From the IMG/VR virus record IMGVR_UViG_3300037755_000687, positions 1 to 45,649 of that record: a stretch of DNA of 45,649 bases; one strand, written 5' to 3'. Both the position numbers and the translations under genes were made by a program. Below, piece by piece: positions 1 through 45,649 of the stretch (positions are counted from its first letter, which is position 1; each line of letters starts with the position of its first letter). Origin of the DNA: a virus. Its lineage: Duplodnaviria; Caudoviricetes. The notes beneath the pieces were generated by a model, which had not been told where the DNA came from, did not search any database, and worked only from the letters and a program-made list of their open reading frames with translations.

Positions 1-138
1 ATGCTGCTGCGCTATGGACAGCGTGATATACACGTACCGTTCCCGTGGGGTGGTGTAGATTTTGCGTTTGCGTTGTGGCAGTGCGTGCCACTAAAGTCTG
101 CGCTGGCTGGCAGCGCCGCCGCGAACGATCCTCTGTGA
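1..138 (+). CDS. Short or 5'-truncated ORF translationally coupled to terL
   Basis: Open from position 1 (MLLRYGQRDIHVPFPW...NDPL*). Its TGA (136-138) overlaps the GTG at 135 that is in frame with terL. It does not look like TerS. Confidence 0.4.
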   Translation: MLLRYGQRDIHVPFPWGGVDFAFALWQCVPLKSALAGSAAANDPL

Positions 139-1793
139 GAACAAGCAGCCACGCACCCAAGCAGACCGCCTATGTGCGCCCGCTGACGCGCGGCGAGCGC
201 ATGGCCGCATTCATCGAGACGCTGCCTGTGCCTGACGGCGAGTTGCAAGGTCAGAAGATACGACTGGCCAAGCATCAGCTAGACTTTTTGCTGGCCGTGT
301 ACGACGTGCTAGATGAGCGCGGACGCCGCCGCATACGCCAAGCCATTCAGACTATAGCGCGCAAGAATGGAAAGACCACGTTCATCGCCGGGATAGTGTT
401 GGGGCATCTAGCGGGGCCGGAGTGCGTATATAACGCCCAGATATACAGCGCCGCCTACGAGCGCGATCAAGCCGCGCTGGTGTACAAGTCAGCAGCGGGC
501 ATGATTCGCATGGACGACGAGCTAGGCGACCTGCTGCACTGCACCGACAGCGGCAAGCGCATATTGCACCCGCTCAGCGGTAGCGTGTACAAGGCGCTCA
601 GCAAAGAGAGCAAGAGCAAGCACGGCTTCAATCCTACTGTAGTTATCTTCGACGAGCTCGCGCAGTATGGCGAGAACCGCGAATTGTACGACGTGTTGAT
701 CACTAGCTTTGGCGCGCAAGCCGAGCCGCTGATGTGCGTGATCGGCACACAGGCTGACACTGACGCTGCGGTGTTGAGCCAGTTGATCGACTATGGGCAG
801 CAAGTCATGGCGGGCACGGTGGAGGATTCTTCGTTCTACCTGCAGCAATTCAGCGTGCCAGTGGATGCCGACATCTACGACGAGCGCGTGTGGCCGCTGG
901 CGAATCCCGCGCTGGGGTTGTACCGCAGCCTAGAGGAGATGCGCAGCTTTGCTCGCCGCGCCAAGATGCTACCCAGCTTAGAGCGTACGTTCCGCAACTT
1001 GTACTTGAATCAGCGCGTGCAAAGCGCCACGGTGTTCATCAGTCCGGGGGTGTGGAAGGCTAACGCGGGCTGCGCTGAGCGGCTGACGCGCGAGCAATGG
1101 GCGCTGTTGGCCGACAAGCTCAAAGGGAAAGAGTGCTATGCGGGGCTGGACTTGTCGGGCAAGGTGGACTTGACGGCGCTGGTGCTGGTGTTTCCGCTGC
1201 GGAATGAGGACGCAAATTTGATCAGTCCAGATTTTCCTTACAGCGAGATCGTCGTGCTGCCGTTCTTCTGGACGCCGCGTGACACCATTCTCGAGCGCAC
1301 CAAGAAGGACAAGGTCCCATATTTCGAGTGGTGGCAGCAGGGGTATCTGGAAGCACCGCAGGGTTTTGCCATCAACTATGGTCACGTGGCAGAGAGAATC
1401 GCGCAGCTAGCCACGCAGTTTACTATTAAGGGAATTGCAGCCGACCGTTGGAATCTGACTCAGCTAAAGGCGCGGCTGGTAGAGCATGGCTACAAGGAGC
1501 AGGAGCTAGAGAAATGGATCGTGCCGCATGGTCAGGGGTTCAAGGACATGTCTCCGGCGGTGAACGTGTTGGAGGAGGCGCTCTTGGGTTCTCGTTTGCG
1601 GCATGGGCTGCATCCGGTGCTGACGTACAACGCTGCGAGCGCTGTGGTTGACAAGGACCCAGCGGAGAACCGCAAGTTCTTCAAGAACAAGAGCGCGGGG
1701 CGTATTGACGGTGTCGTCGCGCTGGCGATGGCTTTGAATTTGGCGATTGGCTCGGTGAAGAAGCGCGCTGCGCGCGGAATCACTACTCTGTAA
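135..1793 (+). CDS. terL: Terminase large subunit (HK97/Terminase_1 type)
   Basis: Walker A IARKNGKT, Walker B VVIFDE, nuclease AGLDLS and C-terminal RIDGVVALAMA. Start set at GTG 135 from the GTGA overlap; the ORF track gives 45. Confidence 0.95.
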   Translation: MRTSSHAPKQTAYVRPLTRGERMAAFIETLPVPDGELQGQKIRLAKHQLDFLLAVYDVLDERGRRRIRQAIQTIARKNGKTTFIAGIVLGHLAGPECVYNAQIYSAAYERDQAALVYKSAAGMIRMDDELGDLLHCTDSGKRILHPLSGSVYKALSKESKSKHGFNPTVVIFDELAQYGENRELYDVLITSFGAQAEPLMCVIGTQADTDAAVLSQLIDYGQQVMAGTVEDSSFYLQQFSVPVDADIYDERVWPLANPALGLYRSLEEMRSFARRAKMLPSLERTFRNLYLNQRVQSATVFISPGVWKANAGCAERLTREQWALLADKLKGKECYAGLDLSGKVDLTALVLVFPLRNEDANLISPDFPYSEIVVLPFFWTPRDTILERTKKDKVPYFEWWQQGYLEAPQGFAINYGHVAERIAQLATQFTIKGIAADRWNLTQLKARLVEHGYKEQELEKWIVPHGQGFKDMSPAVNVLEEALLGSRLRHGLHPVLTYNAASAVVDKDPAENRKFFKNKSAGRIDGVVALAMALNLAIGSVKKRAARGITTL

Positions 1794-1804
1794 GAGGAGC
1801 GGTC

Positions 1805-3310
1805 ATGACAAAGAAGATTTCATTCGGCAGGCGTTTCGGTGCTGCGTGGCAATTCTTCAAGAGCGCGGGCAGCGTCACGCACCCGGCGGACCTAGCGGGC
1901 ATGCTGGAGTTGTTACTGCATTCGCATCAGGCGGTCAGCGGCGCGAAGGTAAATCCCGCTACCGCGATGCGCGTGGCGGCTGTATTCGCGTGCATCAACG
2001 TCATCAGCGAGACGCTGGGCACCATGCCGATCACGGTGTACAAGCGGCTTCCTAAGGGGCGGGAGGCTGCGCCTGATCATCCGCTGGCGCGCGTACTCAA
2101 GCAACCGAATCCGTGGCAGAATCGCATGGAGTTCATCGAGATGCTCGCAGCGCATACGTGTCTTCGAGGCAATGGGTATGCGCTGAAGGTCATGTACGAT
2201 CTCGGCGGTGGGCGGCGTGGTGTGCGCGAATTACTGCCGCTGCATCCTGATGCGGTGCGGGTAGAGATTCAGCCGGACAAGCTTCCCATTTACTTCTGGC
2301 GACCGACGGAATCCAATGGCGGTTTTTCCACGCGCGAGATTCCGATTCCATGGGAAAATATTCTGCATGTCCGGTACAAGTCACTCAACGGATACACGGG
2401 ACTCAGTCCTATCAGCGTGGCGCGTGACGTGGTGGGCATGGGCATTACGCTGCAAGACCACACGGGCAATCTGTTCAAACGCGGCGCGCATACCGGAGGC
2501 GTGTTGCAGCACCCTGACACGCTCACCGACGAAGTTGCCAAGCGTGTGCGTGAGAGTTGGCAGGAGACGTACGGCGGCGCACAGAACGCAGGTAAGGTTG
2601 TGGTGCTGGAAGAAGGAATGACCTACAGCGCAGTCGGCATGAGCATGGCCGATGCGCAGTACATCGAGACCCGGAAGCTGAATCGCGTGGAGATTGCTAG
2701 CATCTACCGCGTGCCGCCCGCCAAGATCAACGCGGCGGACAAAGTGTCATACAACACCATGGAGCAAGCGGCGATCGAGTTCATCACCGATTGCATGCTG
2801 GGCTGGGCGGTGCGATTCGAGCTCACTTTGGATCGTGATCTGGTGGAGGCAGGCGACACGTATTTTGTCAAGTTCAATATGAACATGCATCTGCGTGGCG
2901 ACATCAAGACGCGGTTCGATGCGTACCGCGTGGGTCGCGAGGGCGGCTGGCTCAGCCCGAATGACGTGCGTGACTTGGAGGACATGAACCCGATCCCCGC
3001 AGAGCAGGGCGGTGACAGCTACATGCAGCCCGTGAATATGGGTCCGCTTGGGGCCAAGCCCGCCGCCAAGCCGCCCAGCACCGAAGTGCCGCCTAGCAAG
3101 ATGGTGGAGGCTTTTGCTGAAGCGATCAAGCTGCTCAAGGGACCGGAAGAGACGCCGCTGGAAGTATTGTCCGCTCCGCCTGTGTTGGTCAACAACTACA
3201 CGGTGGATAAGGTCACGGTGCTCCCGGGCACCAAGATCGTTCCCATCAGGGACCCTAAGTCGGGTCTGGTCAAGGAGTATCACAACGTACCTATCGAAGG
3301 AGGTAAGTAG
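1805..3310 (+). CDS. HK97-family portal protein with a C-terminal extension
   Basis: AVFACINVISETLG, PNPWQ, GLSPI, IASIYRVPP and GWLSPNDVRDLED motifs. Follows terL; SD GAGGAG. Confidence 0.95.
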   Translation: MTKKISFGRRFGAAWQFFKSAGSVTHPADLAGMLELLLHSHQAVSGAKVNPATAMRVAAVFACINVISETLGTMPITVYKRLPKGREAAPDHPLARVLKQPNPWQNRMEFIEMLAAHTCLRGNGYALKVMYDLGGGRRGVRELLPLHPDAVRVEIQPDKLPIYFWRPTESNGGFSTREIPIPWENILHVRYKSLNGYTGLSPISVARDVVGMGITLQDHTGNLFKRGAHTGGVLQHPDTLTDEVAKRVRESWQETYGGAQNAGKVVVLEEGMTYSAVGMSMADAQYIETRKLNRVEIASIYRVPPAKINAADKVSYNTMEQAAIEFITDCMLGWAVRFELTLDRDLVEAGDTYFVKFNMNMHLRGDIKTRFDAYRVGREGGWLSPNDVRDLEDMNPIPAEQGGDSYMQPVNMGPLGAKPAAKPPSTEVPPSKMVEAFAEAIKLLKGPEETPLEVLSAPPVLVNNYTVDKVTVLPGTKIVPIRDPKSGLVKEYHNVPIEGGK

Positions 3311-3312
3311 CC

Positions 3313-3720
3313 ATGACCCTGCTAGTGCCGAACAATGGCGAAGGTGACGGATTGCAATACTTCGTCAACAAGGCAGCGCCCGAGAACTTGGTGCTGCGCC
3401 TGTACCAGAACGACATCACTCCTGCAGAGACGGACGCTGCCGCCACGTACACCGAAGCCACGTGGACCGGCTATGGTGCATTGACGCTGACTGGCGCGAC
3501 TTGGGGTGCACCGAGCGAGGGCGCACCGAGCAGCATTGCCTACGCGCAGCAAACGTTCACCAGCACAGCGGGCGCGCAAAGCCAGAATAATTACGGCTAC
3601 TACATGACCCGCGCCACCAGCGGGCGCATTGCGCTGGCCGAACGGTTCAGCGATGGTCCGTACCAGATCGTTAACAACGGCGACCAGATCAAGGTCACGC
3701 CGCAGATCACGCTCGACTAA
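3313..3720 (+). CDS. Putative virion structural protein (beta-rich)
   Basis: SD GGAGG. LRLYQND...YTEATWTGY...YGYY pattern resembles small phage structural proteins. Lies inside the head operon. Confidence 0.6.
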   Translation: MTLLVPNNGEGDGLQYFVNKAAPENLVLRLYQNDITPAETDAAATYTEATWTGYGALTLTGATWGAPSEGAPSSIAYAQQTFTSTAGAQSQNNYGYYMTRATSGRIALAERFSDGPYQIVNNGDQIKVTPQITLD

Positions 3721-3740
3721 AAGAGAAAAGGAGAGCAATC

Positions 3741-3962
3741 ATGCAACTACGCAGAGGCATGTGGGCAGTTGTCAAGGGCGAAGTCGGCATCATCAATGCT
3801 TTCAACGACGTGGTCGCCGAGTTTCACGTCGTCAACGAAAACGGCACCACCAAGGAAGTGAAGTTAGTGGACCCGGCGCTGGTGGCGCAAGCACCGTACG
3901 GAGAGATTCCTAAGTCGCGTCGTCCGACTAAGGAGCTCGCCCGGAAGTTCGGCTACGCCTGA
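3741..3962 (+). CDS. Hypothetical protein (73 aa)
   Basis: SD AAGGAG, codon usage like its neighbours. Confidence 0.7.
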   Translation: MQLRRGMWAVVKGEVGIINAFNDVVAEFHVVNENGTTKEVKLVDPALVAQAPYGEIPKSRRPTKELARKFGYA

Positions 3963-3973
3963 AGGACTGTTGA

Positions 3974-5944
3974 GTGAAACTGCTCATCCAATGGGCGAGG
4001 GCTAGTCCTCGCGATTGGGAGCCGGTTGAAGTTTCGGCTTGGGCCGCGCTGCCTAAGTTTGCCGTTCCTGCCTCTGCACTACCTATAGTCGGGGACGACT
4101 CTCCGGGCTGGCTCTGCTCGCTTAATGTGCAAGGCGTGGTGTTCGGCGAGGGCGACCACACTGCGGTCGAGGAATTGCCCGACGGCACGGTGAAAGTCAT
4201 ACATTGGGCTGACGACCCGGCGGACTGGCCCATGGGACAGCGGTGGGCGGTAGAACACTTTTTCGCACCGCTCCAGCCTGACCCCTCGCTGCGCGGCGCA
4301 ATCAACACGAAGCAGACGCGCGTCATTTACGGCGAGCCCGCAGCGTTGGAGCGGCTGCGTACCACGGCACCGACAGATAACTTCAAGGAATGGAGTGAAT
4401 TCGTTCCGCCTGCACCGGAGATCGTACGGCACGGTATTTGGATGACTGACGGGTTGATGACCCAGCACAGAGCGATGCGTCGACAGGTCGGTTACAAGGA
4501 CGCGCCGTTCACCAATCACCTGTCACGCGAAGAGGTAGATGCCGAAGGAAGGTTGAAGCCACAGCGCGTACAGGGCCGCTTCCTGCCGAACACACACACG
4601 ATCACCTACATTTGCCGGGATACTGATCGCGCGGCTGGGTGGGAATCTGCAACTCACGAGGATGCGTTTGAGTTGACGACTGCTGCTGCAGCAACGGAGA
4701 CCCGCGAGATTCCAAATTCGACCCCCTCCACACTAACGTGGATATTCAGCACGCCGTCGAATGAACCAAATAGCAATGATTGGCCAACAGGAGACTACCG
4801 CATTCAGTATGACGTGACGGTGGTTGATTCTGGAGTTTTTATTGATGCCAGCTCTTTTCGTCGCGTCAGCAGCGATCTCTCTGCCACCCTCGCTTCTTTG
4901 GGAAGTGAAGGGACAAATATAACTACGACGGGGCTGCACCTACGATCGATAACGGTGAATCCATTTTCGGGGGATGCTGTAGATCGATTCGGTGTGGGAG
5001 TCTTCTGCGGCAACTCCAATTCCCACGGCAGCAGTCAGACCATCACGCTAGAGCTGAACACCAGTGACTCCTTCGCGGACGGACCATGGGAGGGTGTACA
5101 GACTTTCACTTATGCAGGTTCCGGAGGGGCGGCATTAGGCGGCGCGGCTGCGCTAGCGAAGAACAAAGTATTTACTGCGAGTGGTGGATTGACCGCCGCT
5201 GGTGTGGCTGCGCTAGCGAAGAACAAAGTATTTACTGCGAGTGGTGGATTGACCGCCGCTGGTGTTGCGGTAACATCGCTAAGCGGCGCGACAAATACTT
5301 TCACGTATAGCGCCAGCGGTGGAGCAGCGCTCGGCGGTGCTGCCACACTGGTGAAGATCAAGGCGTTGCTGGCCAGCGGCGGGATGACGTTGGGCGGTGC
5401 TGCCGCTGCGCAGAAGAGCAAGGTGTACATCGCGTCAGGCGGGCTGGCATTGGGCGGCGCGGCTGCGCTGGCAAAGGTGCGCGCGTATTCGGTCTCGGGC
5501 GGGCTGGTGCTGGGCGGGGCGGCATCATTGGCCAAGGGGCGCGTGTTTGTTGCTTCTGGTGGGCTAGTGGCCGGTGGAGCAGCTAGCACGGTGTATGAGT
5601 CCGGAGCGGTCAATACGTACACGTATGCGGGTGCGGGCGGAGCGGCTCTCGGTGGTGTAGCGATCACCAGCTACGAGGAGGGCGTGTTTTTCACTGTTGG
5701 TGGTGGCAGTGTCACGGTGCATCGTCCGCCGCTGAGACCAAAGCCGATTCGTCCTCGCATCCGCGAGTACAGTGCAGCGGGCGGGGCTGTGATGGGCGGT
5801 GCAGCGCGCTCGAGCGTTTTGCATGTCTTCACGGCTTCTCCGCGATATCGGTTGTCTAAATTATCCGGAGAAAGCGCGGCGTGCTGGGTGCAGCGAGTAG
5901 ACGTAGAGGACGAAGAGTTCCTGGAAGTGTTGCGCGCGGCATGA
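3974..5944 (+). CDS. Large Gly/Ala-repeat protein, putative head or neck fibre
   Basis: 656 aa with roughly ten ~20-aa xSGG-L/A-xLGGAA repeats in the C-terminal half and an acidic C-terminus (DVEDEEFLEVL). Confidence 0.65.
   Translation: MKLLIQWARASPRDWEPVEVSAWAALPKFAVPASALPIVGDDSPGWLCSLNVQGVVFGEGDHTAVEELPDGTVKVIHWADDPADWPMGQRWAVEHFFAPLQPDPSLRGAINTKQTRVIYGEPAALERLRTTAPTDNFKEWSEFVPPAPEIVRHGIWMTDGLMTQHRAMRRQVGYKDAPFTNHLSREEVDAEGRLKPQRVQGRFLPNTHTITYICRDTDRAAGWESATHEDAFELTTAAAATETREIPNSTPSTLTWIFSTPSNEPNSNDWPTGDYRIQYDVTVVDSGVFIDASSFRRVSSDLSATLASLGSEGTNITTTGLHLRSITVNPFSGDAVDRFGVGVFCGNSNSHGSSQTITLELNTSDSFADGPWEGVQTFTYAGSGGAALGGAAALAKNKVFTASGGLTAAGVAALAKNKVFTASGGLTAAGVAVTSLSGATNTFTYSASGGAALGGAATLVKIKALLASGGMTLGGAAAAQKSKVYIASGGLALGGAAALAKVRAYSVSGGLVLGGAASLAKGRVFVASGGLVAGGAASTVYESGAVNTYTYAGAGGAALGGVAITSYEEGVFFTVGGGSVTVHRPPLRPKPIRPRIREYSAAGGAVMGGAARSSVLHVFTASPRYRLSKLSGESAACWVQRVDVEDEEFLEVLRAA
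5146..5265 (+). repeat. Exact 60-bp tandem duplication (2 copies) within the repeat protein gene
   Basis: ggctgcgctagcgaagaacaaagta...ccgctggtgt at 5146-5205 and 5206-5265. Confidence 0.95.
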
Positions 5945-6007
5945 GTTCCGAGTATTCGGGCTCGTTTCTTTGTCGTACACTATTTGCGACTTGTTAGGAG
6001 GGCTGCA

Positions 6008-6715
6008 ATGCACGAGAAAAACGGTGTACCCGGCTGCAAACGGTTGTACCGCCCGTTCCGGCTCAAGACGCTGGAAGACGACGGTTCGTTCAGCGGGTAC
6101 GGCTCGGTCTTCGGAGTGAAGGACACTTACGACGAGATCGTGATGCCCGGAGCTTTCAAGCGGTCGCTGGCGCAGCACAAGGCCGACGACACCATGCCGA
6201 AGATGCTGTGGCAGCACGACTGGGATTATCCGGTCGGGGTGTACACCGTGATCCGTGAGGATGAGCGCGGTTTGCTCGTAGAGGGCAAGCTGCTCAAGGA
6301 CGAAGTGCAGAAGGCGCGTGAAGCACACGCGCTATTGAAAGCAGGAGCGCTGGACGGACTTTCGATCGGGTACGTCCCGCTCGCATGGCGTAAGAACGAG
6401 GAGGACAAGGACATCCTTGAGCTTACGGAAGTGGATCTCTGGGAAGTGTCCATCGTCACCTTCCCTGCAAATCCGGCTGCGCGCGTGCAGGAAGTGCGCA
6501 TGTCGGAGAACATCAAGTCGGTCCGAGAGTTTGAGCGCTTCCTACGGGACGTAGGCGGGTACTCGCGGGAGCGAGCCAAGCGCATCGCACTTCACGGATT
6601 CGCGGGACTAGAGGGTCGGGATGACCCTGTGGTTGCCGGAGCCGACGCACAGCAATTGCAAGAACTCATCGCCTCCGGCGATCGATTCAAGGAAGCATTT
6701 TCTCTCAACCGATAA
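6008..6715 (+). CDS. HK97-family prohead protease
   Basis: FSGYGSVFG, MLWQHD, GLSIGY and LWEVSIVTFPANPAA motifs. ATG 6008 follows AGGAGG. Confidence 0.95.
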   Translation: MHEKNGVPGCKRLYRPFRLKTLEDDGSFSGYGSVFGVKDTYDEIVMPGAFKRSLAQHKADDTMPKMLWQHDWDYPVGVYTVIREDERGLLVEGKLLKDEVQKAREAHALLKAGALDGLSIGYVPLAWRKNEEDKDILELTEVDLWEVSIVTFPANPAARVQEVRMSENIKSVREFERFLRDVGGYSRERAKRIALHGFAGLEGRDDPVVAGADAQQLQELIASGDRFKEAFSLNR

Positions 6716-6729
6716 CGAAGGAGCAAGAC

Positions 6730-8112
6730 ATGAAACGCTACATGCAGGACAACGCGGTGCGGCTCGCGCTGGTCGCCGTGTTTGCCGTGGCGCTGCTGTT
6801 CGGCTGGATGCCGCCCGATGCAGGCGTGGGCGGATTGGCTGCGGCTGCGGTGCTGGGCGAGGTGACCATGGCCGACGTCAAGAAGATGCTGGACGAGCAG
6901 GCCACGCTCTTCACCGAGTTCCGCAAGCAGAACGATACGCGACTGGAGCAGGTGGAGAAGCGCGGCAACGCCGATCCCTTGCTGGCGCAGAATGTGGCCA
7001 ATCTCGAGAAGCGGCTGGGCGATCTGGGCGAAGTGCTGGCCAAGTTTCAGGCGGCACAAGCGCGGCTTGCGCTCACGGGCAGCGGCAGCGGCAATCAGCG
7101 CATTAAGGGCGAAGCCGAGCTCGGGCACGAGAAGGCGTTCCAGAACTACTTGCGGCGCGGTCGCGACGACGATCTCCGTGCCATGCAGGACTACGCTACG
7201 GGCGAGAAAACCGCCAGCGTGGGCAGCGACGCCGACGGCGGTTACTTTGTCACGCCGGACATGGGCGGGCGCATGGTGCAGAAAATCTTCGAGACCAGTC
7301 CCATTCGCGAAGACGCAGCGGTCATTACCATCAGCACCGACGCGCTGGAAGGCGTGCTGGACAACGACGACAGCGTGACGTGCGGCTGGGTTGGCGAGCA
7401 GCAGGCGCGTCCAGCCACGGGTACGCCGAAGACCGCCAAGTGGCGTATTCCGGTGTTCGAGATGTACGCCATGCCGGAGACCACGCAACAACTGCTCGAC
7501 GACGCAGCGGTGGACGTCGAGGGTTGGCTGAGCGGCAAGGTCACCGAGAAGATGGTGCGCACCGAGAACACCGCGTTCTTCACGGGCGACGGCGTCACCA
7601 AGCCCCGTGGAGTTCTCACCTACACCACAGCAGCGACCGGCGACGCCACGCGCGCATGGGGACAACTGGAGCACGTGGCCACCGGCGCGAGCGGCGCGTT
7701 CGGCGCGTCGCCCGCAGGCAGCGACAAGCTGATCGACTTGCTGCACAAGATGAAGACCGCCTACCGCACGGGTGCCAAGTGGTACATGAGCCGTGCGACG
7801 CTCGGCGCAGTGCGGCAACTGAAGACCACCGACGGTACGTACGTTTGGCTCCCGTCGATGCTGGCTGCGCAGCCCAGCACGCTGCTCGGGTTCCCGGTAC
7901 GCGAGATGGAAGACATGCCCGCCATGGCTGCAAACAGCCTGTCGATCATGTTCGGCAATCTGGCGCTCGGGTACCAGATCGTCGACCGGCAGGGCTTCCG
8001 CGTGCTGCGCGATCCGTTCACCAACAAGCCGTACGTGCGCTTCTACACGACTCGGCGCGTGGGCGGCGACGTGCTGCACTTCGAAGCCATCAAGTTCCTC
8101 AAGTTCGCCTAA
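6730..8112 (+). CDS. HK97-fold major capsid protein
   Basis: Coiled-coil delta domain, DGGYFVTP, QLLDDAAVDVEGWL, GDGVTKPRG and RVGGDV motifs. Confidence 0.95.
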   Translation: MKRYMQDNAVRLALVAVFAVALLFGWMPPDAGVGGLAAAAVLGEVTMADVKKMLDEQATLFTEFRKQNDTRLEQVEKRGNADPLLAQNVANLEKRLGDLGEVLAKFQAAQARLALTGSGSGNQRIKGEAELGHEKAFQNYLRRGRDDDLRAMQDYATGEKTASVGSDADGGYFVTPDMGGRMVQKIFETSPIREDAAVITISTDALEGVLDNDDSVTCGWVGEQQARPATGTPKTAKWRIPVFEMYAMPETTQQLLDDAAVDVEGWLSGKVTEKMVRTENTAFFTGDGVTKPRGVLTYTTAATGDATRAWGQLEHVATGASGAFGASPAGSDKLIDLLHKMKTAYRTGAKWYMSRATLGAVRQLKTTDGTYVWLPSMLAAQPSTLLGFPVREMEDMPAMAANSLSIMFGNLALGYQIVDRQGFRVLRDPFTNKPYVRFYTTRRVGGDVLHFEAIKFLKFA

Positions 8113-8152
8113 TCCGCGGACGGCCAGGAACTGAGAAGTGAAACGCACCAAG

Positions 8153-8180
8153 AGCGCCCCCTGTTGGGGGCGCTTCCTTC
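8153..8180 (+). terminator. GC hairpin after MCP (weak terminator or stabiliser)
   Basis: agcgccccc-tgtt-gggggcgct followed by tccttc. Confidence 0.45.
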
Positions 8181-8206
8181 GCTCTTCGAACTAGAAGGAG
8201 ATTGCA

Positions 8207-8611
8207 ATGCGCAGAGATCTGAAAAGCAACATCGACAACGGTCCGGACGCCTCCGGCATCATCCCTGCCGTGTACACGGCCACCGCAACGGGTGTCGGCG
8301 TGGATTGCCGAGGCTTCGACGCGGTGATGGTGAGCTTCAAAACGGGTGCCATCGTCGCGGCGGGGCTGTTCACGCCGAAGCTGCAGGAATCCGACGACAG
8401 CACCACGGGTTCCGACGGTACGTGGAACGACGTGGCAGCGGTGGACCAACAGGGCTCGCTGGCCAATCTCGCAGCGTCGGCGCTGCAGCGGGTGGGCTAT
8501 ATCGGCAGCAAGCGGTGGGTGCGCCCCGTGGCGACGTATGTATCGGGCACCAGCACGGCGATCTGCGCGCTGGTGACGCGTGGTCTCCCGACGATCAAGC
8601 CGCTGGCCTAA
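8207..8611 (+). CDS. Putative capsid decoration protein
   Basis: Directly after MCP. GVDCRGF...KLQESDD...VGYIGSKRWVR pattern is typical of genes at this position. Confidence 0.65.
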   Translation: MRRDLKSNIDNGPDASGIIPAVYTATATGVGVDCRGFDAVMVSFKTGAIVAAGLFTPKLQESDDSTTGSDGTWNDVAAVDQQGSLANLAASALQRVGYIGSKRWVRPVATYVSGTSTAICALVTRGLPTIKPLA

Positions 8612-8636
8612 CCGGGTCAACGGTTTTTTGACTAGC

Positions 8637-8672
8637 CCGGAGCGGGACTTGTAGACTCGCTCCGGTCTTTTT
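8637..8672 (+). terminator. Intrinsic terminator
   Basis: ccggagcggg...ctcgctccgg followed by tcttttt; a smaller hairpin plus T-run precedes it at 8610-8629. Confidence 0.65.
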
Positions 8673-8690
8673 AGATGAGGAGCTCTGCCC

Positions 8691-8930
8691 ATGAAACACA
8701 TCATCATGCTGAAAGACGACCGAGGCCAGAACGACGGTCAAGGCGAAGTCAAAGACTACATCGCGGGGCGCGAATACAGCGTGGGGGATGGTCTCGCGGC
8801 TGCGTTCGAAAGCACGCAGTCTTGCGAAATCTTGTTCGACTCCGACGAGGCCGATCTGCTGAGCGAGGACCCCGTCAAGGCCGCAGCGCGCACCAAGGCT
8901 GAGCGCAAGAGTAAGCTGAAGAACAAGTAG
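8691..8930 (+). CDS. Hypothetical head-module protein
   Basis: SD GAGGAG, 79 aa, between the decoration and connector genes. Confidence 0.7.
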   Translation: MKHIIMLKDDRGQNDGQGEVKDYIAGREYSVGDGLAAAFESTQSCEILFDSDEADLLSEDPVKAAARTKAERKSKLKNK

Positions 8931-8951
8931 GGCACGGAGGAGGGTTCAGCT

Positions 8952-9773
8952 ATGCGCGGCGTAGGAGTTGTCAGCGTCACGTCGGAGCCACGCGCCGAGC
9001 TGATGTCTTTGGCTACGGCGAAGGCGCATCTGTACATCACGGAGGCTGACCAAGACGCACTGATCACAGGGCTGATCAGCTCTGCGCGCGCGCATGTGGA
9101 GGCTTTCCTTCAGCGGGCTTTGGTGCTTCAAACGCTGGAGCTTGCATTCGAACAGTTTCATGACGTCTTCCGGTTGGACCGTTCGCCGATCATGAAGTTC
9201 GGCTCAGTTCAGTATCGGGATTCTGCCGGAGCGCTGCAGACGCTAGACCCCAGCGTGTACCAAGTAGACACGCGCAGTGAGCCCGGACGCCTCGCGCGCG
9301 CATACGGGGCGGTTTGGCCGCAGTTGCGCGGCGGCGAAGATCTCCACTCGGTGTTGGTGTCGTATCAGGCGGGGTACCTTGCGTCTGCTACGGCGGACAC
9401 AGGCACGGATGCTTTCACTGTGCAAGACAATCCGTTTGCAAACGACGAGAAGGTATACGTTTCGCAAGACGGCGGCGCGGTGCCTGCGGGCATCACGGAG
9501 CATGCGCCGTACTACGTGGTAGAGACGGCGGGCAACGCTTTTAAGCTGTCGCTTACTCTGGGCGGCGCAGCGGTGGATCTCACTTCGGCTGGCTCCGGCA
9601 GTATCTTCGTCAGTCGTCGCCGCATGCCGGAGCAGTTCCGGCAAGCGATGAAGCTGGCGATCGGGCATTGGTTTGAGAACCGCGAGAGCGTGGTGGTTGG
9701 GACCATCGCGACACGCTTGCCTGACGGAGCGCGCGCATTGCTCGCTCCGTACAGGCTTCCGACTTTCACTTGA
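8952..9773 (+). CDS. Head-tail connector (gp6-like) with an inserted ~80-aa domain
   Basis: AKAHL...D.LI..LI.SAR.HVE, VSYQAGY and AMKLAIGHWFENRE motifs. Confidence 0.9.
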   Translation: MRGVGVVSVTSEPRAELMSLATAKAHLYITEADQDALITGLISSARAHVEAFLQRALVLQTLELAFEQFHDVFRLDRSPIMKFGSVQYRDSAGALQTLDPSVYQVDTRSEPGRLARAYGAVWPQLRGGEDLHSVLVSYQAGYLASATADTGTDAFTVQDNPFANDEKVYVSQDGGAVPAGITEHAPYYVVETAGNAFKLSLTLGGAAVDLTSAGSGSIFVSRRRMPEQFRQAMKLAIGHWFENRESVVVGTIATRLPDGARALLAPYRLPTFT

Positions 9774-9782
9774 GGCCGCGCC

Positions 9783-10118
9783 ATGGCGACCCGTGCGCGG
9801 TTAGGACAAATGCGGCATCGGGTGCAGCTACAGCGCTCGGCCAAGACACCTGATGGTGGTGGCGGCAACGTGAAGACATGGAATACGTATGCGACTGTCT
9901 ATGGCTTTTTGCAGCCGCTCACAGGTACCGAGCCGACTGAGGGGCAGCACCCCATGGCCAAGATAACGCATGAGCTGACGCTGCATTACCGGGCGGGCGT
10001 ATTGCCTGATGATCGTGTGCTGTATGGCTCTCGACCCATGCAGATTCGGCAGATTCTCAATATGGATGAGCGTGGGCGGCGGTTACGCTTGCAGCTCGAG
10101 GAAGGTGTGGCGACTTGA
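9783..10118 (+). CDS. Head closure / head-tail adaptor (SPP1 gp16-like)
   Basis: GQMRHRVQLQR...DGGGG...W motif and gene order. Confidence 0.85.
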   Translation: MATRARLGQMRHRVQLQRSAKTPDGGGGNVKTWNTYATVYGFLQPLTGTEPTEGQHPMAKITHELTLHYRAGVLPDDRVLYGSRPMQIRQILNMDERGRRLRLQLEEGVAT

Positions 10119-10120
10119 TC

Positions 10121-10546
10121 ATGGCTACCCGCAAGCCGCGCAACAAGATGCAGAAGGCGCACCGCCGTGCCAGCGGGTTCAATTCGTTGAGGCGGAATAT
10201 CCGGAAGTACGGCGATCAGATGGGGACCGAGCTTCAGAAGATTGCAGTGCTTACGGGCATTCGCGTGCGTGACCGCGCAACGCAGACTCTGCGTACCGGC
10301 AGCGGGCGTGCGCCTGATCCGCAGACGTATGAGCTTGCGAACAGCGTGGTGTTGGTGATTCAGAAACGTAATGTGCGCGTGGGCACTCCTGTGAAGCATG
10401 GTTTTTATCAGGAGTTCGGCACCACGCGACATAAGGCGCATCCGTGGCTGTTTCCGTCGCTCAATGCGGAGAAGAAGTTCTACGCAGCGCAGTTGCAGAG
10501 CCTGCATGCGCGCGCGGTCAAAGGCATCAAGCCGGAGGATGATTAA
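10121..10546 (+). CDS. HK97 gp10-like tail component
   Basis: YQEFGT...AHPWLFPS motif. Confidence 0.8.
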   Translation: MATRKPRNKMQKAHRRASGFNSLRRNIRKYGDQMGTELQKIAVLTGIRVRDRATQTLRTGSGRAPDPQTYELANSVVLVIQKRNVRVGTPVKHGFYQEFGTTRHKAHPWLFPSLNAEKKFYAAQLQSLHARAVKGIKPEDD

Positions 10547-10935
10547 TGCCTTCCGCACAATGGGCTCTTCAGCAAGCGGTGTATGGCGTGGTCTCGCCCG
10601 CCATTGCGCCGAAGCTTCTGCTGGACTCAGTCCCACAAGAGCCTGCCTATCCGTACATGCACATCGGGGAGTTCTTTGGTGGCGATTGGGACACGGATGA
10701 TTCCGTGGGACGCGAAATCTTTTTCAATCTCCACTCGTGGAGCCGGTACGATGGTACTAAGGAACTTCACGAGTTGATGGATGCAGTTAAGGCGGTGTTG
10801 CACAATCAACAATTCGTGGTGAGTGGCGAAGTGATGGTGCTGTGCTTGCTGGATTATATGAACACCAATCTCGACCCTGACGGGCTGACGCGTCATGGTG
10901 TGCAGCGTTTCCGTGTGCTGATGGAAGGCACGTAG
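10546..10935 (+). CDS. Tail terminator / completion protein (DUF3168-like)
   Basis: ALQQAVY, D.VP...YPY..IG and DPDG.TRHGV..FR motifs. Confidence 0.85.
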   Translation: MPSAQWALQQAVYGVVSPAIAPKLLLDSVPQEPAYPYMHIGEFFGGDWDTDDSVGREIFFNLHSWSRYDGTKELHELMDAVKAVLHNQQFVVSGEVMVLCLLDYMNTNLDPDGLTRHGVQRFRVLMEGT

Positions 10936-10960
10936 TCTTTTTCAATGAAAGGAGTTTGAC

Positions 10961-11374
10961 ATGCCAGCATTCGCAGGTCCGGTGAAGGGAAGAGTTGTCC
11001 TTGTGAAGCGTGGCACGCTTGCGTCGGAGGTACTCGTAGCAGGCGTGCGCACCAAGGGCGTGTCCATCAACGCGGAGCCGATCGACGTCACCAACGACGA
11101 CGACGCTCAATGGGCGACCAAGCTGGTCGACGCGGGACAGGTCGCGGTTAGCATCTCGGTTGCAGGTGTGGCCAAGAACCACACGCTGCTCGCCGAGGCG
11201 CTGGCGGCGGGCGACCGCGTGCAGTCCACGGTCTTCGAATACCCGGGAGGCGGCAAGATTCAAGCTGATTTCTTCCTCTCCAGCTACGCCGAGAACGGCG
11301 AATACAACGGTGCAGCTACGTTCGAAGCTGAGTTCCAGTCCACGGGTGCCGTCGTCTACACGCCCGGCGTATAA
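10961..11374 (+). CDS. Tail tube (major tail) protein, GTA/TP901-like
   Basis: GVRTK..SIN.E.IDVT..D and GEYNG.ATF...FQS.G motifs; SD AAGGAG. Confidence 0.85.
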   Translation: MPAFAGPVKGRVVLVKRGTLASEVLVAGVRTKGVSINAEPIDVTNDDDAQWATKLVDAGQVAVSISVAGVAKNHTLLAEALAAGDRVQSTVFEYPGGGKIQADFFLSSYAENGEYNGAATFEAEFQSTGAVVYTPGV

Positions 11375-11392
11375 CGGAAGGATGCCACTGCC

Positions 11393-11788
11393 ATGAGCAT
11401 CTTTGCCGAAGTGAAGTTGAAATGGGGCGAGCGTGAGTACACTATCGCGCCCGATGACATGTTGCGTTGTATCGCCAAGGTGGAGGACGTCATCACGCTG
11501 GCGGAGTTGCATGCTTTTCAGCAGCGAGAGGCGTTGCCGTATGCAAAGCTAGCGATGGCGTTTGCTATCATGCTGCAGCATGCGGGCGCGCAAGTGACCG
11601 AGATGGACGTCTACGACGCCATGTTTCGGAACGAGCCGGGTACGGATCGACGCGAATTGGCGATGCGCGCAGTGCGTCAACTGTTGGTGCTGATGATCCC
11701 GCCCGAGCATCTGCGCAAAGCCCCTACCGAAGAGGAGGCCGCGCAAGTCGAGGGAAAGTCCGTAGCAGCGGCGGGCGCTGCGGCCTAG
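11393..11788 (+). CDS. Tail assembly chaperone (gpG equivalent)
   Basis: Between the tail tube and tape measure genes; slippery GGGAAAG near the 3' end. Confidence 0.85.
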   Translation: MSIFAEVKLKWGEREYTIAPDDMLRCIAKVEDVITLAELHAFQQREALPYAKLAMAFAIMLQHAGAQVTEMDVYDAMFRNEPGTDRRELAMRAVRQLLVLMIPPEHLRKAPTEEEAAQVEGKSVAAAGAAA

Positions 11789-11970
11789 TAGAAGAAGCGT
11801 ACAAGCTCGCCACCGTAGGATGGGGTATGCCGCCGGAACAATTCTGGAGGCTCAGCCCCATAGAATTTTGGTGGCAAGTTGATGCCCGCCGCTCGAAGGA
11901 TGCTAGGTATGGTCCGTTGAGTGAAGACGATGTAGCAGAAATCTACACGGAGATGCAGAAAGCGCGCTGA
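11393..11970 (+). CDS. Tail assembly chaperone, -1 frameshifted product (gpGT equivalent)
   Basis: G GGA AAG at 11752-11758 in the zero frame. The -1 frame stays open to 11970 and encodes GWGMPPEQFWRLSPIEFW. Confidence 0.85.
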
Positions 11971-11974
11971 CCTG

Positions 11975-13957
11975 ATGGCACTTGCTCAAACAATTGGAGC
12001 TCTCTCGGTTGTAATCGGCGGCGATACCGGACCGCTGCGGAAAGCACTTGGAGACGCTGAGCGAGAAGTAGACAAGTTCGAAGTCAGTTTAGACACCGCT
12101 GTCGCTGCCGCTAGCGCGCTCGCGGCGGGCGCTGCTGTGGCAGGCGTAGCAGTCGCGGCGATGATCAAGAAGTCGCTGGCCAATGCAGATGCCGTGCACA
12201 AGATGGCACAGTCTGCGGGCGTGGCGACCAAGACGTTTTCGGAATTGGCGTACGCTGCGGGACTGGCAGGCGTAGACTCCGCCGCGCTGGGCACTGCGCT
12301 AGCGCGCGCTAACCGTAACATCGCGGACGCGGCTGCGGGCACTGGCGACGCGGTGCGTGCGTTTGACGCGCTTGGCATCTCGGCCAAGAATGCTGACGGC
12401 AGTTTGAAGAGCGCTGATACGGTGATGGAAGAAGTCGCCGATCAGTTCGCTGGCATGGAGGATGGGGCTTCCAAGTCTGCGCTTGCCATGATGATCTTCG
12501 GGCGTGCGGGCGCTACGATGATTCCGCTGCTCAATGCAGGTAGTGCGGGCATGCGTGAGGCACGTGAGGAGGCTCGACTGCTAGGCGTGGCTATTGATAG
12601 CGAGGCTGGCCGCGCTGCTGAGGTCTTCAACGATAATCTGTCGCGGCTGGGCAGTGTACTGGATGGCTTCGGCAACAAGCTCGCTGCGGAATTTGTCGGT
12701 CCACTTAACGACGCAACTGATCAGTTAGTAGCTGCGGCGAAGTACTCCAAAGAATTCAAGGACACGTTGGACAGCGCGGTCAAGTTCATCAAGACTTCTG
12801 TGTTGACGGTGTTCCAGACGTTTGGTGTAGTAGGGTCAGACATCGCCTTTGTGTTCCGCATGCTGGGCGGCGAGATCGGTGCTATTGCTGCACAGTTTGC
12901 AGCGATTGCGCGATTGGACTTCAAGGGTGCGCGGCTCATTGGCGAAGAGTGGACGCGGGACGCAGCGCAGGCGCGTGCGGACCTAGATGATTTCCAGAAG
13001 CGTCTCATGGCTCTGGGCGAGAAGCCCACCACTGCAGAGAATCTTTTAGGAGATGAGCTCGGTACAGGTGCGCCTGCTGCAGCTAAGCGCAAGGGTCCAG
13101 TCATTCAGTCCAGCACGGATGTGAACAAGGCGCTCAATGCGGAGAAGGCGGCGCAGGCAGAGTCCATCAAAGGATGGATTGCACACGCAGAAGCGGTGTT
13201 TGCTGCAGCCGAGGCTGAGCTTCTGGAGCTTGCCAAGATAAATGAAATCAAGTTCGAGGCAGCGGAGAAGGGGCTTGAATCCACGATGGCATTTTTGGCC
13301 ACCGAGGAACAATTGCAGGAAGAGGCGCATGCCAAGAGGCTTGAACAATTGTTGGCTGCGCGGCAGGCGGAGCTCGTCACGCAAGAGGAATTCGATAATC
13401 TAGCCGAAACGCTGGAGTACAGACATCAGAAGAAATTGTCGGAGATTGCTTACAAAGGTTTGTCTGAGCGGGAGAAGTTCTCCCGTATGTCTATGTTGCA
13501 GCAAGCCAAGACCATTTTCGGTGAGCTCAGCAACATCACGGCGGGGGTATCTCAACACAATAAGAAACTTTTCAATCTGAACAAAGTGGCGGGCATTGCT
13601 AATGCGGTGGTCAATGCGTACATCGGTATTAGCAAGACGCTTGCTGCGTATCCGTTCCCGTTCAACGTGGCGCTTGCTGCGGCGCACGCTGCTGCTGCCT
13701 TTGCGCAGGTGAGCGCTATCCGCAGCGCCACCTTTGGCGGGGGCGGCGGTGCTGCGCCCAGCTTGGCAGGCGGCACGGCGGCAACACCTGTGACGTCTGT
13801 GCAGGGTGGAGACCCCAGCGCGGCGCGCGGCGCGGGGCAGCATACGACTTTTGTGCTGCCTGAATCCAGCTTTGTCAGCACGCAGGCAGTGCGTGAAATG
13901 CTCGTGGCTTATTCAGAAGAAGTACAAGCCAATGGCGGAAGGATGACAGTGCGATGA
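11975..13957 (+). CDS. Tape measure protein
   Basis: 660 aa, Ala-rich and helical, IGAL.V.IGGD N-terminus, directly after the chaperone. Confidence 0.92.
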   Translation: MALAQTIGALSVVIGGDTGPLRKALGDAEREVDKFEVSLDTAVAAASALAAGAAVAGVAVAAMIKKSLANADAVHKMAQSAGVATKTFSELAYAAGLAGVDSAALGTALARANRNIADAAAGTGDAVRAFDALGISAKNADGSLKSADTVMEEVADQFAGMEDGASKSALAMMIFGRAGATMIPLLNAGSAGMREAREEARLLGVAIDSEAGRAAEVFNDNLSRLGSVLDGFGNKLAAEFVGPLNDATDQLVAAAKYSKEFKDTLDSAVKFIKTSVLTVFQTFGVVGSDIAFVFRMLGGEIGAIAAQFAAIARLDFKGARLIGEEWTRDAAQARADLDDFQKRLMALGEKPTTAENLLGDELGTGAPAAAKRKGPVIQSSTDVNKALNAEKAAQAESIKGWIAHAEAVFAAAEAELLELAKINEIKFEAAEKGLESTMAFLATEEQLQEEAHAKRLEQLLAARQAELVTQEEFDNLAETLEYRHQKKLSEIAYKGLSEREKFSRMSMLQQAKTIFGELSNITAGVSQHNKKLFNLNKVAGIANAVVNAYIGISKTLAAYPFPFNVALAAAHAAAAFAQVSAIRSATFGGGGGAAPSLAGGTAATPVTSVQGGDPSAARGAGQHTTFVLPESSFVSTQAVREMLVAYSEEVQANGGRMTVR

Positions 13958-14787
13958 TTGTGTTTCCGCAGGGATTGGTTGCAGAGCTTGCTGTTACGGC
14001 TGCGCCGCTAACGCATGGGCGGATCGGCTATAAGACTTTCACTCGCGGCGCGCTGCCTTCAAGCGTTACGGTTAGCGGCGATACGCCTGACGGTCCTGCA
14101 GATGCACCGCTCCGCCCCGATACGAACGAGTACTGGCAAGGACCATCGCTCCCGGCCACGTGGACGTTCATATTTCCCGACGGTCTGGCTGATGTGAACT
14201 ACGCTGGGATCGTTGGGCATACGATCGGTAGTAGCGGTGCTGCAGTGAAAGCGGAGACGAGCCCTGACGGAGTTGATTGGGAGGATCTCGGTGGTGAAGT
14301 TTCTCCTGCTGATGATTCGCCGATCATGTTTTTAGATAGCGTGCGCAGTGCCAATCGGCTGCGGCTTACGCTCACAGGCGCGGGCGCAGTGCCGCGCGTG
14401 GCTGTGGTGTATGTGGAGAAGACGCTCGATTTTTATCGGCCTATCTACGGTGGGCATTCGCCGCTGTCGCTGTCGCGTGATACGGTGTTGCAAAGTTCGG
14501 TGTCGCGCGGTGGGCAGTTTCTTGGGCAGACGATACAGAGCATGGGCGTGAGCGGTTCGGTTCAATTGAACAACATGCCTGCTGCGTGGTATCGTGCGAA
14601 TTTTGATCCGTTCGTGGAAGTGGCGCGCAGCTATCCGTATTTCTACGCTTGGCGTCCGCAGACCTTCCCATTGGAAGTCGTTTATCTGTGGAATACGGCT
14701 GACCTTTCCCCGAGCAATCAAGGCAAACGAGATTTAATGGAAGTGTCGTGGAATGTTCGGGGTATTGGCTGGGTGCGCAATGCCTGA
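13954..14787 (+). CDS. Putative distal tail protein
   Basis: ATGA overlap with the tape measure gene; position. Confidence 0.65.
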   Translation: MIVFPQGLVAELAVTAAPLTHGRIGYKTFTRGALPSSVTVSGDTPDGPADAPLRPDTNEYWQGPSLPATWTFIFPDGLADVNYAGIVGHTIGSSGAAVKAETSPDGVDWEDLGGEVSPADDSPIMFLDSVRSANRLRLTLTGAGAVPRVAVVYVEKTLDFYRPIYGGHSPLSLSRDTVLQSSVSRGGQFLGQTIQSMGVSGSVQLNNMPAAWYRANFDPFVEVARSYPYFYAWRPQTFPLEVVYLWNTADLSPSNQGKRDLMEVSWNVRGIGWVRNA

Positions 14788-17407
14788 CAACCAGACCGTA
14801 GTTTTCTTTGAGTTCGATCAGCCCGAGTGTGAGCGTGTATATGGTACGGGGCTGTGCGTGGCAGCGCTCGGTACGACCGGGACGCACAAGTGCTTCAACA
14901 CTCGCAAGACGTGCCAAGACCCGGCGAACTATTCCCCCACCGTAATCAAGGTGCATCGCTTTGCAGTAGGACAAGACGGTCTGCTGCAATACGGAACGGT
15001 ACTGCCGTTCATGTTGGCTGCGCCTAGCGTTGCGCCGGGAGAGATCAACCTCGGCGGCATGGAGAAGAGCGCGAGCGCCTTCGGCCGACGTGAGGAAGCT
15101 ACCATCCGCATGCAGGACGGGAAGCATAGCGATCATCGCTTCGACAAATACAGACTTGAACGATTCACAGGCGATGCTTCATTGTTCGGTTCTGGTACTG
15201 CGAGTGCGGGTACATCGACCAGCATTACGTTAGAAGAAGCAATCGATGATCTCGAAGGAAAGACCATCAGGACAACTGGCGGCACTGGCAGCGGACAGGA
15301 GCGTGTGGTACTCTCAGTGAACGGCCTTGTTGCTACGGTTGCTGCGTGGAGCGTCACACCTGATGCGACGACTACGTACACGGTACACGATGCCTACGAT
15401 CCGTACGAGCGCGGCACGTTTTGGCCGCGCTGGTTAGCGCGCAATCCGTATTACGTGAACTATCGCTGCCGCATACGGCGTGGCTTGATGGGGCAGGCGC
15501 TTGAAGATATGCGTGTGTGGTATTACATCATGACCAACATCGCCGGGGTGTCTGAAGGTAAGGTCACGATCAAGGTTAAAGATTTATTCAGCAAGGTGGA
15601 AGCACGCAAGGCTGTGTTTCCTGCGCCATCGCTCGGCGAGCTTAATGGAAATTTGACTGGTTCGCCCGCGACGTTCAGCGTGTTGCCCACAGGCATCGGC
15701 GATACTGCAGATGTGGACGGCGGCTATGCTTCGATCACGGCCTCGGTTGAAGGGCATGTGGTCATCGGCAAAGAAGCCATTCGTGCTACGCGCACGGGTG
15801 ATACCTTCACCGTCGCGCAACGCGGCGCGCTCGGTACAACGCAAGAAGATCATGACGATGCCGATCTGGTGCAGCTTGTCGGTTACTTGAACGGGCAGGT
15901 GCACAATAACATTTACACGTTGCTGACCGCTTACGCGGGCGTGCCTGCGGCTGATATCCCAAAGAGCGAATGGGACGTCAAAGTGCAGGTCATGTCGCCT
16001 AACGTATACACCGCATACGTGCCCGAACCGACGCCTGTCGACGACTTGTGCGGCGAGCTGATGGAACAGGCGGGCTGTACAGTATGGGCGGATACCAGCA
16101 CCGGGCGCATCGAATTTGTGCCGCTGGTGCCAGTTGCGCCCAATGTGACCATAGACGACACGGACATCGTCGATGGTTCATTGGCTTTGCCAAAGCAGGA
16201 ATCCAAGCGCATCTCTCGCGCACTGCTGTACTTCGGTATCAGGGATATTGTCGAAGGCATCGACAACGCGAGTAACTTTCATGCGCGCGTTATATCCCCT
16301 GATTTGTCGGCTGAAGACTCGACGCAGTATGGCGAAATGTCGTTGCGCATAGTGCATAGCCGCTGGATTGCGCAAGGCGGGACTGTGAGCGCGACGCAGA
16401 CGGTGACTCGGTTGCTTTCTATCTACCGCGATCCGCCTCGGCAAGCGGATTTCAAATTGCATGCGGTAAGCGCGGAGGCGGTTCCGCTTTCGTTGGCTGT
16501 GCCTTTCGTGCTTGAGACTGCGGACGTACAAAATGCAATCGGCAAACAGGAAGGGTTGACCATGGTGCCGATCAAGATCAACGCAACTGAGGCGCAGGCT
16601 ACAATCAGTGCGCAGCAGATGCGGTGGGCAATTGATCTTGGCGATCCCAATGTGCGCGAGATATTCATTACCGATGATACGACGAACGTCACTTTGCGCA
16701 CTATGCACGATGCGTTGTACATACCGCCTATAGGATCAGAGACGGTTACGTTCGAGAACGGCGAAGGCGTTATCGTCGGGTCTTTGTCTACTTCTTCCCC
16801 TGCGATGGATACAGGTTTGTGGCCTGCGGGCGTCGATCTGTATCTGAACAATTTCGGCCGCGTGCAAGGCAAGGGCGGCGCGGCTGGCAATGGTGGCGAT
16901 TGGAATTTAGGCAACGGCACTGCGGGGCAAGCCGGAGGATTGGCGTTGCTCGCGCGGTACGCGATAACCATTGACAATGAGTTCGGAGAAATCTGGGGCG
17001 GCGGCGGCGGCGGCGGCGCTGGTGGTGAGACACATTTATTCAATGTCTCCGGCGTCGGTGGCAGCGGAGGCGGCGGCGGTAGCGGGTACTTGTCGGGTAC
17101 AGGTGGATCAGGTGGCGCTGGACAAGTTCCTCTTCACAATGGGCTACCGGGCAGCGCAGGAACGACTGAAGCAGGCGGCGCAGGCGGCGGCAGGGTAAAC
17201 GGCGGCGGCGGTGCGCGCAATGGTGCAGGCGGCACAGGTGGCGCACCCGGCGCGGCTGGTGCAGCGGGGGAGTCTGGCTTTTGGCCAGGATTTCCGACAG
17301 GCGGCAGCACTAACCCGACAGCAGGCGGCGCGGCTGGTGCGGCGGTGAACGGTAATAGCTTTATCACATGGACGAATATGGGCAGCAGACTGGGAGCGAT
17401 CACATGA
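14780..17407 (+). CDS. Tail tip / hub protein with a Gly-rich C-terminal domain
   Basis: N-terminal Cys cluster (C...C...KCFNT..TC), long Gly-rich C-terminus, position. Start ATG 14780. Confidence 0.7.
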   Translation: MPDNQTVVFFEFDQPECERVYGTGLCVAALGTTGTHKCFNTRKTCQDPANYSPTVIKVHRFAVGQDGLLQYGTVLPFMLAAPSVAPGEINLGGMEKSASAFGRREEATIRMQDGKHSDHRFDKYRLERFTGDASLFGSGTASAGTSTSITLEEAIDDLEGKTIRTTGGTGSGQERVVLSVNGLVATVAAWSVTPDATTTYTVHDAYDPYERGTFWPRWLARNPYYVNYRCRIRRGLMGQALEDMRVWYYIMTNIAGVSEGKVTIKVKDLFSKVEARKAVFPAPSLGELNGNLTGSPATFSVLPTGIGDTADVDGGYASITASVEGHVVIGKEAIRATRTGDTFTVAQRGALGTTQEDHDDADLVQLVGYLNGQVHNNIYTLLTAYAGVPAADIPKSEWDVKVQVMSPNVYTAYVPEPTPVDDLCGELMEQAGCTVWADTSTGRIEFVPLVPVAPNVTIDDTDIVDGSLALPKQESKRISRALLYFGIRDIVEGIDNASNFHARVISPDLSAEDSTQYGEMSLRIVHSRWIAQGGTVSATQTVTRLLSIYRDPPRQADFKLHAVSAEAVPLSLAVPFVLETADVQNAIGKQEGLTMVPIKINATEAQATISAQQMRWAIDLGDPNVREIFITDDTTNVTLRTMHDALYIPPIGSETVTFENGEGVIVGSLSTSSPAMDTGLWPAGVDLYLNNFGRVQGKGGAAGNGGDWNLGNGTAGQAGGLALLARYAITIDNEFGEIWGGGGGGGAGGETHLFNVSGVGGSGGGGGSGYLSGTGGSGGAGQVPLHNGLPGSAGTTEAGGAGGGRVNGGGGARNGAGGTGGAPGAAGAAGESGFWPGFPTGGSTNPTAGGAAGAAVNGNSFITWTNMGSRLGAIT

Positions 17408-18774
17408 GTTTCGGAATTTACAATAGCAACGCATTTCGCAATGCGAGCGGAGTGGTCAATATCTCTGCTAGCGCGAACGTGGAAGTGCGCCGCGAGAGCG
17501 ACGGCGGGCTGGCTTCCATCTTCTCCGATCGCGCAGGCACCGCCGCGATCACGCAAGTTGCGTATCCTGGTACCACCGGGTTCAAAGCCAATGCCAGCGG
17601 GTATTTTGAATTCTTCGCCGCTGGCGGCACTGAAGGTTACAAGGTGCGCGTGTACAGTGACGACTTGACGCTGGACAAGACCGTGCGCTATCAGCGCACC
17701 GGGACTGCAGGCGAGCACGACGCAGGCGTGACTGGCGCACAGTTGATGGGTACGACTAATCCGGCGGGTGCGCGCACGATTTTGGAAACGTATTCGCAGG
17801 CAGAAGTCGTAGCTCTGCTTGCGGTACGCATCGGAACGATGGCTTTCGTGCCTGCGTTTGCCGATGTGAGCGCCATTGCGTTCGATTGCGATGGTGCAGC
17901 CTATTCGCGTACAACTTATGCCACGCTCTCCGCCAAAATGGTGAAGAGCGCCACGGCGACGATTACCATCGCATCGCCGGGTGTTGTAACGTGGACAGCG
18001 CACGGGCTGCAGAATCACATGCCGGTGAAGTTTACTACGACGGGCGCGCTACCGACAGGTCTCCTTGTCGGACACACATATTGGGTCATTAACAAGGCGA
18101 CTGATACCTTTCAACTTTCGTTAGTGCCCGGCGGAACGGCAATCAACACCAGTGGCACGCAGAGCGGCGTGCACACAGCGATTAGTGCGCCGCATGGTGA
18201 TGGCGATGGAAGCACGACGTTCAACGTGCCGGACATGCGCGACCAAGTGCCGGTCGGGTACGGTGCGGCCACGCTGGCGGAGACATTCAACTCGGCGCAG
18301 GTCGACGCGGGTACCGATAACATCACCATCAAGGGCAATCATGTTGCGTGGGTCACAGGGATGCAAATTGACTTGCAGACTTCCGGCACGCTGCCCACAG
18401 GCTTGACTGCTGGTACGAACTACATCGTGCGGACAGGTAACAACACGATCAAGATCGCAACCTCGCTAGCCAATGCGCAGAATGGTACTGTGGTCAACAT
18501 CACCGGCGCAGGCAGCGGCGATCACACGATCACGCATACACGCATCGTACGTGGCCTTGGCGAAGGTGGCGGCGAAGACGCGCATGCGATGAGTCTGACT
18601 GAATTGCTCAGCCATCAGCATTCGATGATGTCTAGCACCGGGTATACGCTCGGCGGCACTGATAATAGAACAATCCCAGGGTCTAGTGTTCTCACAAGTG
18701 CTGCTGGTGGCAATGCGGCGATGAACATCGCGCAGCCGTTCAAAGGCGGGCGTTGGGTCGTATATCACACATAG
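17404..18774 (+). CDS. Tail fibre with a split tail-collar domain
   Basis: CDGAAYSRTTYATL...GDGSTTFNVPDMR and GGEDAH.MS..EL.SHQH collar and fibre motifs. ATGA overlap at 17404. Confidence 0.8.
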   Translation: MSFGIYNSNAFRNASGVVNISASANVEVRRESDGGLASIFSDRAGTAAITQVAYPGTTGFKANASGYFEFFAAGGTEGYKVRVYSDDLTLDKTVRYQRTGTAGEHDAGVTGAQLMGTTNPAGARTILETYSQAEVVALLAVRIGTMAFVPAFADVSAIAFDCDGAAYSRTTYATLSAKMVKSATATITIASPGVVTWTAHGLQNHMPVKFTTTGALPTGLLVGHTYWVINKATDTFQLSLVPGGTAINTSGTQSGVHTAISAPHGDGDGSTTFNVPDMRDQVPVGYGAATLAETFNSAQVDAGTDNITIKGNHVAWVTGMQIDLQTSGTLPTGLTAGTNYIVRTGNNTIKIATSLANAQNGTVVNITGAGSGDHTITHTRIVRGLGEGGGEDAHAMSLTELLSHQHSMMSSTGYTLGGTDNRTIPGSSVLTSAAGGNAAMNIAQPFKGGRWVVYHT

Positions 18775-18784
18775 GAGAGCGGCT

Positions 18785-19036
18785 ATGAAATACAGCGTTG
18801 TAGAAGTATTGCAAGATGGGCGCAGCTATGCGCGTGTAGAGGATGATGATGGCACGCGCTTCGGGCAAGTTGTCGATTTGCGTCAGTGCGAAACAGTCGA
18901 AGAACGTGATGATGCGGTACGGATCGCGGTATTGACAGCGCGCGCGATCCGCGTTGCGTTGCAAAAAATTGAAACCGCGTCTACGCGCGGCTTTACGCTC
19001 GATGAAGAGCGCGTAGTTGCAAGCACCAAAACATAA
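18785..19036 (+). CDS. Hypothetical protein
   Basis: SD AGGAG, 83 aa. Confidence 0.65.
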   Translation: MKYSVVEVLQDGRSYARVEDDDGTRFGQVVDLRQCETVEERDDAVRIAVLTARAIRVALQKIETASTRGFTLDEERVVASTKT

Positions 19037-19044
19037 GAGAGGGG

Positions 19045-19287
19045 ATGATGGACGCGATACTTGCAGCTATCGCAAAAGTAATTGAAGTTCTGTTTACCAA
19101 TCCGCAGCACATTGCGTTGCTGGTGAGCATAGCAGCGAACGTGGCGATGGCTTGGTTCATCATGATCATGCGCAAGGAAGATCGCGCCGATGGGCAGAAC
19201 ATGACCACGGCGCTCAGTTCGCTGACCGAAGCGGTGAACAAAATGCGCATTGTGGTTGCTGCCGCGTTGCGGAGCGATGACGTATGA
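19045..19287 (+). CDS. Small membrane protein, holin or antiholin candidate
   Basis: Hydrophobic segment IALLVSIAANVAMAWFIMIM; lies in the lysis region. Confidence 0.55.
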   Translation: MMDAILAAIAKVIEVLFTNPQHIALLVSIAANVAMAWFIMIMRKEDRADGQNMTTALSSLTEAVNKMRIVVAAALRSDDV

Positions 19288-19493
19288 AAATACGCCAACT
19301 CGTTCTGCGCTTATTCACCCCAGAGTCGGAAAAGGTGCGTATGCGGATGCGCGAAGCCCTTTGTCATGCCGAGGCCAGTGCCGAAGACCTGACGCGCACC
19401 ATGGTCATGCACGAAGAAACAATCCGTCGCAAGATCAGCGAAGGCCGCGCGCTGACCAAGAAAATGAACGGCAACCACAAGGAGCAGAAATGA
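19284..19493 (+). CDS. Hypothetical lysis-region protein
   Basis: ATGA overlaps on both sides. Confidence 0.65.
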   Translation: MKIRQLVLRLFTPESEKVRMRMREALCHAEASAEDLTRTMVMHEETIRRKISEGRALTKKMNGNHKEQK

Positions 19494-19954
19494 TCTCAGC
19501 TCTGTTTTCGTTTCTAGGCGGCACTGCGTTCCGCATGGTGTGGGGCGAAGTGTCCGCGTGGCTCAACAAGAAGCTGGAGCATGTGCAGGAGATGGAGCGC
19601 CTGCAACTGAGCGAGCGGCTGGAGGCGACCAAGCACGCGCGCCAGCAAGAGCTGATCCGCCTGCAGCACGATCTCGGCATTAAGGAAATACAGATCGCGG
19701 GCGACATCGCTGCCGACAAACTCGCTGCGGACGCGTTTGTCGAAGCGCAGAAAAACTTCAAGCCTACCGGCATCAAATGGGTGGACGCATGGAATGCATC
19801 CATCCGTCCGTCAGCAGCGACGTTCGCGTTGCTGCTCTGGGTAGGCGAACTCATCAACAAGGCGCTGGTGCTGAGCGAGTGGGACCGCAACCTGATCGGT
19901 GCGATCCTCGGCTTTTACTTCGCTGATCGCACGCTGAAGCACCGTGGCAAGTAG
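19490..19954 (+). CDS. Holin-like membrane protein
   Basis: Hydrophobic N-terminus, coiled coil, W...WNASIRP and ILGFYF.DR motifs; directly upstream of the endolysin. Confidence 0.6.
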   Translation: MISALFSFLGGTAFRMVWGEVSAWLNKKLEHVQEMERLQLSERLEATKHARQQELIRLQHDLGIKEIQIAGDIAADKLAADAFVEAQKNFKPTGIKWVDAWNASIRPSAATFALLLWVGELINKALVLSEWDRNLIGAILGFYFADRTLKHRGK

Positions 19955-20468
19955 CCTGAACGAAATCGTCCAGCAGTTCATTCTTGGACTGCAAGGCGGC
20001 GAGCGCGCTGCTCCTTCTCCTTCCTCCCCTGCAGTGCGCTCGCCGCTGGACGACCTGACTGAGCTCTACCGCTTGATCAAGCACTTCGAAGGATGCCGCC
20101 TCATGCCATATCTCTGCCCCGGAAAAGTCTGGACGTGCGGCTGGGGCAGCACAGGTGCAGACGTGTACCCTGGACGTGTTTGGACGCAGACGTATGCTGA
20201 CCGCCGCATGGAGCAGGACGCAATCAAGTTCGCCAAGGGCACGCTCGCGTTGTGTCCTGCGCTGCGTGCGGGTGCGCTCAACGCCATTGCGGACTTCGCG
20301 TACAATCTCGGCCTCGACAACTTGCAGGCATCCACGCTGCGGCGCGTGATCAACGGTGGCGGCGCGAAGGAGGAGATTGCACATCAGCTCAGCCGCTGGG
20401 TCAACGCGGGCGGGCGGCGTCTGCGTGGCTTGGAGTTACGTCGCGCAGCGGAGGCCGCGCTGCTGTAG
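19944..20468 (+). CDS. Endolysin, GH24 (T4/P21-type) lysozyme
   Basis: FEGCRLMPYLCPGKVWTCGWG (E-x8-C-x5-T), FAYNLG and GLELRRAAE. Confidence 0.92.
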   Translation: MASSLNEIVQQFILGLQGGERAAPSPSSPAVRSPLDDLTELYRLIKHFEGCRLMPYLCPGKVWTCGWGSTGADVYPGRVWTQTYADRRMEQDAIKFAKGTLALCPALRAGALNAIADFAYNLGLDNLQASTLRRVINGGGAKEEIAHQLSRWVNAGGRRLRGLELRRAAEAALL

Positions 20469-20731
20469 CGGGCACCCGGTAGCAGCATCGTGCGGGGCGG
20501 TGGGGGGCCGGGGCAGCGTCCTCTAGCTGCGCGTACGGTGCGGTGAGGGCGGGCGGGCGGGGGTGCCATCGTGGGGGTGTTGCGCGGGGCTGCGAGGCGT
20601 CTCCTGCGCTGCGCTGGGCGTCGCTGGTGGGCTGCGCGGCAAGGGGCAGCTAGGGGGGTGCCTGAACCATCAACGGCATGGCCAGCCTTGGGGCGTGGCA
20701 TCGATAGTAAGTGCTTACTAACTTATCATCG

Positions 20732-20782
20732 AAAAAAGGGGGAGATGCCCCGCCGCGCGTCGTGCACGGCAGGGCATCTCCC
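20732..20782 (-). terminator. Intrinsic terminator ending the minus-strand arm
   Basis: gggagatgccc...gggcatctccc stem with an A6 tract on + (U6 on -), just after the last minus-strand gene. Confidence 0.75.
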
Positions 20783-20786
20783 AGTC

Positions 20787-20975
20787 TCACTCGTCGTGGG
20801 CGCGCATGGCCTTGGCCACCAGCACGCCTAGCGCATCGCAGATCAGCAGCGCGCCGCCTAGCACCAGCGCGCCGCGCAGCACCACTACGAGCGCCCACTG
20901 CGGCCACGTAGCTAGCGCCGCTAGCGCAGCGCCGGTCAGCAAGTACAGCACGGCAACAGCAACGTCGCGGTTCAC
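20787..20975 (-). CDS. Small two-TM membrane protein
   Basis: GTG start overlaps the stop of 20972-21226; two hydrophobic stretches. Confidence 0.6.
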   Translation of the reverse strand: MNRDVAVAVLYLLTGAALAALATWPQWALVVVLRGALVLGGALLICDALGVLVAKAMRAHDE

Positions 20976-21226
20976 TGCAGTAACTCTGGAGGGTCTAGCT
21001 CCACAAAGTCGGCTGCTGCGCCCGGCTCCATCACTACGAATGAAACTCCGGGTGGCTCTTTGTAGCAGCGCGCTTCGGGGTTCCAGATGCCTTGCACGTA
21101 GTGGTAGTCCGCGCCTTGTGCGACTGCTGTGGCCACTACTTGCTCCGCCATGGTTGCAGGCAGCACCGCATTGACCAGCGCGCCATGCACCCGATAACAT
21201 ACGAACACCATGCCACCGGGGGTCAT
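20972..21226 (-). CDS. Hypothetical protein
   Basis: Coupled overlaps on both sides. Confidence 0.6.
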   Translation of the reverse strand: MTPGGMVFVCYRVHGALVNAVLPATMAEQVVATAVAQGADYHYVQGIWNPEARCYKEPPGVSFVVMEPGAAADFVELDPPELLQ

Positions 21227-22215
21227 GACAGCAAGTCCTCTTCAGTAGCTGCCAGCAAAGCATCGTCGGCTGCACCGAGTATCTGGTCCAAGTAGGCGCG
21301 CGCCGCTTCGGTCTTTGCTAACGTGCTCTTGCTCCACACGTCGACGATGTGCTGCACGGTCTCGTGTGGACCCGACGCTGGGCACCACACGCGGTTCGCC
21401 ACCTTGGTCAGCTCGGCGATCTGCTTCTCGTCTTGGCTGTTGCGCAGCTTGTCCCGCATGATGGCGTACTGCATGGCAGGCATCAGGTCGTCGGTGGCGA
21501 TCTTGTGGACCGCCACAGTGCCGCTCTCGATGGCCACCAGCTTCGCCCGGCTGCGTCCGTAGTACACCAACAGGCCGAAGCGCGTGCGGTCCTTTATCCA
21601 CACGCTGGGCACCTTGTAGGGGCTGGCTTCGCTCGGCTTGCCAAAGTCCTCGTCCATGCCTGTGGCCACCACAGGCGGCGGCGCTGCGGGTGCGCCCGGT
21701 ACGCTAGGCGCTGCGGCGGGCTTGGGCTTGCGGCCACGCGGGGCGTCGCCCGTGGCGGGCGCTGCACCTTGCGGCAACAACTCAGGCACGCCGCCTTTCG
21801 CAGCCAAGGCCATCAGCTTGCGGGCGGGGCGCTTCTGTTCCATGGACTTGGTTAGCATGCTGGGCTCGTGTCGAATTGCCCAGCGGTGCGTACCCGGAAT
21901 CCATGCCGCGCCTTTCTCGCGGTCGTATAGTGCGATTGTGCCGCCGCAACTGGCGCGGCACGGACGCTCCATCACCTTGCCGCCCGCACCGATAACCGGC
22001 GCGCTGGTACTGCGCGGCGGCTTGGGCGCGGCTGCTACCGGGGGCGCGGCGGCGGGCGCTGCACCGAGCAGGTCATCGATCTCGGCCTGCGTCGGCTTGG
22101 CCACCACGGGCGGCTGCGGCTTGGGTGCTGGTGCGGACTTCGGTTGCTGCGGCTTGGCCTGCGGCTTCTTCGGCGCGGGCTTCGCTGCTGCGGGTTTGAC
22201 TTTCTTCTTTGCCAT
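21223..22215 (-). CDS. Lys/Pro/Ala-rich hypothetical early protein
   Basis: ATG 22215 after AAGGAG; MAKKKVKPAAAKP N-terminus; ends EEDLLS. Confidence 0.75.
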   Translation of the reverse strand: MAKKKVKPAAAKPAPKKPQAKPQQPKSAPAPKPQPPVVAKPTQAEIDDLLGAAPAAAPPVAAAPKPPRSTSAPVIGAGGKVMERPCRASCGGTIALYDREKGAAWIPGTHRWAIRHEPSMLTKSMEQKRPARKLMALAAKGGVPELLPQGAAPATGDAPRGRKPKPAAAPSVPGAPAAPPPVVATGMDEDFGKPSEASPYKVPSVWIKDRTRFGLLVYYGRSRAKLVAIESGTVAVHKIATDDLMPAMQYAIMRDKLRNSQDEKQIAELTKVANRVWCPASGPHETVQHIVDVWSKSTLAKTEAARAYLDQILGAADDALLAATEEDLLS

Positions 22216-22293
22216 ACGGTCTCTCCTTGTGTGTATGCGTTGCGGTGCAAAGGCGCACCACACAGCCGCCCGCGAGCGGCTGGTTGCTGCGTC

Positions 22294-23079
22294 CTACTTG
22301 CTGATCTGCTGTTGTGGTGTGGTCTTGTCTTCTAAGGGCGTCGGGTTGAGATTGACCTTGCTGCCCGCGATGCGTCCAGCCATCATCGCTACGGCGCTCT
22401 TGGTGTACTTGACTGCATCCTCCCGTCCGAAACATTGCTCTGGGAAGGCTTCGTTCGCTGCTGCTTGCTTGCTCACCACGAGTGCGGTGCTGGTGCTGTT
22501 GCCGCGCTCCTCTTGGCGCTTCTGCTCAAGCAACTGGCGCAGTCGTGCAGCAATCTCCTGCGCGCAGCCAGTGCGGAAGGCATCCAACGATTCGCGATTG
22601 CTGTTGGCGTGGCCTGCACGCGCTAAGCGCTCAGCAACTTCTTCAAAGTCGCGTCCCAGCCGCCGCACGCAATCGATCAGATACTCGTACGTCCATGCGC
22701 AAATTTGCACGTCCGTCTTGTACCCGTAGAAAGCGACAACGCTGCACGAGCCTTGCCGCAGTTGCACTCGGCGCATGTTCACTTGACAATCGAACAGGTC
22801 AGCGCACGGTGCGGCGATGAATTGCGCCCAGAGTGGCGTATCGGCATTGGGGCGCGGTGCATTCTTGCGGGTAGTGGCGCGCACCCATTGCATCTCCATA
22901 TTGCTGCGGTCCTTCAGCTCCTTGAAGATGACATCGCTCTGTTCCAAGTTATGCTTCTTCATCAGCGTCTGCGCTTGGCGTGCTGCAGTTGCTGCCTCGT
23001 TAGGGGCAGCGCCCGCGTTCTGCGCCAGTGCTAGCAGCTTGCGCACTTTGTCAATGACCTTGGCATGTTCGGGGTTCAT
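22294..23079 (-). CDS. DUF2786-domain protein
   Basis: KVIDKVRKLLALA...NEAATA...AQ.LM.KHNL N-terminal signature. Confidence 0.85.
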   Translation of the reverse strand: MNPEHAKVIDKVRKLLALAQNAGAAPNEAATAARQAQTLMKKHNLEQSDVIFKELKDRSNMEMQWVRATTRKNAPRPNADTPLWAQFIAAPCADLFDCQVNMRRVQLRQGSCSVVAFYGYKTDVQICAWTYEYLIDCVRRLGRDFEEVAERLARAGHANSNRESLDAFRTGCAQEIAARLRQLLEQKRQEERGNSTSTALVVSKQAAANEAFPEQCFGREDAVKYTKSAVAMMAGRIAGSKVNLNPTPLEDKTTPQQQISK

Positions 23080-23282
23080 AGGATGCTCCCAAGTTCATGC
23101 CACTTAACAGCGATCAGGTCGGTCTTGGGCAACGCACGTAACGCGCGGTGCACGGCGCGCTCCATGCTGGCCTTACGCTTCTCTTGCACGAACAGAGTAC
23201 CCGCGCCGTGCGGCGGCGGTACGCGGATTTCCGCGCACCAAGCGCCCGCGATGAAGGCGCTTTGAACGGTGACTTGGATCAT
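23076..23282 (-). CDS. Hypothetical protein (68 aa)
   Basis: ATG 23282 after the repeat-borne SD CAAGGGAA; ATGA overlap with the DUF2786 gene. Confidence 0.65.
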   Translation of the reverse strand: MIQVTVQSAFIAGAWCAEIRVPPPHGAGTLFVQEKRKASMERAVHRALRALPKTDLIAVKWHELGSIL

Positions 23283-23356
23283 GATGTGTTTTCCCTTGTG
23301 TATGGTGCAAGGCGCACCGTGCAGCGCCGCACTAGGCGACGCTGCCCGCTGTACCC

Positions 23357-24166
23357 TTACGCGGCGATCTTCGGGGCGTGACCGTGCCGTGCCATGTAGT
23401 TCATGGTCATGTCCCAAAGGTCCATGTTGACCGCAACTTCGCGGCGAATGTTGGTGATCGGGCGCAGCGTCAACCGCCTGCCCGTGCTGGCTGCGCCCTG
23501 CATGCCGCCGCGCATGATGTTCTCCTGCACGCGGTTGAATACATGCCACAAGTCGCGCCCTTCGTCCTGCGGGCGTTTGACTTCCAGCAGTGCTTCAGGC
23601 TTGATGGGCGCGGCGTCGCTGTAGCGCAGCTTCAACGCATGGCGAGCGTACTCGAGCTGATGCTTGTCGCCGAGCGAGATGCGCTGCATCTGCTGCACGA
23701 CCACGATGCTGTCGCGCGCTTGCGCCAGAACCTGCGTGCTGGCCTTGCCGATCTCTTCCAGCGCGCCCGCGTTGTGGCGGACTTCCACGCTGCCGAAGTT
23801 CTTGTAGGCTACCATCAGCCCATTGCTGCAGATCAGCCGGTACAGCCCAGCGATCAGCCGGTACAGCGTACGTCCGTTGTGGCTGTTGTACACGGTGACG
23901 GTCGGCACCACTTCGCCGAGCAGTGCGCGCCCGCTTTGCGGCTGGAAGACGACCATGTGCCGCCCGTACAGATTGTTATCGCCGCCCTTGTAGCTGCGCT
24001 GTCCCTTGGCTGCGGTGGGCGCAAAGCCTGCAGCGTGCATCGTCTTGACGATGTCCGCCGTGGGGATGAACCCGTACCGCTCGCTGACGCGCTTGCTGGG
24101 GCGCTTGGCAAAGATCGCTGCGCTAGCCGAGCGCAGATCATCGTTTGTGAGTATCTGTTTGTTCAT
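23357..24166 (-). CDS. DUF932-family protein
   Basis: S.RY.FIPT, NSHNG, GLYRLICSNGL and LW.VFNRVQEN motifs. Confidence 0.9.
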   Translation of the reverse strand: MNKQILTNDDLRSASAAIFAKRPSKRVSERYGFIPTADIVKTMHAAGFAPTAAKGQRSYKGGDNNLYGRHMVVFQPQSGRALLGEVVPTVTVYNSHNGRTLYRLIAGLYRLICSNGLMVAYKNFGSVEVRHNAGALEEIGKASTQVLAQARDSIVVVQQMQRISLGDKHQLEYARHALKLRYSDAAPIKPEALLEVKRPQDEGRDLWHVFNRVQENIMRGGMQGAASTGRRLTLRPITNIRREVAVNMDLWDMTMNYMARHGHAPKIAA

Positions 24167-24244
24167 GTGCGTATTCCCTTTCTGGTTGTGTGTTGTGGTG
24201 CAAGGCGCACCAGTCAGCCGCCCGTAAGCGGCTGTAGCTGCGTC

Positions 24245-24724
24245 CTACCCGAACATGCCGGGGTATTCCACGCTCTCCACATTGTCGGAGATGTCTCGGA
24301 CTTCTTCTGCGTAGCTACGCGCTTCCCCTGCCTGTTCTTGCTCGGCCTCGGTCGCACTTTCTTTCTGCTCCAGCCGTTCAGCGATCGCTTCCGCTGCATC
24401 CGCCGCAGCTTGTAATGCTTGCACTGCGTTGCTATTGCGCGTGTCGCGGCTGTCGCCTCGGCCCTTGCGGGCATTGTGCATTTCGTGCCATTGCACTTCT
24501 TCCGCCGCCATAAAGCCCGGCACGTCCGGCTCATTGTCCACGTAGTTGCCCAGCGTGTCGGCGGTCTCGCTCAGCGTTTGGATGCGCTGAGTGTTCTCTA
24601 GCCCTGTTCCGCTGGCGTTGTCAACGATCTCCTGCACTTCGTCGCGCAGGCTTTGCAACTCACTCAGCGCGTCAGCAACAACGCCGCTGATCGCGCCCTT
24701 GTGCTGTGTCGTTTTGTAGGCCAT
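24245..24724 (-). CDS. Acidic helical hypothetical protein
   Basis: ATG 24724 after the repeat SD; ends VEYPGMFG. Confidence 0.75.
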   Translation of the reverse strand: MAYKTTQHKGAISGVVADALSELQSLRDEVQEIVDNASGTGLENTQRIQTLSETADTLGNYVDNEPDVPGFMAAEEVQWHEMHNARKGRGDSRDTRNSNAVQALQAAADAAEAIAERLEQKESATEAEQEQAGEARSYAEEVRDISDNVESVEYPGMFG

Positions 24725-24808
24725 GTTCGTTTCCCTTGTGGTGTGTGGTGCAAAGTGCACCGTGCAGCGCCGCGCAGTGCGGCGCTGCCCGCTGACCTTT
24801 GCGGTTTG

Positions 24809-24988
24809 TTACTGCACGATCGACGCCTTTTTGCCCTTCACCATCTTGCGGGCGGTCTTGCGGCTGACGGCACAGACGGTGCCGTTGCGCAGCTTGACCG
24901 CGACCGGCGCGCGTTTGCGCCCGTGACGCTTGAAGCCCTTGATGAACGACTTGGCGGCTTTGACCGATTTGAACGATTGAACTTGCAT
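24809..24988 (-). CDS. Small, very basic protein (59 aa; absent from the ORF track)
   Basis: MQVQSFKSVKAAKSFIKGFKRHGRKRAPVAVKLRNGTVCAVSRKTARKMVKGKKASIVQ; SD AAGGAG; fills the space between two repeats. Confidence 0.75.
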   Translation of the reverse strand: MQVQSFKSVKAAKSFIKGFKRHGRKRAPVAVKLRNGTVCAVSRKTARKMVKGKKASIVQ

Positions 24989-25081
24989 GGTGATTCTCCT
25001 TGGTGATGTGGTGTGATGCAGCGGAATGCCGCACCCTACAGCCGCCCTTCGGTGAAGAGCGACTGTCAGTTGCGCACTCGG

Positions 25082-25387
25082 TTACTTGCCGCAGTCCGGA
25101 CCGCAGGGCTGAAGCTGACTACTGTTTACACGGTCACGCACATCCTTCAGGTCGCTGCACAGCAAGGTGTGCGTATAGTCGGGGCTGAAATGGTAGCCGC
25201 GCGGAGCCATCACTTCGTACTTGATGCTGTTGGTTGCGTCGCCCACGTATTCGATCGGGCAAGTCATCTTGGGGCGCGGTATACGGTTTTCTACGTCGCA
25301 CTCAATGTACCCGTACAGCGGGTACACAGGTTTGCGGCTGTTGTAATCCTCCTTCTGTGCATTGGTCGCGGTATAAGAGCGGCTCAT
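25082..25387 (-). CDS. Hypothetical protein
   Basis: ATG 25387 after the repeat SD; its stop lies inside the next repeat. Confidence 0.7.
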   Translation of the reverse strand: MSRSYTATNAQKEDYNSRKPVYPLYGYIECDVENRIPRPKMTCPIEYVGDATNSIKYEVMAPRGYHFSPDYTHTLLCSDLKDVRDRVNSSQLQPCGPDCGK

Positions 25388-25463
25388 GGCTGTTGTCCCT
25401 TGTGTATGTGGTGCAAGGCGCACCGTGCAGCGCCACTAATTAAGTGACGCTGCCCGCTATACC

Positions 25464-25820
25464 TTACGGCAGGATTTTGACTGTGACCCGCAAGCCGCCA
25501 AAGATGAACGACACTTGTTGGTCGCGCTTGCTGACTTCCAAGTGTAGTTCCTGCAGCATGCTAGGCGCAGGCTCCTGCCCTTTCTTGCTGATCACGTACT
25601 GACCGGGATCGGTTTTGGTCAGCAAGCCTTGCTTCGCCAATGCACGCATCTGCACCGCGACTTTCTGCGGTAACAGTCGCGTATGGTAAAGCTCGACGAT
25701 GCCAGCAAAGCTGCACACTTCCGCGATGGACATCGCAGCGGGTGCAGCGCGCAAGCATCCAAGGATACGCTCCCGGAGGAGCGCGGCGCGTTTCAAATCG
25801 TTGCTACGTGTGGAGACCAT
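25464..25820 (-). CDS. Putative winged-helix DNA-binding protein
   Basis: ILGCL....MSIAEV...VAVQMRALAKQGLLTK...GQY pattern. Confidence 0.55.
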   Translation of the reverse strand: MVSTRSNDLKRAALLRERILGCLRAAPAAMSIAEVCSFAGIVELYHTRLLPQKVAVQMRALAKQGLLTKTDPGQYVISKKGQEPAPSMLQELHLEVSKRDQQVSFIFGGLRVTVKILP

Positions 25821-25886
25821 AGTGTTTTCCCTTGTAGTGGTGCAAGGCGCACCAGTCAGCCGCCCATGAGCGGCTGTAGCTGCGTC

Positions 25887-26108
25887 CTACTCGGCGTCTT
25901 CCATAGCTGCGTAGTCCGCGCGGATTTCAGCGAACACTTCTTCAAAAGCGATTCCGGTCATGTGTGCGAGCCGTTTGACAAGTCGGAGCGCACGGAAATA
26001 AATCTCCGCGGAACCACCACAAGTTAAGACGCTCCCGTAATTGCCTGCGATGTACTCACGCAGTAAACCAGCGTCTGTAAAGGTGCTACGAGTGAAAGCG
26101 ACTCTCAT
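25887..26108 (-). CDS. Hypothetical protein, first gene of the early array
   Basis: SD CAAGGGAA; flanked by repeats. Confidence 0.7.
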   Translation of the reverse strand: MRVAFTRSTFTDAGLLREYIAGNYGSVLTCGGSAEIYFRALRLVKRLAHMTGIAFEEVFAEIRADYAAMEDAE

Positions 26109-26523
26109 GGTTGTTTTCCCTTGTGTTGGCGTTGCGGGTGCAACGCACTGCGCAGCATCTTCGGCTCCGTGAGCGGTTATGTTCGGGGCGCTGCCCGTGT
26201 GAGCATTGGAAGGTGCTGCGCACTGCGTTGCTATGCAGTGACCACGGCGGCGTCTTGCGTGCCGTGGTTTGTAGTTCAGGTTCTTTGCCCTTGTCCGCTC
26301 GTGGCGCTGCGCGTGTCGCGCTGCATGGTACCGGGCGTTAGGGGGCTTACTAGCTGCGGCTGGCCTGCGCTACCCGTGACTGCGGGACCCTAGCGTGGCG
26401 GACCGTAACTGCCAGCGTCTTCCCTCTTGCTGGCCTTGGCGCACCTTGTTGTCCTTTACCCTAGGACCCCGCCAAGTAGGGGGGCTACCATCAGCCCCAC
26501 AGTGCACTACCTACTAGCTACGA

Positions 26524-26551
26524 AGCTTACGCTCACCCGTGTAAAAGGCAA
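26524..26551 (-). promoter_or_regulatory. Candidate sigma70-type early promoter
   Basis: TTGCCT-N16-TAAGCT on the minus strand upstream of the early array. Confidence 0.35.
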
Positions 26552-26681
26552 GACCTTTCTGTGAGGGGCTAGGGGGGCAAAATTACCTTGCTTTACAGGG
26601 AGTTATTGAGGACTAAATGCTTGACGTAAACGTCAGGTCGAAGCTGCGCGCAGACGCATGCACGCAGCCTCGAACCTGCAG

Positions 26682-27413
26682 TTACACGCGAATGTTTATC
26701 GTCGTTCCGCGCGCTATTGGACACAACGGATCGGCACACTGCACGACGCTGCCCGCGCCGCCGATTTTGAACAGGCAACGCGCACACTGCGCAGGCAGTT
26801 CCGCGCCTTGCACTTGCAGCACGGTACCGGGTTCAGCGGCTTGGTCATGACCGTGGAACTTATGCGGCAATTCCGCGCCGTGCGTAGTCACTTTCTCGCG
26901 GCATACAACGCACGTCCACAATTTGCGTCCGTCGCCGTAGCTGCCTTCGTGCACAAAGTCGTAGAACGTGCCGTGCGGCTTGCCGCGCAGACAATCATAA
27001 GTGCTGCCGTCGGGCATGGTGAACGTGCCGTCCGGCGTAGCGATCACGTTCTTCATCAGCCAGTCCAGCGCAGCCGCATTCGCGCGTGCGGCTTCAGCGC
27101 TGTCGGTTTTCAACTGTTGCGCTTGTTGCAGAATCACCTGCTCTAATGCCAGATGCACACGCGCGCGTTTGGCTTCCAGTACACCGAGACGCTCTGCGGC
27201 TGCGCTTACCTCGATGTACTTCTGCATGAAGTGCAGCGCCTTGCGCAAATCCTCCAGTCCGTTCTTCTCCCAGCAACGCTCTACGTACTTGGTGATCATG
27301 TACTGGAAGAAGTCAAACCCCAGCCGCACCGCGCGATCCCAATGCTGCTCGCCCGGGATTTTGCGGTAGTGGTCGCCGCCTTCTTGTCGGTCGTTAGCCT
27401 TGCTCTCGGACAT
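26682..27413 (-). CDS. DUF3310 (SaV-like) protein with a C-terminal Cys/His-rich region
   Basis: QEGGDHY, KY..R...KNGLEDL.KA..F motifs; CVVC, CARC and CADPLC at the C-terminus. Confidence 0.8.
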   Translation of the reverse strand: MSESKANDRQEGGDHYRKIPGEQHWDRAVRLGFDFFQYMITKYVERCWEKNGLEDLRKALHFMQKYIEVSAAAERLGVLEAKRARVHLALEQVILQQAQQLKTDSAEAARANAAALDWLMKNVIATPDGTFTMPDGSTYDCLRGKPHGTFYDFVHEGSYGDGRKLWTCVVCREKVTTHGAELPHKFHGHDQAAEPGTVLQVQGAELPAQCARCLFKIGGAGSVVQCADPLCPIARGTTINIRV

Positions 27414-27936
27414 AAGTCCTCCGTTCACGTTGTTGAAATCTACCGCGCGCTTCTGTCTCCCACCATTTTCCGGGAGGCGGATTGTTATCTCCTTCACCGT
27501 ACTGATACGGGATAAATGCCCATTGCACATCGCCGCGATCGCTGTCTGCGTCCAGTTGTCGCAACATGCCCCAGACACGTCCAGGTTTCGGCGTGCCTGC
27601 GATGAAAATGCTCCACGTGTACAGCCGAGGGATCAGCAGCACCAGATGGAAGTGATCGCCGCCGATGTAGTTCAACCACCGTTTGACCACAGTCTTCCAG
27701 CGGCGTTGCTCCGTGTACGCGCCGCAGATGATTAAGGACAGACTCCAATCCCATGGATGATCGTGCACGCCTTGCGCCGGGTCGTCGCTGGCAAGGAAGC
27801 GATGCAGATACACGTGCCGCCCGAACGGTGAGCCGATATAGTACCGTTCGAGATACGGCCGGTTGTGCACCTTGATCAAGCGGCAGCGCAGCCAGCCACT
27901 CAACCAGAATAGCAGTGTGTTCATCAAGCTGTTCAT
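27394..27936 (-). CDS. Cupin-fold (cysteine-dioxygenase-like) protein
   Basis: YLHRF..SD....HDHPW...S.I..G.Y.E and a downstream HFH.V. ATG overlaps the stop of the thymidylate synthase-like gene. Confidence 0.65.
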   Translation of the reverse strand: MNSLMNTLLFWLSGWLRCRLIKVHNRPYLERYYIGSPFGRHVYLHRFLASDDPAQGVHDHPWDWSLSLIICGAYTEQRRWKTVVKRWLNYIGGDHFHLVLLIPRLYTWSIFIAGTPKPGRVWGMLRQLDADSDRGDVQWAFIPYQYGEGDNNPPPGKWWETEARGRFQQRERRTYVREQG

Positions 27937-29039
27937 TGCTTCTGCTCCAATTGCGCTTTGACAGCGCGTCGGTTGATCCATATGGCAGCGGCCAGTGCCC
28001 AATCCTCCGCTGCACATAGCAGCGCCCAGCGCAGCGCAGTGTCGTAGTCGCCGCGCAGCCGCGCCGCATACGCATTGAACAGCGGTACGGCTACTTCGTG
28101 GAAGAGCGGGTTTTTCCAATCGGGCGAACCCATGATGATTTCTGGTTTGTTCATGTGTCCTTGTGCCAGACCCATAAACTCGTCGAGATCGGAAAACCAC
28201 GTTCTCGGGTATTTGAGCAACGGATACGGATCCACTGGCCTCGGGTGCCAGAATCCGTATCCGGTTGCAACTTCGGTGTCCGTGTACGGATCGTAATGAT
28301 CTCCGTTGTGTACGTCCCCGTATGCGTGCAGTACACGCTGCCACGATGGTTCGTCCTCGTAGACGTGGAAACTGTCACTCATCTGCGTGTATTTGCCCAC
28401 ACTAGCGTCCAGCATAGAGGCCAGCACTTCTTGGATGACGCTGAATTGCACCACATTCGCGCCGTACGCGCCCCAGATAACGTCGTTACTGCGATTCGCG
28501 ACCAGCATGTTGAGCGCGCCTTCGCGCAGCTTGAAGAACAGCGTGCAGTTGCATGGCATGTCCTTGCCCATGTAGCCGCTGTCCAGCGCGGGCGTCCACA
28601 GCCCAATGACTGCGCGGCGGCTGTTGCGGTCACGGTGCAATTCAGCAACGACGTTCTCAAACTGATTGGTGGACTCCCGCCAGCCGCCCGCAGCAACACG
28701 CACAGCCCGCCGCATGCGCGCGCCGTATGCACCGTGGAACACGAAGCCATCGTCGCTGTACTCGGTGATGCGTGGCAAGAAGAAGCGCAGCCACTCTACG
28801 TCAGCACGCCCTGCCATGATCCACAGCGATTCAAAGAAGTGGAAGAACGGATTGGCATCGCGTGCAGGGCTGAACAGCACGCGCTCGCGTGGCTGCACGT
28901 ACACGGTAGCTACGGGCTCCATGTACTCCAACGTTGAGCGTCCGCGCGGCGCGATGCGTCGCACGTTGAGGCCAGCGCGGAGCAACTGTATCGCGCGCGG
29001 TAGCGCATGATTTACGTTTCGGGCAGTGATGACGCGCAT
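27933..29039 (-). CDS. Thymidylate synthase homologue, probable dUMP hydroxymethylase
   Basis: NPFFHFFE..W, SRRAVI, KDMPCN (catalytic Cys) and NRSNDVIWG..GAN. The Asn aligns with the uracil-specifying N177 of ThyA. Confidence 0.88.
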   Translation of the reverse strand: MRVITARNVNHALPRAIQLLRAGLNVRRIAPRGRSTLEYMEPVATVYVQPRERVLFSPARDANPFFHFFESLWIMAGRADVEWLRFFLPRITEYSDDGFVFHGAYGARMRRAVRVAAGGWRESTNQFENVVAELHRDRNSRRAVIGLWTPALDSGYMGKDMPCNCTLFFKLREGALNMLVANRSNDVIWGAYGANVVQFSVIQEVLASMLDASVGKYTQMSDSFHVYEDEPSWQRVLHAYGDVHNGDHYDPYTDTEVATGYGFWHPRPVDPYPLLKYPRTWFSDLDEFMGLAQGHMNKPEIIMGSPDWKNPLFHEVAVPLFNAYAARLRGDYDTALRWALLCAAEDWALAAAIWINRRAVKAQLEQKQ

Positions 29040-29042
29040 GTG

Positions 29043-29903
29043 TCAGACTCCTTGGTAGAGACTACGTGGTTTACCTTCACCCAGCTTGACGCGCAGGTAC
29101 TTGTCTGTTTCGCAAAGCGAGTGTTCGATGTCCCGCATTTCTAGCTCCGGCATGTGCTTCTCCAAGTACAGCGGCGCAAGGTCCAGTAAGTGCTTCATCT
29201 CTTGCACAGCTTGGTCTTCACGGACGCTTTTATCAAGCGGTCTGCCATGCAGCCTGTTCAGACCACGCTTGGCTCCGGGTCCTGCATTCGCCCATGTCGA
29301 TATATCGGGGGCTTTGTCCAGCCATCCGGGGCACCAGCGTAGATCACACGCAGCCTCGTACGCCATAAAGCCGCCGATGCCGCCGATGCGTTGCGCCTCC
29401 TGACAAAACACGCGCAGTCCTTGTCGCGCTGCGCGTGCTAGGGCTAACCGATTCTGCCATGCAGTCTCCAGCACTCCCCGTACGATGTAAAGCGGCTTCG
29501 GCATCGCATTGCCGTTTGTGCTGACAGTGTACGCATTGGTCCATACTTGATCGCCGCGCGCGCCTCGAGTGTCCAGTGCTGCGACTGTGGCACGCCAGTC
29601 GAATTCATTGTTGGGGTACCAGACCCCCAGCTTGATCAGCTCTGCCAGCGTATCAGGCCAGTTGATAAATCGCGCGGTGAACATCATGTGCCACAGATGC
29701 TCGCTATCTGCGTATGGCTTGCGGATATGGTCACGCACCCATTGCGTCACCTTGTCGAGCTCGCGGAACACATTGCAAAAACGATACCGCTGCAGGATAG
29801 GATCAGCCGTCCACGGCTTGGGACCATTCATCAGGTCCTTATTCCACCAGATGCGATGTCGCTCGTTAATCCAGTAGAACAGAGGCGTCGGGTTCAGAGA
29901 CAT
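29043..29903 (-). CDS. 5-hydroxymethyluracil DNA kinase (aGPT-Pplase1 family)
   Basis: ERH.I....GP.PWT.DPIL..YRFCNV.RE.D, GGFMAYE...D, GPGA.RGL and IEHSLCE.DKY.R. Confidence 0.9.
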   Translation of the reverse strand: MSLNPTPLFYWINERHRIWWNKDLMNGPKPWTADPILQRYRFCNVFRELDKVTQWVRDHIRKPYADSEHLWHMMFTARFINWPDTLAELIKLGVWYPNNEFDWRATVAALDTRGARGDQVWTNAYTVSTNGNAMPKPLYIVRGVLETAWQNRLALARAARQGLRVFCQEAQRIGGIGGFMAYEAACDLRWCPGWLDKAPDISTWANAGPGAKRGLNRLHGRPLDKSVREDQAVQEMKHLLDLAPLYLEKHMPELEMRDIEHSLCETDKYLRVKLGEGKPRSLYQGV

Positions 29904-30453
29904 TGAGAATTTCCTTGCATCGGTTGTAAACGTAATCCCAGCCGCCGCGCTCGGTGCGTAGCCCCGCCTCGGTCAGACGGCGGTACCAGCTAGCAACGCT
30001 CTCCGCCTTGCGCAGTAAATTAGATGGGTCTAATGGTGTCTCGTTGCCGCGCGCGGCACGGCGCGTCCCTACGTGCGCGATGCACTGCTGCACGGGTGTA
30101 TCCAGCCAGAAGAACGTGACGTCGCCTATGCCCGCAGCGAGCTCGCGGCAGGTCTCTATACCGGGTGTTATTAGGCTTTCCATAATGACAGGATTGCCAA
30201 AGTCGCGGGCGCGTGTGATCGCTGCACGGACGCCCGCTGCGTAAGGCTGCACGGTGTCAAAGCCGCCTGTTGCGCCCCGGTACTTGCCAACAAACATGAT
30301 GTCGGGGCGGTCAGCGCGCAGCACGCCTGTCATGACGGCTTCTTCGGAGTGCACCCAGCACTCGTAGACCGGACCTTGCGCGCAGATCATCAGGCAGCGC
30401 GCAAGCATGGTCTTACCTGCGCCATTGGTACCGTGGATATACACTCCGCTCAT
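29866..30453 (-). CDS. P-loop nucleotide kinase (5-hmdUMP kinase candidate)
   Basis: IHGTNGAGKT Walker A, VGKY....GG.D and LDTP...C...V..RR lid motif. ATG 30453. Confidence 0.75.
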   Translation of the reverse strand: MSGVYIHGTNGAGKTMLARCLMICAQGPVYECWVHSEEAVMTGVLRADRPDIMFVGKYRGATGGFDTVQPYAAGVRAAITRARDFGNPVIMESLITPGIETCRELAAGIGDVTFFWLDTPVQQCIAHVGTRRAARGNETPLDPSNLLRKAESVASWYRRLTEAGLRTERGGWDYVYNRCKEILNVSEPDASVLLD

Positions 30454-30455
30454 GG

Positions 30456-30788
30456 TCAGCTCTGCTTGTCTGCGCGCGCCAGCGCGTGCGCGTCGCTGTA
30501 CTTGGCGGGATAGCGCAGCCGCAGCTTCTCGATATTGGCGCGCGCCACGGTGTCTAGCGGCATTTCCAACGCATCTGCAAGTTGACTCACGAACCACATG
30601 ATGTCTCCGAGCTCTTCTAATACATTGGGACGATCGAGTGCTTTGCCGTAATACAGAAACGCTTTGATCGTGGTGGCAAGCTCGCCAGCCTCACTGCAAC
30701 AGCCGAGCGCCAGATGCGCAAGCGCGTCCTCGTATTTCATCTCCTTGCGCGTGCGCGCAGCTAATTCTTGGTATTCGTTGAGTTGCAT
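30456..30788 (-). CDS. MazG-like nucleotide pyrophosphohydrolase
   Basis: NEYQ..A.RT, LG...EAGE, EELGD..W and NI.KL..RYP. Confidence 0.9.
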   Translation of the reverse strand: MQLNEYQELAARTRKEMKYEDALAHLALGCCSEAGELATTIKAFLYYGKALDRPNVLEELGDIMWFVSQLADALEMPLDTVARANIEKLRLRYPAKYSDAHALARADKQS

Positions 30789-30792
30789 AGTT

Positions 30793-31617
30793 CTACTCCT
30801 CTTCGGGTGGATGGTATGGCAAGCCGCAAGTCAATGCAGCTTTCAATTCTTCGATGATGGGTGCAAAATCTAAGCTAGTCACGTAGCTCAGACGACGATA
30901 CGCTTTGGCAGTGCGCGCGCCGTACGTATACCCGCCGCCTTTGTACTGATGATACACGCACGCAATGGTCTCTGCCTCCTGCATGTTCAGCGGACGGTCG
31001 TAGCGCGGCGGCGCTAGGCGCAGCGGGCGCGGCAGCGCGGCCAGCATGTCGGCGTAGATACGCTCCATCAGTACGTCTTCGGGCTTTGCATACAGTTGTG
31101 GTGCGATGTACTGGCGCGCACCGTTTTGCGGTACCTTGGGCGAATGCTCAGCCGCGCCAGTAAAGTCGCAAGGAATACCAAAGACGCGCTCCTGCACGTC
31201 TGCGAATTTCCAGTAGAAGTAATCTCCGAAAAGTCGCACCTTCTGCAGATTTTGCCGCACTGTGAAGTAAGACGCGCCAAAGTTCTCATCCACCATGCGC
31301 TCGGGCGCGCGGTACATGGCGCACCATTCTTGCAGCGCGCGCCGTCCTGCTGCGCCCCGGAAGTGACGACGCTCGCTAGCGCGCGGCGCGGTGTCGTACT
31401 GGCTGGCAAGGAAGCGCCAGAATTGCTCTCCCTGATACTTGGCTGCAGCCGCCGCGATGCCCGGATGGTAGTACGTACACCAGCCCACGAAGACGCGCAT
31501 TTTGGTGCCTGTGTCAAGGTCCGCGCGGGCTAGCGCGTAGTACATGGGGTCAGCATCTTCCATGCAAAACATACGCTCAGCGAAGATGTCCCATCTGTCT
31601 TGTGTCACGGCACCCAT
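30793..31617 (-). CDS. Amino acid:DNA transferase (aGPT-Pplase2 family)
   Basis: D.DPMY, PRASERRHFRG, FG.Y..WK.AD..ER and QEAET..C motifs. Confidence 0.85.
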   Translation of the reverse strand: MGAVTQDRWDIFAERMFCMEDADPMYYALARADLDTGTKMRVFVGWCTYYHPGIAAAAAKYQGEQFWRFLASQYDTAPRASERRHFRGAAGRRALQEWCAMYRAPERMVDENFGASYFTVRQNLQKVRLFGDYFYWKFADVQERVFGIPCDFTGAAEHSPKVPQNGARQYIAPQLYAKPEDVLMERIYADMLAALPRPLRLAPPRYDRPLNMQEAETIACVYHQYKGGGYTYGARTAKAYRRLSYVTSLDFAPIIEELKAALTCGLPYHPPEEE

Positions 31618-31844
31618 AGCTTCGCTTTCAAATCTTTGACTAGTTGCTCCAGCTTGGCGATGATTTCTTTGTCAACGAGACTAGCCTCTGTTCTTTTCCA
31701 AGGCATTATGCGCAATTCTCGTGTCGGCCAGCGCTCACCGCAACGCAAGCATTCTCGGCGGCGCGCTACCCAGAATCCGCGTGAGCGTGTATCGGTGACT
31801 GTAGAGTCACCGCCGCAAGCACAACGATCCGCCTTTAAGTTCAT
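31605..31844 (-). CDS. NrdR-N-like zinc-ribbon protein
   Basis: CACGG.S.V.DTR......RRRECL.CG.RW.T.E; ATG 31844 overlaps the helicase stop. Confidence 0.75.
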   Translation of the reverse strand: MNLKADRCACGGDSTVTDTRSRGFWVARRRECLRCGERWPTRELRIMPWKRTEASLVDKEIIAKLEQLVKDLKAKLWVP

Positions 31845-33271
31845 GCAAGAAGCTCTCGTTGCGCGCGGTACAGATTGAGTGAATCCAAGAAGGCTCGCTC
31901 CAGACGCTGGTTGTGATGGTTGCTGCGGCGGATCGCTTCGTCTACCGTATCGCGCGTCATGATCTGGTGGAGCCGCACATGGTCGGATTGCTGGCCGCTG
32001 CGTTGTAGCCGCCTGATCAACTGAGTGTAGTTCTCGTTGACCCATGTCAAGCTGAATTGCGCGATGGCGCAGCCGCCGTACTGAATGTTCACGCCATGCG
32101 CTGCGCCCTGTGCATTGAGCGCCATGATGTCTATCTTGCGGTCGTTCCACTCGTCTTGCATCTTGTCGCTGCCCTTGCTGGTGAACACTTCGAAGCGGCG
32201 ATCTTTGAATTTGGCTTTGACCATTTTCTCTACGCGCATAAGGTCGTGCCGAAAGTTATACGCCACAAGCACATTAGATTGTTCGCTGTCCAGCACTTCT
32301 TCTAGTGCATCTATCTTTTCGTCGTGGAAAATAGTGTACTCGCGTCGTAGCTCGGGGTCGTTGTACACCGCACCATTTGCTAACTGATGGCACTTGCCCG
32401 TGAGCGTTGCTGCGTTAAAAGCCTCCACTGTGGCGGTATCTAACTGGAGGAATAGCTCGCGTTCAAATTGTTCGTATAGCTCGCGCGGCTGCGGCGGAAG
32501 GTCTACCCATACGGGGTTCACTAGCAGCTTGGGCAGTTCTAAATAGTCTGCTGCGTCCATGCGCACAGTGACGTCACGCACTAGGTTGCTGATGTACTCT
32601 AGTGCGCCTGCGCGTGCCTCCCACTTGTGCCCTTCGGCGTCCACCATAATGAAGAACCGGAACTTATAGCGGTCAAAAGCCGAACCGAGACGCTTGCCTT
32701 GGTCCAGAAGAAAATACTGCGACCATAGATTGGTTAAACCTTGCGGTGCTGGCGTACCGCTGAGTAGTATGCGGCGTTCAAACGATTTGACGTGCGGCTT
32801 GATCGCCTTGAAGCGCTCGGTGCTGGCGTGTTTGAATTTACTGCTCTCATCAAGTACAAGCATCTTGAACGGAAAGCGTCCCAACTTGCGCGCCAGTTGT
32901 GGCAATGCTTTGCGGAAAAGCCATTGCGTGTTCTCTATGTTGATAACGTAGATATTGGCGGGCGTGATCAACGCGCGGGCGCGCTGGCGCTCATTGCCTA
33001 GCACGCGGCTCACTTTTAGGTGCTGGGTATGCTCCCAGTCGCGCGCTTCCTGCATCCACACGCCGCGCGCCACGCGCAGCGGCGCTAGCACCAGCACAGC
33101 GTCTTGTGGCTCTAAGAGGCTCAGCAAGAACATGCGTGCCACTGCAGTCAACACGCTGATGGTCTTGCCCAGCCCCATATCCATGAACAACGCCACAATC
33201 GGGTTATCCAGCAGGAACGGAATGGCTTTGTCCTTCTGGTAGTGCCGTAATTCTGCTTCGAAGTGTCTCAC
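31841..33271 (-). CDS. SNF2-like SF2 DNA helicase
   Basis: DMGLGKT, LDESS, LSGTP and HGVNIQ motifs. Confidence 0.92.
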   Translation of the reverse strand: MRHFEAELRHYQKDKAIPFLLDNPIVALFMDMGLGKTISVLTAVARMFLLSLLEPQDAVLVLAPLRVARGVWMQEARDWEHTQHLKVSRVLGNERQRARALITPANIYVINIENTQWLFRKALPQLARKLGRFPFKMLVLDESSKFKHASTERFKAIKPHVKSFERRILLSGTPAPQGLTNLWSQYFLLDQGKRLGSAFDRYKFRFFIMVDAEGHKWEARAGALEYISNLVRDVTVRMDAADYLELPKLLVNPVWVDLPPQPRELYEQFERELFLQLDTATVEAFNAATLTGKCHQLANGAVYNDPELRREYTIFHDEKIDALEEVLDSEQSNVLVAYNFRHDLMRVEKMVKAKFKDRRFEVFTSKGSDKMQDEWNDRKIDIMALNAQGAAHGVNIQYGGCAIAQFSLTWVNENYTQLIRRLQRSGQQSDHVRLHQIMTRDTVDEAIRRSNHHNQRLERAFLDSLNLYRAQRELLA

Positions 33272-33654
33272 TCAATTGGCTCCCGCTCGTGCCCGAAAGC
33301 TGTCCTGTCGCCCTGTGGCGGTATGTACACGATATCGAGCGCAGCCTTTGTGCCGCGCATAGGCTCGCACCACGCCAGCCGTTCCACGAAGCGCAAGACT
33401 TCTTTTTGCGTATGTGCCACGTCTGCCAGACACCCAAGATTCCGCAATGCTTCGATGAAGCGTTTTTGCCCCGGCTGGTATTCCGCAGCGCGGTCACGCT
33501 TCAGCTCCAGGAAGCCGATGCGTGGTCCAGGCAGTATCACTACGCGATCAGGCGCACCATTGCGTCCGGGCGTTTTGAGCTTGAGCGCTATGCCGCCACG
33601 TATTAGCGCGGCTTCGCGCGCTGTCATCTCTAAGGCTGTTTCGCGCCGGCTCAC
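33268..33654 (-). CDS. VRR-NUC nuclease
   Basis: E.......GG...K...PG..G.PDR.......F.ELK......Q. Confidence 0.88.
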   Translation of the reverse strand: MSRRETALEMTAREAALIRGGIALKLKTPGRNGAPDRVVILPGPRIGFLELKRDRAAEYQPGQKRFIEALRNLGCLADVAHTQKEVLRFVERLAWCEPMRGTKAALDIVYIPPQGDRTAFGHEREPIE

Positions 33655-33917
33655 GGGAACATCTCCAGGATATCGCGCTCATGCAATTCTTTCATCAACT
33701 GCATCATGCGGCGGAAGATGCGCAACGCCACGTCCATCCGCTTGGCGTTGTTCAGTTCGAACCACAACATGCGCCTGAGCTCCTCGTAGCCTTTCCAGTT
33801 GCGCGGCAGCTTAGTCGTGTAAGCATGGGCGCGCAGCCAATTCTGCATCACGGGATGCAGGCGGCGTTTGTCAGCGTCGTCTACTCGCACTTGGTACAGA
33901 ATGGCAGGTTGTTTCAT
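33651..33917 (-). CDS. Hypothetical protein
   Basis: ATG 33917 overlaps the polymerase stop. Confidence 0.65.
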   Translation of the reverse strand: MKQPAILYQVRVDDADKRRLHPVMQNWLRAHAYTTKLPRNWKGYEELRRMLWFELNNAKRMDVALRIFRRMMQLMKELHERDILEMFP

Positions 33918-35902
33918 TGTTTCCTCCATCTCTTGGCTGTGTACGCGTCGGCTGTAATAGGACACTTATCCGCCCATGCAGGCAGGCGACACACTAGCTG
34001 CTCGAACTCGTGCAAGTCCCCTGTTCCTTCGTCGCGTTCAGCAATGATTTCGTCATGCGCGGTAAAATCTACTTCGTAAGCGGCGCGCTCAGCATTCACC
34101 ATGCCTTCGACCATCACATCGCAAGCAATAGCTTGCACCCCATTCTCTACCAGCTTGCCGCCGTATGTGCGCTCGCGCTCCCATTGATGCGTCTTGGAGT
34201 TTTCGCTCATGTAGGTCACTGCATCATTCCCGTACTCGGGGTCAGGCTCTAATGTCGGATATGGATATGCTTGTCTGCGGCCAGATGGTAGCTGCATAAA
34301 GAGGAAGCTATCCTCGCAATAAAACTCGAGCCGTCCTTGCCCTGAAATAAAGCGTTTACCCGGATGCCGCACCGCGTTGACAGCCGCGTCGTTAGTGTCG
34401 TACCAGAGCCGCTTCACGCGTGGGTGCAGATCACGGTACATCTTCACAGCGATTTTAGCGAACGACAACGAAACATCAAAGCCGCCCTGCTCCTTGCATG
34501 TGCGTACAAACTTCGGCGGTCCCATGCCGAAGCCGCAACCGAGTACAATGTGCTTCGCTACGCGACGCTCTTCGCTAGTGATCTCGTGCGGTTTCTTGCC
34601 GTACACATGCCCGCCCATCCAGCGGTACAAGTCCACTCCATCGTGGTACATCTCCACCACGTCGTCTTGTCCTGCAAGCCATACCACAATCCGGCTCTCG
34701 ATGTTCTTGTAGTCCACCACATATAACATGCGCCCCGCGTGCGCTGCGATGAACCCGCGCAGCACATTGCTCAACGCCTCAAGCGCACCCGCGCCTTCTA
34801 GCACTTCAGCAAGGTCACGAATAACTGCAATGTCTTCTTGTCCTAATGCTTCAAGAATCAAGTCGCGCGCGTACTGCGTGAACGTGCCGCGCACATAGTT
34901 GTGTGGCTGTAACAGCTTGCCCGCCCAGCGCCCGGTACGCGCTCCCCAGAAGAGCAGCGTGCCGCGCGCACGGCCATCGGCGCTAGCTACTAGCAACATC
35001 GTCAGCAGCTTCTTCACACTAACGCGAGCGCTCTCCATGCGTAGCCCCAGCAACTCGCGCACATGGTCAGGTAGGTACTCGCCGTTCGCTTCCAAGTACT
35101 CTTCCAATGGCTTGCGTTGCAAATTGGCGAGCTCTACACCTTCGTCGGCTAACCACTGCATGATCTTGGCATTGCGTGTAGGGCTGATGCCCTCGGTGAT
35201 CTGCATGGCGCGCAGAGCGTTGTCGCGTTCCAGGACGCGCGATACGTTGACGGCTTTCCGGATCAACGGTATGTCCAATGGAAGGCCGCGCTCGTTGATC
35301 TTGGTATCGAAACGCCACACGTCCATCTCACGTGCGCGCAGTTTAGGCAAACGCTTATGCAATGCCCGCTCCGAGACTACGTCCTGCTGGTTATACGCTA
35401 CGAATTCTTCCCACTCTACGGGCGCATCTTTGGGATGAACGCGCGTAGTAGGATTATTCTTGGAGGGCTTGCGCGGCATGCAGAATAGGCGGATCAGCTT
35501 CGCGCCGCGCAGATCTTTGCGCGCTGCTGTATCCAGATGCATGGCAGCGCCAGCCCGCTCCAGTGCGCGCGGCAGCGCCAGTGCAGCCGTCTGCGCTGCC
35601 ACACAGTACCATTGACGCAGCGGAATGCCCGGCCAGCCTAGACGCTTGTGGCAGACGTTGTGCCAAACGGCATGCTCGAACTGCGCATTGTGCGCAGCGA
35701 ATATCTCGCCGCCTACAATACGCTCGACTAGGTCCTGCGGGCACAGTGGCAGGTCTTGATCAACCCGCCATGTGCCCACTGGACCGTCGCCGAAAGCCCA
35801 TGACAGCAACAGCAATTCCGTAGAGATATCCTCCGCGTACCGGAATGAACCGACGTCCAGTACACTGAGATTGCTGAATGTCTCTACGTCTGTGTGGACC
35901 AT
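33914..35902 (-). CDS. Family A DNA polymerase with 3'-5' exonuclease
   Basis: DVETFS, AHNAQFE, RTGRWAG, DYKNIESR (motif A), R..AK...LG.GFG (motif B) and HDE (motif C). Confidence 0.93.
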   Translation of the reverse strand: MVHTDVETFSNLSVLDVGSFRYAEDISTELLLLSWAFGDGPVGTWRVDQDLPLCPQDLVERIVGGEIFAAHNAQFEHAVWHNVCHKRLGWPGIPLRQWYCVAAQTAALALPRALERAGAAMHLDTAARKDLRGAKLIRLFCMPRKPSKNNPTTRVHPKDAPVEWEEFVAYNQQDVVSERALHKRLPKLRAREMDVWRFDTKINERGLPLDIPLIRKAVNVSRVLERDNALRAMQITEGISPTRNAKIMQWLADEGVELANLQRKPLEEYLEANGEYLPDHVRELLGLRMESARVSVKKLLTMLLVASADGRARGTLLFWGARTGRWAGKLLQPHNYVRGTFTQYARDLILEALGQEDIAVIRDLAEVLEGAGALEALSNVLRGFIAAHAGRMLYVVDYKNIESRIVVWLAGQDDVVEMYHDGVDLYRWMGGHVYGKKPHEITSEERRVAKHIVLGCGFGMGPPKFVRTCKEQGGFDVSLSFAKIAVKMYRDLHPRVKRLWYDTNDAAVNAVRHPGKRFISGQGRLEFYCEDSFLFMQLPSGRRQAYPYPTLEPDPEYGNDAVTYMSENSKTHQWERERTYGGKLVENGVQAIACDVMVEGMVNAERAAYEVDFTAHDEIIAERDEGTGDLHEFEQLVCRLPAWADKCPITADAYTAKRWRKQ

Positions 35903-35931
35903 GTTGCATCAGCTCAGTAGCTCAGCCTCGG

Positions 35932-36501
35932 TCAGCTCAACAGCGACGTCTGCTCCGCCTGCCCGCTCTGCTCTACCGTCTTCGTGGCCGCTTGCACCAC
36001 TTCGTCCGTCGAGCTTGGCGCGGATGCTGGCGTGCCATGCTTGCCAGAAGCGCGCGGTTTTTTCTTCCCGTCGCTTTTTGCTGACACGGCTGCGGGTGAC
36101 TTCTTGTTCCGCACGGGGGGCTTCTTGGCCTTGTTGGGTGGCTTGCGTGGCTGCACGGGAACCGCCGCCTTGCGTTTGGACTTCTTGCTGCTGCCGCCGC
36201 CCTTTTTGCTCTTCGCGGCCTTGCGGCTCCGAGTCCGCGTACGCCCGTTTCCCTTGCTCGCCGCCTCCGTCTTGGGGGGCGCAGCCTTGGTACCGGGCGC
36301 GGCAAAGTAGCGCTCGCGCTGCACCTTGACGCTCTTCAACTGCCGCGCTTTCACCAGTCCACGCAGCACCCTGCGCGCCGCGCGCGGGGGACAGCCCACG
36401 CTCTTGATGATCTTGCCCGTGCTGACCCACGATTTGCCGACGAGGGCAACGATGCGCTCGCCGTATGACTTCTGCGGCTTCTTGGCTTTCTTTCTGCTCA
36501 T
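35932..36501 (-). CDS. Lys-rich histone-like DNA-binding protein with a wHTH-like N-terminus
   Basis: Very basic low-complexity tail; SD AAGGAG. Confidence 0.7.
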   Translation of the reverse strand: MSRKKAKKPQKSYGERIVALVGKSWVSTGKIIKSVGCPPRAARRVLRGLVKARQLKSVKVQRERYFAAPGTKAAPPKTEAASKGNGRTRTRSRKAAKSKKGGGSSKKSKRKAAVPVQPRKPPNKAKKPPVRNKKSPAAVSAKSDGKKKPRASGKHGTPASAPSSTDEVVQAATKTVEQSGQAEQTSLLS

Positions 36502-36531
36502 GCTCCTTCTCCTTGCGTGGAGACCCGTAGT

Positions 36532-37152
36532 TTAGAACAGGTCGTTGATCGGGGCAGCGCCGCTGCTGCTGGCAGGGGCGTCGCCTTCGTCATTGAACTC
36601 CTCGTCGGGATCGCGCTGCCCGGCGAGTCGCGGACCATCCGCGACTTTCTGGATCGGGCCGAGATAGGCAGCAATTCCCTTGCCCCCCTCTACCTCGTAT
36701 GCGCCGAAGCTGAGCGACACTTTGCACATGCACCCGCTGTAGAAGTCCATCTCGTTGACGATGGGTTGCTTCGCTCGGTCGACGACAGCAGGCTTGTCCT
36801 TGCTGCGCGCCGTAACAAACACCTTGTCCTTATAGGCGGGGTCCACTTGCCCGGTGATCTCGTTCTTGCGCGCCGTGTTTCCGATGCGCAACGGGTTCTT
36901 CAGCCCAGCGGGCCAGTTCTTCTGGTCGGCGCCCCACTTCTTCGCCGCTGCGGCGCGGATCGCCGCCTTGATGCCCTCCAGATTGGTGGCTGCATCCCAC
37001 ACTAGCTGGAGACTGTATTTCGGCGGCTTGGGTACACCGTCCGCCCCCGGCTTGCTGGGGCGCGATTGCCAGACGAAAGCGAACATCGCCAAAGCTGGCG
37101 GGCAGTCTTTGCCCTGAACGCGGTGCGAATTGTCTTGCTTGGTGTCCGTCAT
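36532..37152 (-). CDS. DUF2815 / gp2.5-like single-stranded DNA-binding protein
   Basis: KYS.QL, NPLR.G, FYSG, G.GIA..L..IQK..DG.RL.G motifs and an acidic tail. Confidence 0.88.
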   Translation of the reverse strand: MTDTKQDNSHRVQGKDCPPALAMFAFVWQSRPSKPGADGVPKPPKYSLQLVWDAATNLEGIKAAIRAAAAKKWGADQKNWPAGLKNPLRIGNTARKNEITGQVDPAYKDKVFVTARSKDKPAVVDRAKQPIVNEMDFYSGCMCKVSLSFGAYEVEGGKGIAAYLGPIQKVADGPRLAGQRDPDEEFNDEGDAPASSSGAAPINDLF

Positions 37153-37185
37153 GGACGACTCCTTGAGTTGACTACGGTTGAGGTA

Positions 37186-37377
37186 CTACACTCGCACCAC
37201 GACCTGACACGCGGTCAAGACGTGTTGCTCTTCTCCAGCGAACGATTTGACATCGCCGCCGACAATTTCTACGCGGTCTACCTTACGCATGGTCTGCTGC
37301 TCAAAGCGTTGCAACGCCATGAGGATCAGCCGCTCCAGTTGCATGCGCTTAATCGCTGCCTCCGCGTTGCTCATCAT
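37186..37377 (-). CDS. Hypothetical protein (63 aa)
   Basis: SD AAGGAG upstream. Confidence 0.6.
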   Translation of the reverse strand: MMSNAEAAIKRMQLERLILMALQRFEQQTMRKVDRVEIVGGDVKSFAGEEQHVLTACQVVVRV

Positions 37378-37391
37378 CACGCTGCGCTCCT

Positions 37392-38126
37392 TTAGAATGG
37401 TACCGACAGCCCGATCAGCATTTGCCGCAGCGGGCCTCCCGCTACACCAGAGCAATGACCGCACCCATGTTGAGCGGCGCGGATGCGTCCATAGTCACGC
37501 GCGCTTACCAACAGATACTTGTAGCGCACCGTGGCACCGATGTAAACCGTGGCTTGTGTACCGCGCCAGCGAAGGTCCGCCCATCCGGGGCGCGGCCACG
37601 TACCCGCAGGCTCCGGGTTCAAATGAATCTTGACTTCGCCGTCGTACAGCAAGCCGCCCGCCTCCGCGCCAAGCTGCGCGCCGCGCACGGTCCATTCGGC
37701 CACGTACCCAAAGCTGAAGCCGCGCGCGCTTTGATGCACTTGCCCGCGCATGAGACAGCCGGACATTGTGCTGGGGTCACAACTGAGCCCATCGAAGGCG
37801 GGCAGGGCTTGCTCGGCCTCTACCGTGGGGTATACGCCGAAAGCGTGCGCAGTCCCCATGTCCACATAAGCTACGCGCCAGCCCAGCGCCAAGGACCCTG
37901 CATTGCGCCCCATAGACGATATGGCGAGCATACTGCAGCCCGCGCGCATATCCAGCTTGTAGTCGTATTTGACGTTGAACCAAATGCCGTCCCCGACTTC
38001 GGTGTATGTGCAGCGCCCGCCGAGCGCCTCGAAGCGCAACTCGCTTTCAGCACGAGCGATAGACACTGTTGTCGCCAACACCACAGCCCAGAGCAAAGTG
38101 AGCCAAATCTTCTCGGTGATTTTCAT
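37392..38126 (-). CDS. Secreted protein, outer-membrane beta-barrel candidate
   Basis: Signal peptide ending ARA-E, alternating Gly/aromatic strands, C-terminal ...IGLSVPF. Confidence 0.6.
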   Translation of the reverse strand: MKITEKIWLTLLWAVVLATTVSIARAESELRFEALGGRCTYTEVGDGIWFNVKYDYKLDMRAGCSMLAISSMGRNAGSLALGWRVAYVDMGTAHAFGVYPTVEAEQALPAFDGLSCDPSTMSGCLMRGQVHQSARGFSFGYVAEWTVRGAQLGAEAGGLLYDGEVKIHLNPEPAGTWPRPGWADLRWRGTQATVYIGATVRYKYLLVSARDYGRIRAAQHGCGHCSGVAGGPLRQMLIGLSVPF

Positions 38127-39331
38127 CGCAGCAACTCCTCTTGGTCTAGATTCTCGAATTGCGCCGCTAGCGGATTCAATGACGGGCGCAGGTCGGTTGA
38201 GTCCGCGATGGTCGGCGACCCCCTCGTCTTGCCCACTAGCGGCGCAAACTCGTTCTTGAATTCTTTGCCACGACGCTCTTTCTTGAAAAGCTTCTCGGCC
38301 TCGGCGACGGATACAAACGAACGCGGTGCAACTTGATCTTCGTTGAATCCAGCAAAAAGTAGGCGCTGATGCGCGGCAGCTTCATCTCTCCAAAAGCGTG
38401 CCGAGCGTCCTGCCACCAGCTTAAAGCCGGAGATTGCACCACCAGACTCAAGGTAGTGCTGGGCGCGCGCGCTAACTGCGCTGCACCATGATTCGACAAT
38501 AGGCACCGCGCGTAGCAGCGCGGCAAATTGATCGCTCCCAAGGGCAATAAGACGTAAGTCTTCTTCACGGAATTCCTCCTGCGCAAATGCGCGCACGTAC
38601 CGCGCTAGCTCCGGGCATTGCGGCTTGGCCTTGCAGAAGAGGCAATGGTCTCCTGCCTGCAACACGGGGTCTAGCTCGTCGGTGCGGGTGGCGGCTTGCG
38701 CTAGTGTTACTGCAAAGTCTTGCACGGCACGGATCGGTATCACATGCTCGCGTATAGGACCGCTAGCACCCGGAAGGCGCGGCTGGATGATCACGAGCCG
38801 CACCGTTTCGTATTGGTCGGCTACCAGCGCGGCCATCTCGCCTACTGCGTACGTGAGCAATTGCTCGTTGTTCTCGACTTCTACGTACACGCCTGCACCG
38901 TGCTTGTAATCCGCAATGACGAGCTCCGGCGGATTGTGAATGCTGATGTCCAGCGTGCCCCAACAATCATCACGGTCAAACAGCCGTCCTGGGTGCACAC
39001 GTCGCTCCAGTTGCACGCGCGCAGCGGGGTTAGCGGCCTCGTACCCGTGTACGTAGTCCGCCGCTAGACCGACAGCCGTAGTCATGTCGCTGTCAACCAC
39101 GAATTCCATCTGCCCGCCGCCTTCCATCGGCACGACAAATTTGTGGTCCAGCCAGTCGTCGGGGTTCATGCCTAACAGCAGCACGTTCTCCAGCAACTTG
39201 TGTGCAGCGGTACCTAGCGCCTCGTATTCGCTGGTAGAGCCTGCGACTCCTTGTGAGAGTCGCACGCTTCCAGGGCAGTGAATCCAGCGATGCGCGGCGC
39301 TAGGTGCGAGGCGGGCGTGATCGCCGTTCAC
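38123..39331 (-). CDS. DUF2800 / Cas4-like PD-(D/E)xK exonuclease
   Basis: HA.L.PS.AHRW..CPGS, GT.AH, WGT.D, DYK.G.G, QL..YA and HC.FC.AK..C. Confidence 0.9.
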   Translation of the reverse strand: MNGDHARLAPSAAHRWIHCPGSVRLSQGVAGSTSEYEALGTAAHKLLENVLLLGMNPDDWLDHKFVVPMEGGGQMEFVVDSDMTTAVGLAADYVHGYEAANPAARVQLERRVHPGRLFDRDDCWGTLDISIHNPPELVIADYKHGAGVYVEVENNEQLLTYAVGEMAALVADQYETVRLVIIQPRLPGASGPIREHVIPIRAVQDFAVTLAQAATRTDELDPVLQAGDHCLFCKAKPQCPELARYVRAFAQEEFREEDLRLIALGSDQFAALLRAVPIVESWCSAVSARAQHYLESGGAISGFKLVAGRSARFWRDEAAAHQRLLFAGFNEDQVAPRSFVSVAEAEKLFKKERRGKEFKNEFAPLVGKTRGSPTIADSTDLRPSLNPLAAQFENLDQEELLR

Positions 39332-39405
39332 GAAAAGCGCTCCATGACAATGCCCACAGTCAACCCGATGAAGAAGCCCACTGCGAGCGCGACGGCAATG
39401 CTCAT
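39328..39405 (-). CDS. 25-aa single-TM miniprotein (absent from the ORF track)
   Basis: MSIAVALAVGFFIGLTVGIVMERFS*; 4-nt start/stop overlaps with both neighbours. Confidence 0.6.
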   Translation of the reverse strand: MSIAVALAVGFFIGLTVGIVMERFS

Positions 39406-39680
39406 GACAACAGATCGTCCTCAGCGGCTGCGGCAGGTACTGCGCCCAATACCAACAGCGCCGTCAGCGCCGCGTTGTGCAGGTACGCGCGCATATCGTT
39501 GCGCGTGGTCTTCTTGACCTTCTTGTGCAACTGCAGCGCAAGTGCCTGCATGTGCTGCTCCGTCACGGGGCCGACGCGCAGCTTGGCTGCGAACGTGCCT
39601 GCGGGCATCGGCTCCTTCTTTTTCTTCTTGCGTGGGGTAGCTGCCGCTGCTGCGTCGCCGCCAGTTTTCTTTCTCGCCAT
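39402..39680 (-). CDS. Hypothetical basic protein
   Basis: SD AAGGAG; ends EDDLLS. Confidence 0.7.
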   Translation of the reverse strand: MARKKTGGDAAAAATPRKKKKKEPMPAGTFAAKLRVGPVTEQHMQALALQLHKKVKKTTRNDMRAYLHNAALTALLVLGAVPAAAAEDDLLS

Positions 39681-39682
39681 GA

Positions 39683-39943
39683 CTATCTCCTTCGTAATTG
39701 CTGCGTTGAGGGGTACATCTGGTCCATCACAGTCTTCAGCAGCCTCCAGACACCGTGTTTTGTGCGCGGGAAGCCGCGAACCCTGCCTTGGAACACCACC
39801 GAGCCAATAGCGTTCTCGGTTATGACGGTGTAATTGCCAGTTGTCTTAGTGCCTGTGCCGTCGTTGGCGATGATCATGCGGCCTTTGCGCTGGGCGTTCT
39901 TGGCGAAGCCGCGCGGGACTAATTCGATCGTAATGACTATCAT
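39683..39943 (-). CDS. Hypothetical protein
   Basis: Tightly packed in the operon; I.NDGTG....GNY motif. Confidence 0.7.
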   Translation of the reverse strand: MIVITIELVPRGFAKNAQRKGRMIIANDGTGTKTTGNYTVITENAIGSVVFQGRVRGFPRTKHGVWRLLKTVMDQMYPSTQQLRRR

Positions 39944-40260
39944 TATCGCTCCAGTTCGGCAGCTAAACGTAGAAAACTCGAGGCAACCTTTCGCAAGGCC
40001 GCAGCACGTCGTCGCTTCGCTACCGTTAGCGCCTTGTCAAATCTTTGTGGAACTAAAACCCGCCCAGCGTTCACATAAACTGAGCCGTGTCTACGGCTGT
40101 CGTTACTGCGCTTGCCGTCCTGTGGGAGCGAGATGCTTATCAGCCATTTTCCTCCGGGGCAGTAACGGCGGGGCTGACAATACGATAAACCAATGCCTTC
40201 CGGCAAATCAGTTCGGTATTTGTTTCTACAAGGACGATGTCGAACACCGGAGGGCTTCAT
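39943..40260 (-). CDS. Hypothetical basic protein
   Basis: 1-nt stop/start overlaps on both sides. Confidence 0.65.
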   Translation of the reverse strand: MKPSGVRHRPCRNKYRTDLPEGIGLSYCQPRRYCPGGKWLISISLPQDGKRSNDSRRHGSVYVNAGRVLVPQRFDKALTVAKRRRAAALRKVASSFLRLAAELER

Positions 40261-40502
40261 CAGTCAATTACACCTTTTTTCTTTGCGATCCACGCACTAA
40301 CCACGAGCCTGTCGTAGCCTGTGCTGGGGAATTCGCGGTGTATCTGGTCTACCTGTGACAGCGGGAACCATTCCTCCCGCTCTAGCGCGTCAATGTGGAA
40401 AAGGATGGCATTAGTTGTCTCATGCACGATGCGTCCGCGCACTTCGTACTTCTCGCCGGGTAAGCCGTGCACATACGCTGCGTGCTGAGTGCGGGTGATC
40501 AT
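40260..40502 (-). CDS. Hypothetical small beta protein
   Basis: HET..AIL......EEWFP.SQ......L.V..WIA..KG pattern common in phages. Confidence 0.7.
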   Translation of the reverse strand: MITRTQHAAYVHGLPGEKYEVRGRIVHETTNAILFHIDALEREEWFPLSQVDQIHREFPSTGYDRLVVSAWIAKKKGVID

Positions 40503-40762
40503 CTGGCTCCTCCCATTGTTAATGCTCGTGCTATAGCTCCGTGACCGCGCAAAATCGTTTCAGCGATCGCAATAGCCTTTTCCGGAGCGCTGCGTTGTTG
40601 TGTGCTTCTGATCATGTGGATCAGCGCTGCGGTCTGCGCGGCAATACTTGCTGCGCGCACCACGCCAAACGCTGCACGCAGCGCGTGCACGCGCGCAGTA
40701 ATGCGTGCTGTCTGCGCACGTAGCTGACGCCGCCATTTCCGCGTACGCCTACGATGACTCAT
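40499..40762 (-). CDS. Small basic protein with tape-measure-like segments
   Basis: Coupled overlaps; see findings. Confidence 0.6.
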   Translation of the reverse strand: MSHRRRTRKWRRQLRAQTARITARVHALRAAFGVVRAASIAAQTAALIHMIRSTQQRSAPEKAIAIAETILRGHGAIARALTMGGAR

Positions 40763-40977
40763 TTGCTCCCCATCTCGTTGAGCATCGGTATTAGTTGCTC
40801 GCCACTACGACCAAAGAGTTCTAAGGCTAGCGCAACTTTGGCTGCATTGTCTTCCAGCCTAGCGAACATACGTGCTAAGTTGACAGGCGAACGAGCAACT
40901 CCACCGCTCACAGGTAACTGTAATTGCGCGATCAGCGGCGCTTGAATAGAAAAGGCTAAAAACGTACGCCGATTCAT
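40759..40977 (-). CDS. Small protein with a twin-Arg-like N-terminus and a tape-measure-like segment
   Basis: ATG 40977 after GGGAGG; MNRRTFL; see findings. Confidence 0.65.
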   Translation of the reverse strand: MNRRTFLAFSIQAPLIAQLQLPVSGGVARSPVNLARMFARLEDNAAKVALALELFGRSGEQLIPMLNEMGSK

Positions 40978-41096
40978 TGCTTCCTCCCATAGCACGGTCC
41001 CACGCCACGCGTCTCCGGGTTACGACGCAAAGCTTCGCGTGCACTGATCAAGCAATACACGCAATTCAGCGCTTGGTTCCAGATATGCGGCTTCAC
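40974..41096 (-). CDS. 40-aa Cys/His miniprotein (absent from the ORF track)
   Basis: MKPHIWNQALNCVYCLISAREALRRNPETRGVGPCYGRKQ*; 4-nt overlaps on both sides. Confidence 0.55.
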   Translation of the reverse strand: MKPHIWNQALNCVYCLISAREALRRNPETRGVGPCYGRKQ

Positions 41097-41272
41097 GGAA
41101 AGAACCCTCCATGCGTCTCAGCGATCTTTTTGCCTAACTGCCACACGCTGCGCGTTGTCAACACGGCCAGCGTGCCGCCGTATGCCTTGGCCACGGCTAG
41201 CGCGCAGGCAGTGGGCATCAGCACATTGTCCATGCGCACAGGCAATCCTTGTTTGTGTTGTTGAGCGGTCAT
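41093..41272 (-). CDS. 59-aa hypothetical protein (absent from the ORF track)
   Basis: MTAQQHKQGLPVRMDNV...HGGFFP*; SD GGGAG; overlaps on both sides. Confidence 0.55.
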   Translation of the reverse strand: MTAQQHKQGLPVRMDNVLMPTACALAVAKAYGGTLAVLTTRSVWQLGKKIAETHGGFFP

Positions 41273-41517
41273 TTGCTCCCTTTGTTGCCCCTGACATTCG
41301 GGCCGTGAAACTCGATGATAAGGTTGTCGTCTATCTTCAGCCGAATTGACTTGTGATAGAACGGCCCCGGCGTACTGGTATGCGTCGTCTCGGCAAAATC
41401 GCGCAGTTGCATCGAAGAATCTGGTCTGTGGTCACGCAAAATACCCTCACAGCGACGTATGTTTTCGGCGATACGCTCTGGATTGCGAGGATCAGAAGGG
41501 GATATCATCTTCTTCAT
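41269..41517 (-). CDS. Hypothetical protein (start uncertain)
   Basis: Open frame filling the operon gap; stop overlaps the next ATG. Confidence 0.5.
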   Translation of the reverse strand: MKKMISPSDPRNPERIAENIRRCEGILRDHRPDSSMQLRDFAETTHTSTPGPFYHKSIRLKIDDNLIIEFHGPNVRGNKGSK

Positions 41518-41833
41518 TCTCATAGCTGAGCAAAAATAGTTGAATACGCATGTACGCGGTGCGAATCGCGCGCTGCACATCATCCGGGGTCTTAAGCGCC
41601 AAAAATCGCGTCGCTGCCGCTATGACTTCCTCGGGCGTGGCGGCTGTAGCCATGCCGATACGTGTGCCCGTAGTCCACTCAGTGCATGTCCACAGTCCTT
41701 GCACGCGCGGCACAGGCGTAGCCCACAGCCGCAGCGCCGGGTGATGCGGCACGCTAAACGGTATGCCATAGCTGGGCACGCAGCCATGATCTTCAAGGAA
41801 GACAAAGCCCTGCACAGGCGCAGCGATGGTCAT
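41492..41833 (-). CDS. Hypothetical protein ending in an SSB-type tail (EEDDIPF)
   Basis: SD GAGGA; the last five residues (DDIPF) match the bacterial SSB C-terminal tip. Confidence 0.7.
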   Translation of the reverse strand: MTIAAPVQGFVFLEDHGCVPSYGIPFSVPHHPALRLWATPVPRVQGLWTCTEWTTGTRIGMATAATPEEVIAAATRFLALKTPDDVQRAIRTAYMRIQLFLLSYENEEDDIPF

Positions 41834-41971
41834 GTGGTCCTCTTACGGAGACGTCCTGCGCCGCTCCAGCACCTTGCGTTGCGCTGCCGCTCAGCCCCCA
41901 AGGGAGGAAAGGACCAAGAGCGCACTCGCCGTGTGATGTTGGTGTTACGCTGCAACGTAGGACGCCTCCGT

Positions 41972-42020
41972 AAAAAGACTGCTCGCTGCGCTTGGCTGGC
42001 AAAGCGGCGCGGCGAGCAGT
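41972..42020 (-). terminator. Hairpin with U-tract, terminator or attenuator candidate
   Basis: actgctcgctgcgc / gcgcggcgagcagt stem followed by CTTTTT on the minus strand. Confidence 0.5.
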
Positions 42021-42059
42021 AGAGCAATGCACACACGAACAATCAGAGCCGCCGGGCGA

Positions 42060-42380
42060 TCAGCCGAACAGATTGGTCTCCGCAGCCATGGCGGTGCCGA
42101 TCTTGGCGTCGAGAATCGCGTATTGCTCCGCCTTGATGTCGCTGAGCTTTTTGGCGTTCATCTCGGCGAAAATCTTGACGACGACGTCCTTGCCCTTGGT
42201 GTCCATCAGCGCCTTGAGCTTGGCCTGCATCTGCTCCATGGTCAGGCCTCCAGCGGCGGGCGCAGCCGCAGCGGGCGCGGCGGCAACGGACGCTCCGGCG
42301 GGCAGCGGCGGGCACTTGCTGGTGTAGGCGGTGGCTTCGGCAAGGGTGGCGAAGTACAACGTGACTGCGATGCGGTCCAT
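42060..42380 (-). CDS. Hypothetical protein heading the replication operon
   Basis: ATG 42380 after AAGGAG; Ala/Pro linker and a K.KLSDI..EQY helical domain often seen near DUF2800/DUF2815/PolA. Confidence 0.75.
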   Translation of the reverse strand: MDRIAVTLYFATLAEATAYTSKCPPLPAGASVAAAPAAAAPAAGGLTMEQMQAKLKALMDTKGKDVVVKIFAEMNAKKLSDIKAEQYAILDAKIGTAMAAETNLFG

Positions 42381-42637
42381 ACGGTGCTCCTTGTACAAGG
42401 TTGTGGTTAGGGTACTGCCTCCCCTGCGTATACACAGGGCGGGGGCAATGGTGCATCTCCCGTAAGTAGAAGTAAAGTGCGGGTGTAAAATCGGCTCCTG
42501 CACCGGGATCGTTTCGTAGGCAGGGACTTTTCACTCCTACGGCGGGCGCGCTAGCCTGTACGCACAACATTGCAAGGAGGCTCCGCTATGCGCTAGCAAC
42601 TGATACCGAAAAGAGCTTGTGGAAATCAAGACGCAGT

Positions 42638-42673
42638 AAAAAAGAGGGGCGGCTCTCACGAGTCGCCCCTTTT
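42638..42673. terminator. Bidirectional terminator-like hairpin
   Basis: A6-g-aggggcggctc-tcac-gagtcgcccct-ttt. Confidence 0.55.
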
Positions 42674-42746
42674 AGTCCAAGAAGAAACGCCACCACACAC
42701 CGTAAGGCCAGCATGCCCCTAGTTGCATCACGGAGCGCACTGCACC

Positions 42747-45041
42747 ATGAATAGTACAGCAGAGTTGTTAGGGACAAAAGTCCCCGAGTCTAATTTTGAT
42801 TTTCTGCTCGCGCTGTTTGGCGCAGCGCATGCCAACAACGCCTTCGTCACAGGATTCCCGGAAGACCCCGCTGGCCAGCACGACATGCGCATCCGCGCCC
42901 GCATGTGGCGCGGCCAGCGATGGGGTGATCTAAAGCAGCCGCTTAGCCGCGAGTGGAACAACTACTACTGCATCAGCACGTTCAAACCGAACAGTGACCC
43001 CAAAGACCACAATCAGCCCCGCCGCAAAAAGGCGCTGCACCACGCGACGCATGTAGTGGTGTTCGACGATGTGGGCAATGGACAGAAAGTGCCATGGGAA
43101 CACATCAAGCTCCCAGCCAGCTACGTGTTGATGACTAGTCCGGGCAATCACCAAGTCGGCTATCGGCTAGCGGTGCCTGAGACTGACGCAGGCAAGGTAG
43201 AGCGCTTTATTGATGGCTTGATCGTCAATGGCTTGGCCAGTGACAGTCGCGACCCCGGCATGCGCGGCGTCACGCGCTTTGTGCGCTTGCCCGCAGGCAC
43301 CAACAGGAAGAGCAAATACGGCACGCTGGGCATAGTGTGCAGCATCACCGAGTGGGCACCTGAGCGTGTATTCACCATCGAGCAGCTAGCCGCCGCGCAC
43401 GGCATAAGCCTAGCCGCCCCGCAGCGCGACGGACCCGCACGCCCGCGCATACAACTACCCGACGAAGACCGCCGTCAGCTAGTTGAGCGCATGCTGACCG
43501 CGCTGGAGCGACAGGGACACATAATCGGTGAAGACCCCAATGCCCCCGGCAAGTGGCACATAGTATGCCCATGGACGAGCGAACATAGCGAACAAGACCA
43601 GTCGGGCACCGCGTACTTTGAACCCGGCTACGTGGACCGCACCACGGGCATCGCCAGTGAAAAAGGCGGCTTCAAGTGCTGGCACGGCCACTGCGAGAAC
43701 AAGCACCTTAACGACCTTGTGGCGTGGCTGCGCGCCCATGGGCATAACGAAGTGATGCACCCTAACGCTACGCTTGAGTTCCACAACATAGTGGAAGAAG
43801 AGCAGCGCATGCCCGCCGATAAGTACACTGCGCTGGTGCGCGACCCGGAAGACAACCGGATCAAAAGCCAAGTGCTGACCAATGTAGAGCTCATCATGCT
43901 GTACGATCGCGTGGTGGCAGGCAGCGTGCGCTTCAATACATTCACGCACACGCACGAGATACTGCGCTCCGAGCTCAATAACCTAGACAGTGTGGTAGCG
44001 TGGATGATCACCGAGATCGAGCGTGTGTACCACACTACGTTCGCCGAGAAGAACGTGCGCCTCATGCTTAACCGCTTAATGGACCAAAACCGCTACGATC
44101 CCCTGATGGAATGGGCGAGTGCTACGCGCGACGCATGGGATGGCACCGCACGACTCGACCGCTGCCTGCTAGACCACGCCGTAGCCGTAGCCCAGCCCGC
44201 TGACTACGTGCAGGCAGTGACGCGGGCGTTCTTCATAGGGGCGGCGCAGCGCGCGCTGTGTCCGGGGTACAAGTTTGACCACATGCTGATACTGGAAGGC
44301 AAACAGGGCATCGGCAAAAGTACGCTGTGTCGCATACTGGCACCGCGCGCCGAGTGGGCCGCAGCAGGCATACTGGACGTAGCGCACAAAGACGCCGTAG
44401 CCGATCTGCTGGGCAAATTCATCTACGAAGTAGAAGAGCTCCAGACCTTCCGGCGAACCAAGGACGTTGACGCACTCAAAGCGTTTCTAAGTCGCGTGTC
44501 AGACCGCGTGCGGCTGTCATACCGCCGTGATAGTGGTGATTATGCGCGGCGCACCGTGTTTATAGGTACTACCAACAAGCGCAAGTATCTGGAGACCGAT
44601 GAGCCTGATCCGCAACGCCGCTTCTGGCCCGTGAGCGTGGCGGCGGTGGACTTGTCGTGGTTCCAAGACCACGCCGCGCAGCTATGGGCTGAGGCCTTGT
44701 GGCACGCCTACGAGGGCGAACTACCCGTGCTGGACATGGACATAATTAGCGTAGTGGAAGAGCAACAACTGGAGCGCGCCCGCAGCGTGGAGGAGCATCC
44801 GTGGTATCAGGCGCTGCACCGTATGTGGAATGACCCCGAGTACCGCAACGCATGGCCTGCGGTGACTACCAACAACGAGATCCTGAGCATGCTTGGTGTA
44901 AGCACTGATCGGCAGGACCGACGTCATGAGATGGTAATCGCCGATATACTGAAAGCGCTCGGCTATCGAGTGGAGCGCAAACGCCTCCGGGGGACGATGA
45001 CGCGTTGCTGGGTCCGTGAACTAGACGATCTCCTCCTTTGA
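42747..45041 (+). CDS. Primase-helicase: RepB-like primase, Zn-binding domain and VirE/VapE-like P-loop helicase
   Basis: VVFDD and TSPGNHQ (primase); CPW..EH and FKCWHGHC (Zn); LEGKQGIGKST, E.EEL, GTTN and RRFWPV (VirE). Confidence 0.9.
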   Translation: MNSTAELLGTKVPESNFDFLLALFGAAHANNAFVTGFPEDPAGQHDMRIRARMWRGQRWGDLKQPLSREWNNYYCISTFKPNSDPKDHNQPRRKKALHHATHVVVFDDVGNGQKVPWEHIKLPASYVLMTSPGNHQVGYRLAVPETDAGKVERFIDGLIVNGLASDSRDPGMRGVTRFVRLPAGTNRKSKYGTLGIVCSITEWAPERVFTIEQLAAAHGISLAAPQRDGPARPRIQLPDEDRRQLVERMLTALERQGHIIGEDPNAPGKWHIVCPWTSEHSEQDQSGTAYFEPGYVDRTTGIASEKGGFKCWHGHCENKHLNDLVAWLRAHGHNEVMHPNATLEFHNIVEEEQRMPADKYTALVRDPEDNRIKSQVLTNVELIMLYDRVVAGSVRFNTFTHTHEILRSELNNLDSVVAWMITEIERVYHTTFAEKNVRLMLNRLMDQNRYDPLMEWASATRDAWDGTARLDRCLLDHAVAVAQPADYVQAVTRAFFIGAAQRALCPGYKFDHMLILEGKQGIGKSTLCRILAPRAEWAAAGILDVAHKDAVADLLGKFIYEVEELQTFRRTKDVDALKAFLSRVSDRVRLSYRRDSGDYARRTVFIGTTNKRKYLETDEPDPQRRFWPVSVAAVDLSWFQDHAAQLWAEALWHAYEGELPVLDMDIISVVEEQQLERARSVEEHPWYQALHRMWNDPEYRNAWPAVTTNNEILSMLGVSTDRQDRRHEMVIADILKALGYRVERKRLRGTMTRCWVRELDDLLL

Positions 45042-45043
45042 TG

Positions 45044-45225
45044 CTGATCTTACCATGCGGGGTCAAGTAGGTTAGATCAGTAGGTATGATCAGTGCATTT
45101 TCCCTTTACCTTACCTTACTTATATAATTGATCATACCTGATCATACCTTATTTAATATATACGTACAGATTGAAAATTCATGTTGCTATAGAAGCGGCT
45201 AAAGTCTCGAAAAAGGTATGATCAG
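45044..45225. repeat. Iteron-like AGGTATGATCA repeats around an AT-rich core, candidate replication origin
   Basis: Forward copies at 45082 and 45214, variant at 45069; reverse copies at 45129 and 45139, variant at 45044. Confidence 0.7.
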
Positions 45226-45234
45226 GTTGGATCC

Positions 45235-45649
45235 ATGATGAAACAACGAAATCATCATCGTTGGTATGATTCAGTGAGATGGTTGCGCCTACGCGCGGCG
45301 CATCTCGCGCGCGAGCCCTTATGCAGGTATTGTGCTCGACAGGGACTGGTAGTGCAGGCCACAGTCGTAGATCATATAGTCCGGCACAGGGGTGATAAGG
45401 TGTTGTTTTTCGATGGGAAGAACCTTCAGTCGCTATGCAAGACATGCCATGACAGTGTTAAGCAACGCGAGGAACTAGGTCAGATAGTGCATACATACGA
45501 TACGCATGGCATGCCTATGCATGCAGCGCACCCATGGAACATGGGGCTCCCCGAGGGGGGAGGAGCCTCGTCGTCTCCATTTCTTTTATTTTCTTCCTCT
45601 CTTGAAACAGGGGGGGATGATCGAAAATCTTCATCGCAGATCAAACCAG
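45235..45649 (+). CDS. HK97 gp74-like HNH endonuclease, runs off the window end (absent from the ORF track)
   Basis: Y...RW..LR...L.REPLCRYC......ATVVDHI..H.GD..LF.D..NLQSLC..CHD..K, then G.P....HPWN. Confidence 0.9.
   Translation, partial: MMKQRNHHRWYDSVRWLRLRAAHLAREPLCRYCARQGLVVQATVVDHIVRHRGDKVLFFDGKNLQSLCKTCHDSVKQREELGQIVHTYDTHGMPMHAAHPWNMGLPEGGGASSSPFLLFSSSLETGGDDRKSSSQIKP

What the first reader, a model, noticed from the sequence alone, without database searches (positions are those of the whole stretch)
26682..31617. Thymidine hypermodification cluster with a cupin in place of the known tailoring enzymes: candidate new DNA base
Seen in the sequence: a tightly packed run of amino acid:DNA transferase, MazG-like enzyme, P-loop kinase, 5-hmdU DNA kinase, TS-like enzyme (Asn, so uracil-specific), cupin and DUF3310/Zn protein. 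Established knowledge: in Pseudomonas phages M6 and PaMx11, Salmonella phage ViI and Delftia phage PhiW-14, 5-hmdU is phosphorylated on DNA and substituted by glycine, serine or putrescine. In M6, ViI and PaMx11 the adduct is then tailored by PLP decarboxylase, radical SAM, FAD-dependent or acetyltransferase enzymes. I recognise none of those tailoring enzymes in this window. Inference: the DNA carries either an untailored amino acid-thymine adduct or one oxidised by the cupin, which would be an undescribed base, here in an HK97-type cos-like siphovirus.
Basis: partly seen in the sequence, partly recalled or inferred. Interest (0 to 1): 0.85.

Follow-up and report, generated by a model that had tools for sequence, protein, structure and literature searches.

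The report
Phage thymine modification with unknown donor
An uncultured soil/sediment phage carries a gene set predicted to decorate thymine in its DNA, using a transferase from a large untested branch whose donor pocket differs from those of the glycine- and diamine-using enzymes, so the base may be new, while the neighbouring cupin is probably a common mobile phage gene rather than part of the chemistry.

Summary
The seven-gene run is real and intact. One label needs correcting: the P-loop gene is the M6 gp54-type 5-hmdU DNA kinase, and the 286-aa gene is the clade-1 aGPT-Pplase. No PLP, radical-SAM, FAD, GNAT, HD or dCMP-deaminase gene was found in the near-complete genome.

The cupin does not replace tailoring enzymes. 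None of 27 related viral loci of this transferase clade had a tailoring gene or a cupin. The cupin sits in the slot held by an HD nucleotidase in 27 of 27 informative clade loci. Its family is large (4,517 representatives) and mostly found away from modification genes. MazG probably takes over the HD role.

The interesting part is the transferase. It keeps the catalytic Cys and metal ligands, but its donor pocket is V221/Q224/Y230/R235, against K/S/Y/D (glycine) and G/H/D/D (diamine). It belongs to a well-supported clade with a cultured member, Rhodoferax phage P26218, for which I found no base analysis.

Most likely product: an untailored amino-acid-thymine adduct, either terminal glycinyl-T or a new base. 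Cupins sit near modification genes in three other lineages, so a role is not excluded (about 10%).

The parts
30793..31617 (-). Amino acid/amine:DNA transferase (ADDT, aGPT-Pplase2), 274 aa; catalytic C220, metal ligands D23/E216/T217, E82, K137 kept; donor pocket V221/Q224/Y230/R235
   Evidence: PF18724; 41% to P26218 gp14, 27-30% to characterised enzymes; residue mapping; model matches PaMx11 gp46 at Z 30.6, rmsd 2.0, 260 aligned
30456..30788 (-). MazG-like NTP pyrophosphatase, inferred dTTPase/dUTPase that takes over from the missing HD nucleotidase
   Evidence: PF03819, phrog_229; found in 0 of 41 HD-bearing versus 3 of 13 HD-lacking lineages, p=0.012
29866..30453 (-). P-loop kinase, homologue of M6 gp54/PaMx11 gp49 5-hmdU DNA kinases, 195 aa
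   Evidence: PF18748 only at E 0.008, below cut-off; profile-profile 99.9%, E 2.6e-34 to YuA gp13/PaMx11 gp49-type kinases; 41% to P26218 gp15
29043..29903 (-). Clade-1 aGPT-Pplase (Pfam HMUDK_hel), function not established, 286 aa
   Evidence: PF18723 E 6e-47; 44% YuA gp14, 35% PaMx11 gp50; seen in only 6 of 29 clade loci
27933..29039 (-). Thymidylate-synthase-fold enzyme of the dUMP hydroxymethylase type, 368 aa
   Evidence: 39-40% to YuA gp17/PaMx11 gp51 with the same GAN column; best cultured hits are M6-like and SPO1-like phages; best PDB hit is a hydroxymethylase
27394..27936 (-). Small metal-type monocupin (H45, H58, H60, H97 conserved), phrog_4786 family, sitting in the HD slot, 180 aa
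   Evidence: dN/dS 0.073 against L072; cupin-DUF3310 adjacency kept in L073 at 63%/49% identity
26682..27413 (-). DUF3310-like protein with a Cys/His-rich C-terminal extension, usual last gene of these clusters, 243 aa
   Evidence: 44% over 73 aa to P26218 gp18; alignment; atlas lead; dN/dS 0.051

Best explanation
The phage likely builds 5-hydroxymethyluracil into its DNA, phosphorylates it, and has the transferase swap the phosphate for a small, probably carboxylate-bearing donor, leaving that adduct as the likely final base with the cupin probably uninvolved. Shown by sequence: an intact HMase-type TS, an M6 gp54-type kinase, and a transferase with the catalytic Cys and metal ligands. Inferred from characterised pathways: dUMP to 5-hmdUMP, incorporation by the adjacent PolA, 5-PmdU on DNA, Cys attack at C6, exocyclic methylene, donor addition. 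Inferred from co-occurrence: MazG removes dTTP/dUTP in place of the HD nucleotidase. Inferred from the pocket: E82 and K137 still match the glycine amino- and carboxylate-binding residues, and K248/D262 of YuA is exchanged for V221/R235, which keeps a second basic group. The donor would be glycine held by a compensatory swap (terminal glycinyl-T, so far described as an intermediate) or, about as likely, a different amino acid, which would be a new base. The purpose would be protection from host nucleases.
For: Catalytic and metal residues kept, pocket changed (against the residues in PMC13458397). V/I at 221 always goes with R at 235 (143 of 188 sequences, a set biased to window relatives and partly redundant); K at 221 always goes with D (21 of 21). 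The 44 V-Q-x-R rows form one side of a branch with 99 support that excludes YuA, PaMx11, SH-Ab 15599 and PhiW-14 (FastTree, 82 rows). 0 of 27 clade loci have a PLP/rSAM/FAD/GNAT hit, against 13 of 19 K248-type loci; Pfam on 93 representatives of 177 unannotated neighbours found none of these families. HD follows the HMase in 27 of 27 informative clade loci. A cupin is the next gene after the HMase in 0 of 112 other loci. 0 of 13 cupin-centred loci outside this lineage and the L136 lineage carry modification genes. At least 73 of 88 cultured-phage records with the cupin family are Mycobacterium, Burkholderia, Gordonia or Xylella phages, genera not named in the ADDT or HMase tallies. T-containing 4-bp palindromes are mostly not avoided (GATC 1.05, CATG 1.08) while GGCC (0.56) and CCGG (0.72) are; weak support only.
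Against: No chemistry has been done. The serine transferase ViI gp247 could not be aligned (hhalign probability 0.1%), so serine is not excluded. The geometry of R235 was not measured. Loci reach at most 10 kb each side and many are cut, while ViI keeps its PLP gene about 10 kb from its transferase. The cupin is under purifying selection, overlaps both neighbours and is kept in the slot in a relative at 63% identity. Family members lie near modification genes in three other lineages, once directly between ADDT and PLP genes (L132). The kinase is below the Pfam cut-off. No dCMP deaminase was found, so dUMP supply must come from the host or from MazG. AGCT is also somewhat avoided (0.80).
Confidence: 0.6

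Rival explanations
1. The cupin is part of the base pathway in this lineage: a 3-His, thiol-dioxygenase-like enzyme that oxidises a sulfur-containing adduct on DNA, or makes the donor (for example a sulfinate), which the Arg-containing pocket would bind.
For: Top Foldseek hits are thiol dioxygenases (E about 1e-4, TM 0.44-0.48). Four His are conserved in 99-100% of 148 relatives. dN/dS 0.073. The slot is kept in L072 and L073. Cupins lie near HMase clusters in three other lineages, in L132 between ADDT and PLP. The transferase mechanism accepts thiols (beta-mercaptoethanol adduct, PMC8989533). This lineage has Ala/Thr where 89% of relatives have His113.
Against: The same pocket signature occurs in 29 loci without any cupin. 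The fold match is generic, with many cupins tied at Z 8-9. The family has 4,517 representatives and sits in lambdoid, Mu-like and mycobacteriophage accessory regions, so chance neighbours are expected. The four modification-linked cupins do not group together in a quick tree, though long branches make this weak. No DNA-base oxidase of this cupin class is known to me (recalled).
Confidence: 0.11
2. The transferase uses a donor that is not an amino acid, or its adduct is tailored by an unrecognised phage gene (clade-1 Pplase, DUF3310, or a distant gene) or by a host enzyme.
For: Two pocket residues suffice to switch donor class (PMC13458397), so prediction from sequence is weak. DUF3310 is in nearly all clade loci. 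Several window ORFs have no family. At least some sequence is missing from the contig.
Against: Clade-1 Pplase is absent from 23 of 29 clade loci and M6 gp55 was dispensable for adduct formation (PMC8989533). The missing stretch lies between the HNH gene and TerL, where HK97-like genomes carry TerS within about 0.5 kb.
Confidence: 0.2
3. The pathway stops at 5-hmdU or 5-phosphomethyl-dU, because the transferase or kinase of this clade is inactive or does something else.
For: Kinase below the Pfam cut-off; pocket unlike the characterised ones.
Against: C220, E216 and E82 are invariant in 118 clade-centred sequences; kinase and transferase stay linked in all 29 clade loci; the fold matches PaMx11 gp46 closely.
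Confidence: 0.07

Closest known systems
Pseudomonas phage M6/YuA (5-NedU) and PaMx11 (5-AcNmdU) glycine pathways
   Same: Same core genes and similar order (ADDT, P-loop kinase, clade-1 Pplase, HMase, DUF3310); same fold and catalytic residues; E96/K159/Y257 equivalents kept.
   Different: Only about 29% identity; K248, S251, D262 become V, Q, R; no PLP/rSAM or FAD/GNAT genes; HD replaced by a cupin; MazG inserted; no dCMP deaminase found; HK97-type head and 46 kb genome.
Delftia phage PhiW-14 (putrescinyl-T) and Acinetobacter phage SH-Ab 15599 (diaminopropanyl-T), diamine:DNA transferases
   Same: Kinase plus transferase give the final base with no tailoring; a phage dTTPase/dUTPase feeds the pathway (15599 gp18).
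   Different: Their pocket is acidic (G227/H230/D238/D243); here it is V/Q/Y/R, which should disfavour a diamine; 27-29% identity.
Rhodoferax phage P26218 gp14-gp18 cluster (cultured; no base analysis found)
   Same: Same transferase clade and V/Q/Y/R pocket (41%), kinase 41%, order PolA-VRR-SNF2-ADDT-kinase-HMase-slot-DUF3310, no tailoring genes nearby.
   Different: P26218 is a podovirus, has HD in the slot, and has no MazG, clade-1 Pplase or cupin in the 16.8 kb examined.
Phage 'cysteine dioxygenase' cupins (phrog_4786) and thiol dioxygenases
   Same: Cupin fold, HDH motif plus distal His.
   Different: No Pfam CDO_I hit; no sequence match to any PDB chain; the Ser-His-Tyr motif of CDO (recalled) is not visible; no member with a tested function was found.

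Membership tests
ADDT / aGPT-Pplase2 transferases | PF18724 above cut-off and HhH-type fold of PaMx11 gp46 | tested here: met
   74.8 bits against cut-off 26.2; Z 30.6, rmsd 2.0
ADDT / aGPT-Pplase2 transferases | Catalytic Cys and metal ligands (15599 C226, D25, E222, T223) | tested here: met
   C220, D23, E216, T217
ADDT / aGPT-Pplase2 transferases | Transfers a donor to 5-PmdU DNA | not testable with these tools
   Needs an in vitro assay
Glycine:DNA transferases (M6/YuA/PaMx11) | Pocket D24, E96, K159, K248, Y257, D262 | tested here: not met
   4 of 6 kept; K248 is V221 and D262 is R235; separate clade. It may still use glycine by a compensatory swap.
Diamine:DNA transferases (PhiW-14, SH-Ab 15599) | Acidic pocket G227, H230, D238, D243 | tested here: not met
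   V221, Q224, Y230, R235
Serine:DNA transferase (ViI gp247) | Pocket residues and nearby PLP decarboxylase | tested here: inconclusive
   gp247 could not be aligned; no PLP gene found
5-hmdU DNA kinase (M6 gp54 type) | P-loop kinase homologous to gp54/gp49 | tested here: met
   hhalign 99.9% over 175 columns, HMM E 3e-31; Pfam PF18748 alone is below cut-off
dUMP hydroxymethylase | TS fold, Asn for uracil, grouping with phage HMases | tested here: met
   hydroxymethylation versus methylation itself is inferred
Cysteine/thiol dioxygenases | Cupin fold with a 3-His metal site | tested here: met
   H58, H60, H97 conserved; fold; metal binding inferred
Cysteine/thiol dioxygenases | PF05995 match and outer-sphere Ser-His-Tyr motif (motif recalled) | tested here: not met
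   No Pfam hit; the matching strand has S109, F111, A113
2OG-Fe(II) DNA oxidases (TET/JBP/AlkB) | Fold and sequence match to the 2OG-Fe(II) class | tested here: inconclusive
   No Pfam hit; top structural matches are small cupins

The most novel reading that the evidence does not exclude
This lineage has recruited a 3-His thiol-dioxygenase-like cupin into thymidine hypermodification. The Arg-pocket transferase attaches a sulfur-containing donor and the cupin oxidises it, or supplies it already oxidised, giving a sulfinate- or taurine-like thymine, a DNA counterpart of tRNA taurinomethyluridine. The milder novel case, a new untailored base made across the whole V-Q-x-R clade without the cupin, is about 0.4 likely.
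Probability: 0.1. Interest if true: 0.85.

Novelty: new variant of a known kind. Interest (0 to 1): 0.47.

Why it matters
A widespread transferase clade, found in podoviruses and in this HK97-type siphovirus, appears to make a final thymine adduct with only a kinase and a transferase, and its pocket differs from the characterised glycine and diamine classes. Its donor is directly testable, because a cultured member on a freshwater bacterium (P26218) exists and the published pooled-donor LC-MS screen applies unchanged. The result would be either a new DNA base or the first case I found of glycinyl-thymine as an end product; each would extend the pocket-to-donor code and the DNA-labelling toolbox. 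New donors in this family are already expected in the literature, which limits the surprise.

Tried and rejected
Cupin as replacement for tailoring enzymes: rejected on clade context. Cupin as replacement for HD function: position fits, and family members are fused to NUDIX and dATP/dGTP pyrophosphohydrolase domains (1 of 30 long relatives scanned out of 148), but the association with HD loss is not significant (1 of 41 against 2 of 13 lineages, p=0.14); kept as an idea only. No 2OG-Fe(II) enzyme was among the top 50 PDB rows, which does not exclude the class. Single-protein and first-alignment searches for cupin loci in IMG/VR found nothing. L075-L077 were spurious frames over an AMP-ligase gene and were dropped. 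An attempted control set of non-modifying phages via the SNF2 gene gave only 2 loci, so enrichment of cupins near HMase genes could not be tested against a fair background. The first transferase tree was unresolved because of ViI; ViI, L063, L064, L046 and most protein-only rows were dropped. No RNA holder was listed. Earlier scan notes: nothing by place or sequence; word hits concerned other systems. Literature: no paper held phage + cupin + 5-hydroxymethyluracil + hypermodification; six papers matched the transferase terms; 'Rhodoferax' and 'P26218' were absent from the readable supplement text of PMC13458397, 'Rhodoferax' from PMC5889632, and 'cupin' from PMC8989533. Pocket logos for other clusters (Fig. 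3E/H and S6B of PMC13458397) and Fig. 2 of PMC8989533 are pictures I could not read, so this clade may already be drawn there.
Full report
Observation. The seven minus-strand ORFs at 26682-31617 are intact and tightly packed, downstream of PolA, VRR-NUC and SNF2 genes. Families: ADDT (PF18724), MazG (PF03819), a P-loop protein, HMUDK_hel (PF18723), a thymidylate-synthase-fold enzyme, a cupin (phrog_4786) and a DUF3310-like protein. Contigs from two other studies span the TS-cupin-DUF3310 junctions. The held genome is this one contig, with no terminal repeat. It starts just before TerL, which is closest to HK97-like coliphages, and ends in an HNH gene. A contig from the possible source run extends 738 bases further left, which fits a missing TerS but was not read.

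Which gene is the kinase. In PMC8989533 (sections 15, 16, 17, 21, 23 read) the proven 5-hmdU DNA kinases are P-loop proteins (M6 gp54, PaMx11 gp49), and M6 gp55 was not needed for adduct formation. The window's P-loop protein is below the Pfam cut-off, but a profile of 26 clade kinases matches 28 YuA/PaMx11-type kinases at 99.9%. The 286-aa gene matches PaMx11 gp50 and YuA gp14, that is the clade-1 aGPT-Pplase, and is present in only 6 of 29 clade loci. The TS-fold enzyme has the same GAN column as YuA gp17 and PaMx11 gp51 and its best cultured hits are M6-like and SPO1-like phages, so dUMP hydroxymethylase is the likely activity.

No known tailoring gene. Pfam scans of 63 and 76 ORFs and tblastn with YuA PLP and rSAM, PaMx11 FAD and GNAT and ViI PLP enzymes (best E 0.012) found none. 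HD nucleotidase and dCMP deaminase were not found either.

The transferase. Its model matches PaMx11 gp46 (Z 30.6, rmsd 2.0). PMC13458397 (abstract, Results parts 1-3 of 4, Discussion and supplement passages read) defines the glycine pocket as D24, E96, K159, K248, Y257, D262 and the diamine pocket as G227, H230, D238, D243, and shows that two substitutions switch the donor. The window enzyme keeps C220, D23, E216, T217, E82, K137 and Y230, but has V221, Q224 and R235. This V/I-Q-x-R signature is in 143 of 188 aligned sequences, a set biased to window relatives and partly redundant. V/I always goes with R, and K always with D. In a FastTree of 82 rows the 44 signature rows form one side of a branch with 99 support, apart from YuA, PaMx11, SH-Ab 15599 and PhiW-14. 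ViI gp247 could not be aligned, so serine is untested. The nearest cultured member is Rhodoferax phage P26218 (41%); passages of its genome paper (PMC4657236) mention no base analysis. Reading of the pocket, which is inference: a second basic residue is kept, so the donor is probably anionic. Either R235 replaces K248 and glycine remains the donor, or V221 opens room for another amino acid.

Clade context. In 29 loci with the signature the usual order is ADDT, kinase, (Pplase1), HMase, HD, DUF3310; HD follows the HMase in all 27 that extend far enough, once with an ORF between. None of the 27 IMG/VR loci has a PLP, rSAM, FAD or GNAT hit, against 13 of 19 K248-type loci. Pfam on 93 representatives of 177 unannotated neighbours, and PHROGs on 30 of them, gave HNH, NrdR-like, DUF932, pyrimidine-dimer glycosylase and similar genes only. 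The loci are at most 20 kb and often cut, so distant genes are not excluded. The absence of tailoring genes is therefore a clade property, and the window's cupin lies in the HD slot. Among 54 HMase lineages (78 loci with at least 3 kb each side), window-like MazG was in 0 of 41 with HD and 3 of 13 without (p=0.012). This fits MazG doing the dTTP/dUTP clearing shown for 15599 gp18.

The cupin. The model (pLDDT 87) is a small cupin. Foldseek ranks thiol dioxygenases first (E about 1e-4), while the wide search ties many cupins at Z 8-9. H45, H58, H60 and H97 are 99-100% conserved in 148 relatives, and His113 of the family is Ala here. It is under purifying selection (dN/dS 0.073 against L072), and L073 keeps cupin-DUF3310 at 63%/49% identity; the contexts of the other close relatives could not be fetched. 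The family has 4,517 representatives at 50% clustering and at least 88 cultured records, 73 of them Mycobacterium, Burkholderia, Gordonia or Xylella phages, genera not named in the ADDT or HMase tallies (2 and 5 records there are unlisted). None of 13 cupin-centred loci outside this lineage and the L136 lineage has modification genes; examples are lambdoid and Mu-like early regions.

Results against my reading. A broader HMM found cupins in 6 of 129 ADDT- or HMase-centred loci, in three lineages: after PolA in L065; two genes after DUF3310 in L134-L138, a glycosyltransferase/rSAM cluster; and directly between ADDT and PLP in the M6-type locus L132. Two of the three lack HD, but the link is not significant (p=0.14), and I could not build a fair background. 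Fusions to NUDIX, dATP/dGTP pyrophosphohydrolase and a kinase-methyltransferase hint at a nucleotide or small-molecule role.

Mechanism and verdict. Most likely (0.6): hmdU is incorporated, phosphorylated on DNA and substituted once with a carboxylate-bearing donor, with no tailoring and no role for the cupin. Rivals: another donor type or unrecognised tailoring (0.2); cupin-dependent chemistry (0.11); pathway stopping early (0.07). The system is a member of the kinase-plus-ADDT family by fold and catalytic residues, fails the pocket tests for the glycine and diamine classes, and is a new variant of a known kind. PMC13458397 already expects further donors in untested clusters, and its cluster logos are pictures I could not read. 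Other papers seen: PMC11472151, PMC5889632, PMC9599517 and PMC12686479 as passages; PMC11955845 part 1 of 2. CDO motif details, the HK97 HNH-TerS-TerL order and tRNA taurinomethyluridine chemistry beyond the mention are recalled.

Noticed in passing
window 22236-26135: A family of intergenic repeats (up to 61 nt, 85-93% identical) lies just upstream of several minus-strand accessory genes; one run skips 25407-25837 between two copies. Possible phage promoters or recombination cassettes.
   Followed up: partly
window 3974-5944 (+): A 656-aa ORF between portal and prohead protease has no Pfam, PHROG or NCBIfam hit.
   Followed up: no
window 45235-45648 (+): HNH endonuclease at the right end of the contig, as expected just before cos and TerS in HK97-type genomes (order recalled).
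   Followed up: partly
L132 3647-9252: M6-type cluster with a cupin of the same family inserted between the glycine-type ADDT and the PLP gene; best natural test case for a cupin role.
   Followed up: partly
L035-L043, L046, L050 around the ADDT gene: Another untested transferase clade (pocket mostly M/A/K/D) with two tandem P-loop kinases and no known tailoring hit.
   Followed up: no
L134, L136-L138 (L136 6446-12586): Kinase-less, ADDT-less cluster: glycosyltransferase, radical SAM/SPASM, clade-1 Pplase, HMase, DUF3310, then a cupin.
   Followed up: no
L099 622-3758, L110 8273-11321, L119 7108-11050: TET-associated glycosyltransferase (PF20691) beside clade-1 Pplase and HMase with no kinase hit, suggesting direct glycosylation of hmdU.
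   Followed up: no
L065 11248-14410: PaMx11-like cluster with FAD oxidoreductase, an unknown 331-aa ORF and a low-molecular-weight phosphatase in place of a GNAT hit.
   Followed up: no
L078 10507-13109: Diversity-generating retroelement-like genes (Lcl_C targets, bAvd, reverse transcriptase) next to a cupin homologue.
   Followed up: no
window 37392-38126 (-): 244-aa ORF with a signal-peptide-like N-terminus among the replication genes, no family hit.
   Followed up: no
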